Shown here: piece after piece, positions 1 through 43,853 of the stretch
Position numbering within the stretch: position 1 is the first letter of the stretch
Layout: the number at the start of each line of letters is the position of its first letter
Origin: a virus
Strand: one strand, 5' to 3'
IMG/VR virus record: IMGVR_UViG_3300037473_000089
Location: 1 to 43,853 of that record
Length of the DNA: 43,853 nt
Made by a program: the position numbers and the translations under genes
The notes under the pieces: generated by a model
Database searches by the model: none
What the model was told of the DNA's origin: nothing
Seen by the model: only the letters and a program-made list of their open reading frames with translations

Positions 1-127
1 AGGCCAAGAAAACGGGCGTGCCGAGCTACAACCCGTGGTGGACGACGATGTCGAACGCCGCCAGCCAGGCGCAGGCTCTGGAAAAGGAGCTTTGCCTCAG
101 CCCGCGCGAGCGCAACAGCGGCGGCAA
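1..127. repeat. Terminal direct repeat, copy 1 (identical to 43727-43853)
   Basis: Read directly: aggccaagaaaacgggcgtg...cgcaacagcggcggcaa occurs at both ends. A length of exactly 127 bp suggests an assembler k-mer overlap of a circular molecule. Confidence 0.95.
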
Positions 128-188
128 GGTTGAGAAGAAGGCTCGGCGGACGACCGGCGCCGACCGGTATCTGAAACCGCGTGGCTAA
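1..188 (+). CDS. terS: Terminase small subunit (P27-family-like), C-terminal part; continues from 43486-43853 across the circular junction
   Basis: The frame from ATG 43486 continues through the 127-bp overlap to TAA 186-188, giving 142 aa in total. The sequence reads ...KAKKTGVPSYNPWWTTMSNAASQAQALEKELCLSPRERNSGGKVEKK..., typical of P27-type TerS C-termini. It lies immediately upstream of terL. Confidence 0.8.
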   Translation, partial: AKKTGVPSYNPWWTTMSNAASQAQALEKELCLSPRERNSGGKVEKKARRTTGADRYLKPRG

Positions 189-1998
189 TCGCTTCCTCAG
201 CGAGCCTGATCCCACCACGGCGTGGGCGAAGGCGGCGCTGGAAGGCAAGATGTTCACGGCCGGCGAGCTTGTGAAGCACGCAGCCGAGCGTCACCTGCGC
301 GATATGCGCGACGGTGAGCGGCGCGGCATCTACTGGCGTCCCGAGGAAGCCGCCCACGCTCTGGAGTTCCTGCCTTCCGTCTTTCAGGTGACCGACGGAC
401 CGTCCGCCGGCCAACCGTTCTACCCGCTGGAATGGCAAACCTTCGTGATGGGTTCGCTGTTCGGCTGGCGCAACGCGAACAACCGGTGGCGCTTCCGTAC
501 CGGCTGGCTCGAAACCGGCAAAGGACAGGCCAAGTCGCCGCTGATGGGCGCGATCGGCGTCTACATCATGGGCTGGTGCGATATCCCGCGCGCGCAGTGC
601 TACGCGATCGGCGAGGACAAGAAGACCGCCAACGTCCTGTTCCGCGACGCGGTGGCAATGTGCCGGGCCACTATCCCGGAACACGAAGAAGGGGAAAGCC
701 TCGAAGCTCTCGAAGAAGTCGTCATCCGCGGCGAGCTCGAAAACGCCTGGAAGATCGAGCACCCGGCGAGCGGCTCGTTCTTTCAACCAATCGCCAGCGG
801 CGAAAGCCTGTCGGGGCCTCGCCCGAACTACGTCGCCGGTGACGAGATCCACGAGCTTACGGACGAGAACGTCCTTCAGACTTGGAAGCGCGGCATCGAC
901 AAGGTCGCTGGCCATGCGCTGATGCTGATGGGCACGAACACGCCCGCCACGTCGCAGCATGTCGGCACGTCGTGGTCGGAAATGTACCAGCAGATTGCCA
1001 AGGGCGAGGCACGCGACGACAGCGCCTTTGCCTTCGTTGCACGTGTCGACAAGGCAGACCGGGAAACGGTCTTTGAGAACGAGACGTGCTGGCAGAAGGC
1101 GCTTCCCGCGCTCGGCGAGACGTTCCCAATCGAGAATATCCGGGAGACGGTGGCCTCGGCGCTGCTCCGCCCTTCGACCAAGTCGAGCGTCAAACGCCTG
1201 TATTTCGGCATCGATACGGCGGCGGCCGACTTCTGGATCGACGAGGAGAAGTGGGCCGCGGTGCAGGGCCCGGTCGACGAGAAGCTGATGCGCAACCGTT
1301 ACTGCCGGCTCGCGCTCGACCTCTCGCAGAAGAACGACCTTACCGCCCTCAGCGCGGCATGGGAGCCGATCGGCGAGGAGCCAATCGCGGTGAAGAGCTG
1401 GTACTGGACGACGCGCGAAGGGCTCCTCACCCGCGCCGAGAAGGACAAGGCGCCCTATGTCGAATGGGTGGAGGACGGTTTCCTAGTCGCCACGCCCGGT
1501 TCGACCATCGATTATACGTTCGTGGCCATGCAGGTCGCCAAGCTCAAGGCGGAGCAGAACGTCCTGGAGTTGCTGGTCGACCCTGCATTCATCGCCGGTT
1601 TCATGGATGCTTGCGCGGAGGTCGGCCTCGAAGTCTGGCTCTACGGCGGCCCCGACAAGCCCGAGGGGCGCGGGCTCAAGATCGTTTCGCACGCGCAGGG
1701 CAAGCGGGTGATGTTCGAGGATCGGCAGCTGTGTATGCCGCATTCGATCACGCGCACCGAGGACGCGATCCTCGACGAGCGCATCATCATCGACAACTCG
1801 CCGGTGACGTACAGCTGCGCCGCGAACGCCGCGATCGACGAGGACGGGCAAGGCAACCGCTGCTTCGACAAAAAGCGTTCGCGCGGACGCATCGACGGCA
1901 TGGTGACCACGGCGATGGCCGTCGGTGCCGCCACGGCAATGCAGAAGCCGAAGAAGAAGTCCGTCTACGCCTCGCGCGGCATCCTGATGTTAGGTTGA
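181..1998 (+). CDS. terL: Terminase large subunit (HK97/Terminase_1-like)
   Basis: 605-aa ORF whose GTG start overlaps the terS stop. It has a Walker-B-like YVAGDEIHEL and a nuclease-type acidic motif LALDLSQKNDLTAL, and sits ahead of the portal gene. Confidence 0.9.
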   Translation: MANRFLSEPDPTTAWAKAALEGKMFTAGELVKHAAERHLRDMRDGERRGIYWRPEEAAHALEFLPSVFQVTDGPSAGQPFYPLEWQTFVMGSLFGWRNANNRWRFRTGWLETGKGQAKSPLMGAIGVYIMGWCDIPRAQCYAIGEDKKTANVLFRDAVAMCRATIPEHEEGESLEALEEVVIRGELENAWKIEHPASGSFFQPIASGESLSGPRPNYVAGDEIHELTDENVLQTWKRGIDKVAGHALMLMGTNTPATSQHVGTSWSEMYQQIAKGEARDDSAFAFVARVDKADRETVFENETCWQKALPALGETFPIENIRETVASALLRPSTKSSVKRLYFGIDTAAADFWIDEEKWAAVQGPVDEKLMRNRYCRLALDLSQKNDLTALSAAWEPIGEEPIAVKSWYWTTREGLLTRAEKDKAPYVEWVEDGFLVATPGSTIDYTFVAMQVAKLKAEQNVLELLVDPAFIAGFMDACAEVGLEVWLYGGPDKPEGRGLKIVSHAQGKRVMFEDRQLCMPHSITRTEDAILDERIIIDNSPVTYSCAANAAIDEDGQGNRCFDKKRSRGRIDGMVTTAMAVGAATAMQKPKKKSVYASRGILMLG

Positions 1999-2009
1999 AG
2001 GGAGACAAT

Positions 2010-3350
2010 ATGGCTTCTCCCGACGAGTATCGCCGCGCCGCGGGATACCGCCGGTCGACGGCCGCCGGAGTGACGTCCGTCCCGGCGCCGATCGGCCACA
2101 ATAGCGGTTCCGTCCATGCTGACTGGGCTTATCAGGAGAACCCCCTCAGCGAGGGGATCGTCTTCGAAGACCTGAATGACCCGCGTCTTTCGGCCTTCCT
2201 CGGTGGCGGTCGTCAGTCTGAAGCGGGCGTGTATGTCAGCGAGCGCCTCGCGCTGCGAAACAGCACCTTCTACCGCGCCGTGAACCTCATCTCCTCGTCG
2301 ATCGGCATGTTGCCCATCCACCTGATGCGCAATCTGGAGGGCGGCGACACCGAAGAGGCGAAGGATCACCCCTTCTACGCGGTACTCAAGCAGCGGCCGA
2401 ACGATTTCCAAACGCCGCTGGAGTTCAAGAGCCACATGCAGGCGGCGGCGCTGCTCGACGGTAACGCCTACGCTCTGGTCATTCGCGGCTTCCGCGGGAA
2501 GATCATCGCGCTTGTGCCTTTGAAGCGGGGTTCGGTAACCCCCCTCCTGTCCGACGATTTCAAGCTGACGTTCCGATACAACCGGCCGAACGGGGGCGAG
2601 ACGATCCTCGCCGCGACGGAAGTCTTCCATTTCCGCTCGATGATCAGTTGCGACGGCCTGCGCGGTATCGGCCTCCTCGATGTCGCCACTCAGGCGATCG
2701 GCGTCGCCGTGCAGGCTGAGCGGGCCGCAGCCCGGCTGTTCAAGCACGGCCTGATGGCGGGCGGTGCGCTGCAAACCGACAAGACGCTCGGCGATGAGGC
2801 GATCGAGCACCTGAAGGCGAGCTTGGAGGAGCGCTATTCCGGTGCGGGCAACGCGGCGAAGTATCTGATCCTTGAAGAGGGGCTGAAACTCACTCCCTCG
2901 ACTGCCACCCCGAAGGATTCGCAGCACCTCGAAACCCGCCAGCATCAGGATGAGGAAATCTCCCGCTTTTCGGGCGTGCCGCGCCCGCTCCTCATGCTCG
3001 ACGAGACGAATTGGGGCACCGGCGTGGAGGTGCTCGGCCAGTTCTTCGTCACATATTGTCTGCTCGCTTGGTTCGTCGCGTGGGAACAGGCGATCGAGCG
3101 CTGCCTTGACCCCTCTGAGCAGGGCGTTCTCTTCGCGAAGTTCAATGATGGCGCTCTCCTGCGCGGCTCGCTGAAGGATCAGGCCGACTTCTTTGCGAAA
3201 GCGCTGGGGTCGGGCGGCAGCCAGCCATGGATGGCGGCCAACGAGGTCCGCGGAAACTTCGACCTCAACAAGATCGCAGGCGGCGAAGGCCTGCCGCCGC
3301 GCACGTCGGCCAAGCCGGCCGACCCGCAGAAGGATCCGAACAATGGATAA
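2010..3350 (+). CDS. Portal protein (HK97 family)
   Basis: 446 aa from ATG 2010 with RBS GAAGGGAGA upstream. HK97-portal-like sequence (FYRAVNLISSSIGMLPIHL, DGNAYALV). The ORF-track extension back to 1086 overlaps terL and is rejected. Confidence 0.9.
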   Translation: MASPDEYRRAAGYRRSTAAGVTSVPAPIGHNSGSVHADWAYQENPLSEGIVFEDLNDPRLSAFLGGGRQSEAGVYVSERLALRNSTFYRAVNLISSSIGMLPIHLMRNLEGGDTEEAKDHPFYAVLKQRPNDFQTPLEFKSHMQAAALLDGNAYALVIRGFRGKIIALVPLKRGSVTPLLSDDFKLTFRYNRPNGGETILAATEVFHFRSMISCDGLRGIGLLDVATQAIGVAVQAERAAARLFKHGLMAGGALQTDKTLGDEAIEHLKASLEERYSGAGNAAKYLILEEGLKLTPSTATPKDSQHLETRQHQDEEISRFSGVPRPLLMLDETNWGTGVEVLGQFFVTYCLLAWFVAWEQAIERCLDPSEQGVLFAKFNDGALLRGSLKDQADFFAKALGSGGSQPWMAANEVRGNFDLNKIAGGEGLPPRTSAKPADPQKDPNNG

Positions 3351-4281
3351 GCCGCTTTCCCGGCCGCGCCCCGGCGCGGTGATTATCCCGCGTCCGGTTG
3401 GTGCCCAGCGCCCCCGGATCATGGCCCGCTCGCGTCCCGGCGTCCTGCCGGTGCCGGCGAACCGGGCGGTTTCGGCGCTGACCAAGCCGTCCGTGCGCGA
3501 ACGGTGGAACGAGGATGCGGCCGGTGTGCGCGCCGTCGCCAAGGGCGACAATGTGATTACGATGTACGAGGACATCGGCGAGGACTGGTGGACCGGCGGC
3601 GGCGTCACCGCGAAGGGCGTGACGGCCCAGCTCCGCGCGATCGGCGACCGCCCGGTCGAGGTTCAGATCAACTCGTCCGGCGGCGACATGTTCGAGGGCA
3701 TCGCGATCTACAACGCGCTGCGCGAGCACCCGCAGCAGGTCACGGTGAAGGTGATGGGCATGGCGGCTTCGGCCGCCTCCATCATCGCCATGGCGGGCGA
3801 CACGGTCGAGATCGGCGCGGCCAGCTTCGTCATGATCCATAATTGCTGGGTCATGGCCGCGGGCAACCGGCACGACATGGCAGAGATCGCCGCATGGCTC
3901 GCGCCGTTCGACGCCGCGATGGCCGATGTCTATGCGGCGCGCACTGGTCAGGACGCCAAGGCCGTCGCCGGATGGATGGATGCCGAGACGTTCATGTCCG
4001 GCAATCAGGCCATCGAGCGCGGCTTTGCAGACTCGCTGCTCGCTGCCGATCAGATTCGCACCGACGAGGCCGCCAAAGCCTCGGACCGAGCCATCAACGA
4101 AATTCGCGCGCTGGAGATGAAGCTCGTGTCCGCCGGCATGACCCGGACCGACGCTCGCGCGACGATTGCCAAGATCAAGGGCACGCCAGGCGCTGCCCAA
4201 GATGCCGTCGACACGCCGGGCGCTGCCGACCCTGACCTGACTGGCGCTCTCGCCAGCTTCCTCACGTCCCTGCGCTCATAG
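3343..4281 (+). CDS. Prohead maturation protease (ClpP/S49-like) with Ala-rich helical C-terminal (scaffold-like) tail
   Basis: Core INSSGGDMFEGIAIYNALREH...VMGMAASAASIIAMAGD...MIHNCW matches Clp-type phage proteases. ATG 3343 overlaps the portal stop, and the gene lies between portal and capsid. Confidence 0.85.
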   Translation: MDKPLSRPRPGAVIIPRPVGAQRPRIMARSRPGVLPVPANRAVSALTKPSVRERWNEDAAGVRAVAKGDNVITMYEDIGEDWWTGGGVTAKGVTAQLRAIGDRPVEVQINSSGGDMFEGIAIYNALREHPQQVTVKVMGMAASAASIIAMAGDTVEIGAASFVMIHNCWVMAAGNRHDMAEIAAWLAPFDAAMADVYAARTGQDAKAVAGWMDAETFMSGNQAIERGFADSLLAADQIRTDEAAKASDRAINEIRALEMKLVSAGMTRTDARATIAKIKGTPGAAQDAVDTPGAADPDLTGALASFLTSLRS

Positions 4282-4291
4282 GAGATCCATC

Positions 4292-5650
4292 ATGCGCAAG
4301 TTCTCGATGTCGGCGCTTCTCGCGGCGGCAACCCTCTTCCCGCGTCGCGCTGCCGCGCAGCCGACGCTCTCGCTCGCTGCGCCTTCTCTCATCGCGCCGA
4401 CCCCGCGTGCCCTGATCGGCACCGTCCGGGCCGACGTTTCCGACCCCAAGGTGCTGATCGGCCAGATCCAGACCGCGTTCGAGGAGTTCAAGAAGACGAA
4501 CGACGCGGCGGTCGGCGCAAAGGCGGATGACGCGGTCGTCACCGCCAAGCTGGCGGCGATCGAAGGCACCATCACCGATCTCTCGGCTGCGCTCGACGAG
4601 CACGCCAAGGCGGCGGCGGCGCTGAAGCTGAATGGGGGCGGCGGAAACGGCCGCGAGGTGCCCGACGCTGAATACAGCAAGCTCTTCGGCTCGTTCGTCC
4701 GCGATGGACAGCGCGAACACGAGGAGAAGCTGAAGTCGGAGCAGCGCGTCGGCGTGCGCGCGGCTATGTCCGAGGGTTCCTCGGCGGACGGCGGCTACAC
4801 CACGCCGGTTGAATGGGATCGCACCCTGACCGGCCGGCTGAAGCTCATCTCGCCGATCCGTCAGGAAGCGACTGTCCAGTCGATCAGCAAGGCGGGCTTC
4901 ACCAAACTGTTCACCGATCGCGCCGTCGGGTCCGGCTGGGTAGGCGAGACCGCATCGCGGCCTGCCACCAGCACCCCGCAGATGACGTCGCTCGGCTTCG
5001 CGCCCGGCGAAATCTATGCGAATGCCGCAGCGTCGCAGGATCTGCTCGACGACAGCGAGGTCGATATCGAGGCGTGGCTCACCGGGGAGATCTCGACCGA
5101 GTTCGCCCGCCAGGAGGGTATCGCGTTCGTATCGGGCGACGGCTCGAACAAGCCGTTCGGCATCCTCGGCTACCTGACTGGCGGCGCAGCTGCTGCTCGG
5201 CATCCGTGGGGGGATATCAAGCTGGTGAAGAGCGGTGCCACTGCGGCTTTCACTGCGGACGGCATCATCAGCACCGTTTACGCCCTGCCCTCGACCTACA
5301 CGCCCAACGCCAAGTGGTTCATGAACCGCAACTCGCTGGGCTCGGTCCGCAAGCTGAAGGATGGCCAGGGTAACTACATCTGGCAGCCGACCTTCGTGGC
5401 CGGTCAGCCGTCGACGCTCGCGGGCTACCCGCTGATCGACGTGCCGGACATGCCCGACCTCGCCGCCGGCGCCACCCCGGCGCTGTTCGGCGACATGCGC
5501 GAAACTTACCTGGTCATCGACCGGGTCGGCTTCCGCGTGCTGCGCGACCCGTACACGAACAAGCCCTTCATCGCCTTCTACTGCACCAAGCGTGTCGGTG
5601 GCGGCGTGAAGAACCCGGACTCCATGAAGGCGGTGACCATCAGCGCCTGA
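4292..5650 (+). CDS. Major capsid protein (HK97 fold) with N-terminal delta region
   Basis: 452 aa with a strong RBS AGGAGA 7 nt upstream. It has the delta-domain-like coiled segment QIQTAFEEFKKTNDA and an HK97-type body (GGYTTPVEW..., LRDPYTNKPFIAFYCTKRVGGGV). The first ~50 aa are unusually hydrophobic and signal-like. Confidence 0.9.
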   Translation: MRKFSMSALLAAATLFPRRAAAQPTLSLAAPSLIAPTPRALIGTVRADVSDPKVLIGQIQTAFEEFKKTNDAAVGAKADDAVVTAKLAAIEGTITDLSAALDEHAKAAAALKLNGGGGNGREVPDAEYSKLFGSFVRDGQREHEEKLKSEQRVGVRAAMSEGSSADGGYTTPVEWDRTLTGRLKLISPIRQEATVQSISKAGFTKLFTDRAVGSGWVGETASRPATSTPQMTSLGFAPGEIYANAAASQDLLDDSEVDIEAWLTGEISTEFARQEGIAFVSGDGSNKPFGILGYLTGGAAAARHPWGDIKLVKSGATAAFTADGIISTVYALPSTYTPNAKWFMNRNSLGSVRKLKDGQGNYIWQPTFVAGQPSTLAGYPLIDVPDMPDLAAGATPALFGDMRETYLVIDRVGFRVLRDPYTNKPFIAFYCTKRVGGGVKNPDSMKAVTISA

Positions 5651-5655
5651 TCCTG

Positions 5656-5679
5656 CTGGCCGGGCTTCGGTCCGGCCAG
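5656..5679 (+). terminator. Stem-loop just downstream of the capsid gene (possible attenuator or mRNA stabiliser)
   Basis: CTGGCCGG-gcttcggt-CCGGCCAG, an 8-bp stem 6 nt after the capsid stop, followed by ttcccc with no strong U-tract. Confidence 0.35.
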
Positions 5680-5711
5680 TTCCCCGAAGCGCCATGGCAG
5701 GAGACATCATC

Positions 5712-5960
5712 ATGGCCGAGACCAAGAACACCGCGACCGCCAACGAGGCGGCCGCCGCAGCCAACGTTGCGCCGGCGTCGACCTTCAGCCCGTCGGGTGC
5801 GCCCCACCAGACGACCGAGTTCGATCCCGGTCATCCGGCCGTCGACAACGACCCGCGCGCCGGCACCACCGCCGAGCAGAACCGGATCGATTTCAACGAT
5901 CCGCGCAGCGCGGCCGAGATCGCCGCAGAGCAGCTCGAAGCGCAGGCCAAGAAGGCCTGA
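5712..5960 (+). CDS. Small Ala/Pro-rich hypothetical protein (head module)
   Basis: 82 aa from ATG 5712, RBS AGGAGA 7 nt upstream. Low complexity, with no recognisable family. Confidence 0.45.
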   Translation: MAETKNTATANEAAAAANVAPASTFSPSGAPHQTTEFDPGHPAVDNDPRAGTTAEQNRIDFNDPRSAAEIAAEQLEAQAKKA

Positions 5961-6021
5961 TGCTGTCGGCGGCGGTTCCCTTCCCCGGCCGCCGCCGGCT
6001 TCTCTCCCCGCGAGGTGCCCG

Positions 6022-6573
6022 ATGAATGATCTCGTCCTCCCCCTCGATGCCGCGAAACTGCATCTGCGCGTCGATTCCACCGATGAGGACGATCTGATCA
6101 CCGACGCCATCCGCACCGCACAGGCGTGGATCGAGGAGAACACAATTCTGGTGCTGACGACCCGCGAAATGACCGAGACCGCGAACCATCTCGGCGGTCC
6201 GATCGATCTTCGCGCTTGGCCCGTCTCCAATATCACCAAGATCACCTATTTCGACCGATCGGGCGCGCCGCAGGAGCTGGCGACCGGGTCGTGGTGGGCG
6301 AACCTTTCCCGCCGCCCGGTGCGGCTGTCGCCCAGCTTCGGCACGCGCTGGCCGGCTTCGGCCGTCGCGCCGGGCTCGGTCGCGATCACCTTCACCGCCG
6401 GCTTCGACACCGATGATGAGATCCCGGCAACCGTCATGCACGCCATCAAGCTGCTGGTGAGCCACTTCTACACCAACCGCACTCCCGTTGCGGTCGGCGC
6501 CCGCGCCGCGGCGGTGGAGGTGCCCCTGACGATCGCGGACCTCGTCCGCAAATGGCGCCGGAAGGTCATTTAA
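6022..6573 (+). CDS. Head-tail connector (gp6-like / DNA-packaging QLRG-type family)
   Basis: 183 aa starting MNDLVLPLDAAKLHLRVDSTDEDDLITDAIRTAQAWIEENT, the typical N-terminus of gp6-like connectors. Position follows the capsid gene. Confidence 0.75.
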   Translation: MNDLVLPLDAAKLHLRVDSTDEDDLITDAIRTAQAWIEENTILVLTTREMTETANHLGGPIDLRAWPVSNITKITYFDRSGAPQELATGSWWANLSRRPVRLSPSFGTRWPASAVAPGSVAITFTAGFDTDDEIPATVMHAIKLLVSHFYTNRTPVAVGARAAAVEVPLTIADLVRKWRRKVI

Positions 6574-6920
6574 TGCCCCTGAACCCCGGCGATCTGAACC
6601 GCCGCATCGAGATCCGGCGCCAAGTCCCGCAGGACGACGGCCATGGCGGATTTCTGGATGGCCCCGCCACCTGGCAGCCTGTCGCGACCGTCTGGGCGGA
6701 GGTCATCGGCCTGTCTGGTCGCGAGTCCGTCATCCAGCACACGCTGCAAGGCATCACGGTCTATCGCATCCGCATCCGCTACCGGACGGACATCTCCGCA
6801 GCCGACCAGGTCCGATACAATGGGGCGGACCTTAACATCCGCTCGATCATCGATCCCGACGGCGGCCGGGAGACTCTGACCATCATCGCCGACACCGGCG
6901 GCGCGCAGACGACAGCCTGA
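6573..6920 (+). CDS. Head-tail adaptor / head closure protein (SPP1 gp16-like)
   Basis: 115 aa. ATG overlaps the previous stop (TAATG). DLNRRIEIRR...WAEVIGLSGRE...YRIRIRYR is typical of this family. Confidence 0.75.
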   Translation: MPLNPGDLNRRIEIRRQVPQDDGHGGFLDGPATWQPVATVWAEVIGLSGRESVIQHTLQGITVYRIRIRYRTDISAADQVRYNGADLNIRSIIDPDGGRETLTIIADTGGAQTTA

Positions 6921-6922
6921 TC

Positions 6923-7462
6923 ATGGCCGGGCGCGGCTTCAGCGGCCTCGACACGCTGTTCAACATGCTCGACCGCCTCCCGGCGGCCTCTGAGCAGGAG
7001 CTGGCGCAGGATCTGCCGAAGATCGGCGCGGCTGTGCTGCGCAACCAGAAGGCCGAAGTGCCGATCCGCACTGGTGACCTGTGGCGCGGACTTTCGGTGG
7101 CGGTGCTGGACGGCGGGAAGCGCATCCGCGTCGGCCTCGTCGGGATTACTCGGCCCAGCGGCAAGAACAACTACGGGGGCCTGTATTACGGCCGGTTCGT
7201 CGAGTTCGGCCGCCATGGGCAAGTCGTGCAGGTCGAGCGACGCCGTCGAGTCTATTCCCGAGCGCTCGGCCGCAAGATCCTTCGCACCGGCAAGGGCGGC
7301 AGGAAACGGGCTCAGGACATCGTGTCCCGCTACACCCTGCATGTGAAGCCCATGGCCGCCAGGCCTTACGTCTACAGCGCTACGGCCGAGGCGGCGGCGC
7401 TCGATGCAGGCGTGAACCTTGCCGATTTCTGGTCCCGCGCTCTCGCTCGCGCTCAAGGGTAA
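6923..7462 (+). CDS. HK97 gp10-like neck/tail-completion protein
   Basis: 179 aa. The pattern ...AEVPIRTGDLWRGL...FVEFG... and the position match the gp10 family. Confidence 0.6.
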   Translation: MAGRGFSGLDTLFNMLDRLPAASEQELAQDLPKIGAAVLRNQKAEVPIRTGDLWRGLSVAVLDGGKRIRVGLVGITRPSGKNNYGGLYYGRFVEFGRHGQVVQVERRRRVYSRALGRKILRTGKGGRKRAQDIVSRYTLHVKPMAARPYVYSATAEAAALDAGVNLADFWSRALARAQG

Positions 7463-7467
7463 TTTGC

Positions 7468-7872
7468 ATGGCCGATATGATGCAGGCGACGCAGGACGCT
7501 GTCTTTGCGGCGCTGGATGCTGCTCACAAAGCAGTGAACCCATCGCTCGCAACAGTCCGCCAGCACGTCCCCGAGAACACGCTGCCGCCGCTCGTCATCG
7601 TGGGAGACATGGACGCTGAGAATGTGGGCGGGAAGGGCGAGCGCACCGATAAGATCGTAATAGACGTCGTCTCGATCTACCGCGGCACTGCCCGGCGCGG
7701 CCTTCTCGCCATCATGGCGATCAATCGCGACGCACTCGAAGATCAGGAGATCAGCGCCCCCGGCGCCGCCTTCTCCACCCCTCGCTTCCTCAGCGCAAAC
7801 ACCGCGCTTGGCGAAGACGGCGCCACTTACGCCGGTGTCCAGCAGTTCGAAATCTACGCGGAACCGGCCTGA
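7468..7872 (+). CDS. Tail terminator-like protein (DUF3168-like)
   Basis: 134 aa (MADMMQATQDAVFAALDAA...LPPLVIVGDM...). Lies immediately upstream of the major tail protein. Confidence 0.6.
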   Translation: MADMMQATQDAVFAALDAAHKAVNPSLATVRQHVPENTLPPLVIVGDMDAENVGGKGERTDKIVIDVVSIYRGTARRGLLAIMAINRDALEDQEISAPGAAFSTPRFLSANTALGEDGATYAGVQQFEIYAEPA

Positions 7873-7892
7873 GCCGGCAGAAAGGAACGACC

Positions 7893-8333
7893 ATGGCACT
7901 CCAGCCTTCAGTCTCTCAGTACGGTAAGGACACGCGCCTCTACATTGGTGACGGCGCCTCGACCGAAGCGTTCAACCCGATCGGTGGCGAAACTTCGCTG
8001 AGCTGGAAGCGCTCGTCCGACGATATCGACCTGAGCTCCAAGGACGACGGACAGTACAAATCCGGCAGCTACGGCCAGCAGTCGATCACCTTCACCGTTC
8101 AGGGCAATGTGAAGCTGCCCGACGTCGGTCTCCAGGCGGCGTCGGACACAGCCAAGTCGGTGACGCCGGAGCGCAACATCCAGCTGAAGCGCGGCGCAGT
8201 CGTAATCTACTCCGGCCGCGTCGGCATCGGCAATTTCTCGGCCGAGTTCCCGAAGGACGGTTCGGCGACCTACAGCTTCGACATGAAGAATGTCGGCGCG
8301 CCGGCGGTCGACGATCTGGGTGCCGCCGCGTGA
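7893..8333 (+). CDS. Major tail protein (TP901-1/GTA-like)
   Basis: 146 aa. TRLYIGDGASTEAFNPIGGETSLSWKRSSDDIDLSSKDD resembles alphaproteobacterial GTA-type major tail proteins. Position is conserved. Confidence 0.8.
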   Translation: MALQPSVSQYGKDTRLYIGDGASTEAFNPIGGETSLSWKRSSDDIDLSSKDDGQYKSGSYGQQSITFTVQGNVKLPDVGLQAASDTAKSVTPERNIQLKRGAVVIYSGRVGIGNFSAEFPKDGSATYSFDMKNVGAPAVDDLGAAA

Positions 8334-8734
8334 CGCGTGTCGCGAAGAAGACGGCGGGAGCGGCCCCCAGCCGCTCCGCCAACAGGACGCGCGGTGAGTA
8401 CACGCTCACGCTCGGCGGGCGTCCGTATCTGCTCCGGCCGAGCTTCTCGGCGCAGGTCGCGATCGAGACGGCGCTCGATAAAAGCTATTTCGAGCTGGCC
8501 GCCGCGGCGCAGGTGGCCGCGCTGCGGATTGACCACGCCTCCGTAATTGTCACCGAGCTCGTCAACGCCGGTGCCGAAGACCCGATGGACAAGATCAGCG
8601 CCGAGCGTGCCGGCGAGATGATCTACGAGGCCGGTATGCCAAGCATCGCCCCGGTGCTCGCCGTGCTCCTCATCGACGCCCTGAGCGGTGGCCGCACCGC
8701 ATCGGGGGAAGCAAAGGCGGTGGCGACCCAATAG
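8330..8734 (+). CDS. Tail assembly chaperone (GTA g10-like, gene-transfer-agent family protein)
   Basis: 134 aa. YTLTLGGRPYLLRPSFSAQVAIETAL is typical of the GTA family protein located between major tail and tape measure. Confidence 0.75.
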   Translation: MTRVAKKTAGAAPSRSANRTRGEYTLTLGGRPYLLRPSFSAQVAIETALDKSYFELAAAAQVAALRIDHASVIVTELVNAGAEDPMDKISAERAGEMIYEAGMPSIAPVLAVLLIDALSGGRTASGEAKAVATQ

Positions 8735-8868
8735 AGGGGGACCGCTACCGCCGCCTTATGGGCGTCGCCCAGGACGCGTTCGGCTGGTCCGCCGATCAGT
8801 TCTGGGCGAGCACCCCTCACGAGTTCTGGTCGATGGTCGACGCGAGACTGGAGGCCACCAAGCGCTAA
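8704..8868 (+). CDS. -1 frame extension of the tail chaperone (rcc01693/g10.1-like segment), probably made by programmed frameshifting
   Basis: The frame -1 relative to 8330-8734 is open from 8533 to TAA 8866-8868 and encodes ...DRYRRLMGVAQDAFGWSADQFWASTPHEFWSMVDARLEATKR. Its only in-frame start is ATG 8758, which gives 36 aa. A G-run (TCG GGG GAA, 8702-8710) sits 24 nt before the 0-frame stop. Confidence 0.5.
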   Translation, partial: GGSKGGGDPIEGDRYRRLMGVAQDAFGWSADQFWASTPHEFWSMVDARLEATKR

Positions 8869-8905
8869 TTGCTTGGAAACTTCTCTCGGGATAGCGTCGC
8901 CCACC

Positions 8906-9319
8906 ATGAAGATGGTCCTCATCACGCTCGCCGTTGTTGCCGCCACGCCGGCTGCCGCCGCAGATCAGTTCGATCTGATCTGCAAGGGGGCGCAGGAAAG
9001 CGTCGATTCCCTCGGAAATCGCACGAACGTGCCAAAAACGTTCGAAATGCGCCTCGATCTCGCCGCCAAGCAGTACTGCGAAGATAGCTGCTCTGTTCTC
9101 GGCAAGATTAGCGAAGTGACCGAGCGTGCGGTGATATTCGAGCAATCGAAGAGCGAGCCGACGCCAGAGGGACCGGCCCGTTGGCACTATGTCAGCCGTG
9201 AGACGGGGAATTTCGTTTTTGCCACGTCAGACTATGGGACGCTGCGGCAGTTCTCGATCAAAGCGTCATGCGATGCAGCGCCGTTTCGAGGCTTCCCCAA
9301 GGCTGTTACGAAGTTCTGA
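8906..9319 (+). CDS. Secreted Cys-containing protein (moron inserted between tail chaperone and tape measure)
   Basis: 137 aa with signal peptide MKMVLITLAVVAATPAAAADQ and 4 Cys. Local GC is about 54% versus about 65% in the flanks (counted on 2 x 60 nt). It has its own terminator. Confidence 0.65.
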   Translation: MKMVLITLAVVAATPAAAADQFDLICKGAQESVDSLGNRTNVPKTFEMRLDLAAKQYCEDSCSVLGKISEVTERAVIFEQSKSEPTPEGPARWHYVSRETGNFVFATSDYGTLRQFSIKASCDAAPFRGFPKAVTKF

Positions 9320-9358
9320 CTGTGCGCGGCTAGGCCGCCCCTAATCGCAAACACCCGG

Positions 9359-9384
9359 AAGGGCGGCTTCGGCCGCCCTTTTTC
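9359..9384 (+). terminator. Rho-independent terminator after the moron
   Basis: AAGGGCGGC-ttcg-GCCGCCCTT followed by TTTCG. Confidence 0.8.
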
Positions 9385-9400
9385 GTATCTGGAGAACGCC

Positions 9401-12085
9401 ATGGCTGCTTCAGCGCGCCAGGATCTGTTCCTGAACATCACAGGCAGCGCTGACGGCCTGAGCCGCATCGCCAAGGCGGCCAAGATCACGCTGGCCGATT
9501 TGGGCGTCGCGTCGGGTGACCTTCAGAAGACGATGGCTGATAATTTCCAGAAGCTGGGCGGCAGCGAACTGGAGGCCAACACCCGGACGATCGAGGCGTC
9601 GTTCCGCCGTACCTTTGCCAATATCCGGGCGTCTGCCGAGGCTTCGATCGGCAAACCCATCACAGCGGAATCGATCCTCTCCACCAATATTAGCGGCGCG
9701 CAGGCCAGCCTCGCTGCGGCAAATGGGCAGGCCGCCTCGCTCCGAGGGCTTGCCGATGCGATGGCCCGCATCATCGCAACAAATCCGGCCGCGACAGATG
9801 GCCAGCGTGCATTGGCCATCACGCTTGAAGGCAGTGCACTCGCGGCAAAGGAAAATGTCGTCGCGCTGGAGCAGCAGATTTCGACATTGCAGGCCCTCGC
9901 GGCCGAGTCCGGTATTGCCGTGAACGCCGGCGACCGGGTCGTGGCCAGCCACGGCCGCATGTCGTCGTCTGGTATGATCCTTCAGCACGTCGTGCGCTCG
10001 ACGTCGGACAGCTTTGCGGCGGGCCTGCCGCCCACCATGATTTTTGCTGAGCAGATCGGCCGGCTGGGCGAGGCCGCGGCGTTGGCAGGCCCGGAAGGAG
10101 GGCTAGGCGCGTTCGGTGCGTTCATGTCTGGACCGTGGGGCCTTGCCGTCACCTCTGCTATCAGCATCGCATCTGTCCTGGGCAAAACGCTGCTGGAGAG
10201 CGGCGACGCGGCGAAGGATAGCGCCAAGGCGCATGACGCACTGAAAGATGCGATGGATCGGCTGGCCGGCTCGGAAGCCGCGCTGAACCACCAGACGCGG
10301 CAGGGCATTATCGACGATATCAACTCGGCCGCAGCGACGCGCCAGCGAGAGATCGCCACGCGTGGCCTGCTGGAGGCGGAGCTCCAGCGCGAGAGGGCGC
10401 TCGCCGCAACGACCGCATCCGCGCCGACGTCAGGCCGGGCGCTTGACGAGAGCGCGCAGTATACACGGCGCGACACGAGCACTCTCGCCAATGACCGCAT
10501 TGCGGACCTCGACAAGCAGCTCGCCGACAATCAGGCCAAGATCACAGATGCGAACAAGAAGATCCTCGATGGCGCGACGAAGATCATTCAGCGCGATGTC
10601 GAGGCGGCGACAGATCCGCGCTCCGCGATCAATCAGCGGTTCCAGGATCAGTCGGACCGGCTCGATCGAGCGTTCCAGTCGGGCAAGCTGACCCCTAGCG
10701 ACTATCGCGCCCAATATACGGCACTCACGACGCAGCGCGACAGCGCGCTTGAGGCCCAGCGGCCCGGCCGACGCCCGCGTGCGGACCACACCTCCGAGCG
10801 CGAGGCGAACAAGGACCGCGCCTATCAGTCGCAACTTGATCAGGCGCAGGACGCCTATAGCAAGGCGCAGGCTGACCTAGCGGACACCGCGGAGGCCCGG
10901 CTCCAGGTGGAGCAGCAGGAGCTTTGGGCTGGCCTCCAGCAGAAGAAGCTCGAACTCGACGATCAGGTGAAGGCCGGCAAGCTGACGCAGGCGCAGGCCG
11001 ATCACTTGAAGGAAATCTACGAGGGCACCGAAGAGCTTCAGGAGATTAATGCCCTCCAGAAAGAGCGTTCCCGCATCGCCCGCGAGCAGTTGGAAAAAGA
11101 CCAGCTGTATCTGGACGGGCAAATCGCGATCCTCGAATTGCAGAAGGATTTCGCTGTCGGCTCACGTGCGCAGCGCGATCTGGAACTGAAGATCCTGGCT
11201 GATCAGGAGCAGAAAGAGCGGAACGACCTCCAGAATAAGATCGACACGTCCACCGATCCGCACGCGGTTGAGGACGCAAAAACCCGCCTTGCGCAAATCG
11301 ATGCCGAACACCCGTACAAGGTCGAGCAGGTCAACCGGCAGACCGCTTCGCCGCTGGAGGCCTACCGCCAGCAGCTGCGCCAGAACGTCGGCGACACGAA
11401 CGACGCGCTTCAGGGCGTCGCGGTCGACGGCCTTAAGGGTCTAGAAGACGGCCTCGTCGGCATCATCTCGGGGACCGAGAGCGTCAAGCAGGCCTTCAAA
11501 CAGATGGCGACCTCGATCATCGCGGACCTCGCGCGGATCGCCATCGAAAAGGCCATCGTAAATGCGCTTGGCTCCGGGTTCTTCGGCCTGAAGGATGGCG
11601 GCTCGGTCAGCGGCTTCGCGGACGGCGGCATCCCCGGCTATGCCAGCGGCGGCCATATCCATGGCCCCGGTACCGGGCGCTCGGACAGCATCCTCGCGAT
11701 GGTGGGCGGCCGAAAGCCGATCCGCGTCGCGAACGGCGAGTTCATTGTCAACGCGGCGTCGACCCGTCGCTATCTGCCGCTGATCCGCGCCATCAACGAC
11801 AACCGCCTGCCGGGTTTCGCGGACGGCGGCCTGCCAGGCGGAGAGGTGCCCAACATGCGGACGCTGAGCCGCGGCGACATGCAGGCACTGGCCCCCGCCA
11901 AGGGCGGTGACCAGTATGTCGACCTCCGAGGCGCGATCGTCGATTCCGCACTCTGGGACCGGGTCAACAACATCGCGGCTTATCACGCCAAGGGTGCCGA
12001 GATCCGAGCCACGGCCAATGGCGCGAAACTCGGTCAGCAGCAGGCTCGCGCTGCGTCCGGCCGTCGCCTACCCACGAGGACATAG
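9401..12085 (+). CDS. Tail tape measure protein
   Basis: 894 aa, Ala/Gln/Glu-rich and coiled-coil-like, with a hydrophobic central segment and C-terminal GFADGG repeats. Position follows the chaperone. Confidence 0.9.
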   Translation: MAASARQDLFLNITGSADGLSRIAKAAKITLADLGVASGDLQKTMADNFQKLGGSELEANTRTIEASFRRTFANIRASAEASIGKPITAESILSTNISGAQASLAAANGQAASLRGLADAMARIIATNPAATDGQRALAITLEGSALAAKENVVALEQQISTLQALAAESGIAVNAGDRVVASHGRMSSSGMILQHVVRSTSDSFAAGLPPTMIFAEQIGRLGEAAALAGPEGGLGAFGAFMSGPWGLAVTSAISIASVLGKTLLESGDAAKDSAKAHDALKDAMDRLAGSEAALNHQTRQGIIDDINSAAATRQREIATRGLLEAELQRERALAATTASAPTSGRALDESAQYTRRDTSTLANDRIADLDKQLADNQAKITDANKKILDGATKIIQRDVEAATDPRSAINQRFQDQSDRLDRAFQSGKLTPSDYRAQYTALTTQRDSALEAQRPGRRPRADHTSEREANKDRAYQSQLDQAQDAYSKAQADLADTAEARLQVEQQELWAGLQQKKLELDDQVKAGKLTQAQADHLKEIYEGTEELQEINALQKERSRIAREQLEKDQLYLDGQIAILELQKDFAVGSRAQRDLELKILADQEQKERNDLQNKIDTSTDPHAVEDAKTRLAQIDAEHPYKVEQVNRQTASPLEAYRQQLRQNVGDTNDALQGVAVDGLKGLEDGLVGIISGTESVKQAFKQMATSIIADLARIAIEKAIVNALGSGFFGLKDGGSVSGFADGGIPGYASGGHIHGPGTGRSDSILAMVGGRKPIRVANGEFIVNAASTRRYLPLIRAINDNRLPGFADGGLPGGEVPNMRTLSRGDMQALAPAKGGDQYVDLRGAIVDSALWDRVNNIAAYHAKGAEIRATANGAKLGQQQARAASGRRLPTRT

Positions 12086-12088
12086 CCC

Positions 12089-12682
12089 TTGTCAGTTCTG
12101 CTCCCCTCATCTCCGGGCTTCCGCTCGGGGAAACCCCGGCTCGTGGACGCTGGCGGCGTGCAGCGGCCGCCTCAGGGCAGCGTCGCTATTCGCGTCAACC
12201 GTATGGGCAATCACTTTGCGATCGACGTCACGCCCTCCACGGCGCGGGCCAGCACCGAGGGCCGCATTCTCGTGGCACGATGCATCCGGGCGCTCACCGA
12301 AGGCGCCATCTACGCCTTCCCGCAGGACCTGAAACCGGGCGATGCGGGTTCGCCAGTCGTCGACGGCGGCGGTCAACAGGGCCAAGCGCTCAATCTGCGC
12401 GGGTTCCGGGCTGGCTATCAGGTGCTTGAGGGCCAGTTCTTCTCGCTGATCGTCGGCGGCCGGCGCTACCTTCATTGCGCCATGGCCGACGTCACCGCGA
12501 CCGGCGGCGGCGATATGCTGCTGCCGTTTCGGCCGATGCTCCGCGTCATCCCCGGTGACGGTGCCGTCTGCGAGTTCGCCCAGCCCATGATCGAGGGCTT
12601 CCTCGGCGGGACCGACTTCGAGTGGCAGCTTCAGGCGGCTCCGTACCTGGACGCCCCTTTCACGATCGAGGAGTCGGCATGA
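12089..12682 (+). CDS. Distal tail protein candidate
   Basis: 197 aa with a TTG start 4 nt after the tape measure stop. The call rests on position; no firm family was recognised. Confidence 0.5.
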   Translation: MSVLLPSSPGFRSGKPRLVDAGGVQRPPQGSVAIRVNRMGNHFAIDVTPSTARASTEGRILVARCIRALTEGAIYAFPQDLKPGDAGSPVVDGGGQQGQALNLRGFRAGYQVLEGQFFSLIVGGRRYLHCAMADVTATGGGDMLLPFRPMLRVIPGDGAVCEFAQPMIEGFLGGTDFEWQLQAAPYLDAPFTIEESA

Positions 12683-13269
12683 CGCGCCTGACCCCTGCGC
12701 TCGACGCGGCATTTGCTGCCCAGACGCACACCCCCTTCGGTGCGCTTCGCATCGCGCTCCCGTCGTACACGCTGCGCCTCTTGCTCGGCGGCGGCACGGC
12801 CATCTTCGGCGGCGAAACCTATGTTTCGAACGACCCGACCTTCGGCGCGCTCCAGTCGATCGATGATCTGTCCGACGGCACGGGCGACACCGCCCCGTCG
12901 CTGAGCTTCACGCTTCTGACCGCGAGCGACGCGGCAGCGGCAGCAATCGCCTCCGCCCAGATGCAGGGCTCCGAGGTCAAGCTGTTCATCGGCGCCGTAG
13001 ACCCGGAAACGGGTCAGGTCATCGGGACGGACCTGCGCTTCATTGGCGAGCTGGATGTGCCGAAGCTGATCGCCGGCAAGGGCAGCCGAGTCATCCAGTA
13101 CGACTGCATCTCCGCGTGGGACGACTTCTTCTTCGACGATGACGGCGCGCGGCTGAACGACACCTTCCACCAGTATATCTTCCCGGGAGAGCGTGGCTTG
13201 AGCTTCGTTTCAGCGGTCGCAGACCAGATTTATTGGGGCCAGGAAAACCCGTCGGGGGTGAAGCGGTGA
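12679..13269 (+). CDS. Tail tip/hub protein candidate (gpL / GTA g13-like position)
   Basis: 196 aa. ATG 12679 overlaps the upstream stop. ...FGALRIALPSYTLRLLLGGGTAIFGGETYVS... is reminiscent of DUF2163-type proteins. Confidence 0.5.
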   Translation: MTRLTPALDAAFAAQTHTPFGALRIALPSYTLRLLLGGGTAIFGGETYVSNDPTFGALQSIDDLSDGTGDTAPSLSFTLLTASDAAAAAIASAQMQGSEVKLFIGAVDPETGQVIGTDLRFIGELDVPKLIAGKGSRVIQYDCISAWDDFFFDDDGARLNDTFHQYIFPGERGLSFVSAVADQIYWGQENPSGVKR

Positions 13270-13703
13270 ACCGCGATCCTTCGCAGCAGATGGTCGTGCG
13301 CGTCGCCGCCGCGCAGGCCACGCTCGACCGGTTCAAAGACCGTCCTTTCGCGTGGGGCAAATATGATTGCGCGCGACTGGCGGCATACCACGCCCGCAAG
13401 ATGGGCTATCGGCCCTCGCTCTCGAAAGCGGGGCCATACGCCAGCGCTGGCAGCGCTCGCGCCGCGCTCAAGCGCCTCGGCTTTTCCAGCATCATAGAGG
13501 CTGTCGACGGGATGGGGTTCGAGCGCATTCCGCCCGCAGCGGCGATGGTCGGCGATCTCGTCGCCATGCCCGCGGTGGATGCGCTTGGCGCGATTGCTGT
13601 CGTTCTCGGGAACGGCCGAGTGCTCGGCTACCATGCCGACGCCGTGGGCGCGGCCGTGCTGCAACCGAACGAGATCGACGTCGCCTGGAGGATCAAGCCA
13701 TGA
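13266..13703 (+). CDS. NlpC/P60-like Cys-His tail protein (gpK / GTA g14 position)
   Basis: 145 aa with a GTGA overlap. FAWGKYDCARLAAYH provides a candidate catalytic Cys, followed later by GDLV and ...GYH. Confidence 0.5.
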   Translation: MNRDPSQQMVVRVAAAQATLDRFKDRPFAWGKYDCARLAAYHARKMGYRPSLSKAGPYASAGSARAALKRLGFSSIIEAVDGMGFERIPPAAAMVGDLVAMPAVDALGAIAVVLGNGRVLGYHADAVGAAVLQPNEIDVAWRIKP

Positions 13704-16700
13704 GCAAGATCTTCGCGACCGCCGCGATGGTGGTGGGCGGCATCGCTCTCGCGGCAACCGGCGTCGGTGCTGTCGCGCTGGGCGGCCTTGCCGGCACGCT
13801 CACCGTGGCCGGCGTCTCCACCACGACTCTCTTCGCGGTGGCCGGTGGCCTCGAAGTCGGATCGATGCTGCTCACGAAGCAGCCCAAGGGCTCGGGAAGC
13901 GGCGAACAGTCTCAGTGGAAGGCCGACCCTCAGGCGGGCATCCCCTATGCTTTTGGTCGGACGCGGGTCGGCGGCAACATCGTTTATCGCCGCGCCTATG
14001 GCGACACGAACAAGTGGCAGGAGATCATCACTGTCCTCAGCGCTGGCGGGCCGGTGCAGTCGATTGACCAGCTTTATATCGACAACACCGCCTATTCGGT
14101 CGGCGCCGACACCACGGTCAATTACGACTATGGCTATGTCTTCGAACGTCGCCAGCTAGGCCATGTCCCCGAGGCAACGGCTCTTCAGGTCGGCCAAGGC
14201 GGCTACCCTCCCGGCTGGGATGCCACCTGCAAGCTGTCGGGCTATGCCGCGGCCGCGATGCAGTTCGTGTTCGACACGAAGGGCAAGACGACGCTCACCT
14301 CGACCCCACAGGTCGCTTGGCTCGGGCATTGGGTAAGCACCTATGACCCTCGCAAGGACAGCACCTATCCCGGCGGCGCCGGTTCGCACCGTTGGAATGA
14401 CGAGAGCACTTGGGAATGGTCGGAGAACCCTTTTCTCCACGCGCTGACGTGGCTCATCGGCCGACACGCGAACGGCAAGCTCATCATCGGCGGCGGCTTC
14501 TCGATCGACGCCATCATCGTGAGCCAGTTCGTCGAGGGCGCGAACATCGCCGACACGAACGGGTGGACGATCGGCGGCCAGACTGACACGACCGCCGGCC
14601 GGTACGACACCTTCAAGGCGATGCTTCAGGCAGGCTCCGCTGAGCCGCTGGAGTTGGGCGCGCAGATCGGCTGTCTGATCAACACGCCGCGCGTCAGCCT
14701 TGCGACAATCACCGTCGACGACGTGATGGGCGATGCGAGCGTCGCGGCGACCCAGACGAAGAAGAGCCGGATCAACACGATTGTGCCGACGTGGCGCGAC
14801 GAGGGCAGCAATTGGGAGATGGTGCCGGCGGCGCCGGTGGTGGTGCCGGAGCATGTCGCGTTCGACAAGAAGGGCCGCTCGAAGGCCGTCACCTACAGCT
14901 ATGTGCAGAACCTCAAGCAGGTCGCCACGCTCGCCCGGTACGATATCGAGAACTCCCGCGAGTTCGGCCCCATCAGCCTGCCGCTCAAGCTGCGCTGGAT
15001 GGGCTATCAGCCCGGCGATTGCGTCACCGCGAACCTGCCAGAGGTCGGGCTCGACAATCAGTTGATCCTGATCACCAACCGCTCGCTGTCGCCGTCGGAC
15101 GCGATTGTCACGATGACAGCCCGGTCCGAGACCCCTGCGAAGCATGCGTTCGCGCTCGGCCAGACTACAACTGCACCGCCCACAGCGAGCGTCGGTGGTC
15201 CTGTGCTCGTCCCGACGCCCGGCGCCAACTCGTGGGCGATCGTCGCCGACGCGATCTCGTCGAATGGGACCACGATCCCCGCGCTTGTCATCACCGGCGC
15301 GGCGGACAGCAGCGTCATCGATGCGATCGTCTTCGAATATCGGGTCGCGAACAGCGGGCTTGGAGCCGATGACGGCTGGCAAACATATGGCTGGGCGTCG
15401 CCCTCCGCTCAGGAGTGCGTCATCACCGGCCTTAAGGACGGCGCCGCCTACGAGGTGTCGATCTCTTATCGGAAGGGCTCGGCGTCGTCGCTGGCCCGCC
15501 TGATCCTCGGCCCCTCGACGGTGAGCAGCACGGCGATCCCGTGGAGCGGTATCGGTGGCGACGGCAAGCCCGAGGACGGCGCGACCCGCAACGTCTTCAC
15601 CGGCCCCTACGACCCTAACCGCATCTACAAATATGGCGACGAGGTCTCCGATCAGCTCGCCGTTTGGCGCTACATCAGCATCCTCTCGGAAAAGGGCAAT
15701 GCGCCCCCAGCGCTGCCGGCCGAGAGCAATGCGTTCTGGTCGCTCTTCGTCCAAGGCGCGTCGCAGGAGATCATCGATGCCGTCGCCGGCATGGTGTCGG
15801 ATCAGGTGCTGGCCCGCTCGGAAAAGCTGGCGCTGATCAACGATATCGCCGCGATCCAATCGGAGGAGCCGAAGCTCGTCGCGCGGGCGACAGGATTGGG
15901 GCTCAGCACTACCGGATATGTCGCCGCCTACAGCGCGCTGATGACTTTCCTCAGCGGCCTCTCGCCGACTTGGGACGACACTTCGCAAGACACCCCGCTC
16001 CCGGACAAGACGACGCTGACGGCGCGGGTCGAGGCGTATTTCTCGCAGCGTGACGCGCTCACCGGCACGATCAACGATCAGGCCGATCAGGAAATCGCCA
16101 TCACCTCCGAGGCGGCAGCGGCGGCCAAGGCGGCGGCGGATGCGGCCAACACACTGGCGGGTACCGCGAACGCGGCGGCCTCCCTTGGCGCGCAGATGGC
16201 GGCGGACATTGCCGATAACGGCAAGTTCTCCCCGGCGGAGAAGAAGCGCTGGGTCGAGCGCATCAACAGCTTGAACGGCACGGTCGCCAGCGAGATCGCG
16301 CAGGGCAACCAACTCGGGCTTCAGGCGCAGACCGGCGCCCTCCAGACAGCCTACAACAACCTGATCAGCTATCTGAACTCGGTCGGTTATTCGGACGTCG
16401 GCCACACCTCGTCTATCAACTCAGGCACCTTCAAGGCGAATGTCGCCGCTTTCGATAATGCGGAGACGAACCTCGCGGTCGCCGCGCAGGCCTATGCGCA
16501 GTCTATGTCGGTCATCACGACCAGCAACCTCATCGTGGACCCGCTCTTTCAGCGGCCTACGGACGCCGGATCGTGGCAAGGGCCGCCAGCATCGACCAGC
16601 GGCGGGCAAGATGACCGGCTCGGCCGCCGCGCCTACTTCAATGCTTCGAGCGGCGACGTCGCGTGGGCGACACCAACCTTTCAGTGCGTGGGCACCGATC

Positions 16701-17824
16701 GACTGGACATTAACTTCGACTGGTTCTGCTCATCCGGCGTCGCTGGCGTGAACGGAGGGACGTCCTTCGGTATCTGGGCGTCCGGCTTCGACAGCAACGG
16801 CAACGCCCTTTGGAACAACGCCGTCACCGTTCCCTTCTCCGGCACCAAGAACCAGTGGCTGAAACAGACGGGCTCGATCATCGTCGCCAACATGCCGAGC
16901 GGCGCGAACACGACGAAGGTGTTCCTCTACGTTCAGGCGCAGGGCCATTCCGGCGGCGCGGTCTACATCCGCAACCCGCGTGTCGTGAAGGCCGCTGCGG
17001 CCAACGCGCTCCTCGGCGCGAACGGGCGCGGCCTATCTTCGACGCTCAACTCGACGAACGGTGTCGTCGGCGTCCGAGCCCTCAATCTGAGCGGTTTCCA
17101 GCTCAGCTTCACGGACACCGGCGGCGGCGGCACGGTCAACGTCGGCGCCGCCACCTATGAGCTCGATACGGGGATCACGATCAACTATCCGAGCGGCTCG
17201 TTCCCCGGCGCCGCGTACAGCACCACCTATTTCGTGTGGCGCTATGATCCCAATCTGGACGGGGGCTCGGGCTATGGGATTTCGACGAACCTGAGCGACG
17301 TGAACTCGCCACAGAACGTCTATCTCGGATATCTCACTACGCCGTCGGCGGGCGGTACTGGCGGCGGCGGTGGCGGCTGGGGCTCGGGCAACTGCGTCGA
17401 CCCGGATATGTTCGTCGAGGTCGAGGGGCGTGGTCCGGTCCGCGCGGCCGAGATCGTCGCGGGCGATCGCATCCTCTGCCTGACCGAGGACCATGCCGGC
17501 TTCGAGTTCGTCGACGTCGAGGCGAACGTCCTGGACGAAAATTGGAAGGTGGAGCTCAAGACCGAGAGCGGCGTCCGCCTCCGCCTGTCGATCAACACCC
17601 CGATCCCTCGGCAGGACGGCGGCTACAACATCGCGGCTCACGCGCCCTATGCGGCCGTGCCGATCCGCGACGGCGACATGGCGGGGCCGGACTGGCAGCG
17701 CGTCTCGATGATGCCGCTGCACCGCGGCCCGGTAGCGCGCATCAGCTGCCACGAACGGGTCTACGCCGCCGGCAGCGAACCCGGCCGGTACATCCTCACC
17801 CACAACACCACCGTCAAACCCTGA
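13700..17824 (+). CDS. Central tail fibre / host-specificity protein (lambda J / GTA g15-like), 1374 aa
   Basis: ATGA overlap with the upstream gene. Gly/Ala-rich hydrophobic N-terminus, J-like GIPYAFGRTRVGGNIVY, an FN3-like segment (FEYRVANSG...GAAYEVSISYRKG), an Ala-rich coiled coil, a beta-rich distal domain and a poly-Gly linker. A C-terminal Hint-like module is listed as the next feature. Confidence 0.85.
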   Translation: MSKIFATAAMVVGGIALAATGVGAVALGGLAGTLTVAGVSTTTLFAVAGGLEVGSMLLTKQPKGSGSGEQSQWKADPQAGIPYAFGRTRVGGNIVYRRAYGDTNKWQEIITVLSAGGPVQSIDQLYIDNTAYSVGADTTVNYDYGYVFERRQLGHVPEATALQVGQGGYPPGWDATCKLSGYAAAAMQFVFDTKGKTTLTSTPQVAWLGHWVSTYDPRKDSTYPGGAGSHRWNDESTWEWSENPFLHALTWLIGRHANGKLIIGGGFSIDAIIVSQFVEGANIADTNGWTIGGQTDTTAGRYDTFKAMLQAGSAEPLELGAQIGCLINTPRVSLATITVDDVMGDASVAATQTKKSRINTIVPTWRDEGSNWEMVPAAPVVVPEHVAFDKKGRSKAVTYSYVQNLKQVATLARYDIENSREFGPISLPLKLRWMGYQPGDCVTANLPEVGLDNQLILITNRSLSPSDAIVTMTARSETPAKHAFALGQTTTAPPTASVGGPVLVPTPGANSWAIVADAISSNGTTIPALVITGAADSSVIDAIVFEYRVANSGLGADDGWQTYGWASPSAQECVITGLKDGAAYEVSISYRKGSASSLARLILGPSTVSSTAIPWSGIGGDGKPEDGATRNVFTGPYDPNRIYKYGDEVSDQLAVWRYISILSEKGNAPPALPAESNAFWSLFVQGASQEIIDAVAGMVSDQVLARSEKLALINDIAAIQSEEPKLVARATGLGLSTTGYVAAYSALMTFLSGLSPTWDDTSQDTPLPDKTTLTARVEAYFSQRDALTGTINDQADQEIAITSEAAAAAKAAADAANTLAGTANAAASLGAQMAADIADNGKFSPAEKKRWVERINSLNGTVASEIAQGNQLGLQAQTGALQTAYNNLISYLNSVGYSDVGHTSSINSGTFKANVAAFDNAETNLAVAAQAYAQSMSVITTSNLIVDPLFQRPTDAGSWQGPPASTSGGQDDRLGRRAYFNASSGDVAWATPTFQCVGTDRLDINFDWFCSSGVAGVNGGTSFGIWASGFDSNGNALWNNAVTVPFSGTKNQWLKQTGSIIVANMPSGANTTKVFLYVQAQGHSGGAVYIRNPRVVKAAAANALLGANGRGLSSTLNSTNGVVGVRALNLSGFQLSFTDTGGGGTVNVGAATYELDTGITINYPSGSFPGAAYSTTYFVWRYDPNLDGGSGYGISTNLSDVNSPQNVYLGYLTTPSAGGTGGGGGGWGSGNCVDPDMFVEVEGRGPVRAAEIVAGDRILCLTEDHAGFEFVDVEANVLDENWKVELKTESGVRLRLSINTPIPRQDGGYNIAAHAPYAAVPIRDGDMAGPDWQRVSMMPLHRGPVARISCHERVYAAGSEPGRYILTHNTTVKP
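17393..17806 (+). other. Hint / mini-intein-like (BIL-like) autoprocessing domain at the C-terminus of the tail protein
   Basis: 138 aa starting at Cys1232 just after ...GGGGGGWGSGN. N-terminal strand CVDPDMFVEVEGRGPVRAAEIVAGDRILCL. It ends ...GRYILTHN(1369) followed by Thr, and only 5 residues (TTVKP) remain before the stop. Confidence 0.6.
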
Positions 17825-17831
17825 GGGCCAC

Positions 17832-18353
17832 ATGGCGATCGAAACCTATACGGCGGAGGAGATCATCTCCACGCCGCCCGAAGTCGTGCTCACCGATCTG
17901 CCGCTGGTGGGAGAGCCGGCTACCGACCGAGGCTTCGTGACTGAGAACGGTACGAAGATCCGCGCGCGCATCATCCAGATCGGCAGCCATGAGACGCGCG
18001 CGCCGACCTCGGGCGATGTCGTGGTGGCGCCGAGCGGCCGCATCCTGTCCCTGACGCTCGCCAAGCTGAACGACGATCACAGCGTGGCCACGGACAGCAC
18101 TGGCGCCTTCCTCATCATGGATCGGCACGAGCTGATCCTGTCGGACGAGGCGATGAAGAACCCGACCTTCGATGTGGGTGCCGCCGTCGAGGCGATCGTG
18201 CGTCAGCAAGCGCATCTGCTCGAACAGCGCGTCGCGAACCGCGCATCCGTGACCGACTATCTCGCCCAGCATTGGGGCGGTGCGGTGCTCCCGCCGCCGC
18301 CTGAACCCGAACCGACCACGGACCCGGCCGAGCCGGTCGCCGCGGCGGCCTAA
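17832..18353 (+). CDS. Hypothetical protein with Pro-rich tail (fibre locus)
   Basis: 173-aa ORF 8 nt after the tail protein gene. No family recognised. Confidence 0.55.
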   Translation: MAIETYTAEEIISTPPEVVLTDLPLVGEPATDRGFVTENGTKIRARIIQIGSHETRAPTSGDVVVAPSGRILSLTLAKLNDDHSVATDSTGAFLIMDRHELILSDEAMKNPTFDVGAAVEAIVRQQAHLLEQRVANRASVTDYLAQHWGGAVLPPPPEPEPTTDPAEPVAAAA

Positions 18354-18429
18354 CCCCCAACCATCACGAAACGCCCGCACCGGGCGGCCACTCGGCCGCG
18401 CGGCGACGGCGCTTGTCTGGAGAACATCA

Positions 18430-18840
18430 ATGCCCGCTATGCAGTTTTCCGTCGCCGTCGGTAACGGCCGCCTCGACTCGATCGAGAACACGATCGGCAC
18501 CGCACCGATCCTCAAGATGTTCTCCGGCACCATGCCCGCCAACAGCGGCGCGGCCGATTCCGGCACGGTCCTCGCGACGATCAATCTTCCCTCCGACTGG
18601 ATGCAGGCGGCAGTCAGCCGCACCAAGACGATGTCGGGCACTTGGGAGGACACGTCCGCGGATGCCGATGGCACTGCGGCATTCTTCCGTATCTACGCCT
18701 CCGACGGCGTTACCTGCCACATTCAGGGCACGGTGAGCCTGACCGGCGGCGGCGGCGCGATGACCGTCGACAACGTGATTTTCAAGGCCGGTCAGGACTT
18801 CAAGATCACGGCCTTCGCCATCACCGACGGCAACCAGTAA
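18430..18840 (+). CDS. Hypothetical protein (fibre locus)
   Basis: 136 aa from ATG 18430, RBS GGAGA upstream. The ORF-track extension to 18280 is rejected. Confidence 0.55.
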   Translation: MPAMQFSVAVGNGRLDSIENTIGTAPILKMFSGTMPANSGAADSGTVLATINLPSDWMQAAVSRTKTMSGTWEDTSADADGTAAFFRIYASDGVTCHIQGTVSLTGGGGAMTVDNVIFKAGQDFKITAFAITDGNQ

Positions 18841-18858
18841 GCGTCGGGGGCTGCCAGC

Positions 18859-21381
18859 ATGGCTTCGATCCTTGGGTTCCTGCTTGCCGGGACGACCTCC
18901 TATACCGTCCCGGCAGGCGTCACGGCGCTCAAGGTCGAATGCCTTGGAGCGGGTGGCAACGGCACGGCATCCGGCGGCACTGGCGGCGGCGGCGGAGCTT
19001 ATGCCGCCGTTCGCTATCTGCCCGTCGCCCCCGGTCAGGTCATCCCTTGTTCGATCGGCGCGGGCGGAAGTCAGGCCGATACCTGGTTCCAGGCGACTGG
19101 GACGGTCTTGGCGAAGGCTGGCGCCAACGGGGTCGGCACTACCGCCGCTCTCGGTGGCCAGGCCGCCGCCTGCGCAGGCGAGATCGTCAACAGCGGTGGC
19201 AACGGTGGCCCATATGTCAGCCAGTCCGGAGGCGGCGGCGGTGCTGGCGGGCCGAATGGTCCCGGCGGCAATGGCTCGTCCGGCACATCTCCCTGCGCGG
19301 GCGGCGGCGGCGGGGCCAACGGTGGTGGGAGCGCTGTTGCCGCGACCAGTTCGTCTGGTGGAACCGGCGGCACCGGTCCAACAGGGGCGGCGGGCGGTGC
19401 TGGTGCGCCTAGCGCGGCGGCGGCTGGTTCGCCGGGCGCCAATGGATCGGGCGGTGGCGGCGGCGCCGGCACAGCGAACACTTTCAGCGGCGGCGCTGGC
19501 TCGCACAATGGCGAGTGGGACTCCACCCACGGCTGCGGCTCTGGCGGCGGCGGCGCCAATTTCAGTGCCGCCTCGCCGGCTGTCGGCGGCGCTGGTGGTG
19601 GCTTCGGCGGCGGCGGCGGCAGCGGCCCGTCCGGCAGGGTTGGCGCAGGCGCTCCGGGCCTGATTGTCCTCTGGGATTTGTCGAGCGATCCCGTTCCGAG
19701 CCGTTATTTTGTCCGGCCGGGCGCCACCAGTTTCACTGTTCCGGCGAACGTCACGGCAATCAAAGTCGAGATCCTCGGCAGTGGCGGCGCCGGGCGCGCC
19801 AACACGACCACGTCTGGCGCGGGAGGCGGCGGCGGCGGCGCTGCGATAGGCGCGATCTTTGCCGTGACGCCAGGCGAGATGTTCAATGTCTCCGCACAGG
19901 CGGCCGGTGGACAGGCCCTCTCGACGTTTGCCGCGGCGTCCGGTGCGAAGCGATCGATGGCGGTCGATTATGGCCGCACCTCGCTCGGCACCGCGGGCGG
20001 CGTGGGCGGTAGTTTTGCCAACAATCGCATCATCGGGGGCCAGCTCCTCTACAGCTATTCCGGCGGTAACGGCGGCAGTGGATCGTCTCATGGTTCGGGC
20101 GGCGGTGGCGGTTCTGCCGGTCCGAAGGGCAACGGTGGCAACGGGGGCACCGGCAACACAACATTGTCGGCCGGCGGCGGCGGCGCGAACGGCGGCGGAG
20201 CTGGCACGAATGCCGCCTCCGGCGTCGGAGGCTCCACCGCTGGCGGCGACGGAGGCGCCGGCCCAGCCGGCACGCTTGGCGGCCTCGGCGCGACAACGAG
20301 CGCAGCGGCAGCGCCCGGCTCTAACGGCTCCGGCGGCGGCGGAGCGATTTCCGCAACCAATCTGACCGGCGGTGCTGGTTCTCACAACGCAGAATGGGAC
20401 ACCCTCTATGGGTGCGGTTCGGGCGGCGGCGGCGGCTATGGCACGCCATCCAACACCGGGGGCGCTGGCGGTCCGTATGGCGGCGGGGGCGGTGGCGGTG
20501 GCGCCGCGGCTGGCACGGGGGGCGCTGCGATTATCGTCATTACGGACGTCTCGGCCAACGCGTCCAATATCAAACAGGTGTTTCTGGAGCCGGGCACGAC
20601 GTCGTGGCAGGTGCCGCTGGCCGTCTCGTCGATCGATTCCGTTGAGTGCATTGGCTGCGGCGGCCGTGCGATCTTGGCGGCCGGTGGTGGCGGAGCTTAT
20701 TCCGCCGTCTTCAACCTTTCCGTCGTGCCCGGCTCCGTCCTTCCTGTTCAGGTGCCTGCCGGCGGCGGCGGCGTGCCGACTTGGTTTAGCGACCCGTCCA
20801 TCGTCCTAGCCGACTATGGACGAAACAGCGCTGGTGCAGGCGCTGCCGTTGGCGGCCTCGCGGCTAATGGTGTCGGTGCCGTAAAATACTCGGGTGGCAC
20901 GGCTGGCAGCTACAGCAGCAACGGTATGCCTGGCGGCGGTGGGTCGGCTGGCCCGAACGGCAATGGCGGCGCGGGCGGCGCAGGCTATACGGCAACCAGT
21001 GGGTCCGGCGGTGGCGGCGGTGGCGCCAACGGCGGTGGCGCCGGAACCGCAGGATCGACGACCTCCGGTGCCGGCGGCGCATCGCCGACCGGTGTAGCCG
21101 GCCCGGCCGGCGTGGCCGCGGGCATTCAGGGAATCAACTCGACAGGCGGCGCAGGTGGCGGCGGCGGTGGCCGTGGTAACGGTGCGGTTGCTGGCGGCGG
21201 CGGCAATGCGTCGCACAATGCCGAGTGGGATTCGACCCATGGCTGCGGATCGGGGGCGGGCGGACCCGGCACCCAAACAGGCGCAGTCCCCGATGGATCA
21301 TATCCCGCAGGCTATGGCGGCGGCGGTGCAGGAGCCGCTGGCAACGCGGCCGCAGGCCCCGGCCTGATCGTCATCACCTAC
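18859..21381 (+). repeat. Three tandem glycine-rich domain modules (18859-19674, 19675-20544, 20545-21381)
   Basis: Protein-level triplication. The conserved motif SHN-x-EWD-x3-GCGSG lies at 19501-19545, 20380-20424 and 21211-21255. The nucleotide sequences are diverged. Confidence 0.8.
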
Positions 21382-22332
21382 ACTGTGACGGGCTCGGTTG
21401 GCGCGGTGAACGTCACGCTCGACGACGCCACCACCAGTTCGTCGGGCCGGCTCCAGATCCGTGGACAGGCGGCCACCACGCTGGAAGATGCCACCCTTTC
21501 AGCCTCTGGGCGCGTGCGCATTGCCGGGCGTGTGAACGTCCAACTGGATGACGCGGTGGGCGCTGGAAGCGGCAGGCTCGGCATCAGGGGGCAGAGCACG
21601 GTCGTGCTCGACGATGCGATCCTCAACGCCACGGGGAAGCTCAGCATCAAGGCCGCCGCTAACATCCAGCTGGAGGATGCTGTCGGCGTCGCTCGCGGCG
21701 GCGCTCCCTCGCTTGAGGGAAGCCTCGCCGTCATCCTCGACGACGCCACGATGACCGCATCCGGGAAGCTCGGGATCAAGGCAGGTGCCGCGATCCAGCT
21801 CGAAGACGCCACGCTCGATGCTCACCTTTCCAGCGTCATCAAAGGTCAGGTCAACATTACACTCGAAGACGCGGAGCCCGCACCCATCATGCTCACCGGA
21901 CCCATCATTGCGACGGCAGATCAGACGATCGTCGTCCCGGCCGTCGCGGCCTCGACGCAGTCCGGCGCCGGGCTGCCGCAAGGCGCGCTGGCGTGGAACC
22001 AGCCGCTCGACCCCGCCGATCGCGGGCCGCGGGCCTTCGACTTCACGCCCCTGCTCAATGGCGCGAAAATCGCCGAGGTGCTGAAGATCACGATGTCGCC
22101 TTCGGGGGCGGCCGTGGGCCTCATGGTCGACGGCGATCCGGCCCGCCAGCCGATCATCGGCTCCGACGGCGAGAAGATGCAGATGTGGTTCCTCGTCGAT
22201 CCGGGGATGCAGGATCTCGACGTCTTCGCGAACGGCGGCGTGCAGGTCGGTGTCTCTGTGAAAATTCAGACCGATGCCTTTCCCGCGCAGGAATACGAGC
22301 GGACCGGCGTCCTTACCGTGAGGCAGCTCTGA
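18859..22332 (+). CDS. Tail fibre-like protein with three tandem glycine-rich domains, eight 21-aa repeats and a distinct C-terminal domain
   Basis: 1157 aa. Each ~275-290-aa module starts like YTVPAGVTALKVECLGAGGNG and ends like GLIVLW, IIVIT or LIVITY, the pattern of phage glycine-rich fibre domains. Confidence 0.8.
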   Translation: MASILGFLLAGTTSYTVPAGVTALKVECLGAGGNGTASGGTGGGGGAYAAVRYLPVAPGQVIPCSIGAGGSQADTWFQATGTVLAKAGANGVGTTAALGGQAAACAGEIVNSGGNGGPYVSQSGGGGGAGGPNGPGGNGSSGTSPCAGGGGGANGGGSAVAATSSSGGTGGTGPTGAAGGAGAPSAAAAGSPGANGSGGGGGAGTANTFSGGAGSHNGEWDSTHGCGSGGGGANFSAASPAVGGAGGGFGGGGGSGPSGRVGAGAPGLIVLWDLSSDPVPSRYFVRPGATSFTVPANVTAIKVEILGSGGAGRANTTTSGAGGGGGGAAIGAIFAVTPGEMFNVSAQAAGGQALSTFAAASGAKRSMAVDYGRTSLGTAGGVGGSFANNRIIGGQLLYSYSGGNGGSGSSHGSGGGGGSAGPKGNGGNGGTGNTTLSAGGGGANGGGAGTNAASGVGGSTAGGDGGAGPAGTLGGLGATTSAAAAPGSNGSGGGGAISATNLTGGAGSHNAEWDTLYGCGSGGGGGYGTPSNTGGAGGPYGGGGGGGGAAAGTGGAAIIVITDVSANASNIKQVFLEPGTTSWQVPLAVSSIDSVECIGCGGRAILAAGGGGAYSAVFNLSVVPGSVLPVQVPAGGGGVPTWFSDPSIVLADYGRNSAGAGAAVGGLAANGVGAVKYSGGTAGSYSSNGMPGGGGSAGPNGNGGAGGAGYTATSGSGGGGGGANGGGAGTAGSTTSGAGGASPTGVAGPAGVAAGIQGINSTGGAGGGGGGRGNGAVAGGGGNASHNAEWDSTHGCGSGAGGPGTQTGAVPDGSYPAGYGGGGAGAAGNAAAGPGLIVITYTVTGSVGAVNVTLDDATTSSSGRLQIRGQAATTLEDATLSASGRVRIAGRVNVQLDDAVGAGSGRLGIRGQSTVVLDDAILNATGKLSIKAAANIQLEDAVGVARGGAPSLEGSLAVILDDATMTASGKLGIKAGAAIQLEDATLDAHLSSVIKGQVNITLEDAEPAPIMLTGPIIATADQTIVVPAVAASTQSGAGLPQGALAWNQPLDPADRGPRAFDFTPLLNGAKIAEVLKITMSPSGAAVGLMVDGDPARQPIIGSDGEKMQMWFLVDPGMQDLDVFANGGVQVGVSVKIQTDAFPAQEYERTGVLTVRQL
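21406..21912 (+). repeat. Eight tandem ~63-nt (21-aa) coding repeats
   Basis: Units VNVTLDDATTSSSGRLQIRGQ / AATTLEDATLSASGRVRIAGR / VNVQLDDAVGAGSGRLGIRGQ / STVVLDDAILNATGKLSIKAA / ... Consensus x3-(L)-(D/E)-D-A-x5-G-(R/K)-L-x-I-x-G. Confidence 0.8.
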
Positions 22333-22598
22333 TGGTTCCGATCGATAACGGCTACCGCTTCCCGCTGGTCATCCCGAACGTGTTTTCGGGGCAGGCGGGG
22401 GTGTCCGGCAATCAGCTTGCCTTCATCCCCAATTTGCGGGGCGGCCGTGCGGAGCTGGCGAAGAGCGGCACGCTCGACGGCTTTCAGATTCCGCTCGTCG
22501 TCCAGAAACTCGGCGCAGGCCCGTTCTACGGCGCGACCTTCGATCCTTTCCTGCTGGCCGAGATGCGCGCGGCGGCCACCACCGGAGACCGCCCATGA
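22332..22598 (+). CDS. Hypothetical protein (possible fibre accessory)
   Basis: 88 aa. ATG overlaps the fibre gene stop (TGATG). Confidence 0.5.
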   Translation: MVPIDNGYRFPLVIPNVFSGQAGVSGNQLAFIPNLRGGRAELAKSGTLDGFQIPLVVQKLGAGPFYGATFDPFLLAEMRAAATTGDRP

Positions 22599-23056
22599 GC
22601 GCACTATCTACCATCACCGCGCATAGGGGAGCGCCGATGCCCAACTGGTTCGAAGAGGCGCTGATCAAGTACGGCTGGATTTGGATCGGGCTGAGTGTTG
22701 GATTTGCCGCGAAATATGCGCTGCTCATCAAGCGCGGCATCCCGGTAAAGCCCCGGCTGGTCTTTGCCGATCTGCTGTTGCTGCCGATGGTCTGCCTGAT
22801 TGCCTACCAGATCGCTACGCGCGCGGGCCTTCAGGCGGAGAGCGCGGCGCTCGTGACATGCTTCTGCACCGTCGGCGCCGATCGCCTCGTCAAGCTGCTC
22901 ACCGAGCGCTTCTGGCGCCAGATCGAGGCGGCCACGCTGCGCGACGTCGCCAATGATGTCGTCAACAGCAAGGGCGAACTGCGCCAGGCGGTGCAAATTG
23001 CTGAAAGCGCGAAGGCGGTCGTCGCGCGCGAATATAAGCCCGATCACGCTGACTGA
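22595..23056 (+). CDS. Holin candidate (multi-TM membrane protein)
   Basis: 153 aa with 2-3 hydrophobic helices (WIWIGLSVGFAAKYALLI, LVFADLLLLPMVCLIAYQIA) and a charged C-terminus. Directly upstream of the endolysin. Confidence 0.5.
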   Translation: MSALSTITAHRGAPMPNWFEEALIKYGWIWIGLSVGFAAKYALLIKRGIPVKPRLVFADLLLLPMVCLIAYQIATRAGLQAESAALVTCFCTVGADRLVKLLTERFWRQIEAATLRDVANDVVNSKGELRQAVQIAESAKAVVAREYKPDHAD

Positions 23057-23102
23057 TCCGGCGCGGGGCTAACCCGCGCTCACATCACATCGGAGGTTTC
23101 CC

Positions 23103-23624
23103 ATGACCCCACTCGCTTGGGGGCGGCGCGTCACGCCCGCCTTCCGGGATCGCGTGCGCGCGATTGCCGACGGCTTTGCCGGTGCCACTGCCTCGGACCT
23201 CATGGCCTGCATGGCATGGGAGACGGGTCGGACCTTCTCGCCCACTGTGCGCAACGGCGCTGGCAGCGGCGCGGTCGGCCTCGTCCAGTTCATGCCGCAG
23301 ACCGCCCTCGGGCTCCACACCACCACCGAGAAGCTGGCGGCACTGACGGCCGAGCAGCAGCTCGATTACGTCGACCTGTATTTCCGGCCGGTGGCGCGTC
23401 GCCTCCACAACCTGGGCGACCTCTACTGCGCGATCCTCTGGCCGGCTGGCATCGGCAAGGCGGACGACGAGATCCTGTTCAAGGCCGGCGGCGATCGACC
23501 GAAGCTCTACCTTCAGAACAAGGGCCTCGATCTCGACCATGACGGCGACATCACGCGCGGCGAGGTGACGGCCAAGGTCCGCGCCTTGCTCGCCGAGGGC
23601 CTACTGCCGGCGAACGCCGCTTAA
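23103..23624 (+). CDS. Endolysin candidate (lytic transglycosylase / SLT-like)
   Basis: 173 aa. ...LMACMAWETGRTFSP...GAVGLVQFMPQTA... is an SLT-like catalytic Glu context. RBS GGAGG upstream. Confidence 0.6.
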   Translation: MTPLAWGRRVTPAFRDRVRAIADGFAGATASDLMACMAWETGRTFSPTVRNGAGSGAVGLVQFMPQTALGLHTTTEKLAALTAEQQLDYVDLYFRPVARRLHNLGDLYCAILWPAGIGKADDEILFKAGGDRPKLYLQNKGLDLDHDGDITRGEVTAKVRALLAEGLLPANAA

Positions 23625-23655
23625 CGCACGACTCCCCACCAATCAGGAGACGCTT

Positions 23656-24099
23656 ATGAATATGCTCGCCCGGGCAGGGCTGCTGCTGTCCGTCCTCTTC
23701 GCGTCGTCGCCTGCGCTCGCGCAGCACGCCACGACCTCTCTGGCTCCCGCCGGCTTTGCGCCCGAATATGCTCCTGTTGTTGTGGCCGCGACGTCGACGG
23801 CTCTCACCGCGACGCCCGTGACGGGCACAACCATGCTCGGGCCATTCAACCCGCAGCTCGGCCGCGATCTCCGCATCATTATCAAGGGGACCGGCTGGGC
23901 GGGGACGATCACTGTCGGCACGTCGACGAAGGCCGAGGCTTGCTCGACCCTCAATGCTCTCACTGTCGCGGGCCAGCCTTGGGGCTCGTACACGGGTAAC
24001 GCGAACGAGGTCGTTGACACCCCGACCCTCGATAACATCGTCTATTGCGTCCAGGCCGTAATCGCCTCCGGCTCGCCTAGCATCACGGTGCGCCAGTGA
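23656..24099 (+). CDS. Secreted hypothetical protein
   Basis: 147 aa with Sec signal MNMLARAGLLLSVLFASSPALA-QH. RBS AGGAGA upstream. Confidence 0.6.
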   Translation: MNMLARAGLLLSVLFASSPALAQHATTSLAPAGFAPEYAPVVVAATSTALTATPVTGTTMLGPFNPQLGRDLRIIIKGTGWAGTITVGTSTKAEACSTLNALTVAGQPWGSYTGNANEVVDTPTLDNIVYCVQAVIASGSPSITVRQ

Positions 24100-25418
24100 A
24101 CGCCCGTCTCATGAGCGCGCTCAGCGCGCTGCTGCTGGCTTTCGGGCTGATCACCAACCCGGCTTATGGAGCCGTCGACACCGTGGCACGCGGGCTTGCG
24201 GTCCAGGCCGCGGCGCAGGCGCCTGCTGCTGATCCGCGCATCTCGGTTCGCCCCGCCACGGTCCGGCAGGTCACTGGTCGGTCCTACCTGCCGGGCAATT
24301 ACTCCGCCACGACGAGCATGATGACCCGCTCGTGGCAGCGTGCCTATGTGCCGGTCAGCGCGATCAAAATCGCGATCCCCAACTGGTATGTGAACACGAC
24401 GACCGGCGGAGAGGTCGGCTTCGGTGGCGTACTCACCGCGACTGCCTCGATCGAATATCCGAAAGGCACCTTCACCCGGATCACCTTCGGCGGTGGCCAG
24501 ACCTCGGGCACGGCTGCCGACTTCACGACGCTTTGGTCAGACCTGACGCCGCTCGGCTTCACGATCCCGGCGAACGCCTATTTCCGCATCTCGATCTACA
24601 TGGCGAACCCGGTCGGCCTGGCGAACATGAACTATGCGTTCGCATCCGATCGCGGCCGTGGCGATGAGTTCGCCTACAACGGCACAGATCACACGATGGA
24701 CGCGACGGTGCAGGGGTCGGGCACCACGTCCGCCTATTACCCTGCCGCCGTCCTGGCGATGTCAGATCGGCCGGTCTGGTTTGTCATCGGCGATAGCCTC
24801 GCCGCGGGCATCAACGAGACGATCACCGACCCATCGGGCGGGCGCGGCTTCGTCGGCCGCGCGCTGGCGAAGCTCGGGCCGTACCTGAATTATGGCGTCC
24901 CCGGTGACTATGCCCAGTGGTTCGTTGCCGGCCATGCTCGGCGTCTCGAGCTGCTCCAGGCGGCCGGTGTCACCGCTGGCTTCGATCTCTATGGCTCAAA
25001 CGACATCTACAACGGGCGGACATCTGCCCAGCTGATCGCCGATCGCGCCACGATCCGGGGCTATCTGCCCAGCATCAACATCTACGACGGCACGGTAACG
25101 CCGCGCACCGCCAGCAACGACAACTGGAAGACGGCGGCGAACCAGACGATCAGCAACACCACGACGAACACGCAGCGCGTCACCTTCAACACCGGCGTGC
25201 GCGCCGGCCTCGCCGGGTCGCCCGGCTACGTCGATATCGCCGGCGGAGTCGAAACCTCGACCAGCGACGAGTTCGGGCCGGTGCAGGATGGGGGAGTGCT
25301 GATCCCGCGCCTGCTGCGCAAGGCTGACGGGACTTCGCCGGACGGCGTTCACCTCGGCACGGAGGGCTATCGCTCTTTGGAGCCGCTCGTGAGCGGCCTG
25401 CTCGCTGTCGCCCGCTGA
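24096..25418 (+). CDS. Secreted SGNH/GDSL-family hydrolase with N-terminal beta-rich domain
   Basis: 440 aa with signal peptide ...LLLAFGLITNPAYG-AV. Block I is VWFVIGDSLAAG, block III DLYGSNDI and block V SPDGVHLG. GTGA overlap with the upstream gene. Confidence 0.7.
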   Translation: MNARLMSALSALLLAFGLITNPAYGAVDTVARGLAVQAAAQAPAADPRISVRPATVRQVTGRSYLPGNYSATTSMMTRSWQRAYVPVSAIKIAIPNWYVNTTTGGEVGFGGVLTATASIEYPKGTFTRITFGGGQTSGTAADFTTLWSDLTPLGFTIPANAYFRISIYMANPVGLANMNYAFASDRGRGDEFAYNGTDHTMDATVQGSGTTSAYYPAAVLAMSDRPVWFVIGDSLAAGINETITDPSGGRGFVGRALAKLGPYLNYGVPGDYAQWFVAGHARRLELLQAAGVTAGFDLYGSNDIYNGRTSAQLIADRATIRGYLPSINIYDGTVTPRTASNDNWKTAANQTISNTTTNTQRVTFNTGVRAGLAGSPGYVDIAGGVETSTSDEFGPVQDGGVLIPRLLRKADGTSPDGVHLGTEGYRSLEPLVSGLLAVAR

Positions 25419-25431
25419 ACGGGGGCGCAAC

Positions 25432-25779
25432 ATGACCGGCGAACACAATCCCGACCGCTTCCGCAACATCCTCGCCTTCTTCCTTGTGGGAGCGTTCGTC
25501 GCGGTCCTGCCATGCCTGATCCTGAAGGACATCCCGGCCGGCAACCGCGACATCATCACATACATGGTCGGCCAGCTCTCGGGCATGGCGACGACCGCGC
25601 TCGGCTTTTACTTCGTCAACAAGGTCGGCGCCGACGCGCTGGAGGCGAAGAAGGCCGACAACACCAGCAAGGCCCTCGACGCGATCGCGGCCGCGCAAGG
25701 CGGTCCGGTGAAGCCGGACGTCACCCTGAAACCCGGCGAGACCGCGCAGGCGGCCCCGGACCCCATCGGAGAACAATAA
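25432..25779 (+). CDS. Small membrane protein (2 predicted TM helices)
   Basis: 115 aa. ILAFFLVGAFVAVLPCLIL and ITYMVGQLSGMATTALGFYFV, then an Ala/Lys/Pro-rich tail. Confidence 0.6.
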   Translation: MTGEHNPDRFRNILAFFLVGAFVAVLPCLILKDIPAGNRDIITYMVGQLSGMATTALGFYFVNKVGADALEAKKADNTSKALDAIAAAQGGPVKPDVTLKPGETAQAAPDPIGEQ

Positions 25780-26363
25780 TGCTGACCGAACGGATGAACC
25801 GCCGTGCGCTCCTGCTCGGCCTGGGCGCGGGCACTGCGGCGCTGATGCTTGCCGGCTGCGCGACCACGAAGGACGGGCACACCACGACCGTCACCCTCAA
25901 CGTCGCCAAGATCACCGCCTATGCCCAGCTCGGCCTGAATGCGGCCGTGACGGTGACCGACGCGCTGGCGCTGTTCCCGTCGCTGGCGAGCTACATTGCT
26001 CCGGTGCAGAAGGTGGAGGGCGTTCTGAAGGACGCGCTGGCCAACTTCACCGAGGCCGCCGGCTCGAACCTCACGGTCAGCTACAACGACGCGAGCATCA
26101 AGGCCGCTGTGGATTCGGTGCTGGCTGATATCCAGTCGGTGGCTTCCGAGATCGCCACGATCATCCTCGCCATGGCGAAGCAGTCCGCGCTCGGCTTGTC
26201 GGATGGCACGGTGTCGAAGGTCCAGCTGGTCCATGACGCTCTCACGACCATCATCGCCGTGTTCCGCGCGCTCCTGACCACCAACACCGCGCTGGCGGTG
26301 GGCGCTGCGCCTCGGCTCGCCATGAGCGAGGCCCAAGCCGTCCGGGTGCTCCGGGCCGCATGA
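25779..26363 (+). CDS. Lipoprotein (Tat-like RR signal plus lipobox LAGC)
   Basis: 194 aa. MLTERMNRRALLLGLGAGTAALMLAGC, then an Ala/Leu/Thr-rich helical body. TAATG overlap with the upstream gene. Confidence 0.65.
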   Translation: MLTERMNRRALLLGLGAGTAALMLAGCATTKDGHTTTVTLNVAKITAYAQLGLNAAVTVTDALALFPSLASYIAPVQKVEGVLKDALANFTEAAGSNLTVSYNDASIKAAVDSVLADIQSVASEIATIILAMAKQSALGLSDGTVSKVQLVHDALTTIIAVFRALLTTNTALAVGAAPRLAMSEAQAVRVLRAA

Positions 26364-26617
26364 ACCGCGCCAGCGTGGTCGTCGCTGGCTATACCACCCA
26401 CCCGGAGAGCGGCGCCTCGCTTCTCCGGGTGATGGTGGACCAGCCCTTTGCGCGGGGCGGCCTGCGCTGCGAGACGACCGACCTATGGGCGGAGCGATCC
26501 GCGCCGCAGCCTGCTACGGGCGAGGCGGTGGAGTGGGACCACCGGCATGTGTGGATCAGGGGCGTTCGGTACGACAAGCCGGAGAACGATCGTCCGACAA
26601 ACATGCCGCTGCATTGA
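26360..26617 (+). CDS. Hypothetical protein
   Basis: 85 aa. ATGA overlap with the lipoprotein gene. Last gene of the rightward late block. Confidence 0.45.
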   Translation: MNRASVVVAGYTTHPESGASLLRVMVDQPFARGGLRCETTDLWAERSAPQPATGEAVEWDHRHVWIRGVRYDKPENDRPTNMPLH

Positions 26618-26709
26618 GGAGCAAGCTCAGTCCGGCAGCATCTCGAACGTAACGGGTACGGTGTCCCCGCCATGCCCGGACGGTGGCGGAGTGCTGGGGA
26701 AGTATTCGG

Positions 26710-26955
26710 TTACACGGATTTTGCGGCCGTCCAGCGGCCGACCTTTACCAGATCGCCCTTAGACTGGTCGGACATGGCGATTCCACACGCGCCACCCCCG
26801 CCGCCGCTTCCAGCAAATGCCGTCTCACCGCCGACCTGGGCTATGCCGTATTTCGGGGCAGTGTGCTGGCGGTAAGCCTTCACCTTGTTCACCGGCCATG
26901 GCCGTCCGTGCTCGTCCGTCGGCCACCGCTCACTACCGTCCTCATTCCCGGTCAT
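26710..26955 (-). CDS. Hypothetical protein co-transcribed with the XRE regulator
   Basis: 81 aa with an ATGA overlap with the upstream XRE gene. A different open frame continues 26627-26758 (see findings). Confidence 0.4.
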   Translation of the reverse strand: MTGNEDGSERWPTDEHGRPWPVNKVKAYRQHTAPKYGIAQVGGETAFAGSGGGGGACGIAMSDQSKGDLVKVGRWTAAKSV

Positions 26956-27290
26956 TGGCCTGCTTCCTCCATTTCGTCAGCGCGAGCCTCCAGCAGGTCG
27001 GCGGCGATGCCAATATCGGTCGCGTCGAAACGCAGAACCTGCGCCTGCGCGCGGGCCTGCTTCGCGAGCGTAGCCGCGACGCGGATCAACTGCACGAGGT
27101 CCGACACGCGCCGATGATCCTCGCAAACGTGGAGTACCGCCAGCTCGGTGCGGCGCTCGATCGGCGCTTGCCCGCGCTCCATCTGGCCGATCGTCTCGCG
27201 GGACATCCCGATCGCGTCGGCAAGCTCTGCCTGCGACATCTTCGCCGCCTTGCGCAGGGCCTGAAGCCGCTCTCCGGTCATCGTTGGCAT
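26952..27290 (-). CDS. XRE-family helix-turn-helix transcriptional regulator
   Basis: 112 aa. LQALRKAAKMSQAELADAIGMSRETIGQMERGQ is a classic HTH_3/XRE motif. Confidence 0.8.
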   Translation of the reverse strand: MPTMTGERLQALRKAAKMSQAELADAIGMSRETIGQMERGQAPIERRTELAVLHVCEDHRRVSDLVQLIRVAATLAKQARAQAQVLRFDATDIGIAADLLEARADEMEEAGQ

Positions 27291-27312
27291 TTCTCAACCT
27301 TCGCGCTATATT
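27284..27312 (+). promoter_or_regulatory. Near-consensus sigma70-type promoter (TTGGCA-17 nt-TATATT) facing away from the XRE gene
   Basis: -35 TTGGCA at 27284-27289, overlapping the XRE start codon on the opposite strand. -10 TATATT at 27307-27312 with 17-nt spacing. Confidence 0.55.
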
Positions 27313-27318
27313 CCGAGA

Positions 27319-27535
27319 CCGGAGCCCGGTGCCGATATTTCGGTCACCGGACCCCGGTTCGGGGTTAGAAGCGGATTTCGAGGATCAGTCTGATCCGCTT
27401 CCATTTGAACCGGAGACTGAGCTTCATGGCTCGTTCTCCTGTTCGTCAGCAGGCGGGCTTGCCTCCTGACAAGACAAGTTATGAGGCCTCACCTCTCATC
27501 CGTCAATCGGAAAAGAGGGGTGGGGCCTTATTTTT
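27319..27535 (+). ncRNA. Candidate ~215-nt structured non-coding RNA (promoter-to-terminator unit), unknown class
   Basis: Lies between the promoter above and a strong intrinsic terminator. Stacked hairpins at 27326-27350, 27351-27365 and 27368-27401, plus the terminator. No ORF both starts after the predicted TSS and stops before the terminator. Confidence 0.45.
27484..27535 (+). terminator. Strong rho-independent terminator (plus strand)
   Basis: 14-bp stem AGGCCUCACCUCUC / GAGGGGUGGGGCCU that includes two G-U pairs. These pairs are valid only in the plus-strand RNA. A UAUUUUU tract follows at 27529-27535. Confidence 0.75.
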
Positions 27536-27657
27536 CGCACATTTCTCATCCGCATAATCGTTAACGCCCCGTTACAAACATGGCGCGTTCCCCCTTGTCG
27601 ACTCAGCGCGCGCCGCGATAGATGTTCCGCATCTGTTCTGGTGGCTTTGGGGGTGAC

Positions 27658-28089
27658 ATGGGGTTCAATGATTTCTGCCTCGCGGGGGTTGGCGAGCGCT
27701 TCGAAAACGAGGACGGCAGCAGCCGCCAAGAGGAATTGGCCCGATGCCAGCGCGGCGAGCATGTCCTCCTTCTGCGCGAACCCGACAATAGGCACGACCC
27801 GCGCGCGGTAGCGATCATTTCGGAGCGCGGCGTGAAGATCGGGTATCTCGGCCGCGATCGAGCCGCGTGGATGGCGAGCAAGATCGATCGAGGCCTCCCG
27901 GTTCGCGCCATCGTCGATCGCATCAAAGGCGCGCATCTGCCCGGCTCACCGCTCGGGATCGTGGTCCGCATCAACATGGACGGCGACGAACCCGAGCTGG
28001 ATGATGCCGCGCTACCCGCTCATGTGCTGGTCGGTGCGGCCGTTCGAGCCAGCGCCTCCAGCCTGCCGAACAACGTCGACCGGCGCTGA
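27658..28089 (+). CDS. Standalone HIRAN domain protein
   Basis: 143 aa. LAGVGERFENEDG...GEHVLLLREPDNRHDPRAVAIISERGVKIGYLGRDRAAWMASKIDRG matches the HIRAN signature (REP-N-x-D-x-AI... IGY). Confidence 0.7.
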   Translation: MGFNDFCLAGVGERFENEDGSSRQEELARCQRGEHVLLLREPDNRHDPRAVAIISERGVKIGYLGRDRAAWMASKIDRGLPVRAIVDRIKGAHLPGSPLGIVVRINMDGDEPELDDAALPAHVLVGAAVRASASSLPNNVDRR

Positions 28090-28445
28090 TCAATGATATC
28101 GAGCAGGGTGTCCACCGTTTGGACATCCTCGCTCATGGCCCCGTCACCGATGGCGGCACATCGGGTCGAGATATCTTCAAGCGCTCGGTGAGCAGCCCAG
28201 CTAAGGGCTCGCAGCTCCTCCATCATCATCTGTGCGTCGCCAACGAACTGATCAATCTGCGGAAGCGGAACAACAAGCATTTCAGGAACACCCCCACGGC
28301 CATACGAGGCCACGCCGGTAGCGGCCCGGTAGCCGGGGGGTAGAAAACGGATCAAGAGACCGTCCGACGTGCCTTTAAGCCCCGAAGGGCTCTGGACATA
28401 GCGCGCCGCCCCCGGCCGAATGACCAGGTTGCGACGTGCCGCCAA
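28020..28445 (-). CDS. Hypothetical protein in a lower-GC patch; short resemblance to the conserved VPLP..(E/D)Q junction of type I HsdS subunits
   Basis: 141 aa with a TTG start. GC is about 55-60% on three 60-nt lines. ...LLIRFLP...MLVVPLPQIDQFVGDAQMMMEEL... Its 3' end overlaps the HIRAN gene by 70 nt in convergent orientation. Confidence 0.35.
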   Translation of the reverse strand: MAARRNLVIRPGAARYVQSPSGLKGTSDGLLIRFLPPGYRAATGVASYGRGGVPEMLVVPLPQIDQFVGDAQMMMEELRALSWAAHRALEDISTRCAAIGDGAMSEDVQTVDTLLDIIDQRRSTLFGRLEALARTAAPTST

Positions 28446-28721
28446 GCACGCGCTGCTTTCGGCGCCGCCTCGCGGGGGCGCGCTGCCTATCTCGATTCCG
28501 GGTTTCTACGCCCGCCGACGAATTAGCCCGTGAGGGGTTAACGATTCAAGCGACGAGGCTCTGCCCGTCGCCTTCGAACTGCCCCGCCACCGGCGGGGGA
28601 GACCGCTCTCAGAAAGCGGATCTCCGGTGGATGCTCTCTCCACCACGCGCGGCCGGTGTGCCGCTTGACGCCCCGCACCCGGCAAGCCGGGCGGGCACGC
28701 ATAGAGAGCACGAAATCCTAC

Positions 28722-29450
28722 ATGGAAAGCGAGACTGCGAGCGCCCCGTTCGGCGCTGCCGGCGAGAGCGTCGGCTATCTGATCCAGCCCGGCACGCGGG
28801 AGGCCTTCGGCTTCGGAGATGCCGCCTTCAGCGTCCAGATGATCGATCGCAAACTGGCGAACGGGATCATCATCGCGAACCACTACAGCCGGCGCATTTA
28901 TCTCGCCTCGACGCTGCATCTTGGCGTCTTCATCGGCCCCGATCTGGTGGGGGTGCTCCAGTACGGGTTCGCCATGAACCCGGCGAGCGCGGATAGCGTC
29001 GTGGCCGGCACGCTGATGAACGAATATCTGGAGCTCAACCGGATGTGGCTGGCGGAGGCCGCGCCCCGCAACAGCGAGAGCCGGGCGCTGGCCTATTCGA
29101 TCCGCCTGATCCGGCGCGCGCGCCCGGCGGTGAAGTGGATCCAGTCGTTCGCGGACGAGCGCTGCGGGCTATTCGGCACGGTCTATCAGGCGGCCGGCTT
29201 TACCTTCCACGGCGAGCACGTCGGGCGCTTCTGGGAGTTGGATGGCGAGTTCTATCACGATAGCCTCATGACCAACTCGAAGACGGCCAACAGCCCCCGT
29301 GCGTCGCATCTTCGGGCGAACCGTGACCGGGCCGTGATGCGGCGGCTGCGCCAGTTCCGCTACCTCCGCTTCCTCCAGCAGCGCTTCGCCAAGGGGTGTC
29401 GCCATCCGGTGCGGCCGTTCCCGAAGCCGGACTATGGCGGGCTATGTTGA
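28722..29450 (+). CDS. Mom-like (GNAT-fold) DNA-modification protein candidate
   Basis: 242 aa. The motif series ANHYSRR..., LHLGVF...LVGVLQYG, YLELNRMWL..APRNSESRAL, KWIQSFADERCG.FGTVYQAAGF resembles proteins annotated as Mom family adenine methylcarbamoylation protein. This rests on recollection, not a search. Confidence 0.45.
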   Translation: MESETASAPFGAAGESVGYLIQPGTREAFGFGDAAFSVQMIDRKLANGIIIANHYSRRIYLASTLHLGVFIGPDLVGVLQYGFAMNPASADSVVAGTLMNEYLELNRMWLAEAAPRNSESRALAYSIRLIRRARPAVKWIQSFADERCGLFGTVYQAAGFTFHGEHVGRFWELDGEFYHDSLMTNSKTANSPRASHLRANRDRAVMRRLRQFRYLRFLQQRFAKGCRHPVRPFPKPDYGGLC

Positions 29451-29474
29451 GCATAGGGTGTCGCTTCAACCGAT

Positions 29475-29495
29475 ACCCTTGGGCCCGCCAAGGGT
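29475..29495 (+). terminator. Hairpin after the Mom-like gene
   Basis: ACCCTTGG-gcccg-CCAAGGGT followed by gtgtattg, a weak U-tract. Confidence 0.4.
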
Positions 29496-29582
29496 GTGTA
29501 TTGAACACAGGCCCTTTTCCTCAAAGCTGAGGGAAAGCCCGAAGCAACATCTCACTCCCACCATTGGTGGAAGTTAAAATCC

Positions 29583-29607
29583 AGCGCGGACGAATTTCGT
29601 ACGCGCT
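29583..29607. repeat. 25-bp near-perfect palindrome downstream of the int operon (possible bidirectional terminator or protein-binding site)
   Basis: AGCGCG-G-ACGAA-T-TTCGT-A-CGCGCT in a lower-GC spacer. On the minus strand it is followed by GGATTTTAAC. Confidence 0.4.
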
Positions 29608-29724
29608 CCTGTTGCCATGTAGGATTTCACGCGGCAGCAGGCAGGCGCGGCCCGTCCAGTGGACGAGCACCCGCCCAGGGTGTGCGAGGACGGCGCGACC
29701 CCGTCGGGCCGCTCCATTCCTGCC

Positions 29725-30162
29725 CTAATGCACGCTCTTCGGATCGCGACGGATCTGCTTAAGCGCCTCGGCCAGCACGGCACCGTTCGCGCGCTCGCGG
29801 GCGTCGTCGCTGTCGCTGAGCCGGTAGGCGAGCACCCCGACGATTTCGCGCGCGGCCTCGTCGATGCCGACCATGTCAGTGGCGAGGTCGACCGCGATCC
29901 TGCCGATCGCGTGCCCCTCTCGGTTCTGCTCCATCATCTGCTGGATGCGGCGATGATCGCCCAGCGATCGGACGCGGTGCTCGAGCGTCATCATGGTGCG
30001 TGCCAGGTTATCGCGCTCCGCCTCGGTCATGACGATGACCGGGCCGTCACGTCCCTCGACTGTGACCGTGGGCCAGTCGTACAGCTTGGCCGCCTCGATC
30101 GCGTGCACCGGCGGCCATTCGCTCTCTTTGGTTTCGTCGGTCACTGATCCCCCAATCTTCAC
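29725..30162 (-). CDS. Hypothetical protein co-transcribed downstream of int
   Basis: 145 aa. Its start overlaps the int stop (ATGA). Confidence 0.5.
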   Translation of the reverse strand: MKIGGSVTDETKESEWPPVHAIEAAKLYDWPTVTVEGRDGPVIVMTEAERDNLARTMMTLEHRVRSLGDHRRIQQMMEQNREGHAIGRIAVDLATDMVGIDEAAREIVGVLAYRLSDSDDARERANGAVLAEALKQIRRDPKSVH

Positions 30163-31457
30163 CTGCGCGGCGCCTCAAGTAGCGTAGCCGCCGGCAACAT
30201 CCCTTCCATCACGAGGTCGGCAAACTCCTGCCCCAGCTCGCGACGCCGTTCCATGTGCTCGTGCCTGTCATAGGCGGCAGCAACCTTATTGGGCGGGACG
30301 TGCGCCAGCATAAGCTCGATCGTCTCCAAATCGGTGACCATTCCCGCCTTGCGGGCGCGGGCCTTCATCGTCGTGGAGAACGTGGCGCGCCAGCCATGGG
30401 GTACATGTCGGCCGTGATACCCCACCCGATTGTAGAGATAGCCGATCGCGTTCTCGCTGAGCGGTCGGTGTGCGTGGCGCTGGCCGGGGAAAACCAGCTT
30501 GTTGCGGCCAGTGAGGCGCCGGGCAGCCTGAAGGACTTCGACAGCCTGCCAGCAAAGCGGGATCTGGTGCTCGAACCCGTCTTCTTCCTTGAGGTCCATC
30601 ACGAGCTTCATGCGGGCTGCCGGCACGCGCCAGAGAGCCAGAAACGGACCGTGGGCGCGAGCGTCCCAATCTACCCCCTCGATCTCTGACCACTCGACGC
30701 CGCGCACCATGCCCGGCCGGGCTTGCGTGAGGGCGAGAAAGCGCGAAGCGAGCTTCGTGAGAGGTGCCGCCCCGGACGCCTCGGCCGCGATCAGCACCTC
30801 ACGCGCCTCGGCCGGATCGGTCAGCGATGGCTGCCGGTTCTTCTTCGGCATGGGCTTGAGGGCGTCGACCACGACGGCGGCCGGGTCTTTGCTCACCACG
30901 CCCTCAGACATCTTCATCCGGTAGACGGCGGATATGCGCTGGCGCAGCCGGCGCGCCGTCTCGATCGAACCACGCTCCTCCACGGCGCGCAGGACGGCGA
31001 GCACCATGGGTTCGTCGATCAATGCCAGCGGCTTGCTGCCGAGGGCGGGGAAAACGTCCCGCTCCAAGCTGGTGATGACGTCTTCCGCGTGGACGGGCGC
31101 CCACCGGCCCTTCTGCAAGTCATGCCACTCGCGGGCGGCATCCTCGAACTTCACCAGCTTCGCCAGTTCGGCCTCTTCGCGCTGGCGCTCTTCCAGCGCC
31201 CGCTTCTTGGCGCCGGATGGATCGACGTTCTCTCGAATTAGGCGACGCGCCTCGTCGCGCTTCAGCCGAGCGTCTGACAGCTTCACGTCAGGGTAGGGGC
31301 CAAAGGTCAGCAGCTTTTCCTTGCCGCCGATCTGAAATTTCATCCGCCAGGACTTCGCGCCCTTGTTCGTGACGTAAAGATAGAGCCCGCCAGCGTCCGC
31401 CATCTTGTATGGTTTCTCGCGCGCTTCGGCTTTCCTGACCGCCGCATCCGTCAGCAT
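30159..31457 (-). CDS. int: Tyrosine integrase, P4-like (DUF4102 arm-binding N-terminus)
   Basis: 432 aa from ATG 31457. N-terminus LTDAAVRKA...KPYKMADAGGLYLYVTNKGAKSWRMKFQIGGKEKLLTFGPYP. C-terminal HGWRATFST...LAH...AAYDR provides the catalytic H-x-x-R, H and Y. Confidence 0.95.
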   Translation of the reverse strand: MLTDAAVRKAEAREKPYKMADAGGLYLYVTNKGAKSWRMKFQIGGKEKLLTFGPYPDVKLSDARLKRDEARRLIRENVDPSGAKKRALEERQREEAELAKLVKFEDAAREWHDLQKGRWAPVHAEDVITSLERDVFPALGSKPLALIDEPMVLAVLRAVEERGSIETARRLRQRISAVYRMKMSEGVVSKDPAAVVVDALKPMPKKNRQPSLTDPAEAREVLIAAEASGAAPLTKLASRFLALTQARPGMVRGVEWSEIEGVDWDARAHGPFLALWRVPAARMKLVMDLKEEDGFEHQIPLCWQAVEVLQAARRLTGRNKLVFPGQRHAHRPLSENAIGYLYNRVGYHGRHVPHGWRATFSTTMKARARKAGMVTDLETIELMLAHVPPNKVAAAYDRHEHMERRRELGQEFADLVMEGMLPAATLLEAPRR

Positions 31458-31458
31458 G

Positions 31459-31753
31459 ATACCCCGACCTCCAGATTCGCTACCCCGATTTCCACCCCTG
31501 ATACCCCTGCGCTTCGGGGGTATCGATTGGGACTGATCGGGACGGACCTTAGCACAAGACCCCCTGAAAATCAGGGGGTTTGGGATCATTTGGGGCTGGA
31601 AGAAACGGCATTCTGGCGGAGACGGAGCCCGTCACAAGATGGGCATAAAATGGCGGATTTCCGCCTTTTCCTCAATGTGAGGTAAAGCATATACCCCGAC
31701 ATGTACCCCCGTCCCATTTCGGGCATTTTTGCGGGGTATCTGATCATACCCCG
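31459..31753. other. attP region with arm-type octamer repeats (ATACCCCG)
   Basis: Copies or variants at 31459, 31481, 31501, 31517(rc), 31691, 31704, 31732(rc) and 31746 form two clusters around a ~165-bp centre. That centre holds the hairpin CCCCCTGA-aaa-TCAGGGGG (31560-31578) and TGGCGGAGACGGAG (31614-31627). Confidence 0.6.
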
Positions 31754-31800
31754 TCGCCTCGGGGGCCGCCACCGAATCGGAACCCACAACGCTGTTTCAC

Positions 31801-32010
31801 TCAGGCGGCGGCTTCAGAACGCCAGCCCATGGGGTCAGCCACCCACGCGTCGATGTCGCTCTCGTACCAAGCGGCGAGGCCGCTGCTGATCGGGAACGAT
31901 GCCGGGAACCGGCCGGCGGCGATCCGGCGATAGATGGTCGTGCGCGAGAGCTTGGTGCGGGCCTTCACCTCCGGAAGGCGAAGCAGGTTATCACGGCTGC
32001 GGTCAGTCAT
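31801..32010 (-). CDS. alpA: AlpA-family excisionase / transcriptional regulator
   Basis: 69 aa. LLRLPEVKARTKLSRTTIYRRIAAGRFPASFPISSGLAAWYESDIDAWV is a canonical AlpA/HTH_17 pattern. Confidence 0.85.
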   Translation of the reverse strand: MTDRSRDNLLRLPEVKARTKLSRTTIYRRIAAGRFPASFPISSGLAAWYESDIDAWVADPMGWRSEAAA

Positions 32011-32213
32011 AGTTCCAGTCCTGTGGGTTCGGCGCCGCCGGTGAGCCGCAGAAGCTCATCGGTGGCGTCATCGATGTTCGAGAAGGGGGCGAGCGAGGCC
32101 ACCTCGCGGCTGTGCGCGACGACCCCCTTTCGCCCGCCCGTGGCATTGACGGCGATGGCCGCGTAGAGCTTCCCACCAGCGGCGGTGCGGGCGGTGACGC
32201 ATGGCAGGGTCAC
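32007..32213 (-). CDS. Hypothetical protein
   Basis: 68 aa from GTG 32213. GTGA and ATGA overlaps with its neighbours. The ORF-track N-terminal extension is rejected. Confidence 0.4.
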   Translation of the reverse strand: MTLPCVTARTAAGGKLYAAIAVNATGGRKGVVAHSREVASLAPFSNIDDATDELLRLTGGAEPTGLEL

Positions 32214-32362
32214 TGCTTGGCCTCCGGGCACCGCTGGCCCGCGTTGGCGAATGCGATGCAGTTGGCGAGGGCCAAGCGGCTGTCGATGTCCGCGAGGCAT
32301 CGGTTGATGCCGATCGCGCTGATCGCGAGCGACGCCAACAAGACGATGATGATGCCCTTCAT
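32210..32362 (-). CDS. Small hydrophobic Cys-containing peptide (50 aa)
   Basis: MKGIIIVLLASLAISAIGINRCLADIDSRLALANCIAFANAGQRCPEAKQ. Not in the ORF track because it is under 60 aa. ATGA and GTGA coupling on both sides. Confidence 0.45.
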   Translation of the reverse strand: MKGIIIVLLASLAISAIGINRCLADIDSRLALANCIAFANAGQRCPEAKQ

Positions 32363-32583
32363 TGGACAGAACCGGCAGGCTGGAGGCACGGGCGGAAGCT
32401 GGCAACGGTGGCATCCGTTATCATCTCCAGATATTTCATGACCTCCTCCGGAGTTCGGGTAGCGACAAGAACTGCCACCGCGGCTTGAATGAGCACGCTG
32501 GCGGCCTCGGCGGGATCAGCCGTCGACACGATCGCGGCGTCCGCTAGCGCGCCAGCATAGGCGTTCAGCTGATCCTCGGTCAT
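32359..32583 (-). CDS. Hypothetical protein
   Basis: 74 aa, part of the translationally coupled chain. Confidence 0.45.
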   Translation of the reverse strand: MTEDQLNAYAGALADAAIVSTADPAEAASVLIQAAVAVLVATRTPEEVMKYLEMITDATVASFRPCLQPAGSVQ

Positions 32584-33089
32584 GCCGCCTCCGGCCCGCT
32601 GGGCGGAGAAGAGGTCGGGCGCGGCCGGAACGGTAGAATGGTCGAGGTTCGGTCGATGATGGGCAGGCCGATCCGTTCTTGGAGCCGTCTTGCCTTCGCC
32701 ATCGCGTCATCAAAGGTGGGCGCGTAGCTTGGCTCGCGCCAGCCGTAGCTGTCGCACGAGCCATCGCTCCGCTCGACGCTAATAGTGAACGCGGCTCCGG
32801 GTATGGGCTCGCCTGTGTCGACGCGCGTCCATTGGCCCTTCTCGACGATGATATTGCCTTCGGGCGGTGTCCAATCGGTGAGCGCCGGCTGGGGATCGGG
32901 TAACGGAACCCAAAGGGTCGGCGACACCCCGTTACCCTCGCCATCCTCCCAGCCGCTATCCTGGTCAGATCGGCTAGCGATTACCCAAGGTCCGTGGAAC
33001 GACTGCGGATATTTGATGGACGGATCGCACACCAGCACCCAGCGTCCGTCGAGCGGAGCCGTGCTGATCGGCTGAACAGCATCAACCAT
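32580..33089 (-). CDS. Hypothetical protein
   Basis: 169 aa. The N-terminus ISTAPLDGRWVLV is reminiscent of DUF551-type phage proteins. Confidence 0.5.
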   Translation of the reverse strand: MVDAVQPISTAPLDGRWVLVCDPSIKYPQSFHGPWVIASRSDQDSGWEDGEGNGVSPTLWVPLPDPQPALTDWTPPEGNIIVEKGQWTRVDTGEPIPGAAFTISVERSDGSCDSYGWREPSYAPTFDDAMAKARRLQERIGLPIIDRTSTILPFRPRPTSSPPSGPEAA

Positions 33090-33414
33090 TGGTCACCTCC
33101 ACCAAGTCCATGGGGCGCACGAGGATGCCCTCGATGTCGGCCGCGACCACATGCTTCGACACATCGATGCCCTTCGAGGCAGCGAAGCGAAGGTTTCTGA
33201 TACCCGCGTCCGCGCGGAGCGATGCGGCCTTAGCCTCCAGCGCGGCCGCTGCGGTGGCAAACCCCGGCAGCCCGTGAAGAGCCTCGGGCATATCTTTGAG
33301 AGCCTCCACCGCCTCTGCCAGTCCGAGTGCACGCCCGAAATCGAACGCCTGTCGGTTCGTGTCATACGGTAGGCGTTGCGCGCCTTCCCATTCATTGGAC
33401 TTGCGATCAGCCAT
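33082..33414 (-). CDS. Hypothetical protein
   Basis: 110 aa from ATG 33414. Confidence 0.45.
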   Translation of the reverse strand: MADRKSNEWEGAQRLPYDTNRQAFDFGRALGLAEAVEALKDMPEALHGLPGFATAAAALEAKAASLRADAGIRNLRFAASKGIDVSKHVVAADIEGILVRPMDLVEVTNG

Positions 33415-33874
33415 GATCAGCCTCCTTCGTGGCGCCGGCCTTCTCCAATTGCGCCTTCTCGAAGGCGGCGAAGTTGTCATAGTGGGCCTCATCAAGGGCG
33501 GACCAAACCTCTCCCGATGGGAGCTCCACTGCGCAATCGCCCGTCTCTATCCCGCGGATCGTCACAGGCTCGACATCGCCGGACGCACGGATGCGCCACG
33601 CAATCACCGTCTCTCGCCAACTCCAGGTTTCCCCGTTGAGGCACCGCCCTGCGCTGGCCGTCGAGTACCCAGCCGTTGCGGGAATCACCGCAACGACAGG
33701 ATCGGACAACTCTGCCACCGTATCCGGGTAGATCGAGACGTGCGTCCCATCACGCAGCTTGGCTTCGTGCCAGGAGCCGTGACGGCCGGCGCGGCTCTTC
33801 GCTTCGCCGATCTCTACGATCTCACTGGTGGCGAAGGACCGGGTGTAGTTGGTGTTGTCGACGAAGCGGATCAT
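33407..33874 (-). CDS. Hypothetical protein
   Basis: 155-aa ORF in the coupled chain. Confidence 0.5.
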   Translation of the reverse strand: MIRFVDNTNYTRSFATSEIVEIGEAKSRAGRHGSWHEAKLRDGTHVSIYPDTVAELSDPVVAVIPATAGYSTASAGRCLNGETWSWRETVIAWRIRASGDVEPVTIRGIETGDCAVELPSGEVWSALDEAHYDNFAAFEKAQLEKAGATKEADHG

Positions 33875-34443
33875 GCTCGGTTCTCCTGCGTAATCTCGAC
33901 ACCGAGTGCTGCGCGGATCGAGGCGACAGCGCTCCGAACGCCCTCGCCCATTTCGGGAGACATTCGGTCGAGCCCACTCAGGAGCAGCGCTTCAAGTGGT
34001 ATGGCGGCTTCAACAAGGGTCGTTCTCAGGCGCTCCGCCTCGATCGCTGTGGCAAGAACCAACCGAAAATCCGCCTGCCACGCTCGGTCGGGATCGGCGG
34101 CCCAGCCATCTAGCCATGCCCCCACACGCCCGATCGCACCCGGCGTGTCGGTTGGCTCCTCAGCCGTACCGCGCTTCCAGACGGAGCCGCAGTCGGCCAA
34201 AACGCCGCGAGTGACATTCTCGCTGCCGACAAAGGCGGGATAGAACTCGGTGCCCGACATGACGGCGAGGAAGACGCGGCCCGTTTGGCACACCTCGCGC
34301 AGCTCGGCTCCGGCCAAATGCCAACATGATACGTTCGCTGGCCCGTCGGGCTGCCGAAAGGTGTGCAGGTCACATATGTCGTCTCGACCGGGAGGTGCCA
34401 TGAACCTGAAGTTCGCTCCCTCGAAGTGGACGGCCTCAGCCAT
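33871..34443 (-). CDS. Hypothetical protein
   Basis: 190 aa from ATG 34443 (MAEAVHFEGANFRF...). Confidence 0.5.
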   Translation of the reverse strand: MAEAVHFEGANFRFMAPPGRDDICDLHTFRQPDGPANVSCWHLAGAELREVCQTGRVFLAVMSGTEFYPAFVGSENVTRGVLADCGSVWKRGTAEEPTDTPGAIGRVGAWLDGWAADPDRAWQADFRLVLATAIEAERLRTTLVEAAIPLEALLLSGLDRMSPEMGEGVRSAVASIRAALGVEITQENRA

Positions 34444-34744
34444 GTCGCCGCACCCTCCCCACCTTAAGCGCCTCACGCGCGGTGCGACCAACAGGCATCG
34501 GCGTGAGGATGTTGCGACGGCGATCTTTTGGGCTGATCGCCTGATGGATCAGGCCCATCTGCTCAAACCGATTGATCGAGCGCGTGATAACAGGCTTGTC
34601 GACGCCAAGGCGGAGCGCGATCGAGCCCGTGCTATGAGGGCCCGCCTCGTCGCAGAGCAGGCCGAGCATAGCAATTTGGCGGATCGTCAGGTCTTCACAG
34701 CCGGATCGCACGCAGGCGAGCGCAGCTGTAGCAAGGTCGTTCAT
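34436..34744 (-). CDS. MarR-like winged-helix DNA-binding protein
   Basis: 102 aa. LTIRQIAMLGLLCDEAGPHSTGSIALRLGVDKPVITRSINRFEQMGLIHQAISPKDRRRNIL. Confidence 0.6.
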   Translation of the reverse strand: MNDLATAALACVRSGCEDLTIRQIAMLGLLCDEAGPHSTGSIALRLGVDKPVITRSINRFEQMGLIHQAISPKDRRRNILTPMPVGRTAREALKVGRVRRHG

Positions 34745-35067
34745 GCGGTGGCCTTTCTCTTGAGGCGAGCGGGCTGGACGGCCATCCAGACGATGGCCTT
34801 CTTTCCGCTGGCATTGGTTCGACGGTGGCCGCTGTCTCGGATCTTCCCGAGGCGGCTCAGTTCTGTGCAGCGCGGACGGATCGAGAGGATCGACATGCCG
34901 AGGCGTCCGGCGACCTCGTCGGCGGTAAGGCCGTTCGAGCGCTCCAGCACGTCGAGCGCTAAGGAGCGCAGGATAGAAGACTTCGGCGCCATATCGGCGG
35001 CCGCCGCTTGCGACGTGTCGCGATCCTGCGCGCCTGGCGCGTGGGGATAGCGGAATAGGTCGGTCAT
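34741..35067 (-). CDS. Winged-helix DNA-binding protein
   Basis: 108 aa. ILRSLALDVLERSNGLTADEVAGRLGMSILSIRPRCTELSRLGKI. Confidence 0.5.
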   Translation of the reverse strand: MTDLFRYPHAPGAQDRDTSQAAAADMAPKSSILRSLALDVLERSNGLTADEVAGRLGMSILSIRPRCTELSRLGKIRDSGHRRTNASGKKAIVWMAVQPARLKRKATA

Positions 35068-35291
35068 GCTGCCTCCCCGCCATCAACAGGGCGCGCAGCT
35101 GCAATCCGCGTGGCCCGCTGCATCTCATCCATGATGCGGTTCGCGGCGCGCTGGTACGCGCGACTCTGAGCGCGGCGCTCCTTGTTCGCCGCGGCGCCCG
35201 GCTGGGCCGTTATCCGCGCGTCCATCTCGTCTCTGAGAGTGAGCACGATAACAGCGGCGCGGCGTAGGCCGTCGACCCTCGCAGCAGTCAT
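35064..35291 (-). CDS. Hypothetical protein
   Basis: 75 aa from ATG 35291, helical and Arg/Ala-rich. Confidence 0.4.
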   Translation of the reverse strand: MTAARVDGLRRAAVIVLTLRDEMDARITAQPGAAANKERRAQSRAYQRAANRIMDEMQRATRIAAARPVDGGEAA

Positions 35292-35440
35292 GCAGCCCTC
35301 CCTCGGCCGATGCAGATTTCCACCTGATGGCCACGCCATTCGAGATGGATGCTGATCCCTCGCACATCGCTTCCGTCCTCTTGGCAGCTTGTCCAAGAAA
35401 GGACTTCGAGTGCCGGCAACCATTTGCGGATTGCCTTCAA
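35288..35440 (-). CDS. Hypothetical small protein
   Basis: 50 aa if started at TTG 35440. That start makes a TTGA overlap with the upstream stop and has GGGAGGG 4-5 nt upstream. The ORF track gives an 84-aa version reaching 35542. Confidence 0.3.
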   Translation of the reverse strand: MKAIRKWLPALEVLSWTSCQEDGSDVRGISIHLEWRGHQVEICIGRGRAA

Positions 35441-35667
35441 TGCACCCTCCCGCTCGACGAGCCCGTGAGCGACACAAGTTCGCGCTCCCACCACTCGAGT
35501 TTGATAGTCGTGACGGCGCACGCCCGGCGGCAGATCAGGCAACGCCGCTCACAGTGGGGGCTGTCGAGCGGTTGTCCGCCGCGATAGGACAACTCGATCT
35601 GCCTACGCTCACGGAGGTCCGCGACCCGCTCCATCGCCTCTGCGATGTCGTGGAGCGCCGCGGTCAT
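35437..35667 (-). CDS. Hypothetical Cys-rich small protein
   Basis: 76 aa containing HCERRCLICRRAC. Confidence 0.4.
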   Translation of the reverse strand: MTAALHDIAEAMERVADLRERRQIELSYRGGQPLDSPHCERRCLICRRACAVTTIKLEWWERELVSLTGSSSGRVH

Positions 35668-36281
35668 GCTGCCGCCTCCACTCCAGCAAGCCCGTAGATG
35701 AGCTGGCGCGCAACGTTGCCGCTGAGCGTCGGGCAGGCGTCGATGAGATCGCCAAGCCCTTCATCGCCAATGTGTGCGACCATGATGGCCTTGGCGCGGA
35801 TACGGGCATTCTCGCTGGTGTGCGGAAGCGCCAGCACCTCTTCCAGCAATCGGCTCTGATCAGCAGACCAATCGTCCCATTCTGCTTGTGACCGGCTGCC
35901 GGCGTTCATGGCAATCGTGCGGGCTCGGAAGTCGTCTATCCTCTCGGACAGACCCTTCGGCTTTTCCGTGAGCCCCTTCCACTCGCCCCCGAGCGCGCCA
36001 AGAACCTCGGCCATGAGCCGACCGAAGAGCCAGCGCTCCATGCCGGGAGCATTGAGGTCGTACATGTCGGCCACCGCGCTGAGCTTTTCGCCTATGCCGC
36101 GCAGATCGGGCGCGGGAATCGCGAGCAGGGTCAGCAAGGCCGCGCTGGTCTGCGCATACATCGCCATGTTACCCTCCTCCTGCGCCTCTTCCTCTTCGAA
36201 GGTCTGGGCCGGAGGAATGGCGAGTTCGGCAGCGCGCAGGCGCTGATATGCAGCGAGCGCAGCAGAGAAATTCGTGGTCAT
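35664..36281 (-). CDS. Hypothetical protein
   Basis: 205-aa ORF in the coupled chain. Confidence 0.5.
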   Translation of the reverse strand: MTTNFSAALAAYQRLRAAELAIPPAQTFEEEEAQEEGNMAMYAQTSAALLTLLAIPAPDLRGIGEKLSAVADMYDLNAPGMERWLFGRLMAEVLGALGGEWKGLTEKPKGLSERIDDFRARTIAMNAGSRSQAEWDDWSADQSRLLEEVLALPHTSENARIRAKAIMVAHIGDEGLGDLIDACPTLSGNVARQLIYGLAGVEAAA

Positions 36282-36583
36282 GCGAGTTTCACCTCCCAGC
36301 CATGGGCTCGCGCTTCGTCAATGACGCGCATTGCATCCGCTTCGACAGTCACATGACCAAGTGCAAGGTTCGCGACGATGATCGTCATTTTGACGATCAC
36401 GTCTTCGGGCGACGTGGCCGGATAATCTATTATTAGCGCATCCATCCGGTTCAGCGCTGCGATATACTTATCATCGACGTTGCCATCTTCGATGATAACC
36501 TCATTGCGTCGACGGAATATTTCCATCAGAGGTCCAACGCCGCTGCTCATTTCGCACAGCGCCTTTCGGCCATGAATTTTCAC
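36278..36583 (-). CDS. Hypothetical protein encoded by a markedly low-GC gene
   Basis: 101 aa. GC is 43-48% on two counted 60-nt lines, against about 65% for the genome. Confidence 0.55.
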   Translation of the reverse strand: MKIHGRKALCEMSSGVGPLMEIFRRRNEVIIEDGNVDDKYIAALNRMDALIIDYPATSPEDVIVKMTIIVANLALGHVTVEADAMRVIDEARAHGWEVKLA

Positions 36584-36888
36584 AAGCCCCTCCCGACGTG
36601 CTGACAGGAATCGTTGACCGGATCGGCGACGGCCGCGAACTCCCCGCAGAACTCGTCATGCCAAGTCGCCGGGAAGATGCTGGCGTCGCTCACCGCGCTG
36701 ACGGTGACCACGTCCTCCGGGTCATAGTTACGACCGCCGAATTTCGGGCGCTCGATCACCATGGAGGCGACGTGGTCGCTCACCCGAGGCGGGTAGCGGC
36801 GGCACCACCCCCAGCCCAGCGTCTCATCGGCGGAGCGCTCGGCATCTTGCCAATGCCGGCAGACGCCGCAGAACTGCCCGGCGCTCAC
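36580..36888 (-). CDS. Hypothetical Cys-rich protein
   Basis: 102 aa from GTG 36888 (GTGA overlap). FCGVCRHWQ...WCRRYPP... Confidence 0.45.
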   Translation of the reverse strand: MSAGQFCGVCRHWQDAERSADETLGWGWCRRYPPRVSDHVASMVIERPKFGGRNYDPEDVVTVSAVSDASIFPATWHDEFCGEFAAVADPVNDSCQHVGRGL

Positions 36889-37298
36889 AGGCGCCTCCCG
36901 ATGTGCTGGCCAAGGCGGCCAAGATAGCGGACCGTCCAGGCCCCGAGGCCGGCGGCGACGATCAGCGCCGCGAGCACCGTCCATGCGTGCAGCTCGAAGA
37001 TGGCCGGAACGAGCAGGATCACGGCCCAGCCGGTGGCCGCCAGCAAGGCGAGCCCTTCGGCGCAGAGGCGACCGCTCTCGATGCGAAGCGGCTCGGGCGT
37101 CGGCTCATTGAGCAAGCGATAGGCGTCGAGAAACCGGCCGTGTGCCGCGGCCGTCTGCGCCGCCAAGATTTCGCGGTCACCGTCGGTGCACTTGTCGTCG
37201 CCCAACGATTTGAGCTCTCGCTGGGAAGCGAGTGCGTATTCGTCCCATGCGGTAAGAGCGGCCTCCTCCAGAGGCGTTGCATAGCGCGCGATCAGCAT
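36885..37298 (-). CDS. Membrane protein (two C-terminal TM helices)
   Basis: 137 aa. ...GLALLAATGWAVILLVPAIFELHAWTVLAALIVAAGLGAW... Confidence 0.5.
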   Translation of the reverse strand: MLIARYATPLEEAALTAWDEYALASQRELKSLGDDKCTDGDREILAAQTAAAHGRFLDAYRLLNEPTPEPLRIESGRLCAEGLALLAATGWAVILLVPAIFELHAWTVLAALIVAAGLGAWTVRYLGRLGQHIGRRL

Positions 37299-37570
37299 GC
37301 CACACCGTCCGACTGGAGAAAGAGCGCGACGCCGATCAGCGACCCGATCGCCTCGAAAGTGCGAGCGGTGAAAATTTCGCGGCTCGTGCCGACGGTCGAC
37401 AGATCATGATGATCCGCGTCCGCATCCATGAATGCGCGGCTGAGGAGATTTGTGAGCCCATGAACCTGAATGAGCAGCGCTTCTGCCGTGCTCTCTCGGT
37501 CGGCGAATGGCGTTGTCCCGTCGATTTTGAATTTCGCCAGCGCGTCGGCTGGATGCGTCGTCGTGCCCAT
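37292..37570 (-). CDS. First gene of the early-left operon, hypothetical
   Basis: 92 aa with a strong RBS AGGAGG upstream. Confidence 0.5.
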   Translation of the reverse strand: MGTTTHPADALAKFKIDGTTPFADRESTAEALLIQVHGLTNLLSRAFMDADADHHDLSTVGTSREIFTARTFEAIGSLIGVALFLQSDGVAC

Positions 37571-37708
37571 GCACCGTCCTCCTGCTCAAGGCAGCAGGGA
37601 TCGGCCGGCGGCGCGATATCGGCCGCTAGTATCAGACGTCGCGAAGGCGCGCCGGACGGTTCCTGCTTCTCAGCCGCTTGGCAGTGAGCCTCTGCGGTTG
37701 ATGAGCAA

Positions 37709-37761
37709 AGATTAGCCTCATGGCTATAATTCGTAAACCCTGTTTTTTAGCCACTCGGCTA
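37709..37761 (-). promoter_or_regulatory. OL/PL-like region: two TAGCC-N4-GGCTA operators plus a candidate leftward promoter
   Basis: Operators at 37713-37726 (TAGCCtcatGGCTA) and 37748-37761 (TAGCCactcGGCTA). On the minus strand, -35 TTTACG at 37737-37732 and -10 TAATCT at 37714-37709 with a 17-nt spacer. Confidence 0.55.
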
Positions 37762-37764
37762 TTT

Positions 37765-38370
37765 TTACATTCGCGAGGCCTGCCACGTAACTCGCCCGAT
37801 AACGGTAAATGGCTCGCGCCCTAGCACGATCTCCTTATGCATCGGGTTGGAGGAGCACGGCTCGAGCCTAGGGGGATCGGATCGAAAGCGCTTGAAAGTA
37901 GATTCGCCCTCGCCGTTCTGGATCGCGTAAATGCGCCCGTCCAAGAGCTCGAACTGGTCAGGGTCAACCACGATCATGCTGTTTGGCCCGACAACGAGGT
38001 CCATGCTGTCCCCGTCAGGAATCAATCCGAACGCATTTGGCCCGGAGCCAGGAGCCGGTAGCCAGGCCTCGGGATCGCCGGCCGCCACAGCTTCTTTCCA
38101 GCTCCCTGCCGCGATCCTTCCAAGCAGCGGCACCATCGTCACAGGCTTATGCTTTGGTGCTCCATCAACGATGTCGCCAGGCGCCACATCGAGAGCCTTC
38201 GCGATTTGGTCGCGCAGATCTGATGAAAGGCCGCGCATTGATCGTTCGATCTTCGCGATGGTTGTGAAGTGGACACCGATTAGGTTGCCGAGCTGCTCCA
38301 TCGAGAGCCCCTTTTCCCGCCTGAGTAGGCGGATGCGCTCGCCGGGTGTGTCGCCAGTCGTCGGGTCCAT
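37765..38370 (-). CDS. cI-like repressor (XRE HTH plus S24 LexA-type autopeptidase)
   Basis: 201 aa from ATG 38370 with RBS AAGGAGGT. HTH region IRLLRREKGLSMEQLGNLIGVHFTTIAKIER. S24 part GDSMDLVVGPNSMIVVD...TFKRF provides the Ser/Lys dyad context. Confidence 0.85.
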   Translation of the reverse strand: MDPTTGDTPGERIRLLRREKGLSMEQLGNLIGVHFTTIAKIERSMRGLSSDLRDQIAKALDVAPGDIVDGAPKHKPVTMVPLLGRIAAGSWKEAVAAGDPEAWLPAPGSGPNAFGLIPDGDSMDLVVGPNSMIVVDPDQFELLDGRIYAIQNGEGESTFKRFRSDPPRLEPCSSNPMHKEIVLGREPFTVIGRVTWQASRM

Positions 38371-38391
38371 AACGTACCTCCTTACTCTCCA

Positions 38392-38467
38392 TAGCCGCTT
38401 GGCTAAATTGCGCAATGCAACAAGAGAGTTAATAGGCTATTGCTCAATTTAGCCTTTTGGCTAGAAT
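38392..38467. promoter_or_regulatory. OR-like region: two TAGCC-N4-GGCTA operators and a rightward promoter
   Basis: Operators at 38392-38405 (TAGCCgcttGGCTA) and 38450-38463 (TAGCCttttGGCTA). -35 TTGCTC at 38440-38445 and -10 TAGAAT at 38462-38467 with a 16-nt spacer. Confidence 0.6.
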
Positions 38468-38473
38468 GCTCGC

Positions 38474-38695
38474 ATGAACAAGCTAGCCACCTACCTCTTA
38501 AAAGAGGGCATTTCGTACGCGGAGATGGCCCGTCGCGTTGGCACGAAGCACGCCCGCACCGTAGAGCGGCACGCGAAGGGCAAGCGCATTCCTGACGGCA
38601 AAATGATGGCCGCCTACCTTCGCGAGACCAAAGGCACCGTTCAGCCTTCAGACTTCTTCGCCCTTACTGAGCCCGCCCTCCGGGCAGCGGAGTAA
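38474..38695 (+). CDS. Cro/CII-like small HTH protein (possibly leaderless mRNA)
   Basis: 73 aa. ISYAEMARRVGTKHARTVERHAKGKR. Divergent from the repressor. The ATG lies 7 nt after the -10 box and has no Shine-Dalgarno sequence. Confidence 0.55.
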   Translation: MNKLATYLLKEGISYAEMARRVGTKHARTVERHAKGKRIPDGKMMAAYLRETKGTVQPSDFFALTEPALRAAE

Positions 38696-38700
38696 ACCGC

Positions 38701-40110
38701 ATGGCCGCTTTGCCGGGCGATGGCGGGGCGCAGCAGATGGAGCTTCCGACCCACCTGCACGACGCTGAGCTTGAGATGGCGCTGATCGGCGCCCTCTTGT
38801 CCAATAACAATCAGGTCGATCGAGTTGCCGATAGCCTGACGGCCGAAGACTTCGGCGATCCTCTTCTTGCTGACATCTACCGGGTGATCGTGCGCGAGGT
38901 CGCCGCTGGGCGCGACGCGATCGTCCCCACCATCGCACCGATGTTCGCTGGCAACCCCGGCTTCGAGCAGATCGGCGGGCGACATTCGCTTGTCACATGG
39001 TCGATGTCGGTCATCGTCAACTCACAGCCCGCCACGAACTTCTCGAAGGCCATCAAGGAAGTGGCGAACCGCCGCCGCCTTTGGCTGGCGATGCAGGCAT
39101 CGATGCGGGCGCTTGAGGATCCGGCGGCGCCGGTGGCAGACATCATGTCGCAGCACGAGGCGGACCTCTCGTCCTTTACTGGGGAATCGTCCGAGGCTGT
39201 CTTCCACTCGGCCGCCGATTGCGTCGACGAGGTAATCGCCAGCTTCAACCGGCCGCGCAACGGCGTCACCAGCGGCACCGTGGAGGGCATGGATCGCCTG
39301 CTCGGAGCGATCAGGCCCGGTTGGCTCGGCATCGTCGCGGCGCGGCCCGGCATGGGCAAGACGGCCGCGCTTCTGAGCTATTTCCGCGGCGCGGCATCTC
39401 GCGGCCATCACAGCCTGTATTTCAGCCTAGAAGTGGGTTGGGAGACGCTCAGCACGCGTGTGGTGTCGGACGCTGCCTACGCGGCTGGGAAGCCGATCCT
39501 GTACGATGCGATCGTCAACGCAACCGTGCAGCCGCACCACCAGCGTGAAATCTGCCGCCTGCGCGATGAGATCGAGAGCCTGCCGCTGCATGTTGTCGAT
39601 AAGGACTGCCACACGATCGGCGGCGTAAGGCGACAAATCCGCCGCTACAAGCGGTGGCTGGCCGCCAAGGGCAAAAAGCTCGAACTGGTCGTCATCGACT
39701 ATCTCCAGCTGCTCTCGCCCGACCAGCAAGGCCTGTCCGATACTGAAGCCGTCTCGCGGATCAGTCGCGCACTGAAGGTGATGGCGGTGGAGGAGGAGGT
39801 CGCGATCATCGCCGCTGCCCAGCTCAACCGCGAGGTCGAGAAGCGTGAGGACAAGCGTCCGACGCTCTCCGACCTGCGCAGCAGCGGGCAGATCGAAGCC
39901 GACGCCGATTTCGTCGTCTTCCTGCTCAGCCAGGAATATTACCACCGCGCCGCCCGGCCGCGGGACGAGCACGACCCGAAATATGCCGAGTGGGAGGAGC
40001 GCCTGCGGCTCGTCGAGAACGAGCTGGAGTTCATCCTCGCCAAATTCCGCCACGGCAGCATCGGCAACTTCTTCGGCCGCTTCTTCCGCGACTATCAGGC
40101 GGTGCGCTGA
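38701..40110 (+). CDS. dnaB: Replicative DNA helicase (DnaB family)
   Basis: 469 aa. N-terminal HDAELEMALIGALLSNN, Walker A ARPGMGKTA, Walker B LVVIDYLQLL, and later LNREVEKREDKRPTLSDLRSSGQIEADAD. Confidence 0.85.
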   Translation: MAALPGDGGAQQMELPTHLHDAELEMALIGALLSNNNQVDRVADSLTAEDFGDPLLADIYRVIVREVAAGRDAIVPTIAPMFAGNPGFEQIGGRHSLVTWSMSVIVNSQPATNFSKAIKEVANRRRLWLAMQASMRALEDPAAPVADIMSQHEADLSSFTGESSEAVFHSAADCVDEVIASFNRPRNGVTSGTVEGMDRLLGAIRPGWLGIVAARPGMGKTAALLSYFRGAASRGHHSLYFSLEVGWETLSTRVVSDAAYAAGKPILYDAIVNATVQPHHQREICRLRDEIESLPLHVVDKDCHTIGGVRRQIRRYKRWLAAKGKKLELVVIDYLQLLSPDQQGLSDTEAVSRISRALKVMAVEEEVAIIAAAQLNREVEKREDKRPTLSDLRSSGQIEADADFVVFLLSQEYYHRAARPRDEHDPKYAEWEERLRLVENELEFILAKFRHGSIGNFFGRFFRDYQAVR

Positions 40111-41003
40111 TGAGCGGCTGGTACATCATGCATCGCGGCTGGATGGACAGCTTCAAGCCGGAGCCGTTCACCGAGCGAGAGGCGTTCCTGTGGTCGATCG
40201 AGCAGGCGGCTATCCTCGCCCATGACCAGTGGTTCAACGGCCAGCGTATCCCCGTCGAACGCGGCGAATTTGCCACCTCTTTGCGCCTTATGGCGGAGGC
40301 GTTTTCGTGGACCGTGAAGCGGGTACGAGGCTTCATGGAGCGCATGGGGAAAGCCGAAAAATGGGCACAGCGGCAGGCACACCAAGGGGCACAGTCGCCA
40401 ACCATCATAAGTGTCTTGAATTACGAGAAATATCAGAACGTGGCTGACCAAAAGGGCACAGCGGAGGGCACACCCAAGGGCACGCGAGGGGCACAGCAAG
40501 GGCACAGCAAGGGCACACAACAGAACAAAGGAAACAAAGGAAACAAAGGTAAGAAGGAAGAGAGTACTCCGTACTCTCTCGTCGATCAGACCCTTGATCC
40601 GGCGAACGATCAGCCCTCATTCCTGCCCGCCCCGGACGAGGTGTCGGACGCCTTCACGGCGTTCGACGCCATCCGCCAAGAGTTCGTGCCGAATGCTCGG
40701 ACGATGGAGCTCAGCCCCGACCGGCGAAAGAAGCTGGCCGCGCGCCTCCGTGAAATAGGCGGCGCCGCTGGCTGGGCCGAGGTCGTGGCCACCATCCGTG
40801 GATCGCCATTTTTGCGCGGCGAAGAATCCCGCAACGGCTTCGTGAAACTCGACTGGCTGCTTGAGCCGGCAAACCTCCGGAAAGTTCGAGAAGGAAACTA
40901 TGACCACCACGGCAATCGCAGCGCAGGCCCAGCCGCACAGCCTGTTCGTACCGGCCCCGTCGCCGCCATCAATATCGCCCGAGATCGCCTCGGCCTTGGC
41001 TGA
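40110..41003 (+). CDS. Replication initiator / replisome organiser candidate (lambda O-like architecture)
   Basis: 297 aa with an ATG/TGA overlap with dnaB. An N-terminal wHTH-like domain, a low-complexity Lys/Gly/Gln linker encoded by the iteron array, then a C-terminal domain. Confidence 0.55.
   Translation: MSGWYIMHRGWMDSFKPEPFTEREAFLWSIEQAAILAHDQWFNGQRIPVERGEFATSLRLMAEAFSWTVKRVRGFMERMGKAEKWAQRQAHQGAQSPTIISVLNYEKYQNVADQKGTAEGTPKGTRGAQQGHSKGTQQNKGNKGNKGKKEESTPYSLVDQTLDPANDQPSFLPAPDEVSDAFTAFDAIRQEFVPNARTMELSPDRRKKLAARLREIGGAAGWAEVVATIRGSPFLRGEESRNGFVKLDWLLEPANLRKVREGNYDHHGNRSAGPAAQPVRTGPVAAINIARDRLGLG
40363..40579. other. Candidate origin of replication inside the initiator gene (iterons, A/T-rich tracts, palindrome)
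   Basis: GGGCACA-type motif at 40363, 40375, 40387, 40454, 40466, 40478, 40489, 40500 and 40511; the last six are spaced 11-12 bp. AT-rich 40400-40440. ACAAAGGAA x3 at 40525-40551. Palindrome AGAGAGTAC-tcc-GTACTCTCT at 40559-40579. Confidence 0.6.
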
Positions 41004-41445
41004 CACCGATCCGCGCTGGACGCTTGGCGGGCCACCGTGGAGGGCTGACATCGCTCTCGGCGTCGTCAGCCGCCTCGGCTGTTCCGAGACGCTGCCAGCG
41101 CTTCTGGAAACCGTGCAGCGCAGCCTCGCACCAGCCTCGCGGAAATGGCTCGCTGATCGGCTGTCGGTCATGAACGCGCAGTTCGCCGTGAACCGGTCGA
41201 CGGCGGACGCCGATACGGTGACCGTGTGGATGTCTGAGACGATCCGCCTCCTCGGCGACGTGCCGCACGACATTCTTGCGGCGTCGATCGACCAGGCCAT
41301 CCGCGCCGGCCGCTCTGGCTTCATGCCGACAGTGGGCGAGATCCTCGCGGTGGCGGATCCCGTCGTGAACGAACGCCAGCGCCAGGCGGAGCGGCTCGAG
41401 GCGATGGTGAAGAAGATGTTCGATCAGCAAGCGCTGGGTGAGTGA
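40900..41445 (+). CDS. Hypothetical protein (replication module)
   Basis: 181 aa from ATG 40900 with RBS GAGAAGGA. Overlaps the 3' end of the initiator gene by about 100 nt in another frame. Confidence 0.45.
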   Translation: MTTTAIAAQAQPHSLFVPAPSPPSISPEIASALADTDPRWTLGGPPWRADIALGVVSRLGCSETLPALLETVQRSLAPASRKWLADRLSVMNAQFAVNRSTADADTVTVWMSETIRLLGDVPHDILAASIDQAIRAGRSGFMPTVGEILAVADPVVNERQRQAERLEAMVKKMFDQQALGE

Positions 41446-42262
41446 CGGAATGACGAGCGCGGGGGTGAAGGTGGAAAAGGAAGAGACGCCGCAGGAGCGG
41501 AAGCAGCGGCGCATCGCCGAGGCGCGCGCGGACCTCGCGGCCCGGTACGCGGCCGATCCGGAGGGCGTGCAGCGCTTTCAGTCGCGCATGGCGAACCTCG
41601 CGGCGGTCAGAAAGCGTGAGCGCGAACGGTTCGAGCGGCTCGTGTTGGGCACGCCGCCCGAGCCGGAGCCTATGCCGAAGAAGCCGACCGGCATGTCGAA
41701 GGCGGAATGGAAGGTCGAGAAGGCGCGCATCCAGAAGGAGCGGAAGGCGTCGGCGGCCGAAGCTGATCGCTTCGAGGGCAAGGCCGGCACGCCGCAGACG
41801 CTGGCCTTCGCCAGCAGCACCCACACAGGCAGCCTGGAGCAGCTTGAGCGGAACGGCACCATCACGAAGGACCAGCGCGAGTGGGCGGCCGAGATCGCGA
41901 ACGTCTATCGCAGCATCGAGGCCGAGGTCGGGATCAAGGTCGCCAGTCTCGAAGCGCGCGTCGACAATGACCGGGCCGCAGGGAACCGCGTTGCCGAAGG
42001 TGTGAAGCGTGTGCGGCTGCACGCCGCCTATTCGGAATGGCGGGATGCGCTTCCGCCTCCGAAGCAGATGGTGCTCGACATGATAGTCGGTGACGCGATC
42101 GGCTACTCCGTTGCCGCCAAGCGCTATCGGGTCGGGAAGCTGCGAGCCAAGCGCGCCTTGATCGAGGCGCTGGATCGGTGGCCGCGGTATGTCCAAGCCG
42201 CGTTCCGTGACATCAGCGAGGATGAAGCGCGGACAGGGGTTCGGTGGTGGGCTGCTGCATAG
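41438..42262 (+). CDS. Hypothetical protein with C-terminal HTH-like segment (possible late-gene regulator)
   Basis: 274 aa with a Lys/Arg/Glu-rich N-terminal half. The C-terminus ...MVLDMIVGDAIGYSVAAKRYRVGKLRAKRALIEALDRW resembles a sigma region-4-like HTH. Followed by a terminator. Confidence 0.4.
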   Translation: MSDGMTSAGVKVEKEETPQERKQRRIAEARADLAARYAADPEGVQRFQSRMANLAAVRKRERERFERLVLGTPPEPEPMPKKPTGMSKAEWKVEKARIQKERKASAAEADRFEGKAGTPQTLAFASSTHTGSLEQLERNGTITKDQREWAAEIANVYRSIEAEVGIKVASLEARVDNDRAAGNRVAEGVKRVRLHAAYSEWRDALPPPKQMVLDMIVGDAIGYSVAAKRYRVGKLRAKRALIEALDRWPRYVQAAFRDISEDEARTGVRWWAAA

Positions 42263-42330
42263 GGGGCTTGCAGCCGACCCCGAAAATCGCCTAAAAGGCC
42301 CTTGGAACAATTGCGCCCGGCGCAGATCGA

Positions 42331-42356
42331 GCCCGCCCTAACCGGCGGGCTTTTTC
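42331..42356 (+). terminator. Rho-independent terminator ending the early-right operon
   Basis: GCCCGCC-ctaacc-GGCGGGC followed by TTTTTCG. Confidence 0.75.
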
Positions 42357-42431
42357 GTATCTGGTCCCCGCTCTGCCTCGGCATCGGGCTTGGCTGCACG
42401 GATGGTACTGGCCCGTGCAGCACTTCTTCAT

Positions 42432-42508
42432 AGTGCCGTAGAGCAGTCCGGTAGCTCGCCAGTCTCATAAACTGGAGGTCTCGGGTTCAAATCCCGACGG
42501 CGCAACCA
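42432..42508 (+). tRNA. tRNA with CAU anticodon (Met, or Ile2 if modified) and initiator-like features
   Basis: Hand-folded cloverleaf of 77 nt. D arm GAGC-AGTCCGGTA-GCTC, anticodon arm CCAGT-CTCATAA-ACTGG, T arm TCGGG-TTCAAAT-CCCGA, 3' end GCAACCA. Position 1:72 is an A x A mismatch. Confidence 0.75.
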
Positions 42509-42511
42509 TTC

Positions 42512-42586
42512 GCCCAGGTAGCTCAGCGGTAGAGCAGCCGCCTCGTAAGCGGCAGGTCGTCGGTTCGATCCCGACCGTGGGCTCCA
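42512..42586 (+). tRNA. tRNA-Thr (anticodon CGU)
   Basis: Hand-folded, 75 nt. GCCCAGG-TA-GCTC-AGCGGTA-GAGC-A-GCCGC-CTCGTAA-GCGGC-AGGTC-GTCGG-TTCGATC-CCGAC-CGTGGGC-T-CCA, with one G-G mismatch at 6:67. Confidence 0.75.
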
Positions 42587-42601
42587 TCATCGGAGGCGAG
42601 C

Positions 42602-42841
42602 ATGGCGCTTGAGAAGCTCAGCGACGTCACCGTCCGCGAATCCACCGTTCGTGTGCGCGTGCCGTGGCATGACGTGCAGCGCCTACTCGGCAAAGCTGCC
42701 GTGTCGCACATCGGCCTGTCCGACGTTGAGATCGATCGCAGCATTGTGAAGATCGAGTTGAAGCAGGAAGAGCGCGGCTCGCCGTCCTATGCAGTTGGCG
42801 AGTGGTCGGCGATCGCCACCGTCACTACGTCGCTCGACTGA
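42602..42841 (+). CDS. Hypothetical protein
   Basis: 79 aa, RBS GGAGG upstream. Confidence 0.5.
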   Translation: MALEKLSDVTVRESTVRVRVPWHDVQRLLGKAAVSHIGLSDVEIDRSIVKIELKQEERGSPSYAVGEWSAIATVTTSLD

Positions 42842-43008
42842 TGGCCCGCGTCGAGACTGCGCTGCCACCGGCGCACCTTGACAAGCTATCCTCCATCCGT
42901 CGTCGCCTCGCGAACCTATCACCTGACTGGTCCGACCCGCGCCGCTTCTACGACAAGCGAGACACGCTGATCGAGGAACTGGCGCAGTTGGAGCGTGGGC
43001 GTGGCTGA
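42841..43008 (+). CDS. Hypothetical small protein
   Basis: 55 aa with a TGATG overlap. Confidence 0.4.
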   Translation: MARVETALPPAHLDKLSSIRRRLANLSPDWSDPRRFYDKRDTLIEELAQLERGRG

Positions 43009-43315
43009 GCGCCTTCGTGGCCGTGTTGGGCAAGCGCAGCGCGCGCGCAGGCTGAAGCGCACCGACGGCCTGTGCGAGCATTGCCTGAAGCTGGGGCGCA
43101 CCACGCTCGCCACCGTCGTCAACCACATCGTGCCGCTGGTCCAAGGCGGCAGCGATGAGGACAGCAACACCGAGAACGTCTGCCGCGAGCACGACTTGAT
43201 CGAGACGGCGAAGCAGTTCGGGCACAACGTGACTGCCGATGGGCGGGGCATCGGACGGTCAGGACGACCGACCAGCCCCGACCACCCATGGAACCGGGCG
43301 CCGCGCCGATCGTGA
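42995..43315 (+). CDS. HNH endonuclease (packaging-associated)
   Basis: 106 aa. CEHC...VNHIVPLVQGGSDEDSNTENVCREHD is an HNH motif. It lies just upstream of the cos/terS region, as in HK97-like cos phages. Confidence 0.8.
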   Translation: MGVAERLRGRVGQAQRARRLKRTDGLCEHCLKLGRTTLATVVNHIVPLVQGGSDEDSNTENVCREHDLIETAKQFGHNVTADGRGIGRSGRPTSPDHPWNRAPRRS

Positions 43316-43485
43316 CCGAAATGCAACACCGAACCGATGGTGTGACATTCCCGCATCACCAGACCCCACCGGGGGTCGAAAGTTTAGGGCGACCGGGGCC
43401 GGACACCGCATCGGCCCGCCGTACGCACTGAGATCAATTTTTGAGGGGGGAGGGTTTCGCCCGCTCCGCCTCGGAGGCGCAGTTT

Positions 43486-43853
43486 ATGACCCCTGTCGTC
43501 ATCGACGGCGGCGACGGCGTCCCGCCCGAACCGAACTGGCGACCGCTGTTCGGCCGCGCTGCTGACCGCGAAGCCGCCGCCGAGTATTGGCGGGGCATCA
43601 TCAGCGAGATGCGATCGGCGGAAAAGCTGGCCGTCGCGAACGCCCACTCGATCAAGCGCCTCGTCGTCGCCTATGTCACGTTCGACATCAGCGCTCGCGA
43701 GGTGCTGAAGTCCGGGCCGGTCATGAAGGCCAAGAAAACGGGCGTGCCGAGCTACAACCCGTGGTGGACGACGATGTCGAACGCCGCCAGCCAGGCGCAG
43801 GCTCTGGAAAAGGAGCTTTGCCTCAGCCCGCGCGAGCGCAACAGCGGCGGCAA
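43486..43853 (+). CDS. terS: Terminase small subunit (P27-family-like), N-terminal part; continues at base 128 of the window
   Basis: ATG 43486 with RBS GGAGG 8 nt upstream. MTPVVIDGGDGVPPEPNWRPLF...AAEYWRGIISEM...LAVANAHSIKRLVVAYVTFD... There is no stop before the window end, and the frame continues into 1-188. Confidence 0.8.
   Translation, partial: MTPVVIDGGDGVPPEPNWRPLFGRAADREAAAEYWRGIISEMRSAEKLAVANAHSIKRLVVAYVTFDISAREVLKSGPVMKAKKTGVPSYNPWWTTMSNAASQAQALEKELCLSPRERNSGG
43727..43853. repeat. Terminal direct repeat, copy 2 (identical to 1-127)
   Basis: Same 127-nt string as the window start. Confidence 0.95.

Follow-up and report, generated by a model that had tools for sequence, protein, structure and literature searches.

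A predicted Hint-fold, intein-like module at the extreme C-terminus of a siphovirus tail-tip protein is a candidate self-removing domain

Type-A bacterial intein-like (BIL) domains were reportedly described by Amitai in 2003 and by Dassa in 2004. Cleavage at one or other of the two junctions, with occasional ligation, is expected of such domains (PMC4031507), and the BIL2 domain of Tetrahymena BUBL is reported to resolve its thioester with the epsilon-amine of a lysine, giving an isopeptide bond with the C-terminus (PMC8616854). The window analysed here, the whole 43,853-nucleotide stretch of IMG/VR virus record IMGVR_UViG_3300037473_000089, encodes a 1374-residue tail protein whose last 143 residues are, with moderate confidence, a competent self-removing Hint domain of a type-A-BIL-like, unannotated family, lying inside a Gly-rich tail.

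The gene for this protein (13700..17824, plus strand, ATG start at 13700) was defined from its open reading frame and translation, and the identical gene is called on the Logan assembly contig. It occupies the J or 'megatron' position of a large tail-tip protein, downstream of genes for the TMP (9401-12085), a distal tail protein (Dit, 12089-12682), a further tail protein (12679-13269) and, immediately before it, an NlpC/P60-like DUF6950 protein (13266-13703). This gene order, with no sheath, agrees with the earlier note, which had placed the protein at the central, host-specificity position of a siphovirus tail. An N-terminal tail-fibre/hub-attachment region of approximately 590 residues (residues 5-593; 13712..15478, plus strand) matches phrog_5616, 'tail fiber protein' (E 6.7e-89), and is common to about 15 other module-bearing proteins. 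Pfam gave no match anywhere in the 1374-residue protein, including to the peptidase S74 chaperone domain (PF13884), and no second copy of the Hint module was found elsewhere in the window.

A conserved domain of approximately 115 residues (residues 1100-1215; 16997..17344), ending ...NVYLGYLTTP, stands directly before a Gly-rich linker, SAGGTGGGGGGWGSGN, which by direct reading forms the end of the N-extein (residues 1216-1231; 17345..17392). The module, to which AlphaFold2 (AF2) and Foldseek give a Hint fold, extends from Cys1232 to Asn1369 (138 residues, 15.2 kDa; 17393..17806) and reads CVDPDMFVEVEGRGPVRAAEIVAGDRILCL...SINTP...GRYILTHN, followed by TTVKP and the stop codon at 17822-17824. 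The predicted scissile bond lies between Asn1231 and Cys1232, and Cys1232 (17393..17395, block A) is the predicted position-1 nucleophile on the basis of family conservation. The block B equivalent is S-I-N-T-P (Ser1297...Thr1300-Pro1301; 17588..17602), in which Thr1300 stands in place of the canonical histidine; P-D-W-Q (17687..17698), the local form of the F-R-W-E motif of the family, opens the C-terminal half of the fold. Blocks F/G, assigned by conservation, read Y-A-A-G ... G-R-Y-I-L-T-H-N (17762..17806) and end in His1368-Asn1369, with the T1367-H1368-N1369 codons at 17798-17806. The C-terminal pentapeptide TTVKP (17807..17821), the 'C-extein', ends in proline and carries Lys1373 at 17816-17818; all of these features are on the plus strand. 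The earlier note had given the same protein length, Gly-rich linker, 138-residue Cys1232 to His1368-Asn1369 unit, TTVKP tail and stop, all of them exactly, and was also right that no block-B TxxH is obvious, since profile alignment sets the threonine of SINTP at the histidine position. Composition was considered as a sign of foreign insertion and rejected, the GC content being 0.685 in the module and 0.648 in the remainder of the gene, and the GC3 0.90 and 0.84, respectively.

The same note had expected matches to Hint_2 and other Pfam models, and at significance there were none: the C-terminal pieces of 143 and 174 residues matched no Pfam or NCBIfam model at E<=1. Searches of the C-terminal pieces against PHROGs, phmmer against PDB sequences and a word-indexed homologue search with the single sequence returned nothing useful, and an AlphaFold model from the single sequence was uninformative (pLDDT 33.5). 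An AF2 model built with a 65-sequence family alignment reached a pLDDT of 91.5 and a pTM of 0.86. When this model was compared with the PDB by Foldseek, all of the top 50 matches were inteins, Hedgehog Hint domains or BIL domains. The closest was the NpuDnaB mini-intein 4o1r (E 7e-9, TM 0.80/0.87, rmsd 2.0 Å), and the others included Hedgehog (1at0 and 6tyy, TM 0.74), the C. thermocellum BIL (0.67/0.75), Tetrahymena BIL2 (0.64-0.69) and 6fre. Absence of a Hint fold had been named beforehand as the outcome that would count against the proposal; structure prediction and Foldseek both give the Hint fold, and the proposal of an intein-like module at the extreme C-terminus that is not a conventional intein stands.

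Sequence profiles pointed in the same direction. A profile of the family gave only three matches among PDB sequences at E<=10, all of them inteins with block B in register, and its alignments to NpuDnaB (4o1r) and Pho RadA (2lqm) set serine over the block-B threonine and threonine over the block-B histidine. Among the 65 members, four matched the intein-containing model NF038136 (best E 3.2e-6) and three matched intein_Nterm (best E 0.0046) in NCBIfam. Pfam matches to these members were all sub-threshold, with Hint (five members) and Hint_2 (three) the most recurrent; PT-HINT matched a separate canonical Hint domain in one homologue, P0054, not the module. An hhalign comparison of the family profile with an approximate sequence of the Ssp DnaB mini-intein, which served purely to check consistency, aligned the block-F region only, at 1.8% probability. 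Together, the predicted structure and its PDB matches support membership of the module in the Hint (Hedgehog/intein) superfamily, whose horseshoe-shaped, all-beta fold brings the two termini together at the active site.

A phmmer search that covered all 1.84 billion protein cluster representatives returned 237 clusters at E<=1e-3, of which 63 reached E<=1e-10; a chance motif was rejected on the ground that 237 clusters carry the module of approximately 135 residues. The unit lies about 3-15 residues from the C-terminus in approximately 145 of the 148 true homologues listed, from which P0017, a repeat-protein false positive, was left out, and the tail after the module is 3-9 residues long in most members. 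A degenerate DNA pattern for Y-A-A-G...I-x-T-H-N was also run against viral contigs and genomes. Its matches were true members in 35 of 35 cases in the viral contigs and in 16 of 26 in the genomes, with the module terminal in nearly all. Carriers were found among siphophages and prophages of Alpha- and Gammaproteobacteria, jumbo Xanthomonas phages and a T4-like Stenotrophomonas phage. Cultured carriers include Xanthomonas phages PhiXhv-15 and XacN1 and, with the protein 'VlrC', Stenotrophomonas phage DLP_6. Across hosts and phage morphotypes the module stays conserved, in contrast to the variable upstream parts, and a low-complexity, flexible linker precedes it throughout the family (Gly 56-70% at positions -9 to -3; poly-Pro in about 9% of the family). 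No partner gene was conserved beside the module across the gene contexts compared.

ORF231 of phage XacN1 bears the module, and the virion proteome paper on XacN1 gives no result for this protein. Some small Tat-signal proteins consist of little more than linker and module, which indicates that the domain can form the main body of a protein and not only a disposable appendage. In Xanthomonas phage PhiXhv-15, the module-bearing gene adjoins a degenerate paralogue that stands alone and has none of Cys1, Thr-Pro and His-Asn; the fold can thus persist without the catalytic residues. The family is previously unannotated, with no Pfam, PHROG or NCBIfam model covering these hundreds of 'hypothetical' C-terminal regions. 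The earlier note knew of no such architecture in siphovirus central fibre proteins, and no account of it was found in the literature searched on Hint, BIL or intein-like domains with tail fibres, receptor-binding proteins, gene transfer agents or intramolecular chaperones.

Position 1 of the module is Cys in 82% of the family and Ser in 18%, with nothing else, and is followed by Val in 91%. In block B, Thr (96%) and Pro (99%) are kept across the family. The F-R-W-E motif (Trp 93%, Glu 84%) aligns with the I-Y-W-D of DnaB mini-inteins, and blocks F/G retain Tyr (91%), Ala (80%), Ala (99%), Gly (96%), Ile (88%) and Thr (89%). Of the 148 true homologues listed, 146 have His-Asn as the end of the module; of the exceptions, one ends in HHD, and P0127 has a junction that fell outside the search window but reads THN. 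The copy studied here keeps all the near-invariant residues of the family except Glu102, which is Gln. Neither a block-F Asp nor a block-B His is conserved in the family. A +1 threonine had been put forward as a hallmark, and this did not hold: the residue is Pro in 34%, then Ala, Ile, Val or Leu, with Ser or Thr in only about 8% and Cys in none (0%). The +1 Thr of the window is therefore incidental, because the family usually has one of these other residues there.

The occurrence of only Cys or Ser at position 1, together with a boundary Thr-His-Asn in nearly all members, argues for a catalytic signature under selection, and the domain probably cuts itself off during tail maturation. Cys1232 would first attack the Asn1231-Cys1232 bond in an N-to-S acyl shift, giving a thioester. 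Asn1369, with the help of His1368, would then cyclise and break the bond to the TTVKP tail, and the thioester would be resolved mainly by hydrolysis and possibly by an amine. Loss of the 15-kDa domain would leave a mature tail protein of approximately 128 kDa ending in the Gly-rich tail. As the block-B histidine is missing, activation of the first step must depend on other groups, for which the invariant Thr1300-Pro1301 and the conserved Lys1373 of the tail are candidates. This histidine is dispensable in precedents, namely Tko CDC21-1, with a lysine, and Ssp DnaB M86, by extein compensation (PMC7765530). Since the block-B His and block-F Asp are the usual drivers of the first step and are not conserved here, the domain could be slow or inactive. 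Proline, the commonest +1 residue, is an unusual leaving group for Asn cyclisation, a point against the scheme. By analogy, the likely role would be that of a transient, self-removing C-terminal module that helps folding or assembly or caps the fibre tip.

The earlier note had favoured cleavage over splicing; the fate of the flanking peptides could also differ from simple cleavage. The upstream domain of approximately 115 residues, for which no Pfam, PDB-sequence or cultured-phage match was found, is common to about 40 of 149 module-bearing homologues and is also carried by at least 150 short phage proteins that have no Hint module. In these Hint-less homologues it is followed by a Gly-rich linker that includes Trp and by a peptide of 3-5 residues ending in Pro, as in ...GGWGGGGGGGG-SQIP, so that their ends look like the uninterrupted form of "...GGGGGGWGSGN-[Hint]-TTVKP". 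Splicing or ligation would excise the Hint domain and join the Gly-rich N-extein to the short tail, either through the alpha-amine freed by Asn cyclisation, as in type-A BIL domains, or through an isopeptide with the epsilon-amine of Lys1373, as in Tetrahymena BIL2. The product would end ...GSGN-TTVKP, like the uninterrupted ...GGGG-SQIP tails. The Hint-bearing tails are of equal length to the Hint-less ones and end in Pro in 64% (with a penultimate Lys in about 84%). Of 193 members, 88% have a lysine at +2 to +6 past His-Asn. This lysine tracks the junction also in members whose chain continues, and it is missing from the Hint-less tails. Precedents are the splicing of type-A BIL domains that have no +1 nucleophile (PMC4031507) and the lysine isopeptide of BIL2 (PMC8616854). 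However, cleavage products of type-A BIL domains outweigh the spliced ones (PMC4031507), a +1 residue that is mostly Pro is a poor nucleophile for aminolysis, and the spacing from Asn to Lys is variable, ranging from +1 to +8. The tails of the Ser-type subfamily do not end in Pro and many members have no upstream domain, so the vacant-site argument applies to only part of the family. Ligation in place of simple cleavage is, on this evidence, unlikely.

A more specific role for the lysine is quite unlikely: either Lys1373 would attack the Gly-tail thioester in a Lys-directed isopeptide splicing or ligation, or the lysine would substitute for the block-B histidine as activator. If it attacked, the Hint domain would be excised and the poly-Gly C-terminus joined to the Pro-terminated peptide, or in trans to a lysine of another protein.

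A retained, non-catalytic Hint-fold domain, forming a distal fibre knob on the virion that might bind a receptor or serve as a structural cap, is fairly improbable. The missing block-B His and block-F Asp, the degenerate PhiXhv-15 paralogue and the Tat-signal proteins that are almost entirely module would suit such a knob. A position 1 restricted to Cys or Ser and a boundary His-Asn are, however, predicted by nucleophile and cyclisation roles and not by a binding surface. A receptor-binding tip would moreover be expected to be hypervariable, whereas it is the module that is conserved and the upstream parts that vary, and a low-complexity linker always tethers the module.

In a Hedgehog-like transfer, an external nucleophile (a lipid, a sugar, a cell-wall amine, or a virion or host lysine) would resolve the thioester and so tether or modify the fibre tip. 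The Cys1 thioester chemistry would be shared with Hedgehog, itself a structural match, BIL2 conjugates its N-extein to other proteins (PMC8616854), and a long flexible Gly tail would expose the activated end. With no adduct-recognition region, such as the sterol-recognition region of Hedgehog, in the 3-9 residues after the Hint domain and no conserved partner gene beside the module, transfer of this kind is very unlikely. The Hint fold, Cys1, His-Asn and, in the window protein alone, the +1 Thr would correspond to a mobile mini-intein of the conventional kind, set within a host protein. This reading is in effect refuted, as about 92% of the family have no Cys, Ser or Thr at +1; against it stand also the 3-9-residue C-extein, the missing homing endonuclease and block-B His, and a site in the low-complexity tail of highly variable proteins in place of a conserved one.

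Self-removal of the C-terminal domain is thus the preferred reading. If the module does cleave itself, many phage tail and central fibres would mature through Hint chemistry, a second and unrelated solution beside the S74 intramolecular chaperones. The true C-terminus of the carrier proteins, and hence the receptor-binding tip, would be annotated and modelled differently, and hundreds of 'hypothetical' C-terminal regions would gain a name. The family would also show, as a natural experiment, how Hint catalysis proceeds without the block-B His and with a conserved downstream Lys. Endonuclease-free C-terminal domains of approximately 135 residues that remove themselves would be attractive in practice as tags for purification or ligation; if Lys-directed ligation were true, the module would be a phage counterpart of the ATP-independent conjugation of BIL2 and a natural, very compact self-excising ligation tag.

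Compared with known systems, the module shares with canonical class 1 inteins the position-1 Cys or Ser and the C-terminal His-Asn, and lacks the block-B Thr-x-x-His, a conserved +1 nucleophile and a conserved host-protein site with a functional C-extein. It resembles the DnaB-type mini-inteins (NpuDnaB 4O1R, Ssp DnaB 1MI8) in its collinear blocks A, B, F and G and its size of approximately 135-140 residues with no endonuclease, but differs in having no conserved host site, no family-wide +1 nucleophile, no block-B His, no block-F Asp and essentially no C-extein. The Hedgehog Hog domain (1AT0), also a C-terminal Hint domain, cuts itself loose from the N-terminal cargo by way of a Cys1 thioester formed at a junction of the Gly-Cys type. 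In contrast to the phage module, it has a block-B Thr-x-x-His, no terminal His-Asn and a sterol-recognition region for cholesterol transfer; the phage module of the window has a terminal His-Asn and only 5 residues after the Hint domain. With the peptidase S74 chaperones of endosialidase K1F and T5 pb1 the likeness would be one of function, that of a C-terminal, self-cleaving, disposable module of a fibre or spike (PMC7824862), whereas the fold and chemistry of S74, with its Ser-Lys dyad, are unrelated. Tetrahymena BUBL BIL2 (6Y75/6TMM) has a Hint domain and an N-extein ending in Gly, and the lysine conserved in the phage C-flank, for which we hypothesise a role by analogy, recalls its chemistry; however, BIL2 keeps a catalytic His69 and sits between folded ubiquitin-like domains, whereas the phage C-flank is a 5-residue peptide.

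The likeness to type-A BIL domains such as that of C. thermocellum (PDB 2LWY) extends to the Hint fold, the Cys or Ser nucleophile, the His-Asn, the lack of a +1 nucleophile and the hosts, which are variable and often surface or secreted proteins, not conserved sites. These features include the N-terminal nucleophile, His-Asn, absent +1 nucleophile and variable proteins by which the type is defined (PMC4031507, PMC7765530). The sequence motif of the type is not matched, the block-B His being absent and the phage module giving no significant HMM match to Hint-family Pfam models, including PT-HINT, the nearest Pfam proxy. The phage module differs from type-A BIL domains in its invariant Thr-Pro in place of the block-B His, in its lysine 2-6 residues past the Asn, and in being nearly always the last domain, in phage tail proteins.

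The 1374-aa tail protein is encoded on the plus strand at 13700-17824, and the same gene is called in a matching public assembly (Logan SRR12692786, 43.8-kb contig). Re-translation of its C-terminus gave ...NVYLGYLTTP-SAGGTGGGGGGWGSGN-C(1232)VDPDMFVEVEGRGPVRAAEIVAGDRILCL...SINTP...PDWQ...YAAGSEPGRYILTHN(1369)-TTVKP-stop. Cys1232 lies at 17393-17395, the block-B equivalent SINTP at 17588-17602, the THN that closes the module at 17798-17806, the C-terminal pentapeptide TTVKP at 17807-17821 and the stop codon at 17822-17824, all on the plus strand. The earlier note, which proposed a Hint-like (Hedgehog/intein fold) autoprocessing module at this extreme C-terminus, had described the sequence exactly.

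Upstream, the gene order runs from a ClpP-like prohead protease through an HK97-type capsid protein, connector proteins, Tail_completion_gp17, a Phage_tail_2 major tail protein and a tail assembly chaperone to the tape measure protein (9401-12085), the distal tail protein (12089-12682), a further tail protein (12679-13269) and, directly before the 1374-aa protein, an NlpC/P60-like DUF6950 protein (13266-13703). A sheath gene is absent, which makes the virus a siphovirus, with its tail-tip genes in an HK97/GTA-like order. By position, the 1374-aa protein corresponds to the large central (host-specificity) protein; over its first ~590 residues it matches phrog_5616 'tail fiber protein' (E 6.7e-89). 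Its N-terminus is a hydrophobic stretch of ~55 residues rich in Gly, Ala and Val (MSKIFATAAMVVGGIALAATGVGAVALGGLAGTLTVAGV...; 13700-13870), similar to transmembrane or glycine-zipper segments. In the tape measure protein, an embedded cell-wall hydrolase region is suggested by a match of residues 695-834 to endolysin phrog_971 (E 5e-20). Downstream, a second very large protein of 1157 aa (18859-22332), whose N-terminus weakly matches Gly_rich_2 / phrog_4474, is without a Hint module; lysozyme-like and GDSL-lipase-like genes come after it.

Searches of Pfam, NCBIfam and PDB sequences with the C-terminal piece of the tail protein alone returned no match even at E<=1 to 10, and the Pfam matches anticipated in the earlier note (Hint_2 and others) did not appear. 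A word-indexed search with this piece retrieved no homologue, and AlphaFold prediction of the module from the single sequence was uninformative (pLDDT 33.5). An exhaustive phmmer search of 1.84 billion representative proteins identified 237 clusters at E<=1e-3 and 63 at E<=1e-10; one candidate, the repeat protein P0017, was rejected as a false positive. Using a 65-sequence family alignment, AlphaFold2 gave a model with pLDDT 91.5 and pTM 0.86. All 50 Foldseek matches to the PDB at E<=1e-3 were Hint-fold proteins, including the NpuDnaB mini-intein 4o1r (E 7e-9, TM 0.80/0.87, rmsd 2.0), Hedgehog (6tyy and 1at0, TM 0.74), Ssp DnaB, gp41-1, NrdJ-1, class 3 inteins, and the bacterial intein-like (BIL) domains of C. 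thermocellum (2lwy) and Tetrahymena (BIL2, 6y75/6tmm); the second-best match was 6fre, an H73A structure. In a viral structure library the best matches were uncharacterised phage proteins that carry this module too; terminases and polymerases containing inteins came next. The module has a Hint fold and represents a large new family with a terminal architecture behind a flexible linker.

At E<=10 the family profile matched three PDB sequences and no others, all of them inteins (TvoVMA, NpuDnaB and Pho RadA). In the NpuDnaB and Pho RadA alignments the block-B Thr and the block-B His are paired with family residues Ser66 and Thr69, respectively. When the 65 members were scanned singly against Pfam, the most frequent matches were Hint (5/65) and Hint_2 (3/65), both below threshold; four members matched an intein-containing NCBIfam model (best E 3.2e-6) and three matched intein_Nterm (best 0.0046). 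Together these matches make the family a divergent and uncurated Hint-superfamily branch.

Family statistics were taken from ~147 sequences among the matches listed. Position 1 is Cys (82%) or Ser (18%) and nothing else, position 2 is Val in 91%, and the distance from Cys/Ser to Asn is 131-147 aa (mode 134-137). The ten preceding residues are 56-70% Gly, with poly-Pro instead in ~9% of members. Near-invariant residues are A18, G24-D25, L30, G60, L63, S66, T69-P70 and G76 in the N-terminal half, and W101-E102, G110, V114, I117, Y124-A-A-G127, I134 and T136-H137-N138 in the C-terminal half. In most members 3-9 residues follow His-Asn; the first of these (+1) is Pro (34%), Ala, Ile, Val or Leu, Ser/Thr make up only ~8%, and Cys is never seen there. 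In ~84% the chain has Lys as its penultimate residue, and in 64% it ends in Pro.

Module-bearing proteins span ~120 to 3163 aa, and the module is the last domain in nearly all of them; no precomputed Pfam domain was present on any obtained from the indexed search. The cultured carriers are the Xanthomonas jumbo phages PhiXhv-12/15/16, Ep026, XacN1 (ORF231), LucasX and RTH11, Erwinia phage Ep032, and the T4-like Stenotrophomonas phage DLP_6 (an 1824-aa 'VlrC' fibre-like protein), all annotated as hypothetical or under names without relation to Hint. Directly downstream of the module-bearing gene of PhiXhv-15 lies a 139-aa stand-alone degenerate Hint-like paralogue (XYR93252.1, L001:4423-4842; family HMM E 6e-12) without Cys1, Thr-Pro or His-Asn. 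Further members were sought with a degenerate DNA pattern encoding Y-A-A-G...I-x-T-H-N: all 35 viral contigs retrieved, some of 244-342 kb, held true members, as did 16 of 26 genome matches, from Sphingomonas, Allosphingosinicella, Ahrensia, Rhodanobacter and Microbulbifer variabilis. M. variabilis ATCC 700307 (loci L038, L043, L046, L051) has at least 4-5 copies in one genome. These cap proteins of 505 to 1871 aa with a common junction, '...TTPSNGGGTTVPRDPW|CVAAGSWL', the L038 copy being truncated, and look like a polymorphic family.

The module occurs beyond phage tails. In the 925-aa metagenomic protein P0039, a type IV pilin-like methylation motif at the N-terminus (PF07963, E 2e-5) is combined with two module copies in tandem (residues 658-782 and 788-924). 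In Allosphingosinicella and alphaproteobacterial MAGs (L050:6249-6881; also L041 and L055), ~210-aa proteins with a Tat-like signal (RREALARIGRFG...AVA) have a short Pro/Gly linker, a module starting 'CC' and almost no N-extein; the one neighbourhood scanned, L050, is chromosomal and non-phage (AI-2E transporter, AT3-SGNH acyltransferase, NTP_transf_5). Two different Hints stand in tandem in P0054 and L026, where a canonical-looking Hint (PT-HINT/Intein_splicing, sub-threshold) ending ...AHTYIAEGIISHN is followed ~7 residues later by a Ser-type module. L027 (IMGVR_UViG_3300007216_000021) has a Ser-type module at the end of each of two adjacent reading frames, with a long poly-Pro/poly-Gly stretch after the first module; the pair may represent consecutive fibre genes or a single frameshifted gene.

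Directly upstream of the linker lies a conserved ~115-aa domain (residues 1100-1215; 16997-17344, plus strand; alignment A2, P0175-P0294), with the motif ...YPSGS..G..Y.T.YY.WR.DP...GG..YG.STN...(V)YLGY.TTP. It had no Pfam, PDB-sequence or cultured-phage match. The domain is common to ~40 of 149 module-bearing proteins and is also found in at least 150 short (170-217 aa) phage proteins; among 120 of these retrieved, all but one were without Hint. Many Hint-less homologues finish '...YYLGKVTTPADGGGGTSGGWGGGGGGGG-SQIP', and the rest have an Ala/Pro/Gly-rich tail with a hydrophobic-Pro end; one example ends ...GGWGGGGGGGGSQIP. Compared with '...VYLGYLTTPSAGGTGGGGGGWGSGN-[Hint]-TTVKP' in the window, the Hint-less Gly-rich tail is the same, including an embedded Trp, and closes with a 3-5-aa peptide whose last residue is Pro. 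Judged by sequence, the Hint-less homologues look like uninterrupted ('vacant-site') versions of the window tail, and the Hint therefore appears to have been inserted into a pre-existing flexible C-terminal tail. The neighbourhoods of two Hint-less genes were examined: both genes are on podovirus-like contigs, and each follows closely on a P22 gp10-like 'Phage_stabilise' gene.

The family has lost the block-B His and has a conserved Lys past the C-junction: of 193 members, 189 have a Lys no more than 10 residues after His-Asn, and in 88% it lies at +2 to +6 (peak +4/+5). This spacing is kept in the few chains that continue (IIKGQ..., ASNIKYGD..., IDIGKGEPPP...), whereas the matching place in Hint-less tails is taken by Ile, Leu, Trp or Glu. 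Because it is tied to the junction and missing from Hint-less tails, the Lys is part of the module and not of the mature tail. One possible role is activation of the N-junction, with the Lys standing in for the lost His.

The boundary residues, Cys/Ser1 (N-S/N-O acyl shift) and His-Asn (Asn cyclisation), are under selection. We propose that a (thio)ester would form at Asn1231|Cys1232 and that Asn1369 would cyclise. Removal of the module would leave a mature protein of ~128.3 kDa and a 15.2-kDa Hint (computed masses), giving the module a putative transient role in assembly or maturation, for which the S74 intramolecular chaperones may be a functional analogue. Plain cleavage is the favoured outcome by analogy, since cleavage dominates in type-A BILs; these BILs also splice sometimes, in which case thioester formation and Asn cyclisation lead on to aminolysis by the freed alpha-amine (PMC4031507; PMC7765530), and ligation of the short tail after module excision is the alternative. 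A retained, non-catalytic domain is less likely, as the conservation pattern at the module boundaries speaks against it.

A canonical intein is effectively ruled out, since the family lacks a +1 nucleophile, a conserved insertion site and a block-B His. Neither Pfam nor PHROGs nor NCBIfam has an entry for the family, and in the searchable full-text literature, which is not exhaustive, no description was found of the family, its catalytic signature or its systematic placement ending phage tail proteins; Hint domains, BILs in variable proteins and S74 self-cleaving C-terminal modules on phage fibres are each known singly. Activity without a block-B His has precedents in Tko CDC21-1, which relies on Lys, and in extein compensation in Ssp DnaB M86 (PMC7765530). 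In the Tetrahymena BIL2 domain, an isopeptide between a Lys epsilon-NH2 and the C-terminus has been reported (PMC8616854); by analogy, the downstream Lys of the module family could likewise be the nucleophile that resolves the thioester. Type-A BILs are Hint domains with an N-terminal nucleophile, a C-terminal His-Asn and no +1 nucleophile, sited in variable proteins (PMC4031507; PMC7765530), and the module family shares all of these features. Unlike described BILs, however, it has an invariant Thr-Pro where the block-B His stands, lies nearly always at the extreme C-terminus, has a conserved Lys just past the C-junction and is carried on phage tail proteins.

Follow-up and report, generated by a model that had tools for sequence, protein, structure and literature searches.

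A plus-strand transcription unit with its own promoter and terminator, lying divergent from a gene for an XRE-family regulator in a 43,853-nt viral sequence (the window), probably encodes a cis-antisense RNA of ~215 nt that regulates a small operon of the other strand, itself autoregulated and made up of a 20-codon ORF and the XRE gene. This reading comes from the comparison of homologous loci, where the predicted promoters, the ORF, the hairpins and the terminator are directly seen to be conserved and to co-occur, and where the class of the putative operators correlates with the XRE recognition helix.

A conserved plus-strand unit

The promoter that opens the unit (P+, TTGGCA-17 nt-TATATT, 27284-27312(+)) was the sole sigma-70-type match that a promoter scan returned between 26000 and 29000 (0.5 expected). 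It confirms the near-consensus promoter described in an earlier inspection of the window (the sequence-only reading): the -35 hexamer TTGGCA (27284-27289) overlaps the XRE start codon (CAT, 27288-27290) and the -10 hexamer TATATT (27307-27312) follows after a 17-nt spacer. All 14 long-form sequences have TTGCAT or TTGGCA at the -35 position and 13 of them have a -10 hexamer (TAnnnT/C) 17 nt away, the exception being L001, for which the script scored best at 16 nt (TTAAAT) with TAAATT present at 17. Three short-form loci (L092, L094 and L008) carry a module of promoter and palindromes directly upstream of the XRE gene without small ORF, P+ or good terminator; read by eye, the P+ -10 is missing in all three. 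As the -35 hexamer overlaps the first XRE codons (Met-Gln = TTGCAT), coding may explain part of its conservation. Both transcription starts used here (~27319(+) and ~27471(-)) were placed from consensus matches; from the former, a countertranscript of ~217 nt (27319-27535, plus strand) is predicted to extend to the T-run.

The unit closes with an intrinsic terminator (27481-27535, plus strand), a GC-rich hairpin (27481-27531) of 17 stem pairs, three of them G-U, and an inner 4-pair stem, followed on the transcribed strand by UUUUU (TTTTT at 27531-27535). The strong terminator of the sequence-only reading is therefore upheld; a simple terminator scan missed it because its loop is long and structured. 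Long-form terminators range from -23 to -38 kcal/mol and have a U-rich tail in 10 of 11 lineages (L099 has no U-run), against -11 to -18 kcal/mol, a mismatched centre and a U-run in one of three short-form loci, so that full stem complementarity with a U-tail is found only where the small ORF and P+ are present. Units divergent from homologous XRE genes occur in 11 sequence lineages at 42-89% identity, and we thus regard the unit, as far as its sequence tells, as self-contained and conserved in homologous phages.

The 27319-27535 region folds at -115.3 kcal/mol, whereas its dinucleotide shuffles give -75.9 +/- 5.1 (z -7.7) and none of 200 reached the native value; homologous units of the 11 lineages give z values from -5.9 to -10.9. 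The stacked hairpins reported earlier were recovered (H1, 27326-27350; H2, 27351-27365; H3, 27368-27401), plus two more (H4, 27407-27444; H5, 27445-27470), all of them features of both strands. The plus RNA would begin with H1 and H2, which in the minus mRNA would space the small-ORF stop from the XRE start; H3 lies within the small ORF, H4 contains its Shine-Dalgarno site and start codon, and H5 would be the 5'-terminal hairpin of the minus mRNA, ~1 nt past the start at ~27471. The earlier argument that G-U pairs reveal selection on the plus-strand RNA holds for the terminator of this copy, which is worth -35.8 kcal/mol on the plus strand versus -24.3 on the minus, where its three G-U pairs become A-C mismatches. 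It fails across homologues: the minus strand of the unit folds equally well (z -8.5), and neither strand was consistently better when G-U counts and folding energies were compared among them. Given the lack of a consistent strand bias, the hairpins could serve the minus mRNA alone.

The expectation that the hairpins should be conserved and covary in homologues was borne out in part. The unit persists in the 11 lineages and H5 shows compensatory changes (91% of cells paired; both partners changed in five of eight pairs; none of 500 shuffles scoring as high), but the formal covariation of the other hairpins is modest, the sequence alignments of divergent lineages being out of structural register. 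Likewise, RNAalifold on MAFFT alignments of separate segments found no consensus in three of four, owing to the different registers of the hairpins, and a covariance model from the window subgroup aligned H5 well and H3 and H4 of distant lineages poorly. The Rfam search proposed earlier assigned the unit to no known family at gathering or E-value thresholds: only tRNAs passed in the window and 10 homologous loci, the best sub-threshold score in the region being 20.9 bits versus a threshold of 53.1.

A small ORF on the opposite strand

The sequence-only reading had stated that no ORF both starts after the predicted transcription start and stops before the terminator. This is correct for the plus strand, but on the minus strand a conserved ORF of 20 codons plus stop (MKLSLRFKWKRIRLILEIRF) occupies 27365-27427, from an ATG at 27427 to a TAA at 27367-27365. 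Its Shine-Dalgarno site AGGAG (27436-27440, minus strand) lies 8 nt before the ATG and pairs within H4 with codons 5-6; six codons upstream of the ATG, an in-frame TGA was noted by eye. The ORF has 20-22 codons, an ATG and a Shine-Dalgarno site in 11/11 lineages, the last two separated by the usual 4-9 nt. In the predicted minus mRNAs, a 5'-terminal hairpin is present in 11/11 and the Shine-Dalgarno site is paired in 10/11. The ORF alignment contains no frameshifts or stops; pairwise differences at codon positions 1, 2 and 3 are 0.55, 0.32 and 0.41, and in eight hydrophobic columns ~94 of 96 codons, counted by eye, carry a T at position 2, and position 1 is variable. This ORF, the probable target of the plus RNA, had been missed by the sequence-only reading, together with the minus promoter within the terminator and the operator arms described below.

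Two other candidate frames were rejected. The plus-strand frame for an acidic peptide (..LEADFEDQSDPLPFEPE..), although seemingly conserved on visual inspection, has no start or Shine-Dalgarno site, has variable ends and is interrupted by an in-frame TAG in L089; its multiple-of-three indels are explained by the small ORF on the minus strand. Another minus-strand ORF (27306-27404, MEADQTD.., 32 aa) is not conserved.

The predicted peptides have a mean hydropathy of -0.35 to 1.1 and a net charge of +1 to +8. In 10 of 11 the hydrophobic moment at 170 degrees surpasses that at 100 degrees, and in nine it exceeds 1.3. They are too little hydrophobic for a transmembrane helix. Cationic and with a beta-amphipathic residue pattern, the peptide is the probable effector of the cassette. 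Neither the peptides nor an 81-aa ORF matched NCBIfam or PADLOC.

A predicted minus-strand promoter and putative operators within the terminator

A promoter for the small ORF and the XRE gene can be placed inside the terminator (P-, 27478-27506, minus strand), with its -35 TTGACG (27506->27501) in the terminator loop, a 17-nt spacer and a -10 CATAAC (27483->27478). The pattern TTGNNN-17-(T/C)A... recurs in 14/14 long-form sequences, 48-73 nt before the small-ORF ATG; by E. coli standards the -10 hexamers of P- (CATAAC, TATCAA or TATCTA) are weak, and the promoter scan passed over them. With P- in this position, plus and minus transcripts would overlap by ~150 nt, in agreement with the earlier proposal that the RNA is antisense to the XRE leader.

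Both arms of the terminator are palindromic. O1, ATGAG-N9-CTCAT (27481-27499), forms the 5' arm and covers the P- spacer and -10; O2, AAGAGGGGTGGGGCCTTAT (27513-27531), forms the 3' arm and lies upstream of the P- -35. Across loci the arm palindromes fall into three classes (ATGAG..CTCAT, GATARG-N3-CYTATC and AGGAA-N5-TTCCT) that co-vary with the recognition helix of the adjacent XRE protein (SRETIG; SRV(L/S)(I/V)G or SRPTIG; SEKFVG, respectively). We infer from this that the arms are probably operators bound by XRE, which from their position would repress its own promoter. No further XRE operators were found in the window.

The XRE gene (26952-27290, minus strand; 112 aa, 109 aa in the database gene call) would be the last gene of the transcript. 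Between the small-ORF stop (27365) and the XRE ATG (27290) lie 74 nt with H2 and H1; in the predicted fold the XRE initiation region is not strongly paired and its ribosome-binding site is not visibly sequestered.

The sequence-only reading had set the RNA directly upstream of the HIRAN gene, but a functional link between the two is not supported, as the gene downstream of the unit varies by locus: HIRAN, SRAP, methyltransferase, tRNA or a convergent gene. On gene order, the cassette travels with the XRE gene and not with HIRAN. Nor does it look like the immunity RNA of the main switch, as had also been suggested: a CI-like repressor is encoded at 37765-38415 with four TAGCC-N4-GGCTA operators at 37713-38463 and none near the cassette, which is outside the phage's main CI switch. 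Blastn against GenBank phages and plasmids gave no match, tblastn of the XRE core against phages gave no close relative (<=53% identity over most of the query), a HIRAN-based locus search in viral contigs found nothing, and a genome-collection scan with an XRE alignment was swamped by unrelated XRE genes and yielded 2-3 useful loci. The host group is probably Sphingomonadaceae (Alphaproteobacteria).

Proposed mechanism and alternative explanations

Because the small ORF, P- and the operator arms all lie on the minus strand, the plus RNA is most likely a countertranscript of the small-ORF/XRE leader. We propose that the minus operon starts at P-, within the terminator, the -35 being in the loop and the -10 just past the 5' arm, and that its transcript would contain, in this order, a stable 5' hairpin, the 20-codon ORF with its Shine-Dalgarno site locked in a hairpin, two GC-rich hairpins and the XRE gene. 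XRE would bind O1 and O2 and autorepress P-. P+ would fire head-on toward P- and produce an RNA with full complementarity to the small ORF, from the 5' UTR through the ribosome-binding site to the end of the coding sequence; this RNA would end at the hairpin encoded by the two operators. Most likely this RNA would silence the small ORF and dampen XRE, (i) by forming a duplex that blocks ribosome binding, (ii) by offering this duplex as a substrate to double-strand RNases, and (iii) through interference between the face-to-face promoters. The outcome of the pairing and the activity of the peptide are what we infer from this arrangement. Our leading guess for the peptide, by analogy, is that it acts like a toxin, much as in type I toxin-antitoxin systems; our second is that it serves as a small anti-repressor or another kind of regulatory protein.

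An unlikely alternative is that the minus strand alone matters, the hairpins being leader structures of the small-ORF/XRE mRNA and P+ an incidental or weak promoter without functional antisense RNA. The minus strand folds as well as or better than the plus strand in several lineages, the 5' hairpin (a stabiliser) and the Shine-Dalgarno trap are minus-strand features, and the P+ -35 is partly fixed by the XRE start codons. The conservation of the non-coding P+ -10 at 17 nt in 13/14 sequences, and its absence from the short forms that have no ORF, rather argue for a transcribed plus strand, as do the complementary central spacers and plus-strand U-run, which occur only in long forms and are unneeded for a pure promoter-operator role, and the three G-U pairs of the window terminator. 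Still less likely, we think, is that the plus transcript is a long leader or attenuator for cargo genes (HIRAN, SRAP and others), as in the lambda PR'-tR' 6S RNA. Cargo expression would then depend on read-through of the terminator or on antitermination, and XRE bound to the terminator DNA might gate it as a roadblock. A strong promoter followed by a strong terminator fits this, as do the co-oriented genes found 60-130 nt downstream of the terminator in most loci, the SRAP gene that follows the terminator lacking a U-run in L099 and the unit of L103, which faces a tRNA and then HNH and small terminase genes; read-through may thus also matter. Yet L005 keeps the whole unit beside a convergent gene that ends at the terminator, in L100 and L003 no co-oriented gene is close by, the identity of the cargo changes between loci, and candidate cargo promoters lie past the terminator (TTGTCG..TAGATG at ~27587-27616 in the window, TTGCAG-17-TATGTT in L002). 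Why P+ occurs only together with the small ORF would also be left unexplained.

A pure DNA element, in which the two operator palindromes, alone or along with cruciforms or further protein-binding sites, give rise to apparent hairpins without RNA function, would suit the operator-type arms and the short forms, whose arms occur without good hairpin complementarity. It is very improbable in view of the five other hairpins, which are unrelated in sequence and kept as structures at 42-60% identity, the compensatory changes in H5, the central spacers complementary in long forms, and an ORF with a Shine-Dalgarno site, the translation of which would need an mRNA. Least probable in our view is that the RNA acts in trans, or that it works together with HIRAN as the RNA part of a system for defence or anti-defence: it does sit in an accessory-gene region and HIRAN matches the candidate defence component PDC-M03B at the domain level, but HIRAN is unlinked to the RNA across loci, complementarity elsewhere in the phage window is at chance level, and no Rfam or PADLOC family fits. 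We therefore favour a cis-antisense RNA directed at the small-ORF/XRE leader.

Comparison with known systems

The closest parallels to this proposed countertranscript are with type I toxin-antitoxin systems, whose toxins are typically <60 aa (PMC11264685) and several of which are prophage-borne, e.g. hokW/sokW (PMC8621323). As in Ibs/Sib-style pairs, a very small ORF (20-22 aa) lies opposite a small RNA gene. In silico, a cis-antisense RNA that has a promoter and a terminator of its own is predicted to span the 5' UTR, the ribosome-binding site and the coding sequence; a 5' hairpin and a sequestered Shine-Dalgarno site are predicted for the mRNA, and the cassette is mobile and phage-borne. Unlike the hydrophobic helix of type I toxins, the peptide has a positive charge and an alternating, beta-type residue pattern; its ORF appears to be co-transcribed with an autorepressor, and no catalogued toxin or antitoxin family is homologous (Rfam, NCBIfam, PADLOC).

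In plasmid copy control (R1 copB-tap-repA with CopA RNA; pMV158 copG-repB with RNA II; PMC5717011), one transcript is likewise placed under a small repressor protein and a constitutive countertranscript. The R1 antisense RNA blocks translation of a short leader ORF (PMC5717011), which is translationally coupled to the gene after it. In the cassette, the small-ORF stop and the XRE start are 74 nt and two strong hairpins apart, and the residue pattern of the peptide is conserved, for which there would be no need if coupling were its whole role. A further difference is that the repressor itself, and not a replication protein, is regulated.

Temperate phages have cis-antisense RNAs of ~69-77 nt in P22 immI (Arc, Ant, sar RNA) and lambda oop, to which the sequence-only reading had likened the unit. 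The likeness stands as a mechanism, with an antisense promoter that faces the sense promoter and an RNA that covers the ribosome-binding site of an operon with a small autorepressor. It does not extend to family membership: the RNA is much longer (~215 nt), its target is a 20-aa ORF, the cassette lies outside the main immunity region and there is no sequence relation.

The preprint by Silpe et al. describes modules in which a small ORF of 156-183 nt, divergent from a regulator and activated by it, encodes a small protein that inactivates cI (bioRxiv 10.1101/2022.09.16.508337). Like these, as described there, the cassette combines an accessory XRE-type regulator with an adjoining unannotated small ORF, away from cI in a temperate phage. 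Unlike them, its ORF is 63 nt long, upstream of XRE and on the same transcript, the predicted operators are in a repressor-type position, and a predicted antisense RNA covers the ORF, no such RNA being mentioned in the passages of the preprint consulted.

Head-on promoters are also known from IS10 (pIN/pOUT with RNA-OUT) and from the face-to-face promoters of coliphages 186 and P2. Here, unlike in these systems, one stretch of DNA holds both the antisense terminator and the sense promoter with its operators, an arrangement of which we know no described case. Common to all would be transcripts that overlap where the sense mRNA begins, and a combination of antisense pairing with transcriptional interference, as considered for convergent promoters (PMC5001618).

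It is tempting to go further and to see in these loci an undescribed three-part cassette that moves as a unit between genome positions in alphaproteobacterial temperate phages. It would comprise an autorepressing, Cro-sized XRE protein, a cationic, beta-amphipathic leader peptide of 20-22 aa and a full-length antisense RNA, the terminator stem of which is two operators flanking the sense -35. Its role would be that of a type I toxin-antitoxin or abortive-infection module of a new kind, or that of an induction trigger independent of cI. We hold this to be possible rather than probable.

Implications

If confirmed, the cassette would add a small-protein/antisense-RNA module from the probable Sphingomonadaceae, a group absent from the type I toxin-antitoxin papers that we found, with a peptide unlike the usual membrane-helix toxins. 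Its design would be unusually economical, a single 55-bp stretch serving as promoter, operator pair and terminator of the opposing transcript. Since it adjoins variable cargo related to DNA damage and DNA modification (HIRAN, SRAP, Mom, methyltransferase), the cassette may mark a hotspot of accessory genes in these phages. More generally, the call of a "structured non-coding RNA" can conceal a conserved, unannotated mini-gene on the other strand.

Results

All the elements that the sequence-only reading had described between 27284 and 27535 were found in place. The plus-strand promoter TTGGCA-17-TATATT (P+, 27284-27312) is the sole sigma-70-type match in a 3-kb scan, and the 217 nt after it form a row of six hairpins with a folding energy of -115.3 kcal/mol (shuffles, -75.9 +/- 5.1; z -7.7), the last of which (27481-27531) has 17 stem pairs including three G-U and is followed by TTTTT. 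The search of Rfam that the same reading had proposed returned no family for the unit, and the feature has no match in NCBIfam or PADLOC families either. A plus-strand acidic peptide, conserved at first glance, was rejected (a stop in the related locus L089, no start signals).

Homologues were sought with the XRE protein as query, by matching MERGQAPIE as a back-translated pattern and by looking up exact proteins. In 11 distinct lineages the element stands divergent from an XRE homologue, and nhmmer confirms the matches. The window and L096 were grouped as one lineage and L002, L003, L093 and L095 as another, L005, L001, L097, L100, L099, L103, L089 and L091 being single-locus lineages. Pairwise identity of the element is 42-89% and all copies fold far below shuffles (z -5.9 to -10.9). 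The sequence-only reading had made its case depend on hairpins being kept in homologues; folds are kept in the 11 lineages, and the feature is therefore real and conserved. One further XRE homologue, protein P0011 of JGI sample 3300047160 (75 aa; 66% identical across the HTH), has RNase III (rnc) and era-like genes on its two sides, a setting that looks chromosomal and non-phage.

A minus-strand small ORF heads the predicted XRE transcript. In the window it runs from ATG 27427 to TAA 27365 (peptide MKLSLRFKWKRIRLILEIRF), with the Shine-Dalgarno site AGGAG at 27440-27436 (minus strand) and, six codons ahead of the ATG, a TGA in frame; all lineages have the ATG with a Shine-Dalgarno site 4-9 nt upstream, which is in the usual range, 20-22 codons and a conserved stop. 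The peptides align free of frameshifts. Almost every sequence has hydrophobic residues in eight columns, which are separated by polar or basic columns and keep T at codon position 2, position 1 being variable. Pairwise differences at codon positions 1, 2 and 3 are 0.55, 0.32 and 0.41. This pattern is a coding signature, and it accounts for the indels, whose lengths are multiples of three. With net charges of +1 to +8 the peptides are cationic; in 9 of 11 cases their residues are spaced as in a beta strand and not as in a helix, and they match no NCBIfam or PADLOC family.

The terminator loop carries a minus-strand TTGNNN in all 14 long-form sequences (those with small ORF and P+), with a -10-like hexamer exactly 17 nt past it and 48-73 nt ahead of the small-ORF ATG. 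In the window this minus-strand promoter (P-) reads TTGACG (27506->27501) and CATAAC (27483->27478), hexamers that are weak by E. coli rules and close to the alphaproteobacterial housekeeping consensus, TTGACGS ... GCTANAWC in Caulobacter. Both terminator arms, O1 (27481-27499) and O2 (27513-27531), are palindromic and fall into three sequence classes: ATGAG-N9-CTCAT (window, L096, L097 and, less perfectly, L001), GATARG-N3-CYTATC (L002, L005, L091, L100, L103, L099) and AGGAA-N5-TTCCT (L089). Arm class covaries with the XRE recognition helix (SRETIG, SRV(L/S)(I/V)G or SRPTIG, and SEKFVG, respectively), which is most simply explained if the arms serve as the XRE operators. O1 lies over the P- spacer and -10 and O2 upstream of the -35, which is the layout of autorepression. 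No further copies occur elsewhere in the window, and operator searches of the window found neither XRE nor CI operators at P+.

The minus mRNA was predicted to start ~7 nt past the -10 (~27471 in the window). So placed, it opens with a hairpin (H5) in each of the 11 lineages, and in 10 of them the small-ORF Shine-Dalgarno site pairs with codons 5-6 in the next hairpin, H4. The XRE initiation region is mostly unpaired. H5 is 91% paired, with both-side changes in five of eight pairs, nearly all from one lineage (L103), a number reached by none of 500 shuffles. RNAalifold on the window subgroup recovered H3, H4 and H5; divergent lineages have hairpins at these places in different registers, which explains their weak alignment-based covariation counts.

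Three short forms (L092, L094, L008) have only a module of promoter and palindromes, which lies 35-60 nt ahead of the XRE gene, without small ORF, plus promoter or RNA body. Their palindromes have non-complementary centres (-11 to -18 kcal/mol) and a T-run follows just one of the three, whereas the 11 long-form arms are complementary along their whole length (-23 to -38 kcal/mol), with a U-rich tail in 10. The plus promoter, the small ORF and a terminator of good quality on the plus strand are therefore present or absent together. The leader of a close XRE homologue in Sphingomonas fennica (L006, 2419-2487) is of another kind, an unrelated ORF of 19-22 codons, M(ENM)PILVNRFLPFLTRTALRL, with an internal small hairpin and then UUUUU. 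This may be an attenuator and a third design of XRE leader.

Discussion

We propose that the unit exerts cis-antisense control of the small ORF, all functional statements being predictions. P+ and P- would stand face to face, ~150 nt apart. Transcription from P- would take in the 5' hairpin and small ORF and run on through the XRE gene, and XRE at O1 and O2 would shut this promoter; the near-consensus P+ would yield an RNA complementary to the entire leader and small ORF and terminating on the operator hairpin, so that the terminator of the plus RNA doubles as a sense promoter with operators. Expected consequences would be an occluded ribosome-binding site, a long perfect duplex cuttable by double-strand RNases and mutual transcriptional interference. 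The sequence-only reading was essentially right in calling the RNA antisense to the XRE leader; the target would instead be a hidden mini-gene. The same logic is found in type I toxin-antitoxin pairs, in P22 sar and in plasmid countertranscript circuits such as R1 copB-tap-repA with CopA and pMV158 copG-repB with RNA II (PMC5717011).

The view that the plus RNA is there to act on the small ORF draws mainly on the co-occurrence of plus promoter, small ORF and good terminator, and several other readings have to be set against it. The hairpins may serve the minus mRNA only; in folding across homologues neither strand is consistently better. Cargo genes may have the plus transcript as their attenuated leader, given co-oriented genes 60-130 nt downstream at most loci and a U-run missing in L099; the next gene is convergent in L005, however, and L100 and L003 also contradict it. 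The element may be purely a DNA-level feature. Finally, the RNA may be trans-acting or a defence RNA, but a complementarity search within the phage made no trans target apparent.

For the peptide under antisense control, a toxin-like effector is ranked first because the mRNA would be inert and 5'-protected, the antisense cover full and the phage cassette mobile; against it, the peptide has no hydrophobic helix. A small regulatory or anti-repressor protein is ranked second, by analogy with the modules of phage transcription factor and small ORF described by Silpe et al., which differ from this cassette in orientation and operator position. A mere coupling leader is ranked third, being disfavoured by the conservation of its residue pattern and by the structured stretch of 74 nt between ORF stop and XRE start.

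Since the downstream gene differs among loci (HIRAN, SRAP, a D12 methyltransferase, a tRNA with HNH and small terminase genes after it, or a convergent gene), the element goes with the XRE gene and not with HIRAN. Most of the varied genes that adjoin the cassette have to do with damage to DNA or its modification: HIRAN-only proteins (window 27658-28089; also L096, L002, L093), SRAP/YedK-like proteins (L005 1-630; L099 1173-2168), a D12 methyltransferase (L097 1298-1816), Mom (window 28656-29450) and a Rha-family gene (L100 102-878). The site thus has the look of a hotspot for accessory genes. In the window the cassette follows the lysis genes. In L103 the whole XRE/small-ORF/RNA cassette (~620 bp) lies between tRNA-Gly and tRNA-Thr genes (2011-2778), ahead of HNH and small terminase genes; in the window, tRNA-Met and tRNA-Thr genes are adjacent at the comparable place (42432-42586, after the DnaB block), which suggests insertion as a unit. 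By its genomic positions, the cassette appears to behave as a self-contained movable unit.

The window (65% G+C) is probably a whole contig of a temperate phage, Azospirillum phage Cd being the nearest cultured phage by terminase (42% identity); the nearest relatives of XRE are from Sphingomonas and Sphingomonadaceae. The large terminase gene (181-1998) and plus-strand structural and lysis genes, up to ~26.6 kb, precede the XRE gene (26952-27290, minus strand). After the feature come the HIRAN gene, which probably starts at ATG 27658 and not 27622, a Mom-like gene (28656-29450), a P4-type integrase (30159-31589, minus strand), an AlpA-like gene, a CI-like repressor (37765-38415, minus strand) and a DnaB-like helicase (38701-40110). 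An 81-aa ORF (26710-26955, minus strand) shares 4 nt (ATGA) with the XRE stop codon; it has an 83-aa counterpart in L096 (1384-1635) and is not present in other lineages, whose XRE proteins have just 61-70 aa. No Pfam, PHROGs, NCBIfam or PADLOC family matches this ORF. An ARAGORN tRNA-Arg call at 3232-3320 (minus strand), within the structural genes, is probably a false positive because the Rfam tRNA model does not find it. A 1-mismatch search (0.6 sites expected) found four perfect TAGCC-N4-GGCTA palindromes around the CI-like repressor gene (37713-37726, 37748-37761, 38392-38405, 38450-38463), probably the operators of the main lysis-lysogeny switch; a small Cro-like ORF begins beside them, near 38476.
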